Source: Candidatus Hermodarchaeota archaeon (lineage in GTDB: Archaea; Asgardarchaeota; Hermodarchaeia; Hermodarchaeales; Hermodarchaeaceae). Taken from it: a stretch of 13,236 nucleotides of DNA. The notes under the pieces are model-generated. The model was not told the origin of the DNA. It searched no databases and worked only from the letters and a program-made list of their open reading frames with translations. Within the stretch, counting starts at the first letter, position 1. The number at the start of each line of letters is the position of its first letter. A program made the position numbers and the translations under genes. The DNA is taken from the NCBI GenBank assembly GCA_016839805.1, contig JAEOTO010000018.1:1-13236 (forward strand), written 5' to 3'. This document shows, one piece after another, positions 1-13,236 of the stretch.

Positions 1-719
1 CGTTCTCCATCACCTAGGAGAAATTGTTGATCGGGTTTGAGTCGGAGGGGTGCACTCGCGGCTATGGCTTTATTGTTTTCTAAGACGATGACGGCGTGGT
101 TGTCTTTGAGGACTCTATCTTTGAAGTACTGTTTCCAGGCGTCTTCCGTTGGAAACGCTTGTCGGAGAAAAGTATCGGCTTGGGCAAGTTCGATTAAGAG
201 TGGGAGATCTTTGATGGTGGCTTTCCGACTTGTGAAGGTGTTGTCTGTTTTAGATTGTTTCCAGGTACTGACATCGCTAATATCATAGTCGCGGTTATAG
301 CGGAAGACACGTTCTCCTTCGACAAAGCCTTGTTCTTTGAAGAATGCGAGTTGTTTGTCAACGATTTTGCTGGTCAGGACTACGGCGGTACGGATTTCGC
401 GGGTTTTTTTACGTGATTTGAGATAGGTAATCATGTCGTTGAAAAGTTGGGGTTGGACTTCTTTGGGGGCGTCAGGCATGGTCCAGGGGTAGCCGATGTT
501 GGTACGTCCGATTTCAGAATCCGAATCATAAGCAGTGATATAGCCTAAGGGTTCGCCCTTTTCGGTGAGAGCATATCGGGTCATTTTCGCTCCGCGGGTT
601 ATGTTGCGTTGTTCGATTTCTTCGGCGCGGGCTGGAAGCCCGGAGGCGGTTGTGTAGATTTTGGCTTGGATTTCGCCTAAGCCTTTATTGGGTTTGAAGA
701 TTTTATACTCGATTTTCAA
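1..719 (-). CDS. GNAT-fold acetyltransferase-like protein, probably tandem domains; runs off the left edge
   Basis: Absent from the ORF track because it has no stop in the window. Hand translation from TTG at 719 is open to base 1: MKIEYKIFKPNKG...GEPLGYITAY...NIGYPW...QLAFFKEQGF...SRKATIKDLPLLIEL... The F-x-x-x-G-F motif and a second R-K-A-T-x-x-D start are typical of GNAT domains. SD GGAGGT at 729-734 on the minus strand. Confidence 0.7.
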   Translation of the reverse strand, partial: MKIEYKIFKPNKGLGEIQAKIYTTASGLPARAEEIEQRNITRGAKMTRYALTEKGEPLGYITAYDSDSEIGRTNIGYPWTMPDAPKEVQPQLFNDMITYLKSRKKTREIRTAVVLTSKIVDKQLAFFKEQGFVEGERVFRYNRDYDISDVSTWKQSKTDNTFTSRKATIKDLPLLIELAQADTFLRQAFPTEDAWKQYFKDRVLKDNHAVIVLENNKAIAASAPLRLKPDQQFLLGDGE

Positions 720-745
720 AATGGTTCGACCTCCATGAGATTACT

Positions 746-816
746 TAATTGTTCTCATATTATGCGAATTTAATATCATTAAGTGTCTTATAATTATTGT
801 GGTATGAGAACAATTA
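746..816. repeat. Perfect 14-bp inverted repeat with 43-bp AT-rich spacer in a divergent promoter region
   Basis: TAATTGTTCTCATA (746-759) and its reverse complement TATGAGAACAATTA (803-816). Confidence 0.85.
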
Positions 817-924
817 GGGTTCAAAATTCAGGGAACATCACTAATTGTTTAGTATTAACGTAGGTCGTGTTTTGAATTTAAAAACGCGTTCCTTTAAACT
901 AATATTGGTTGAAATTCGCTTTTC

Positions 925-972
925 TTCTCATATGTTGATAGTGTTTTCGCACACTATGAGAAAGTTTATAAC
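925..972 (+). promoter_or_regulatory. BRE/TATA promoter of the DUF362-like gene, overlapped by an 8-bp inverted repeat
   Basis: GAGAAAAG-TTTATAAC (TATA 965-972) lies about 32 bp before ATG 1004. TTCTCATA (925-932) / TATGAGAA (955-962) reuse the core of the 746-816 repeat. Confidence 0.6.
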
Positions 973-1003
973 GTTTTAGCAACCCTTGGAATACGTGATT
1001 TAG

Positions 1004-1858
1004 ATGGAGCCAACAGTAGCAGTAGTAGATAGCGATTCTTTTTCCGAAGCCATTGACCTCATAGGCGGGCTAAGGGGGTTGAATACACCTAACCGCAGAG
1101 TAGTTGTGAAAGTGGGGATTTACAACCCTGAGACTGGAATTTGTACTACGGTGAAGGCTTTGAATGCAATGGCTGCTGTATTTGATAAGGCCTCCGTGGT
1201 TCGTGTGGTAGAGTCGGATAGTGGGGCAGGACCGGGGTTGGAACGCTTGCAGGTGTGGGCGGACTGTTTTAATGATCGGGTGGTTCCTTTCAATCTCTCT
1301 GATGACCCAGAGACCCGAGAGGTCGAGGTGGCAGGTGAAAGGGTTCCTTTTTCCCATATTCTGTTGGAGCCGAATACGTTTGTGAGCACGCATGTACCCC
1401 GGCGGTATGAGGAGGCGGGTGATGAGGATCTGATGAATATGGGTTTTGTTACTAAGAATCTGTTAGGATTGATTCTGGATACAAAGAAATTTCGATTCCA
1501 TGACCAGCTTCCGACGGCGTTGATTGACATGTATGAGGCGGTTGGTGGGATTGACTTGGCGGTATTGGATGCAACGCATGTCTTTCTGGGATGGAAAAAG
1601 AAACGAATCAGTGTGTCTCCAAAATTGCTGATCGTTGGTAAGGATGCCTTTGCGGTCGAGGCAGTTGGAGCTCACTTGGTGGGCTTTGACCCATTGGAGA
1701 TGCCTGTCCTACAGGAAGCTCAGAAGCGGGGATTGGGTGTAATCAACCTTGATGAGATCAATGTCATTGGTGATATTGAGAGCCCAAAACAGATGGTATT
1801 GAAAGCGTTTAGGGGATTATTCCTAAAGAAGGAACGTAGGGCGCGGGGATGGGATTAG
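1004..1858 (+). CDS. DUF362-like protein (divergent)
   Basis: 284 aa. VVVKVG, VVES, TKNLLG, DLAVLDA and LLIVGKDAFAVEAVGAHLVGFDP...LQEAQKRGLG resemble DUF362 family motifs. Confidence 0.7.
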   Translation: MEPTVAVVDSDSFSEAIDLIGGLRGLNTPNRRVVVKVGIYNPETGICTTVKALNAMAAVFDKASVVRVVESDSGAGPGLERLQVWADCFNDRVVPFNLSDDPETREVEVAGERVPFSHILLEPNTFVSTHVPRRYEEAGDEDLMNMGFVTKNLLGLILDTKKFRFHDQLPTALIDMYEAVGGIDLAVLDATHVFLGWKKKRISVSPKLLIVGKDAFAVEAVGAHLVGFDPLEMPVLQEAQKRGLGVINLDEINVIGDIESPKQMVLKAFRGLFLKKERRARGWD

Positions 1859-1910
1859 CGCTACATTGTATTTCTTTTACCGAGTAAATTGGTTTGAGAA
1901 TAATCTGCTA

Positions 1911-1937
1911 GACTGCCTGTTTTTTTAGGTGGCAGTC
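1911..1937. terminator. Hairpin with T-tract loop between convergent genes; possible terminator
   Basis: GACTGCC (1911-1917) / GGCAGTC (1931-1937) with a T7 run in the loop, between stops at 1858 (+) and 1997 (-). Confidence 0.4.
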
Positions 1938-1996
1938 ACTTCTAGTTTCTTGTTACGCTTACCAATAGAAGCACATTGCGTGGCGTCACTGGTTAG

Positions 1997-2407
1997 TTAT
2001 GCAAAGTCCATTTCTAGGCGTTTGATAGCTGTATGAAGAAGGGTTACCGCTTCATCGTTTTTGTTTTGTGCTATTAGGAGTACAGCTTTTTCGAATTCAG
2101 CAAGGGAGGTGGTGATTTCGCGCCAGTAGGGGTTTTGTTTCATGGATAATGCGATGTCCACGGGCATTTGGTAGCGTCGATGTAGCCATCCGATTATTGC
2201 TGCAAGGGGGATGTATATTACGAGGAATATGAAGAGGAAATGAAGGAGTGTCGGGAAGATGACTAGTACACCGGGGATGTTGACTAATACGAGTTCATAG
2301 ACGAGAATGCTGAAATTCATGAATGCGAGGAAGTATACGAGATAGGTTCCGTGTCCGGTTCGGAAGTCTGCCCAACGGCGTTGAAAGAAGCCTTTTTTCC
2401 TTGTCAA
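1997..2407 (-). CDS. Hypothetical membrane protein (about 2 TM helices)
   Basis: 136 aa with TTG start and an AGGTGA SD about 8 nt upstream. Basic N-terminus, two hydrophobic segments and a helical C-terminus. Confidence 0.75.
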   Translation of the reverse strand: MTRKKGFFQRRWADFRTGHGTYLVYFLAFMNFSILVYELVLVNIPGVLVIFPTLLHFLFIFLVIYIPLAAIIGWLHRRYQMPVDIALSMKQNPYWREITTSLAEFEKAVLLIAQNKNDEAVTLLHTAIKRLEMDFA

Positions 2408-2558
2408 TATGAGGTCACCTAGTGCGTCTAATGTATTGATGCCTATTTCTGTGTTTTACTAGTGTTGGCAGTTTCTCAAATATCAAAAAATTGTGGTAGT
2501 AGAAGGTTTTTTTAGCAGAAGTGTTTCATAGGTGTGACCCACTGGAGTGTGCGCCACT

Positions 2559-3680
2559 GTGGTGCTTGAAGCAATCATAACCGTCCTCATGATCATCATT
2601 TTCCCTGGCTTCCTCTTCTTGATGGGTTATGCCTTTTACCTCGAATGGGTAGACAGAAAATTCTATGCCGATCAACAACACCGAATCGGTCCCGTATATA
2701 CTGGTTGGCGTGGAATCCTCCAACCATTCGCTGACTTTGTAAAACTCATGGCCAAAGAGGATATCACCCCCGCAGCTGCGGACAAAATCGGGTTTACCCT
2801 CACACCCATCCTAGCTTTAGCAATTCCCCTGACGACCCTGATGCTCGTTCCCATTGCTGGTTTGACCGGTATTATGTACTTTGAAGGGGACCTGCTCATG
2901 ATTGGATTCTTTAGCACCATGTTTTCCATGATGCTGTTCATTGCAGGTTGGTCGTCTTCGAATCGGTTTGGCTTTACTGGTGCAGTGCGCGGTGTCATCC
3001 AAATGCTCGCCTACGAAATTCCTCTGCTCCTTGCACTCTTTGCCGCGGGTATGGTGGCTGGTAGTCTGAGTCTCACTGGTGTGGTGATCTACCAAGCCAA
3101 TCTTGGCCTTCCTCTTATCTTGCATCCCGCTTTTCTTGGTCTCTTCATCGTCTTCATCTTAGCGGCACAGGCTGAAGCAGAGCGTATTCCCTTTGACGCG
3201 CCAATTGCTGAGACCGAAATTGTCGGTGGCTGGGAAACCGAATATTCTGGCAAGAAACTTGCTTTCTTCCGCCTTTCTAATGATTTTGAAGTCTTACTCG
3301 CAGCAGCTTTAGGTGCTGCCATCTTCCTTGGAGGTCCTCTTGGACCAGAAATCTTGGCTGTTTTTATCAACAATGGCCTCTGGGCACCCGTCACCATCGC
3401 TTCAGGCGAATACCTTATCTATATCCAACAATTCATGCCCTGGCTGCTCAACCCCTTCATCGCCGGTGTTTACTACACCTTCTGGTTCATCCTGAAAACC
3501 ACCATCCTCGTCCTAATCCTCTCCAACATGAAAGCCCTCTTAGCCCGTTGGCGCATTGACCAAATCATCCACACCAGCTGGAAATGGGTCATCCCCTTCA
3601 GCCTCATCATGGTAGGCATAGTTCTTGCCTGGCCATGGGTGATGAACTGGTTCCTCCCCCTCGTCGGAATCGTCCCATAA
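2559..3680 (+). CDS. nuoH: Complex I subunit 1 / NuoH family membrane subunit (complex I-like or group 4 hydrogenase)
   Basis: DRKFYADQQHRIGP, GILQPFADFVKLMAKED, QMLAYE, RIPFD..AETEIVGGWETEYSG and RWRIDQ..W motifs. Start probably GTG 2559 or 2562 after GGAGTG (2544-2549); the ORF track starts at 2547. Confidence 0.92.
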   Translation: MVLEAIITVLMIIIFPGFLFLMGYAFYLEWVDRKFYADQQHRIGPVYTGWRGILQPFADFVKLMAKEDITPAAADKIGFTLTPILALAIPLTTLMLVPIAGLTGIMYFEGDLLMIGFFSTMFSMMLFIAGWSSSNRFGFTGAVRGVIQMLAYEIPLLLALFAAGMVAGSLSLTGVVIYQANLGLPLILHPAFLGLFIVFILAAQAEAERIPFDAPIAETEIVGGWETEYSGKKLAFFRLSNDFEVLLAAALGAAIFLGGPLGPEILAVFINNGLWAPVTIASGEYLIYIQQFMPWLLNPFIAGVYYTFWFILKTTILVLILSNMKALLARWRIDQIIHTSWKWVIPFSLIMVGIVLAWPWVMNWFLPLVGIVP

Positions 3681-3698
3681 GGAGTGTGAAAACAAAAC

Positions 3699-4094
3699 AT
3701 GCCACGACCAGGAGCAATGCAAACAGAAATTCTCGGCACTGTCCTCAGACGAAAAACCGCTACGATACGCTATCCATTCCAAGAAGCCGTCCGCCCCGAA
3801 CGCCTCCGCGGTAAAATCGAACACGACATCGAAAAATGCACCGGCTGTGGCCTTTGCAGCAGGGATTGCCCTGCCACAGCTATCACCATGGTAGAATCCA
3901 CGAAAACCAAGACTAAAAAGAAACCTGAATTCCGATTTGACCGCTGTATATTCTGTGGAACATGCGAAGCAGTTTGCCCGAAGAAAGCAATTACGATGTC
4001 GACATCCTTCGAGATGGCGGCCTTTGATTTAAAGGATGAGAGTCTTATTGTAGTGTCAGAAGATCCAGAGCCCGCGGAGCAGGCTGAAGAATAG
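3699..4094 (+). CDS. nuoI: NuoI-like 2x[4Fe-4S] ferredoxin subunit
   Basis: ATIRYP..RLRGK plus CTGCGLCSRDCP and CIFCGTCEAVCP. Follows nuoH after 18 bp with an AGGAG SD. Confidence 0.88.
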   Translation: MPRPGAMQTEILGTVLRRKTATIRYPFQEAVRPERLRGKIEHDIEKCTGCGLCSRDCPATAITMVESTKTKTKKKPEFRFDRCIFCGTCEAVCPKKAITMSTSFEMAAFDLKDESLIVVSEDPEPAEQAEE

Positions 4095-4128
4095 TTTCTT
4101 CATACTAACGTTTCATTGGATTGTGGCG

Positions 4129-4995
4129 TTAGTGTTGTCCTTTTAGTCGTTCCAACAGTCGGTCCACGACGTGTTGGAAGGCTTCAGCGACGGGGGATTT
4201 GGCGTCGGTGACAATGAAGGGTCTACCTTCATCAGAGAGTAGCATAACCCGTGGATCGAAGGGAAGATCGCCCAAATAGTAGAGGTTGAGGTCTTTGGCG
4301 GCTTGCTTACCGCCGCCTTTGCTAAAGATGTTGGTGACTTCGCCACAATGGGGGCAGTGGAAGCCAGACATGTTTTCGATGAGACCAAGAATGGGAACAC
4401 TCATTTGGCGGACCATATTAGCAGCTTTTCGGGAATCGAGGAGGGCGACTTCTTGGGGTGTAGTGACGATGATGACGCCGTCGAGATCTGAGAGGAGCTG
4501 CATGATGCTAAGGGATTCATCGCCTGTACCAGGTGGAAGGTCGATGATGAGGTAGTTGAGGTTACCCCAATTGACTTTCGAGAGAAATTCACTGATGATC
4601 TTCATTTTAAGGGGCCCTCGCCAGATGACGGGAGTGTCAGCTGTTTGGAGTAGGAATTCCATGGAAACTATAAGGACATTTAGTGGTCCAACGACGGGTT
4701 CCAACCCTTTATCACCGCCGACCATTCGGGCACCTTCCATGCCGAGCATTTTGGGGACATCTGGTCCGTGGATATCAGCATCAAGAATACCGACGGTGTT
4801 TCCCTTCCACGCGAGGGCTGTAGCTAAATTTACCGCTACTGTTGATTTTCCGACGCCTCCTTTTCCGGAGAGGATGACGATTTTGTGTTTGATGTGGCGC
4901 ATCCGCTCTGCAATTTCTTGCTCTGCACTGGTTTGGGCACCAACTTTAAGGTCTTTAGGAATTGTCCCAGATGGGTTTGTGGGTTGTTTAGCCAT
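4129..4995 (-). CDS. mrp: Mrp/NBP35/ApbC family Fe-S cluster carrier ATPase
   Basis: SGKGGVGKS, DADIHGP, VIWRGP, DLPPGTGD, VTTPQ and ENMSGFHCPHC. Start probably ATG 4995 (MAKQ...), since a TATA-like GAAGGTTAAAGG lies just above 5052; the ORF track extends to 5052. Confidence 0.93.
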   Translation of the reverse strand: MAKQPTNPSGTIPKDLKVGAQTSAEQEIAERMRHIKHKIVILSGKGGVGKSTVAVNLATALAWKGNTVGILDADIHGPDVPKMLGMEGARMVGGDKGLEPVVGPLNVLIVSMEFLLQTADTPVIWRGPLKMKIISEFLSKVNWGNLNYLIIDLPPGTGDESLSIMQLLSDLDGVIIVTTPQEVALLDSRKAANMVRQMSVPILGLIENMSGFHCPHCGEVTNIFSKGGGKQAAKDLNLYYLGDLPFDPRVMLLSDEGRPFIVTDAKSPVAEAFQHVVDRLLERLKGQH

Positions 4996-5143
4996 CTTTA
5001 TGCTCACATTCCAAAGTATCGAGTGATTTAGGTGGTCCTTAATGGGGGACACCTTTAACCTTCCGCATCCGTTAAGCTGGCATAAGGCTCAAAAGTGCAA
5101 TAGTTGCTATTGAGTACCTATCATTGTTCATGGAGCTATTTGT

Positions 5144-5842
5144 ATGGTGAAAGTAATTGGTCATCGCGGAAGTGGCAGTGGTCCATTGGAGAATACGTTG
5201 CAAGGAATGAAACTGGCCTTGGCGTGGGGTGTGGATGGTATTGAATGCGATGTTCAAAGTTCTCAGGATGGCGAGCTTATAGTATTTCATGATAGTTCCT
5301 TGGATCGCTTAACAAACGGAACCGGGCTAGTGGCAGAGCATTCGTTAGAAGAATTGAAACAGCTCAAAGTCAGCAACCAAGATAGAATTCCAACTTTAGC
5401 TGAATTACTTACACTGCTTAAACCCCATCGCGATTTGATAATCGACATTGATATCAAAGTTCAAGATATCGAAGCAGAGATTCTGAAAGAACTTCAAACT
5501 CAAGACGTGATTGACCGGACAATTCTCTCCTCTAAGGCTACACAGATTATGCGGAAGATACGTGACTTGAACGCAACCATCGAAACTGGTTTGATATATG
5601 AGTATAATTATGAAGACCCAATTAGTATTGCAATTGATATTGGATGTAAGGCCCTCTTTCCTAGACTCGATTTGGTTTCAAAAGAGCTCGTTCATGCGTG
5701 TAAACAGAATGGTTTGAAGTTGAATCCATGGTCAATCAATTCAGAAGAAGATATGCTCCGATTTATCAACTTGGGTGTTGATTGGATAATTACCGATAAT
5801 CCACAACGGTTGCTCAAAATTCTTGATCGAATGGATAGGTGA
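5144..5842 (+). CDS. Glycerophosphodiester phosphodiesterase (GDPD, UgpQ/GlpQ family)
   Basis: VIGHRG, LENT, IECDV, VFHD..LDRLT, IPTL.E and GVDWIITD.P motifs. Confidence 0.92.
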   Translation: MVKVIGHRGSGSGPLENTLQGMKLALAWGVDGIECDVQSSQDGELIVFHDSSLDRLTNGTGLVAEHSLEELKQLKVSNQDRIPTLAELLTLLKPHRDLIIDIDIKVQDIEAEILKELQTQDVIDRTILSSKATQIMRKIRDLNATIETGLIYEYNYEDPISIAIDIGCKALFPRLDLVSKELVHACKQNGLKLNPWSINSEEDMLRFINLGVDWIITDNPQRLLKILDRMDR

Positions 5843-5846
5843 TATT

Positions 5847-6914
5847 ATGCGAAAGTTACTTCATGAGCTGGTGTTAGCTGATGCGCCTCCTGGTCGTGAA
5901 TGTGAAGTTCGTGATATCATGATTCGCGAAGTCGAACCGCTTGTTGATGATCTGCATGTGGATGCTTTGGGAAACGTAATTGCTCGACGGAAGGGTATAA
6001 CCAAAAAGACTTTCATGCTGGTGGCGCATCAGGATGAGGATTGGGCCTTACTGATTACCCACATCGATGAATTAGGATTTCTTCGATTTACGCGTCTGGT
6101 AGGGCACCGTTGGAATCTTCTTGGACAACGAGTATTAGTTCATGGAACAAAAGGGAAAAAACAAGGAGTTGTCGGGTTACCTGCACCTCATCTTATTCCG
6201 GTGAAGGAACAACAACGGGGGTATCGACCCGAATTCGACAAAATGTTCATAGATTGCGGAACTAAAACTGCTGATGATGCTCAAGAGATCGGATTGGAGG
6301 TTGGACAATATGTGACTGCTGTGAAGCATTTTGGTGAACTCGCGAATAACCGGTTAATCGGTAATTGTTTTGATAACCGAGCTGGTCTAGTTGCGATGAT
6401 TGAAACACTGCGACGCACACATCAACAGGATCTGGGCATGAACCTTGTTGCGGTCGCTTCGGTTCAAGAGGAATTAGACACTCGGGGAGCTCGACCTGCA
6501 GCGTTTGCTATTGAGCCGGATTATGCAATTGCTTTGGATGTTTCAGCAACTGGTGATCACCCTAATATCAAGGAGGATCTCATTCCAGTGAAACTAGGAC
6601 AGGGACCCACCTTGCTTAAAGCAGATCAACATCATGTTACCTCTCAACTTCTTAATGCTTGGATAACATCGCTAGCGGAAAAGCATCAATTTCCTTTACA
6701 AGAAGTTGTATTACGAACCCCGATACACTTTGGTACTGATGCAGCTGCTGTTGAGTTAGAAAAATCAGGCAGTATGACTACAGCGTTACTTGTGCCCACC
6801 CGGTATTTCCATACCACAAATTCAGTTATTGACTATTCTGATCTTGAAATCTTAGTCCAGCTCTTAGTAAAATGCCTTGAATCCCTCGACCAACTAGCCA
6901 AGGGGAAGGACTAA
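5847..6914 (+). CDS. M42 family metallopeptidase (TET aminopeptidase-like)
   Basis: DALGNVIA, AHQDE, FDNRAG, VQEE, ALDV, GTDA and PTRYFHT. Start ATG 5847, with the AGGTGA SD overlapping the GDPD stop; the ORF track starts at 5823. Confidence 0.9.
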   Translation: MRKLLHELVLADAPPGRECEVRDIMIREVEPLVDDLHVDALGNVIARRKGITKKTFMLVAHQDEDWALLITHIDELGFLRFTRLVGHRWNLLGQRVLVHGTKGKKQGVVGLPAPHLIPVKEQQRGYRPEFDKMFIDCGTKTADDAQEIGLEVGQYVTAVKHFGELANNRLIGNCFDNRAGLVAMIETLRRTHQQDLGMNLVAVASVQEELDTRGARPAAFAIEPDYAIALDVSATGDHPNIKEDLIPVKLGQGPTLLKADQHHVTSQLLNAWITSLAEKHQFPLQEVVLRTPIHFGTDAAAVELEKSGSMTTALLVPTRYFHTTNSVIDYSDLEILVQLLVKCLESLDQLAKGKD

Positions 6915-6942
6915 TGCCGAATCAGCGAAATGGCGTGTCAGG

Positions 6943-7494
6943 CTATTCAATGAGCCCCAAATCACGCATATGATCTGCCAGGAGATAAATGGCTTTCCTG
7001 GTGATGGACTCTTTGTTGGTTCCCGCACAGACTATCCGACCGCTGCTAAAGATGAGGAAGACCGCCTTGGGGGTTTTCATTCGGTAGATAAGCCCGGGGA
7101 AGACTTCGGGTTCATACAAACAGCGTTCTAGTGCCATCTGCGCCATGTCCAGGTCAACCCGACTGTGCAAGTCGCCACTGGCGACGATGTTTTGAATAGT
7201 AATTTTCGGCGTGCCACTAACTGTAATGCCGGCTTTACGGATTTTAGCAATCACATTTTCGACGGCTTTTTCGGCTTCACTTTCCCGGCGTAGACCAGTT
7301 ATAACCATACGACCACTATTGAAGACGAGAATGGTGGCTTTTGGATTTTTCACACGTAACATTAACCCAGGGAATTGTTCAGGGTTATATTCAGCATCAC
7401 GTTGTTTACGGGCAAGAAGATTTAGATCTATTTTCGCATCAACTTCGACGCTGGCAACTACATTTTCAATTTTATATTTCGGCCTCTTAGTCAC
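6943..7494 (-). CDS. tbp: TATA-box-binding protein
   Basis: Two TBP repeats: IENVVAS..YNPEQFPGL..LVFNSGRMVITG and IQNIVAS..YEPEVFPGLIYR..LIFSSGRIVCAG. Start probably GTG 7494 with SD GGAGGTG at 7501-7507; the ORF track uses ATG 7527. Confidence 0.97.
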   Translation of the reverse strand: MTKRPKYKIENVVASVEVDAKIDLNLLARKQRDAEYNPEQFPGLMLRVKNPKATILVFNSGRMVITGLRRESEAEKAVENVIAKIRKAGITVSGTPKITIQNIVASGDLHSRVDLDMAQMALERCLYEPEVFPGLIYRMKTPKAVFLIFSSGRIVCAGTNKESITRKAIYLLADHMRDLGLIE

Positions 7495-7526
7495 GAAGGA
7501 CACCTCCCAGTCCAGCTGAGTGTGCA

Positions 7527-7556
7527 TTTATAAACCGTTTATAAACTCTTTATAAA
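7527..7556. repeat. Three palindromic TATA boxes (TTTATAAA) at an exact 11-bp period
   Basis: TTTATAAA at 7527-7534, 7538-7545 and 7549-7556. Confidence 0.9.
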
Positions 7557-7568
7557 GCAGCGATTGCC

Positions 7569-7583
7569 CTTATAAACTTTTTA
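7569..7583 (-). promoter_or_regulatory. Predicted tbp core promoter (BRE + TATA)
   Basis: The minus strand reads TAAAAAG-TTTATAAG, the same AAAAGTTTATAA core as the promoter at 960-971. Confidence 0.65.
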
Positions 7584-7592
7584 TAGTGTCCG
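7580..7592 (+). promoter_or_regulatory. Candidate TAM (TTTAT) plus seed target (AGTGTCCG) of the neighbouring omegaRNA guide
   Basis: TTTAT 7580-7584 is followed by AGTGTCCG 7585-7592, identical to 7806-7813. Confidence 0.65.
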
Positions 7593-7650
7593 GGAGAAGA
7601 TCTGGTCCTTCAAGGCTAGAATAAATCGCGGAGTTTAAATTGCTCAATCC

Positions 7651-7821
7651 GTAGGTAGGGGTGAGGTCCCGATTAGCTGTCCGAGAACCAAGGCGCAGTA
7701 TGGTCGGGCAACATCGCCGGAACGGCGAGTAGAGCCTGTGGACCAGTTGACAATGGTCGATGGCATGAAGCAGGAAGCCCCGTCCCTTAGGATTGGGTAG
7801 TTCACAGTGTCCGCTTACCAA
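7651..7821 (+). ncRNA. Orphan TnpB-type omegaRNA/reRNA (scaffold about 7651-7805, guide from 7806; ends approximate)
   Basis: Ordered hallmarks GTAGGG..CCCGA, GCCTGTGGA (7734-7742), ATGAAGCAGGAAGCCCC, a subterminal hairpin (7777-7798) and GTAGTTCAC ending at 7805. Loop GTGA (7661-7664) is complementary to terminal TCAC, giving a pseudoknot. CCTG (7735-7738) pairs with CAGG (7771-7774). Confidence 0.8.
7765..7805 (+). mobile_element. IS200/IS605-family right end, with no tnpA, tnpB or recognisable left end
   Basis: ATGAAGCAGGAAGCCCCGTCCCTTAGGATTGGGTAGTTCAC: an imperfect palindrome followed by the TCAC end motif, as in IS605/IS1341-type right ends. Confidence 0.8.
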
Positions 7822-7825
7822 CATT

Positions 7826-7860
7826 AAAAAAGGGGAGAGTTCGGCTCTTCCAGAGCCGAA
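7826..7860 (-). terminator. Likely cdc48 terminator: 9-bp hairpin followed by a T6 tract
   Basis: TTCGGCTCT-TCC-AGAGCCGAA (7840-7860) lies about 20 bp after the cdc48 stop. A6 at 7826-7831 reads as T6 on the minus strand. Confidence 0.65.
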
Positions 7861-7879
7861 ATTGGCAGTGTGTACTCGA

Positions 7880-10132
7880 TTAGGCATAAGGGCCTGGTGT
7901 TGTGCTAATAGCGTCGCGTTTTGTGGACATCGCTACAGTATATTCCTCGTAGGCTTTCAACATTTCTGGGGTGATACTGGGTTTTATTTTGTCGAGGGCA
8001 GATTCAAAGTGTTTAGCTTTGACAATAGCTGCGTCTTCTTCAGTACGGATGGCATACATACCTGCTTCACGAACGACATTTGCGAGATCAGCGCCAGAGT
8101 AGCCTTCAGTGATTTTAGCGATTTTTTGAAGGTCTACGTCATCGTGTAGTGGCATATTGCGTGTATGAACTTGGAGAATTTCTAAGCGTGCTTCTTGATC
8201 AGGTGCAGGGACGAGGATGATTCGGTCGAAGCGACCAGGTCGCAGGAGAGCCTTGTCAATGATTTCGGGGCGATTGGTCGCAGCGATAACAACGACGTTT
8301 TTGAGTTCTTCCATCCCGTCTAATTCAGCGAGTAGCTGATTAAGAACGGTTTCGTAGACATGGCTGCCATGCCACTGACCCCGAGCAGGGGCTAGACTAT
8401 CAAGCTCGTCGAAAAAGATAATGCTGGGAGCTACTTGTCGAGCTTTTCGAAAGATTTTCCGAATGCCTTTTTCAGATTCACCAACCCATTTACTGAAGAT
8501 TTCAGGACCACGGATAGCTATGAAGTTGGCTTCGCTCTCGGTGGCTACTGCTTTTGCCAGAAGGGTCTTCCCTCCACCAGGCGGACCCACAAGGAGAATT
8601 CCCTTTGGGGGATCGACACCTACTTTTTCGAATTTACTAGGATATTTGAGTGGCCATTCGACAGCTTCCCGTAATTCCTCTTGCACGTCCTTTAAGCCAC
8701 CAACATCTTCCCAAGAGACTTTGGGGATTTCAAGGTAGACTTCTCGCATAGCCGATGGTTCCGCCCTACGGAGAGACTCATCAAAGTCTGCTCCAGTGAC
8801 TTCGAGATCCTCAATAATTTCAGGCGCAATAGGGTGGTCCTCATCTAAATTGATTTTCGGTAGGATACGACGAAGCGTATTCATAGCCGCTTCACGTGCA
8901 ATTGCAGCGAGATCAGCACCCACCATACCATGCGTTGCATCAGCTAGTTGGTCAAGATCCACGTCTTTCGTAAGGGGCATTCCACGAGTGTGGATGAGTA
9001 AGACTTCTTTGCGTCCACTTCGGGTTGGAACGGGAATTTCAATTTCTCGATCGAATCGTCCCGGACGTCGTAGAGCAGGATCTAAGGCCCCTTCGCGATT
9101 AGTCGCAGCGATGACAATAACGCGTCCTCGGGCTTGAAGGCCATCCATAAGAGCAAGAAGCTGAGCGACAACTCGGCGTTCCACTTCACCTTGAACTTCT
9201 TCACGTTTAGGTGCAATACTATCAATTTCATCAATGAAAATAATGCTAGGTGCTTGTTGAGACGCCTTGTCGAAGAGCTCACGAAGGCGTTTTTCAGATT
9301 CACCATAGAATTTACTCATGATTTCGGGACCGTTAATGGAAATAAACGTAGCATCTGATTCATTGGCAACAGCCCGTGCGAGAAGGGTTTTCCCAGTCCC
9401 AGGTGGACCAAACAAAAGGACTCCCTTAGGTGGATCAATACCAAGACGGTCGAAGAGTTCGGGATGTTTCAGGGGAAGTTCTATCATTTCGCGGACACGA
9501 GCAATGGCTTCATCTAAGCCACCAATATCTTCGTATGTTACGATAGGAGCTTTAGCGGTTACTTCCACCGCTTCGGGTTGAATTTGGATAATTGTATCTT
9601 CAGTAATTTTAACAACGCCTTTAGGCGTGGTGTTCGTGACGACGAATTTGATTTCCCCAAGAGCAAAAGGCGCTCCTGCACTTCGCATCATTGCTTCAAA
9701 CAATGAATAATCGTCACTACGGTAAGCCCCAGCTCCTGCGGTGCTAATAATATCACCGGGAGCAACCGGACGTTGATTCAGACTAGGTTTTACAGCATCC
9801 CCTTCAGCGACAATTCTGACACCGCGTTGGGCGGGAGCTAAGACAACCCGCTTAGCCACCGGAGGATCAATCCGTTTAACTTCAATAAATTCACCAATTC
9901 CAGTTCCTGAGTTATTACGCACAAGTCCGTCCATGAATATTTTTCCTGATCCAGCATGAATCGATTGTCCACGCCAAACCCTAGCACCAGTAGTTTTTTT
10001 CCCAATAATCTCAATGATGTCTCCAGAGGTAACACCCAATCGTTCCATGACTTTCGGATCAACGCGAACGATACCTCGTCCAGCTTCGTCGCTGGGGAGT
10101 GAGACAACTCGAAGTTGAATTTTTTCAGGCAT
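7880..10132 (-). CDS. cdc48: Cdc48/VCP/VAT AAA+ ATPase
   Basis: 750 aa with N-domain (GRGIVRVD). D1 has [24 protein letters not shown] and D2 has [23 protein letters not shown]-terminal ...PYA. Confidence 0.97.
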
Positions 10133-10555
10133 TTAGTCAATTTCCTCCATTAAATCAATTAAGCGTTTACGTACAGATCGGAACTCGGTTGCCATTATTT
10201 GGAAGAGTGCATCATAGGTGTCAAAGTAATGGTCAATCATTGCTGTAAGAAGCTCATCACCAGCATCGGTTAGTCGATAGTAGCGACGCATGGGGCCACG
10301 TCCTTGACTTCGAATCTTGACGTCTCCTTTAATCCACCCTTTTTCTGCAAGGCGATTGAGGAGAGGATAGATGGTTCCCGGTTCCAATTGAATACGACCC
10401 TCCGACATATCTTCGATTAGAGAGGAAATACGCGCTCCGTATAAAGCTTCCCGGCGTAAAAGGTTGAGGACCCAAAACTCAAGAAAGCCACGGTTGATTT
10501 CACGTGTCCACTCTCGGAGTTTATCGATGTTTTTGTCGACAGGGGTTTCGGTCAT
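10133..10555 (-). CDS. PadR family transcriptional regulator
   Basis: RGFLEFWVLNLL..LYG..I..EPGTIYPLLNRLAEKGWI..GPMRRYYRLTDAG. Its TAA abuts the cdc48 ATG. Confidence 0.92.
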   Translation of the reverse strand: MTETPVDKNIDKLREWTREINRGFLEFWVLNLLRREALYGARISSLIEDMSEGRIQLEPGTIYPLLNRLAEKGWIKGDVKIRSQGRGPMRRYYRLTDAGDELLTAMIDHYFDTYDALFQIMATEFRSVRKRLIDLMEEID

Positions 10556-10570
10556 TTTGTTTCCTTCGAA

Positions 10571-10622
10571 TATATAGCGTAACTATATAGTATGACAAAG
10601 CAGTAATACTATTCTTTATAAA
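10571..10622 (-). promoter_or_regulatory. padR-cdc48 promoter with candidate PadR operator palindromes
   Basis: TTTATAAA at 10615-10622. Inverted repeats TATATAG-N5-CTATATA (10571-10589) and ATAGTAT-N12-ATACTAT (10587-10612). Confidence 0.65.
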
Positions 10623-10776
10623 CCTACCTCTTTCATTAATAGCAAAACAGCTCTGCTCGTGACAAAAGCTCAAAAATGGCACTGTTTTCCCAACCTCCCA
10701 GTTAGAAAGACTTTAAAAGCTACACCAAACATTGGCTCTGCACCCCATGACCGGAAAGTACAAGGTGAGCTACCTA

Positions 10777-11628
10777 GTGAAACTGTCTCTTCGCATGAGC
10801 ATTTTACTGATTGCAGCGTTAATTTTAGTTTCAGCCTTTGGTTTTAGCGCTTATTCGACGGTATCGGCTCAGCCCCCTCCGATTCAAATCAACGATATTG
10901 TGGTGCCTGAAGAAGTCGCTCAAGACGAAAATGGACAGGTACAGGCAACCATAATCAATATCCAAAACCAGTCATTTGATGGTTTTGCTAAATTCTATGA
11001 CGATTTAGATGAAATTAGTAGCTATGATCCTTCTGATCCCTTCGAGCCCAGATTAAACTTTACAATCGCAGCGGAATCAGAACTAGATCTTGTTCTCCCT
11101 TACACAGTTGCTTACAACGCGACAATCGGGTTACACATCGTCACGTTCGAGATTGATGTTGGTGGGTTTTCGTTCCTCTTTAACCAATACGAAGTCACTG
11201 TCATTCCAGTAGCCTCCATCTCTTCAATCGTTCCTGGGCATGTGTTTACTCAGGCGCAAGTGGGAACTCTTCTTGTCTCTATTGAAAATCATGTAGATCA
11301 TCTGGTAAATGTGAGCCTGGATGTCTTTGGACCGAAATTTGTGAATGCATCAGAGGAGGTTGAACTCTCACCTGGGCAGAATAATATCGTTATCCCGATT
11401 TTGAATAACGCCACTCACGTCTACGATTTTGGTATTTCTCCAGTGAATGTGTCTATGTATTATAATGATGAGCTGATTGGTAGCCAAGTAATTCTAGTCC
11501 CTGTTGACATGACTCTACCCAACAAAATCTTGGCAGTTATCTTACCAGCAAGCATCTTCCTCATTCTTGTTGTGTTCTATGCGTTTCGAAAGCGACGACG
11601 AGTTCGACAGGCAGCAACCAGTGAATAG
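10777..11628 (+). CDS. Secreted, C-terminally membrane-anchored surface protein (beta-rich, Ig/CARDB-like)
   Basis: Signal peptide ending ...STVSA|Q, an acidic beta-rich body with several N-x-S/T sequons, and a C-terminal TM helix followed by RKRRR. Start probably GTG 10777 (SD AGGTGA 10763-10768); the ORF track starts at 10732. Confidence 0.8.
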   Translation: MKLSLRMSILLIAALILVSAFGFSAYSTVSAQPPPIQINDIVVPEEVAQDENGQVQATIINIQNQSFDGFAKFYDDLDEISSYDPSDPFEPRLNFTIAAESELDLVLPYTVAYNATIGLHIVTFEIDVGGFSFLFNQYEVTVIPVASISSIVPGHVFTQAQVGTLLVSIENHVDHLVNVSLDVFGPKFVNASEEVELSPGQNNIVIPILNNATHVYDFGISPVNVSMYYNDELIGSQVILVPVDMTLPNKILAVILPASIFLILVVFYAFRKRRRVRQAATSE

Positions 11629-11684
11629 CATTAAGAGGGAGATAGACTTCCTCTAGTTTGCTGTACTGTCCAAGTGGTGGAACT

Positions 11685-12317
11685 ATGACCCAACCGCCTG
11701 ATGAATGGGAGAGCCTGCGGCAAGAAATTTGTGAGTGTCATCAATGTCCTCTAGCTAAATCGCGATCGCAGGCTGTTCCAGGGGTGGGACCCAATGATGC
11801 TCAGCTCATGTTTATTGGTGAAGCCCCAGGTCGTCAGGAGGATATCAAAGGAGAGCCTTTTGTGGGAGCCGCAGGTCAGCTCTTAACGAAGTTATTGGAA
11901 CAGGTGGGAATCAAAAGGCAGTCAGTGTTTATCTCTAATGCTGTAAAATGCCGACCACCCGAAAACCGACAACCTACCCGAAGTGAACGTGCTGCCTGTC
12001 GTCCATTCTTGGATCGTCAACTCCAGTATATTCAACCACGGGTAATTGTTCTAGTTGGACGAGTTCCAACGGAGACTCTGCTGGAGACCTCAGTGCGGAT
12101 GGGTGAGATGCATGGGCGAGTCTATCATCGCAACGGTAAGACTTTCTTTGTGATGTATCACCCCGCAGCAGGCCTCTACAATCAAACCCTTGTTCCGACC
12201 TTGGAAGAGGACATGCAGAAACTAAAGAAACTACTACATAGTGACCCAGCGCCAGCAGAGGAGCGGGAACAAGGACAACTACCCCTGAGTGAATTTTTCT
12301 CTGAAGAAAAGAAATGA
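11685..12317 (+). CDS. udg: Family 4 uracil-DNA glycosylase ([4Fe-4S]) with C-terminal PIP box
   Basis: CHQC, IGEAPG..ED..G.PFVG.AG, KCRPP.NR.P...C and YHPAA. Tail QLPLSEFF. Start probably ATG 11685; the ORF track starts at 11658. Confidence 0.93.
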   Translation: MTQPPDEWESLRQEICECHQCPLAKSRSQAVPGVGPNDAQLMFIGEAPGRQEDIKGEPFVGAAGQLLTKLLEQVGIKRQSVFISNAVKCRPPENRQPTRSERAACRPFLDRQLQYIQPRVIVLVGRVPTETLLETSVRMGEMHGRVYHRNGKTFFVMYHPAAGLYNQTLVPTLEEDMQKLKKLLHSDPAPAEEREQGQLPLSEFFSEEKK

Positions 12318-12334
12318 ACAACAACTTAAAGATG

Positions 12335-12796
12335 CTATTCTTCATCTTCGAGGGCGGTTTCAAGTTGTGCACGCCGTCGGGCAAGGAATGATTGGAGCTC
12401 ACCTTGCATTTGCGCACGAATACCAAAACCACCAGTTGCAGCCATGGGAGAGGTCGGCGTTCTTGGTGGTGGTGCAGCCATACCTGGTGGCACACTGGGT
12501 CCTGCAGGACTTCCAGGCGGCATTCCAGGGCTAGGTGGTGGCGTAAGAGGAGCTTCAGCAGCATCAGGAGTTCCAGCGGTTGGAGCTGTGGCGCTTGTTC
12601 CACCGATACGGAGCACTGTATCAACTTGAGTTTCAATCTTGGATAGCCGAGTCCTCATTTCGTCGAGTTGCTTTTCTAAAGCGCCAACCCCGTTGAGAAA
12701 AATTGTAGCCACTCTTTCAAGGACTTGAGCCAGTTCTTCAACTTTTTTAGACATATCCTTTTCCGCTGCTAGAAAATCAAAACCACCAAATGCCAT
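12335..12796 (-). CDS. Hypothetical coiled-coil / proline-rich protein with C-terminal amphipathic-basic helix and acidic tail
   Basis: 153 aa ATG ORF with a TATA-like TTTTAAAC about 30 bp upstream. It fills the gap between udg and the methyltransferase, and its modular composition is protein-like. Confidence 0.85.
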   Translation of the reverse strand: MAFGGFDFLAAEKDMSKKVEELAQVLERVATIFLNGVGALEKQLDEMRTRLSKIETQVDTVLRIGGTSATAPTAGTPDAAEAPLTPPPSPGMPPGSPAGPSVPPGMAAPPPRTPTSPMAATGGFGIRAQMQGELQSFLARRRAQLETALEDEE

Positions 12797-12911
12797 TCTC
12801 TATCGACTTCACTGTAGATTAATTAGTTTAAAACCTTGTGGGGTATGAGGGCTATTCAAAGCAGTTTTTAGAGAAAACCAATGAATAACCCATTCTTACC
12901 GTTATTATACA

Positions 12912-13236
12912 ATGGAAGTCTTGGATATGCACCTTTCATGCGTGTACACACGGTTAGTAACACAGTTACTAGGCCTACTTCATCGTCGCATCCAACGAAA
13001 ACGCATAGTGGACCTCGAAGGACTTCAGGTTCAGATATGTCCCCATGTCTTCAACCCATTAACAGCTCGAACGACAAAATTTTTCATACAACATATGCGA
13101 ATTCAGCCTGATACGCGGGTATTAGAAATTGGGACAGGAACGGGAGCAATCGCCGCTGCTGCGGGTAGAATAACCAGTCCTGTCGTTGCTACTGATATCA
13201 ATCCATATGCCGTAGAATGTGCTCAGAAAACAATGA
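12912..13236 (+). CDS. Class I SAM-dependent methyltransferase, HemK2/PrmC-like; runs off the right edge
   Basis: Absent from the ORF track. Hand translation from ATG 12912 (or 12927): ...ICPHVFNP...RVLEIGTGTGAIAAAA...VVATDINPYAVECA..., containing SAM motif I and the acidic post-I motif. Confidence 0.85.
   Translation, partial: MEVLDMHLSCVYTRLVTQLLGLLHRRIQRKRIVDLEGLQVQICPHVFNPLTARTTKFFIQHMRIQPDTRVLEIGTGTGAIAAAAGRITSPVVATDINPYAVECAQKTM

Follow-up and report, generated by a model that had tools for sequence, protein, structure and literature searches.

Introduction

Several archaeal regulators act on the genes that encode them. LrpA of Pyrococcus, Lrs14 of Sulfolobus and MDR1 of Archaeoglobus are autoregulated repressors that occlude their own core promoters. 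In eukaryotes, tandem TATA elements are found at yeast HIS3, where TC and TR give differential or regulated initiation, and the TBP gene of Acanthamoeba has a regulator, TPBF. To our knowledge, eukaryotic TBP genes are controlled through dedicated factors and not through arrays of TATA boxes. Feedback by a general factor has come up in Sulfolobus, where auto-activation of its own promoter has been proposed for TFB2 (2026 preprint, doi 10.64898/2026.09.06.749720). Burton has presented a hypothetical primordial promoter with three TATAAAAG boxes and four BREs (PMC4802759); this model is theoretical, concerns the promoters of the last universal ancestor, and predicts that in modern archaea multiple TATA boxes are selected against.

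TBP is needed for the transcription of every archaeal gene, its own included. How its level is set in archaea is not addressed in the literature that we could search, and full-text searches outside the subscription journals found neither a TATA array at tbp nor autoregulation of an archaeal TBP. Here we report an array of five TATA boxes directly upstream of tbp in a Candidatus Hermodarchaeota (Asgard) archaeon. The window, i.e. the whole stretch of DNA that was analysed, comprises 13,236 nucleotides and belongs to a metagenome-derived assembly of 2.31 Mb (43.8% GC, 87% complete).

Layout of the tbp upstream region

The five boxes are TTTATAAA at 7527-7534, 7538-7545 and 7549-7556, CTTATAAA at 7569-7576 and TTTATAGT at 7580-7587, with start-to-start spacings of 11, 11, 20 and 11 bp. 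Their positions and the 11-bp spacing within the two groups are those given by the first-pass annotation of this DNA. The fifth box keeps its place near 7580 but is read differently on the tbp strand, as CTATAAAAAG from 7586 to 7577. Along the tbp strand the order is A, B, GGG, a 12-nt spacer, C, D, E, GCACAC, the Shine-Dalgarno (SD) sequence and GTG, and the elements of the region are as follows.

cdc48, 7880-10132, minus strand: Cdc48-type AAA ATPase gene, upstream neighbour of tbp on the same strand, itself preceded by a PadR-family gene
Omega-type repeat, 7580 to ~7805-7821, plus strand: orphan IS605-type right-end or omegaRNA-like repeat, abutting box A (TTTAT, 7580-7584)
Box A, 7577-7586, minus strand: CTATAAAAAG on the tbp strand
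Box B, 7569-7576, minus strand: TTTATAAG on the tbp strand, then GGG (invariant); predicted start ~7545-7547
Box C, 7549-7556, minus strand: TTTATAAA here; CTATAAAA, GTTATAAA or similar in relatives
Box D, 7538-7545, minus strand: TTTATAAA here; CTTTAAAAAG in most relatives
Box E, 7527-7534, minus strand: TTTATAAA, a palindrome; the box nearest tbp, ending 18 nt upstream of the SD
GCACAC, 7520-7525, minus strand: conserved, directly downstream of box E
Shine-Dalgarno sequence GGGAGGTG, 7501-7508, minus strand: 6 nt upstream of the GTG, with its GGAGG core 8 nt from the GTG
tbp, 6943-7494, minus strand: 183 aa from the GTG at 7494; Pfam TBP PF00352, E = 9.5e-57, two repeats

The start of tbp had been placed at the ATG at 7527 (open reading frame 6943-7527), which overlaps box E. 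We reject this assignment because the ATG is absent from most relatives, because the interval from this ATG to the GTG at 7494 has indels that are not multiples of three, and because a conserved SD accompanies that GTG. Across the 18 genomes compared below, GGAGG is kept at a distance of 6-8 nt ahead of the start codon, which is GTG or TTG.

The octamer TTTAWAWR is matched by the three exact TTTATAAA boxes and, on the tbp strand, by TTTATAAG and TATAAAAA. The predicted sites are consensus TATA boxes and the gene product is a canonical TBP, a match in specificity by sequence. An A/purine-rich, BRE-like stretch lies upstream, on the tbp strand, of box B (AAAAAG), box D (AAAGAG) and box E (AAACGG), and is missing from box C (CGCTGC); for comparison, the tRNA promoters of this genome have BREs of the AAA(C/G) type. 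The AAAAAG run of box A occupies exactly the position expected of the BRE (TFB recognition element) for box B. The box at 7569 had been singled out as having the clearest A-rich BRE, and the near-invariance of this block in 18 genomes bears this out. Judged from sequence, box B together with the A-rich stretch before it is the strongest candidate for the core promoter of tbp. Read on the plus strand (CTTTTTATAG), box A is similar to the tRNA-type TATA boxes of the same genome.

Start sites were predicted at the usual distance of ~23 nt from the octamer end (canonical range about 23-27 nt downstream of the box). This places the start from box B at ~7545, in agreement with the earlier proposal of a start near this position with the three perfect boxes lying over it; relative to this predicted start, boxes C to E span ~-11 to +20. 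Box C (~-11 to -4 relative to the box B start), if used as TATA box, would direct initiation at the conserved GCACAC (~7523-7525), which may be an initiator for such a start or a conserved leader element. The start predicted from box D is at ~7511-7514, with a leader of 17-19 nt including the SD, and that from box E at ~7502-7504, within the SD. The leader itself gave no sign of a switch at the RNA level, as the fold of 7485-7546 on the minus strand has z = -0.10 against shuffles. A search of Rfam relaxed to E = 10 found no RNA family, either in the window as a whole or in the interval 7450-7950, and the window contains no tRNA genes.

These predictions raise the question whether the array is a stack of alternative promoters without feedback, in which boxes B, C, D and perhaps E each have their own start, so that tbp is kept on under all regimes of TBP and TFB paralogues or is simply expressed robustly. 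The BRE-like elements upstream of the boxes, box C (CGCTGC) excepted, would fit such a stack, as would the predicted starts, which coincide with GCACAC for box C and with ACTGGGAGG for box D, positions that are plausible or conserved. Box E, on the other hand, is too near the start codon to yield a translatable mRNA. The distribution of the array, to which we now turn, bears on this explanation as well.

Rarity within the genome

The word TTTATAAA occurs four times in the window, compared with 0.23 expected by shuffling, and none of 200 shuffles reached four. The whole assembly of 2.31 Mb has 20 such sites, three of them within the tbp array, which is the sole position in the genome with at least two TTTATAAA inside 40 nt. 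When one mismatch to TTTATAAA was allowed (1164 matches), the tbp array was the only chain of at least three boxes. A broader definition, with at most one mismatch to TTTATATA, TTTATAAA, TTTAAATA or TTTAAAAA on either strand, again gave the tbp array, with its five boxes, the top rank in the genome; four boxes were reached at two other places only, where they are poor.

Thirteen of the 20 TTTATAAA sites lie outside long open frames, which is 8% of the DNA, and on this account the word behaves as a promoter signal. We also considered a strong depletion of TTTATAAA from the genome; this is true in part only, the count on both strands being 40 against 48-82 expected under Markov models of order 3 to 6. 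Ordinary promoters in this genome, such as those of tRNA genes, have weaker boxes of the type AAAG-TCTTTAAAGG. The fourth TTTATAAA of the window, at 10615-10622, is situated just upstream of the padR-cdc48 pair and is probably the TATA box of that operon.

If the array were a matter of promoter strength alone, other highly expressed genes should carry arrays too. In this genome, the regions upstream of six TFB paralogue genes and of two additional copies of tbp have none. TFB (TFIIB) paralogues number at least six here (contigs C21, C22, C27, C42, C23, C26 and C44), two of them in tandem on C21, a large set for a genome of 2.3 Mb. Besides the main tbp there are two or three paralogues with 83-91% identity to it, all located at contig ends (C19:2-502, C20:9211-9711 and C1:12936-13097) and perhaps parts of a repeated or mobile element. 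The copies on C19 and C20 have a common upstream region that differs from that of the main locus and is without a TATA array. We also note a tRNA-Pyl gene called by ARAGORN on the minus strand of contig C22 at ~264781. For the stack of alternative promoters, a complement of at least six TFB and three to four TBP paralogues is a point in favour, as it supplies the regimes under which tbp would have to be kept on; that the array occurs in this genome at tbp only is left unexplained by it.

The same counts bear on the idea that a single box binds TBP and that the remaining ones are strength or melting elements, i.e. A/T-rich proximal elements, a melting region or curved DNA. Archaeal promoters are known to gain strength from A/T-rich sequence immediately upstream of the start, so a downstream box could act without binding TBP. 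Boxes located ~20-22 bp downstream of another box do fall at -11 to -2 relative to the predicted start, where such proximal elements boost archaeal promoters, and A-runs phased at 11 bp can curve DNA. However, the additional elements are full consensus TATA octamers, often perfect palindromes, and not generic A/T sequence. Such pairs are nearly missing from other promoters here: non-overlapping pairs of exact-core boxes inside 40 nt number nine in the whole genome, and three of these belong to the tbp array. Upstream boxes such as A would, moreover, be outside any melted region. We consider this explanation improbable.

Conservation in the Hermod family

Orthologues of tbp with 93-99% identity were identified in 14 other genomes of the genus and in four of the sister genus, and upstream sequence was obtained for 17. 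The first-pass annotation had named absence from relatives as grounds for refutation; the array is present in all 17 other genomes, genus and sister genus together, while the adjoining flank has diverged. In all 18 Hermod genomes cdc48 lies upstream of tbp on the same strand and in the same order. Homology between the relatives ends just upstream of box A. Conservation, measured as mean majority-base frequency, rises from 0.50 in the flank to 0.93 in the A-B block, with 0.66 for the spacer and 0.83 to 0.88 for boxes C, D and E; GCACAC scores 0.93 within the genus and the SD 0.89.

The distal pair TATAAAAAG-TTTATAAGGG (A-B) is nearly invariant across the 18 genomes. Counted box by box, B and D are TATA-like in all 18, A and E in 15, and C, the least conserved, in 11 by a strict rule, with recognisably similar sequence in most of the remaining members of the genus. 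Not every box can be essential, since E is degenerate in three of the 18 family genomes and C in several. Three perfect palindromes, as first described, are present here and in the closest relative only; the middle one reads CTTTAAAAAG in most relatives. The proximal boxes thus vary among TTTATAAA, CTATAAAA, CTTTAAAAAG and GTTATAAA but mostly remain TATA-like, which is the pattern that would be expected of selection for TBP binding and not for one exact word.

Spacing is kept in part. The intervals A-B, C-D and D-E are 11 bp in both Hermod genera, whereas B-C measures 20 bp in the genus but 33 bp in its sister, where box E and the SD are also set further apart by ~19 nucleotides. Repeats of a motif at roughly one helical turn are a usual feature of cooperative archaeal regulators, and the conserved A-B, C-D and D-E spacings could accordingly be taken to mark an operator array for a different sequence-specific regulator that recognises a repeated TTTATAAAC-like unit. 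The drift of the box sequences within the limits of TATA-likeness does not fit such a regulator well, and there is no linked candidate gene for it, the nearby PadR gene sitting with cdc48. The same architecture also recurs in three phyla with other sequences and spacings (see below), for which the universal TBP is the better fit. An operator for another protein is quite improbable in our estimation.

The neighbouring omegaRNA-like repeat

The spacer between cdc48 and tbp measures 386 nt in this genome, of which ~215 nt are inserted, and 157-180 nt in the 17 relatives. The inserted sequence is an orphan IS605-type right-end or omegaRNA-like element. There are ten further copies in the genome, most of them ending at the position equivalent to ~7805, and at a copy on contig C41 (L160 491-1696, minus strand) there is overlap with the 3' end of a gene for a 401-aa TnpB with OrfB_IS605, Cas12f1-like TNB and HTH domains. 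The element next to tbp seems to have used a TATA box as its target for insertion.

The first-pass annotation had suggested that the array might consist of bidirectional promoters that also drive the omegaRNA. The plus strand does present AAAC-TTTTTATAG (7574-7586), which resembles the tRNA promoters of this genome and points into the repeat. An exact TATA pair 10 bp apart (TTTAAATA and TTTTTAAA, C2:17621-17638) is also found ~20 nt upstream of another copy of the repeat (C2:17651-17800), and may be the promoter for the RNA of that copy. As a conserved function of the array this is nonetheless refuted: the insertion is restricted to this genome, and all 17 relatives keep the array with neither the repeat nor a divergent gene, one of them with an identical array. 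The array did not, then, evolve to drive the repeat. That it was made as a bidirectional promoter for the divergent element is very improbable indeed; use of box A on the plus strand to drive the repeat could be secondary and incidental at most.

Survey beyond the family

We extended the survey to ~50 further Asgard genomes from more than 20 families, counting boxes over the 250 nt that precede the conserved TBP core, and to the TACK and Nanoarchaeota/DPANN groups, which were entered via the tbp loci of Cenarchaeum and Nanoarchaeum. By our own definition of a box, and with related genomes being non-independent samples, at least three boxes within 70 nt were present upstream of tbp in 34 of 40 Asgard genera (one locus per genus) versus 27 of 133 other intergenic segments of the same loci, most of these 27 coming from AT-rich Loki-like genomes with their high background. 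In 26 genera the tbp upstream region ranked strictly above every other intergenic segment of its locus. TACK tbp loci had at least three boxes in 20 of 32 cases and at least two in 30 of 32 (other intergenic segments with at least three: 2/27), and at Nanoarchaeota/DPANN tbp loci at least three boxes were seen in 27 of 30. The sequences upstream of tbp cannot be aligned between families; the architecture recurs nonetheless.

One large Asgard family (f6) includes 14 or more genera with a three-box layout. In each of the 14 that were checked, the proximal box abuts the SD, its end lying 13-19 nt from the ATG, and is placed at ~-9 to -2 of the start predicted from the next box upstream. With this position it would give no translatable mRNA and is not a productive promoter. 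The geometry is matched in our genome by box E relative to box C (22 bp) and by box C relative to box B (20 bp). In another Asgard family (f9; L030, L031, L093, L100, L101 and L108), AT-rich and Loki-like, the TBPs have long acidic (E/D-rich) N-terminal extensions before the core, which puts the tbp promoter 100-150 nt further upstream.

Same-face phasing of the boxes had been part of the initial description. In the Hermod family the 11-bp interval is kept for A-B, C-D and D-E, but not for B-C. Adjacent boxes in the tbp arrays of other lineages are 9-22 bp apart with no helical periodicity, so a period of 11 bp is peculiar to the Hermod family and not a general rule.

The survey also weighs on the stack of alternative promoters, which gives no account of why such arrays should recur at tbp in three phyla. 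They are present in small DPANN genomes too, in which the two Pfam TBP matches per genome are the two repeats of a single tbp and not paralogues to be accommodated, and the f6 proximal boxes, like box E, are too near the start codon for a translatable mRNA. We consider it unlikely that stacked promoters without feedback account for the array, though of the rival explanations this is the most probable.

A promoter that may sense the level of TBP

The association of the array with tbp, both in this genome and across three phyla, and the presence of some boxes at unproductive positions make it the simplest reading that the level of TBP feeds back on tbp. In this reading the array is the core-promoter region of tbp and senses the level of its own product, with the distal unit being productive and the downstream boxes limiting. 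On the evidence of sequence we would put its likelihood a little short of even.

The 60-bp array may be viewed as a series of overlapping BRE/TATA units, in which the A-run at the 3' end of one box would act as BRE-like element for the box 11 bp downstream. The invariant distal unit, with box A as BRE and box B as TATA box, would assemble the productive initiation complex, and initiation near 7545 would yield a leader of ~50 nt that carries the SD. Boxes C, D and E would be additional consensus TBP sites at ~-11 to +20 of the box-B promoter. At low TBP, the high-affinity sites would keep tbp transcribed. At high TBP, the downstream boxes would be filled as well by TBP (with TFB), and would then either block the loading of polymerase at the productive start or give starts that lose the leader and the SD. 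In either case the output of tbp would be held down.

Footprints of TBP and TFB are ~20-25 bp, so boxes 11 bp apart are probably not all filled by TBP-TFB at once, and the original formulation that excess TBP fills all sites is too simple. The occupancy of each box by TBP and the start sites are predictions, and we infer both the feedback and its sign; the feedback could be positive, with the array giving tbp priority access to scarce TBP.

If this reading is true, a general transcription factor would be its own repressor or homeostat by means of copies of a core-promoter element. The question of how the TBP level is set becomes directly testable with a cis-element that is present once in the genome and is met again at tbp in three phyla, where no sequence homology links the lineages. 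A further and more tentative possibility is that the TATA arrays of tbp represent an ancient circuit, common to Asgard, TACK and DPANN archaea, in which TBP sets its own level with extra core-promoter sites as concentration sensor and no dedicated regulator. Such a circuit may date to the common ancestor of Archaea, and hence have been present in the lineage that founded the eukaryotes; we see this as possible, and doubtful enough to be put forward with reserve.

Comparison with known systems

The tbp upstream region has much in common with the canonical archaeal BRE/TATA promoter, as known from SSV1 T6 and the Pyrococcus TBP-TFB-DNA complex: a TTTAWAWR box, an A/purine-rich BRE, the sense orientation and room for a leader with an SD. 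It differs in having five overlapping units in place of one box, several of them misplaced for a translatable mRNA, and no other gene in the genome has its boxes so clustered.

We view the feature as a putative autoregulatory promoter whose regulator would be a general factor, TBP. It would thereby be akin to the promoters of LrpA, Lrs14 and MDR1, at which the gene product binds over the TATA box and the start or just past them, as is predicted here for TBP. Unlike in these systems, the presumed autoregulator is the general factor TBP, and the putative operators are copies of the core promoter. Another parallel is Sulfolobus TFB2, a general initiation factor acting on the promoter of its own gene in a feedback loop, as is proposed here for TBP. 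In that case, however, the feedback is positive, is exerted by a specialised TFB paralogue and is experimental, and no array of repeated elements has been described. The eukaryotic cases resemble the present one in having more than one TATA element or a TBP gene under special control, in organisms and with a transcription machinery that differ from those considered here. With the primordial promoter of Burton the array shares the alternation of BRE-like and TATA units, and TATAAAAAG-TTTATAAG is strikingly similar to it; in contrast to the loss of multiple boxes that the model predicts for modern archaea, multiplicity has been retained here, specifically at tbp.

Follow-up and report, generated by a model that had tools for sequence, protein, structure and literature searches.

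An omegaRNA-like IS200/IS605-type mini-element upstream of tbp in an Asgard archaeon: a duplicated TAM-proximal target as a probable junction by-product

Introduction

In a genome of Candidatus Hermodarchaeota archaeon (assembly GCA_016839805.1), the spacer between tbp, the gene for the TATA-binding protein, and a cdc48/VCP-type gene carries a stretch that ends in TTCAC and is followed by 8 nt, AGTGTCCG, which recur at the other end of the same stretch, directly behind TTTAT. This arrangement raises the question of whether an RNA made from the stretch is directed at the tbp promoter or whether the repeat records the way in which the stretch arrived there. The initial annotation of this DNA favoured the former and proposed that a domesticated orphan omegaRNA, loaded by a TnpB or TldR encoded in trans, binds at the TAM and an 8-nt seed but leaves the DNA uncut, and thereby adjusts transcription of tbp and perhaps of itself. 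Here we analyse the whole stretch of 13,236 nt (contig JAEOTO010000018.1, positions 1 to 13,236; referred to as the window) together with the remainder of the genome and its congeners. The best explanation, and one that we consider quite probable, is a non-autonomous IS200/IS605 mini-element (PATE/MITE type) with a junction by-product at tbp, rather than an evolved regulator.

The tbp–cdc48 locus

The features of the locus are listed in Table 1. On its left side the element is bordered by TTTAT, AGTGTCCG and then GGAGAA, and its right side has the terminus GTAGTTCAC with TTCAC at 7801–7805, followed by AGTGTCCG at 7806–7813 and by CTTACC, so the sequence is as first described, including the end of the match after 8 nt. 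Examination of ORFs and Pfam matches also bore out the statement that neither tnpA nor tnpB is present within the window. A 105-aa ORF at 7570–7887 (minus strand), which has no Pfam match, was dismissed as an artefact of the element.

Table 1. Features of the tbp–cdc48 region in the window (a slash marks the insertion point).
Feature	Position	Strand	Basis or remark
tbp (TATA-binding protein)	6943–7527	minus	Longest ORF; Pfam PF00352, E = 9.5e-57
tbp upstream region	7527–7586	minus	Five TATA-like boxes, TTTATAAA type, kept across the genus; element abuts the distal edge
TAM TTTAT	7580–7584	plus	yTTAT directly 5' of the element across 32 copies; empty congener sites end the block at TTTTTAT/A
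Left AGTGTCCG copy	7585–7592	plus	Stands where standard copies have their 10-nt left-end linker (C-TAAAGnyyC)
Left-end core GGAGAAGA and imperfect left-end hairpin	7593–7633	plus	Conserved in each of the 32 copies and, at C41:10503–10566, in the full-length tnpB element
Internal TATA-like box TTTAAAT	7634–7640	plus	Columns T43–T48 at least 90% conserved in the 32-copy alignment
omegaRNA-like scaffold / right end	7660–7805	plus	Four predicted helices, near-invariant unpaired blocks, terminal TTCAC at 7801–7805
Presumptive guide	7806–7825	plus	Flank 3' of the right end; copies all diverge directly past TTCAC
cdc48/VCP-type AAA ATPase	7880–10132	minus	Pfam CDC48_N, CDC48_2, 2x AAA

The true start of tbp is probably the GTG at 7494, which is preceded by an SD-like GGAGGTG (7501–7507). 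Since the genome has two further tbp-like genes (G000:C19:108–490 and G000:C20:9223–9605, with 75% and 71% nucleotide identity to the window tbp, respectively), this gene is one of three paralogues. On the other side of the spacer, a terminator-like hairpin of cdc48 that is kept in the congeners lies downstream of the presumptive guide, at 7840–7860.

The five TTTATAAA-type TATA-like boxes upstream of tbp stand in tandem and include the genus-conserved blocks GCATTTATAAAC, TTTATAAAGC and CCCTTATAAACTTTTTATA; TBP might bind there and so regulate its own gene. On the minus strand, the TAM TTTAT is itself part of a conserved TATA-like block in this region. The TAM and the adjoining 8-mer touch only the most distal of the five boxes. 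The proximal boxes are the likelier tbp core promoter, because an SD-led tbp mRNA would start before 7507, and the site would then lie roughly 55–75 nt upstream of the transcription start. An overlap of the site with the tbp BRE, as had been proposed, is not established, given that there are five TATA-like boxes at 7527–7586 and only the most distal one is touched.

Two independent contigs cover the left junction, which is therefore real and is shared by a related strain: a Logan contig of what is probably the source run spans 7300–7734 with no differences, and a 226-nt contig from a different study spans 7450–7675 with six differences and no gaps. The right junction is read from the MAG contig alone. 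Read support was judged from contigs only, and the source-run bins at 7813–8055 are uncovered, which proves nothing. The 'joints' listed in the contigs have short sides of 21–41 nt and come from other organisms; among the public-run contigs over the locus, none was seen that bridges an empty site in the same strain.

A family of mini-elements derived from a tnpB-only parent

A genome search with the stretch 7570–7830 gave ten further matches in the same 2.3-Mb, 87%-complete MAG, and by this similarity 7585–7805 is one of about ten diverged orphan copies in this Asgard (Hermodarchaeum-genus) MAG. When aligned on their right ends, the copies have GTAGTTCAC in common and diverge immediately after it, and their flanks are unrelated; this agrees with the suggestion that the flank downstream of TTCAC would be the guide. 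The length assigned to the guide in Table 1 is taken from TnpB of the ISDra2 type and is presumptive.

A profile search recovered 32 distinct full-length copies of ~212–221 bp from this genome and its congeners, with a mutual identity of 75–81%. Positions 1–64 of the profile match the left end, and positions 120–212 the right end, of a 1.3-kb element at C41:9285–10576, which consists of TTATC, a 9-nt linker, GAGAAGACCC with its hairpin, a TATA-like box, a 401-aa tnpB and GTAGTTCAC. Because the profile matches both ends of this full-length element, the window element is evidently an internal-deletion derivative, ~220 bp long, of a tnpB-only (IS1341-like) IS200/IS605 element, in which a left end of ~75 nt is followed directly by the final ~145 nt of the parent, the part in which TnpB omegaRNA scaffolds are located. 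The original identification of an orphan IS200/IS605-type element with an omegaRNA-like scaffold ending in TTCAC has thus been upheld, and the element has gained a multi-copy family and a tnpB-linked parent. Most of the 32 copies are preceded by yTTAT, and the empty sites at two loci place the insertion at TTAT/A. The position of the core GGAGAAGA is that expected of the TnpA guide tetranucleotide. Both ends carry subterminal hairpins, GAAGAcccNgtcc-TTCA-ggNcggg on the left and GAAGCcccgtcc-TTCAGG-tcgggg on the right, which are direct and not inverted, and alignment of the copies revealed no terminal inverted repeats in the element.

The TnpB encoded by the C41 element aligns end to end with ISDra2 TnpB (8H1J/8EXA, E = 7e-68), has a zinc ribbon and keeps the three RuvC residues (in GIDVG, VESLN and DRDLNAA). 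Thus, the TnpB that had been postulated to act in trans is found elsewhere in the genome; the window genome (G000) has 12–14 tnpB genes, and the mini-elements reach up to 17 matches per genome. The postulated TldR-like nuclease-dead effector fared less well, as both TnpBs of the same element type, on contigs C41 and C22, have an intact D-E-D triad. The cognate Y1 TnpA (PF01797) gave no matches in the 87%-complete MAG, an incomplete assembly that cannot prove absence. Among 19 genomes of the GTDB family, one has a PF01797 Y1 transposase, which belongs to an unrelated IS (G013:C208).

A conserved 21-mer, scanned against public collections of metagenomes and genomes, brought up mainly copies already known and a single new one. 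A left-end search for full-length elements in relatives gave only the C41 element and one unreliable match.

Two further TnpB-like ORFs of G000, at L016:517–1836 (contig C26, ~95408–96727; 439 aa) and ending at C46:4353 (~353 aa), keep the RuvC-I and RuvC-III aspartates and have Gly/Ala (LGALD, LGALN) where the RuvC-II glutamate aligns. They are distant, belonging to another TnpB clade with other element ends, and might be either proteins with a relocated glutamate or nuclease-impaired relatives of TnpB.

The scaffold as an RNA

The scaffold of the window element is homologous to the 3' ends of tnpB elements at C41:9285–9377 and C22:21756–21845, which lie directly 3' of the tnpB stop codons and overlap them, with ~72% identity over the last 90 nt. 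Its consensus structure in the alignment of the 32 copies comprises 34 pairs, of which 16 show compensatory changes, and its single-sequence MFE has a z-score of -3.95. The internal unpaired blocks (e.g. 7727–7747) are nearly invariant though the copies differ by ~20% overall, and they are far from the subterminal hairpins that the transposase needs, of which the right-end one is at ~7778–7797. Because the helices covary and the near-invariant unpaired blocks are far from the ends, the alignment argues for selection on the RNA, beyond that on transposase-binding ends. Rfam 15 had no relevant match to the whole window at the gathering threshold or to 7540–7860 at E ≤ 10, and it appears to be without a model for this type of scaffold.

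In the full-length C41 element, the place that matches the internal TATA-like box is taken by TTCAAATA, ~25 nt before the tnpB start. The TTTAAAT box of the mini-element may hence occupy the former position of the tnpB promoter and would drive a transcript of the scaffold. A 151-nt contig of a related copy from metatranscriptome run X20, which aligns to 7683–7805 of the window and comprises the scaffold up to TTCAC and 28 nt of its own flank, hints weakly at transcription of the scaffold together with the guide in this family.

The tbp–cdc48 spacer in congeners

All 14 congeners match the tbp query stretch. Five of their tbp loci came out in the opposite orientation and were excluded from the reading of the spacer, and in the nine that were read the orthologous tbp–cdc48 spacer is empty without exception. 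In these spacers the conserved upstream block ends in ...CCCTTATAAACTTTTTAT/A and is followed by ~40 variable bases and then by the cdc48 terminator hairpin. The right flank of the element is homologous to this spacer, and the sequence homologous to the left AGTGTCCG is present in the relatives once. In the nearest relative, which is 94% identical over the tbp query stretch, the spacer is likewise empty and the sequence past TTTAT aligns at 9 of 14 positions with AGTGTCCGCTTACC, in a single copy. As the congener spacers are empty and the target is single-copy, comparison of the sequences dates the insertion as recent and lineage-specific, after the split from the nearest sequenced relative, and identifies the right AGTGTCCG (7806–7813) as the ancestral copy. 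The same empty sites place the insertion exactly at TTTAT/A, in accord with the assignment of TTTAT as the TAM.

Neither the 8-mer region nor the guide–target pair is conserved among the nine congener spacers read. The initial annotation had itself named, as what would count against it, relatives with an empty site and no conserved pairing, and this is what the comparison found. Domestication as a regulator of tbp does not fit these data, in which the element is one of ~10 diverged selfish copies and is absent from all nine spacers.

Duplication of the TAM-proximal target in two of 32 copies

In 30 of the 32 copies, the left junction consists of yTTAT, the linker C-TAAAGnyyC and GAGAAGACCC; this standard 10-nt linker is related by descent among the copies and bears no similarity to the right flank. 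The window copy instead reads TTTAT, AGTGTCCG-G, GAGAAG ... TTCAC, AGTGTCCG-C, and a second copy, at C41:21397–21617 (minus strand), reads TTTAT, AGCCTCCAC, GAGAAG ... TTCAC, AGCCTCCAC, with a repeat of 9 nt. Both belong to the window genome; the other 30 have no duplication. At the C41 locus, four congeners carry CCyTTAT/AGCCTCCAC/A once. Because the relatives carry each of the two sequences once, both repeats are true duplications, and on this comparison they are insertion-associated duplications of the TAM-proximal target that replace the linker. The initial annotation had held that elements of this kind make no target-site duplication, a rule that this copy, with 8 bp duplicated, contradicts; the guide–target pairing, which it had taken to be evolved, is a duplication associated with insertion and has a counterpart at the unrelated C41 locus.

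An accidental repeat of two 8-mers without mechanistic meaning might be considered, in that a TAM-flanked 8-nt match is expected somewhere in a 2.3-Mb genome for many guides. Here, however, the match falls precisely on the left junction of the element itself, a second copy has one of 9 nt in the same register, and the sequence is single in relatives at both loci. For two of 32 copies to have such matches (8 and 9 nt), at 4^-8 each, the probability is ~1e-7, so that chance is effectively refuted and can be given next to no weight.

The two duplicated copies fix the boundary between the TAM and the element at TTAT/. Both insertions split the heptamer TTTAT/AG, which on the strand of the divergent gene reads CT/ATAAA, a TATA-like box. 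The duplicated segments end in TCCGC (window) and TCCAC (C41), which are also the linker ends of the copies L078, L047 and L080, and we read the duplication as a secondary replacement of the linker rather than as the mark of a different family. Between copies of the family ~20% of positions differ; that both repeats match perfectly (8/8 and 9/9) could reflect either recency or constraint.

Alternatively, both special copies can be parsed as left-truncated elements, starting at N-GAGAAG and ending with TTCAC, that are flanked by a true 8-bp target-site duplication produced by the staggered cuts of some enzyme, TTTAT being only an AT-rich preference. The lack of a detected Y1 transposase for the family makes another route of mobilisation conceivable. 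However, the distance from TTAT to GAGAAG is 9 nt in both copies (10 in the 30 standard ones), which is the place of the TAM and is unlikely to be coincidental; in both, the duplicated segment ends in a linker-like TCCRC; and neither the 30 copies devoid of any duplication nor the missing terminal inverted repeats suit such an enzyme. We consider staggered-cut insertion an unlikely explanation and a weaker rival of templated repair.

At the C41 locus, the SD/start of a small-GTPase gene follows ~45 nt downstream of AGCCTCCAC. The second duplicated copy abuts the promoter region of this gene (L004:1690–1760 in G000:C41), whose product is Ras/Rab-like with the N-terminus MARQQAPLVKILVAG..., and the sequence CCyTTATAGCCTCCAC upstream of it is kept in four congeners. 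Selection for promoter integrity, entertained as the reason why only two copies are duplicated, fits this C41 locus, where relatives keep the 9-mer. It does not fit tbp, where the 8-mer region is not conserved among congeners, and it is further opposed by four standard copies that lie 59–126 nt from divergent ORFs; it is kept only as a possibility.

A possible origin of the duplication

The reading that we prefer, a mini-element with a junction by-product, can be set out as a series of events. The element entered the region upstream of tbp at its distal edge, directly behind the TAM TTTAT, and its RNA would probably be made from the internal TATA-like box. TnpBs of the same element type, which are nuclease-active and encoded on contigs C41 and C22, would probably load this RNA in trans, as described for the PATE-borne omegaRNAs of bacteria; with a scaffold only ~72% identical to the tnpB-linked ones over the last 90 nt, such loading is plausible. 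The full-length target of the guide would be the empty tbp–cdc48 site, which would serve homing and retention of the element; most likely, then, the element is a selfish cassette for a guide RNA, with the empty site as its real target.

At the left junction, the normal 10-nt linker has been replaced by a second copy of the first 8–9 nt of the target. TnpA-only models confined to a single molecule, with alternative cleavage at the TTCAC-like TCCRC, were rejected, as no second copy of the segment can arise from them. A further template must be involved because single-strand Y1 transposition on one molecule cannot give two copies, and a templated event is favoured because the duplicated segments share the TCCGC/TCCAC microhomology with linker ends. 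We tentatively propose, on the basis of two cases and a microhomology recognized post hoc, that the replacement may have occurred by repair templated on an uninterrupted strand or allele, a possibility that we hold somewhat more doubtful than not.

Two routes can be envisaged. In one of them, insertion into a transiently melted duplex would leave a loop that, by way of the shared TCCRC, pairs anew with the uninterrupted strand; patch repair would then correct the resulting 4–5-nt bubble to the target sequence. In the other, an empty allele cut by TnpB would prime on the filled allele at the microhomology and leave a homing scar. Either route would give the order TAM, 8–9 nt of target, core, right end, target, and would restore the native 8–9 bp beside the TATA-like box (CT/ATAAA) of the divergent gene. 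At a left junction occupied in this way, the element's own guide could at most bind and would not cut.

Could the element regulate tbp?

Several observations are compatible with the original proposal of a domesticated guide RNA that tunes tbp. The tbp site is the only TTAT-flanked 8-nt match to this guide in the assembly, and the TAM itself is within a conserved TATA-like block upstream of tbp. Natural TldR guides are 9–11 nt long with a seed of ~6 nt (10.1101/2023.11.30.569447), and wild-type TnpB, when given a guide of 10 nt, binds but does not cut (PMC13507860). The internal TATA-like box could drive the RNA, and two distant TnpB-like ORFs have no aligned RuvC-II glutamate. These points are to be set against the absence of the element from the nine congener spacers read, the nearest relative included, the like match at the unrelated C41 gene, which marks it as a junction by-product, the lack of such a match in eight of the ten sibling copies of this genome, and the catalytically intact TnpBs of the same type. 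The site overlaps only the most distal of five boxes, ~55–75 nt upstream of the start positions that the proximal boxes would specify, and the genome has two further tbp paralogues. Moreover, 8-nt TAM-flanked matches are common by chance. AGTGTCCG occurs 30 times in the genome, and chance gives 4 of the 11 other guides examined a TTAT[N]-flanked match of 8 nt at another place; with such matches for about one-third of the guides, 8 nt give little targeting specificity. We regard a domesticated regulator of tbp as very unlikely and RNA-guided binding at the tbp upstream region as physically possible but unsupported, and just as improbable.

A further variant, in which the omegaRNA and a TnpB acting in trans would bind, without cutting, the duplicated site at the tbp TATA-like box and either dampen tbp transcription or block excision of the element, also seems to us quite unlikely. 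If true, it would represent a natural initial step from a selfish guide RNA to a TldR-like regulator, caught soon after it arose.

Relation to known systems

In bacteria, PATEs encode omegaRNAs that are used by TnpB in trans (Meers et al. 2023, PMC10055086). The closest parallels are the PATE-like ISGst elements of Geobacillus stearothermophilus (PMC10055086), which similarly have no protein gene, bear subterminal hairpins at both ends, occur in multiple copies, supply an omegaRNA for a TnpB in trans and have a TAM at the left end and, at the right end, a terminal motif encoded by the transposon itself. The present element differs in its Asgard host, in having a tnpB-only parent and in that its cognate TnpA was not found in the 87%-complete MAG; two copies here also have the 8–9-bp TAM-proximal duplication in place of the linker, which is undescribed for that family. 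By these features the element belongs with the omegaRNA-bearing IS200/IS605 mini-elements, a known class to which it adds a new member from an archaeon (Asgard), and the TAM-anchored 8–9-bp target duplication that replaces the left-end linker is an unusual but reproducible variant of its junction.

The ISDra2 TnpB–omegaRNA complex (PDB 8H1J, 8EXA) resembles the system described here in the whole-length alignment with the C41 TnpB, with its D-E-D triad and zinc ribbon, and in a scaffold that overlaps the 3' end of tnpB and reaches the right end, with the downstream flank as the guide. The TAM is yTTAT here, whereas it is TTGAT in ISDra2; the scaffolds are unrelated at the nucleotide level, ours is without an Rfam model, and in the window the RNA gene stands alone. 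With TldR (Wiegand et al., 10.1101/2023.11.30.569447) the locus shares a TAM and an 8–9-nt TAM-proximal match beside promoter-like sequence. Unlike in TldR systems, there is no linked nuclease-dead effector here, the same-type TnpBs are intact, the pair is not conserved in relatives, the pairing stems from duplication at insertion, and effector, guide and target gene do not form one conserved locus.

Protein-less and apparently self-promoted TnpB guide-RNA cassettes have thus been proliferating in Asgard (Hermodarchaeum-genus) genomes. The finding of no matching TnpA in these genomes gives more point to the question of how tnpB-only elements are mobilised. The rule of no target duplication is broken, in a precise and TAM-anchored manner, by two of the 32 copies, which may carry the footprint of templated repair or homing in nature. 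Such a footprint yields pairs of guide (or seed) and target at promoters for free, which makes it plausible raw material for regulators of the TldR type.

Other insertions of the family provide some further detail. The copies L077:363–573 (G006) and L042:1474–1683 (G005) represent the same insertion with the same flanks in two species, and some copies are therefore old and have been retained; this insertion has a linker that lacks 1 nt and that begins, like the right flank, with the 4 nt CTAA. The tnpB-linked element at G000:C22:21756 and the loci L046, L050 and L051 have nearly the same right flank, GAAGyGTTTAATCGAA, in several genomes, reflecting either a conserved insertion site or a repeated target sequence.

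Follow-up and report, generated by a model that had tools for sequence, protein, structure and literature searches.

Family A, a pan-Asgard group of small proteins with a conserved and modular C-terminal helix that may dock to actin

The 13,236-nucleotide stretch of DNA analysed here (the window) contains a gene of an undescribed pan-Asgard protein family, called family A below. Its product has three parts, a long N-terminal helix, a Pro-rich arm and a C-terminal helix. This layout is conserved across Asgard archaea, and the C-terminal helix is reused there as a module on other kinds of protein. We propose that the family A protein would be a small cytoplasmic adaptor: its N-terminal helices would pair into a coiled-coil oligomer, and a flexible Pro-rich arm of about 55 residues on each chain would present a short, conserved, amphipathic docking helix, which would serve as a short linear motif and plug into a partner conserved among Asgard archaea. 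Since such an oligomer displays several copies of the helix, it would act as a multivalent tether. This architecture, a coiled-coil oligomer with helix copies carried on flexible arms, is very probably right. The complete reading, a coiled-coil adaptor with a docking helix and with actin as its likeliest partner, is the best explanation overall and is offered tentatively.

The gene and the layout of its product

The window is archaeal DNA, and the genes near the family A gene encode TBP, CDC48, a PadR regulator, a uracil-DNA glycosylase and a methyltransferase. The open reading frame at 12335..12796 on the minus strand is a real gene, translated into 153 aa followed by a TAG stop. The translation includes all the segments quoted in the original prediction, which had described the product as a candidate VASP/WASP-like actin regulator. 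The gene stands alone; it is convergent to the glycosylase gene and divergent with respect to the methyltransferase gene. A TATA-like box read from the sequence, TTTAAA at 12827..12832 (minus strand), lies about 33 nt upstream of the ATG and would fit an archaeal promoter of the gene's own.

The N-terminus carries an acidic/aromatic motif, GGFDFL (residues 4-9; 12770..12787, minus strand), which is near-invariant in Thor-type members. An F-x-x-hydrophobic counterpart is present in other lineages in an alignment of 39 diverse members, and an FDFL-like motif also lies inside another protein of the same genome, the family B protein discussed below. GGFDFL is a possible second short linear motif of the family A protein. 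A long helix spans residues 6-68 (12593..12781, minus strand), with an AlphaFold2 (AF2) pLDDT of 86-98, and is presumed to be a coiled-coil oligomerisation domain. The arm that follows (residues 69-123; 12428..12592, minus strand) is rich in Pro, Ala, Gly, Ser and Thr and is disordered, with a pLDDT below 50 and an AF2 disorder call that covers residues 69-120. Its length and sequence differ between homologues, and a PTSPM block is kept in Thor-type members only. The C-terminal docking helix (residues 124-152; 12341..12427, minus strand; pLDDT about 90) contains the conserved core I126-R142 (12371-12421, minus strand). The translation closes with the acidic end EDEE (residues 150-153; 12338..12349, minus strand); an acidic tail is found in Thor-type and some Loki-type members and is not family-wide. 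The AF2 model, made from the 39-sequence alignment, has a pTM of 0.32, and therefore gives no relative position for the N-terminal helix and the end helix.

Translation and model thus bear out the layout that had been read from the sequence, namely a coil-type helix, a Pro-rich linker, an end helix and an acidic EDEE. The two caveats attached to that reading were also sound. The longest proline run is PPP, and the 153-aa translation contains neither Trp, terminal or otherwise, nor LKKT.

Two further observations concern the surrounding DNA. The GC-rich proline-coding stretch gives rise to long spurious open reading frames, at 12289-12646 (plus strand) and 11974-12636 (minus strand) of the window. 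At another locus (L050) a simple ORF caller chose an opposite-strand frame over the real family A gene, which makes the family prone to mis-annotation. Between the PadR and glycosylase genes, a 298-aa frame (10732-11628, plus strand) begins and ends with hydrophobic segments and matches nothing in Pfam; its product is probably a secreted or surface protein.

A conserved family and a helix shared between carriers

Searches of Pfam, NCBIfam and PDB sequences with the family A protein gave no above-threshold match, only sub-threshold coiled-coil or low-complexity ones, and Pfam searches with the 39 members gave the same. The N-terminal coil draws generic coiled-coil matches in Pfam, all below threshold. 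In the ESM Atlas the only matches were to uncharacterised archaeal clusters of the Atlas itself. By a word-indexed search we obtained 61 homologues of about 150 aa each (48-95% identity), and those with a named source come from Thorarchaeota or Promethearchaeota. An exhaustive phmmer search of 1.84 billion representatives gave nine matches, made up of Asgard proteins, unnamed metagenome proteins and one collagen-like protein, a chance match and the sole eukaryotic protein in the result. The named distant members belong to Frey-, Sigyn- and Promethearchaeota, and a profile search brought in members from Odin, Jord, Lokiarchaeia and Hod. In phyletic distribution, a check suggested with the original prediction, the family A profile matches 237 of 301 sampled Asgard genomes and 78 of the 90 of high quality, mostly with one copy per genome. 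In these searches family A was found only in Asgard archaea, where it is near-universal; our search of the literature found no description of it.

Members are stand-alone proteins of 140-190 aa, and the 39 diverse ones share a constant order of parts: an N-terminal F-x-x-hydrophobic motif, a helix, a variable P/A/G/S-rich arm and the end helix. Residues E133 and L134 of the end helix are the sole invariant positions among these 39, and the helix is almost unchanged inside the Thor-type group. The reading as an actin regulator had been made to depend on conservation of the helix among homologues, and conserved it is. The arm is far freer. Loki-type members have true tracts of P5-P8, the Frey/Jord and f6 types have none (Asgard taxonomic families are given here by our own numbers, f1, f2 and so on), and the host protein stops at PPP, so polyproline is not a conserved trait. 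In f6-type members a Gly run comes at the end, followed by an almost FAB-like helix and an Arg cluster. When fusions of the N-terminal coil were sought among longer proteins, 177 matches were obtained; the 120 listed are all 141-186 aa long and include no fusion, and among these the coil is therefore not seen fused.

The end helix behaves differently, and its fusions surfaced only when the helix itself, not the N-terminal coil, was the query. Its first additional carrier, family B, was found by scanning the host genome for Pro-rich open reading frames with a helical tail. The gene lies on contig 21 of that genome (G000) at 227604-228242, plus strand (L061:6605-7243), and encodes 212 aa arranged as an N-terminal helix, an internal FDFL motif, a long Pro-rich arm and an end helix akin to that of family A. 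The protein has no Pfam match, and BLASTP detects no relation between it and the family A protein. With hhalign only the end helices of the two families align, over 25 columns (probability 82.7%, E 9.5e-6). Family B occurs in 129 of the 301 Asgard genomes when searched with a single-sequence query. The helix core common to both families reads hydrophobic-R-x-[E/Q]-M-x-x-E-hydrophobic-[K/Q/R]-x-hydrophobic. A joint A+B helix model finds the two proteins in the host genome (A best, at 25.8 bits and E 5e-6; B at 17.3 bits) and no other carriers there, and the joint profile finds nothing in the PDB. With its coil, its disordered Pro-rich arm and a C-terminal helix that follows the core consensus, the family A protein has the full make-up of a docking-helix adaptor.

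Other lineages carry the same helix on membrane proteins and GTPases. The arm and helix are found on multi-pass membrane proteins of 500-540 aa in family f21 and on a single-pass membrane protein in family f6, in each case as a helical region followed by the Pro-rich arm and the docking helix (L092:4565-6187, L093:4805-6316, L094:4641-6326 and L097:3207-4088). In five Lokiarchaeia genomes the helix profile recovers members of A and B plus weaker matches at the ends of 411-475 aa frames. Two of these frames were inspected, and both are Arf/RagA-like GTPases (Pfam Arf 3e-23, Gtr1_RagA 7e-23) whose GTPase domain is extended C-terminally by an A-like coil, a linker and the helix. They are 422 and 475 aa long and lie at L111:1480-2748 (minus strand) and L112:178-1605 (plus strand), in genomes G209 and G040. 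Each Loki genome has several Arf/RagA-like paralogues with such a tail. There are thus at least four carrier types of the docking helix in Asgard archaea.

As a separate observation, weak Pfam profilin matches of about 70 residues fall within 413-427 aa frames of Lokiarchaeia (for example G008:C43:19126-19335, G215:C53:23105-23320 and G134:C128:23615-23884); these share a length class with the Arf-like GTPases that bear docking-helix tails.

The simplest reading of an end helix reused in this way is that it would dock to a protein. The alternative that it is a membrane-targeting amphipathic helix of the MinD/FtsA-tail type, or else a PCNA-binding PIP box, is highly improbable. A C-terminal amphipathic helix with basic residues would suit either role, but the invariant Glu within its core would not. 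A membrane-targeting role is unlikely in view of those carriers that are membrane-embedded already, through one or many transmembrane segments. As for PCNA, Q131-L138 fits Q-x-x-L-x-x-F-L and the neighbouring gene encodes a uracil-DNA glycosylase, but that gene is convergent, and its position next to family A is not conserved. Position 1 is Q in three types alone, Thor, Frey/Jord and Hod; other types have M, N, T or L there. The aromatic pair is missing from f6-type members, and the pattern fails altogether for family B. The full PIP consensus, Q-x-x-[LIM]-x-x-[FY]-[FY], fits only those three types, and neither the whole family nor family B.

The PIP-box and membrane-helix readings, like the MIM1 reading discussed below, are rejected because their defining positions vary across carriers. 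We also tried the recently described actin-filament motif SFM, V-x-x-L-x-x-x-F-E (PMC13364712); it does not fit, position 1 being Q and position 9 being A. That a single helix can be likened to four or five classes of motif is a reminder that such likeness counts for little.

Since other carriers join this helix to a membrane anchor or an Arf/RagA-like GTPase, the role of the free form is probably to bundle, or to compete for, whichever partner those carriers bring to membranes.

Candidate partners of the docking helix

Actin is the leading candidate for the partner of the docking helix, although we regard it as possible rather than probable. By analogy, the helix would sit in the hydrophobic groove of actin as do WH2 motifs, the F-actin-binding segment (FAB) of VASP and the tail of arcadin-2, and the family A protein would function like a minimal Ena/VASP-type or arcadin-2-type regulator without belonging to those families. 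The original prediction had named actin and profilin of the host as prerequisites, and the host genome does encode actin paralogues, a profilin and two two-domain gelsolins.

Several findings favour actin. In family f9, family B is co-directional with an actin gene and two genes away from it; family B, a PIG-L deacetylase and actin (374 aa, 306 bits) follow one another on one strand (L099:3312-6027, genome G263). The last 17 residues of arcadin-2 bind the groove of crenactin (PMC5173319), and co-precipitation with Lokiactin in L. ossiferum recovered an ARF-GTPase (PMC13716822). To these may be added the FAB score given below, the FAB-like ends of f6-type members, the P5-P8 tracts of the Loki type, and the actin, profilin and gelsolins of the host. 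Other findings stand against it. The actin neighbourhood is found in one taxonomic family only, f9, and for family B rather than family A. The Lokiactin co-immunoprecipitation reported no protein of the docking-helix type (PMC13716822). Lineage f16 has a strong actin gene in five of five genomes and the docking helix in none of them. Finally, the RRR cluster is missing in family B, polyproline is not conserved, WH2 is unmatched and LKKT is absent. Co-occurrence with profilin is no guide here: the Pfam profilin model detects profilin in just 103 of the 301 Asgard genomes and is too insensitive for that purpose.

In f6 loci it is family A that has a PIG-L gene next to it (L041:9233-9925).

The original prediction went further and interpreted the protein by its likeness to Ena/VASP and WASP/WAVE proteins. 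This interpretation is supported in part: the layout, the conservation of the helix and the host's actin and profilin speak for it; a place in the Ena/VASP or WASP families is not supported. The FAB of human VASP comprises residues 259-278 (PMC10340426). We scored it against a weighted matrix of the 15 core columns of family A. The score is 14.0 bits, reached by 0.075% of composition-preserving FAB shuffles, and it is equalled by 8 unrelated open reading frames among the 2,357 of at least 100 aa in the host genome, about 1.2e-5 per scored window. Because those 8 unrelated frames score equally, the likeness is not evidence of homology, and caution is the stronger because the FAB motif is one choice out of a large pool of known helical motifs. 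The Arg cluster RRR, a hallmark of FAB, is absent from family B and is not in the core that A and B share. The proposed FAB likeness therefore appears to be a real but weak pattern over about 14-15 residues, at chance level for one proteome.

The domains that define Ena/VASP and WASP proteins gave no signal. EVH1/WH1 has no match at E<=10 in the family A protein or at E<=1 in the 39 members, and the N-terminus is one long helix. The C-terminal tetramerisation coil (VASP_tetra) has no Pfam match, the coil of family A being N-terminal. The suggested WH2 profile check was likewise negative, with no match to WH2 (PF02205) in the family A protein and none to EVH1, WH2 or VASP_tetra in the 39 members; no L-basic-basic-T/V follows the helix. 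Profilin-binding polyproline was defined here as runs of five or more Pro, and the family A protein has no such tract. The acidic end of a WASP/WAVE VCA region contains a conserved Trp that binds Arp2/3, and EDEE does not.

True homology or ancestry to Ena/VASP or WASP/WAVE would account for a shared parts list (an oligomerising coil, a Pro-rich region, a FAB/C-like helix and an acidic end), for the 14-bit FAB likeness and for weak sub-threshold Pfam CCDC53 matches in 4 of the 39 members. Yet the parts come in reversed order, with the coil at the N-terminus, the likeness of some 14 residues is within chance for one proteome, and the exhaustive phmmer search met no eukaryotic homologue among its 1.84 billion representatives. 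Homology already fails the sequence tests made; it is very unlikely, and close to untenable.

That the helix serves some other conserved Asgard partner, or folds back onto its own coil as a regulatory latch, is also a possibility, though a doubtful one. The protein would then be a trafficking tether unrelated to actin, and the partner might be a small-GTPase effector or regulator, or a trafficking protein of the BAR, longin or roadblock type. The coil precedes the arm in every carrier, in A, B, the membrane forms and the Arf fusions alike, and a heptad-like hydrophobic seam (-8, -4, 0, +3/+4, +7 and +11 from L134) recalls the partners in helix bundles. AF2, however, gave no confident joint placement of the two helices (pTM 0.32). 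The fusion of the helix to Arf/RagA-like GTPases agrees with a role in trafficking, as does the gene neighbourhood. Of 21 loci, 10 have a gene for a small GTPase no more than 9 kb away; this is weak evidence, given the great number of small GTPases that Asgard genomes encode. The direct neighbour seen most often beside family A is a gene for a VTT/DedA membrane protein, found upstream of it in f1, f2, f18 and f20 (L039:7986-8723, L050:9369-10211, L051:10587-11621 and loci L028/L029/L032). In f2, f18 and f20 it immediately precedes family A, in the same orientation; in f1, to which the host belongs, it is found about 0.8 kb upstream, past the window's end. In Loki and f6 loci the neighbours of family A are housekeeping genes. 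None of this indicates a specific partner.

Gene neighbourhood also raises the ESCRT system. In the manner of the C-terminal helices of ESCRT-III and IST1, the end helix could be a MIT-interacting motif with which the protein recruits or titrates Vps4 or another protein with a MIT domain, but we consider this distinctly unlikely. Both kinds of helix are C-terminal and stand behind a Pro-rich linker, and Loki genomes have up to 11 MIT matches alongside several helix carriers. In f2, f12, f14 and f20 loci, family A lies 4-8 kb from genes for Vps4, Vps25 and two Snf7 proteins. This proximity holds for 4 of about 12 families sampled, with unrelated MFS, SSB and UbiA genes between family A and the ESCRT cluster, and no ESCRT neighbourhood occurs in Thor, Loki or f6 loci. 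The f16 lineage has neither MIT (0/5) nor Snf7 (0/5), and it also has no family A, no family B and no helix (0/5), with actin in 5/5; this co-absence, however, concerns one genus with genomes 75-83% complete, and family f8 has MIT without a detectable helix. The MIM1 consensus is (D/E)xxLxxRLxxL(K/R) at the C-terminus of a Snf7-fold protein. Family A departs from it: when the two are aligned on their hydrophobic positions, the invariant Glu of the family stands in the place of the conserved Arg, and the family A protein has no Snf7 match in Pfam.

The f16 lineage may be without ESCRT altogether, as judged from five genomes (G021, G032, G051, G078 and G100) that are 75-83% complete and in which MIT and Snf7 went unmatched. 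These genomes have a strong actin gene and weak gelsolin-like matches.

We therefore rank the readings with actin first, another trafficking partner or self-docking second, ESCRT/MIT third and true VASP/WASP homology last. Within the actin reading there is a bolder version, which we think unlikely: that the docking helix binds Lokiactin and that its carriers, free A, B, the membrane-anchored forms and the Arf fusions, are the missing machinery by which Asgard archaea assemble actin or link it to membranes. If this were true, the Ena/VASP and WASP-family modules that combine a Pro-rich segment with WH2 or FAB would have had a functional precursor in these carriers, and might even have evolved from them. 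Actin filament nucleation and elongation machinery is "yet to be discovered in Asgard archaea" (PMC9433394). The Asgard actin regulators described are profilins and gelsolins only, plus co-precipitating ARF and BAR proteins (PMC9433394, PMC13716822). A near-universal, Asgard-only helix module on coils, membrane anchors and Arf-like GTPases is a testable candidate for that machinery, and either outcome would inform the origin of the eukaryote-style regulated cytoskeleton and of membrane remodelling.

Comparison with known systems

Small proteins of this general build exist elsewhere. The best Pfam match of the family A protein is baculovirus P10 (PF05531), which stays sub-threshold (E 0.0021; 18.9 bits against a cut-off of 29.8) and is confined to the coil, being of the generic coiled-coil kind. 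P10 is likewise small; its coiled coil is N-terminal, its middle rich in proline, and its C-terminal tail basic and cytoskeleton-associated. MIM1 proteins of the ESCRT-III/IST1 type, like family A, end in a helix carried by a flexible linker that is partly rich in Pro. They differ in having a Snf7 core and a conserved Arg, the place of which is taken in family A by the invariant Glu.

For actin binding, a further comparison is with WH2 (PF02205) and the WH2-like LKKT/LRRV motifs of Asgard gelsolins (PMC7444086, PMC9433394). Like WH2, family A has a short amphipathic helix followed by basic residues after a Pro-rich stretch. Unlike WH2, which forms a helix of three turns, its helix has five to six turns, and PF02205 has no match in the 39 members.

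Arcadin-2, the crenactin regulator of Pyrobaculum calidifontis, offers the archaeal parallel (PDB 5LY3; PMC5173319). It binds actin solely through a conserved helix of about 17 residues at its C-terminus; this helix occupies a hydrophobic groove of archaeal actin, and the helix of family A is likewise C-terminal and conserved, so that a similar seat on actin can be imagined. Arcadin-2 relies on a Trp, whereas family A has none. The arcadin-2 gene lies beside crenactin in the arcade cluster, and the family A gene has no actin neighbour.

The EVH2 region of Ena/VASP consists of a Pro-rich region, GAB, FAB (259-278) and a tetramerising coil (PMC10340426). Family A has counterparts in an oligomerising coil, a Pro-rich segment and a short amphipathic, basic helix; its hydrophobic pattern and the Arg cluster that follows recall the VASP FAB, and the f6-type relatives add a preceding Gly run. 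Unlike Ena/VASP, family A has no EVH1, GAB/WH2 or VASP_tetra, its coil is N-terminal instead of C-terminal, and its proline runs here do not exceed three. Kinship to VASP or WASP is not supported, but by analogy the family A protein would be a multivalent tether built like a miniature eukaryotic actin-assembly factor.
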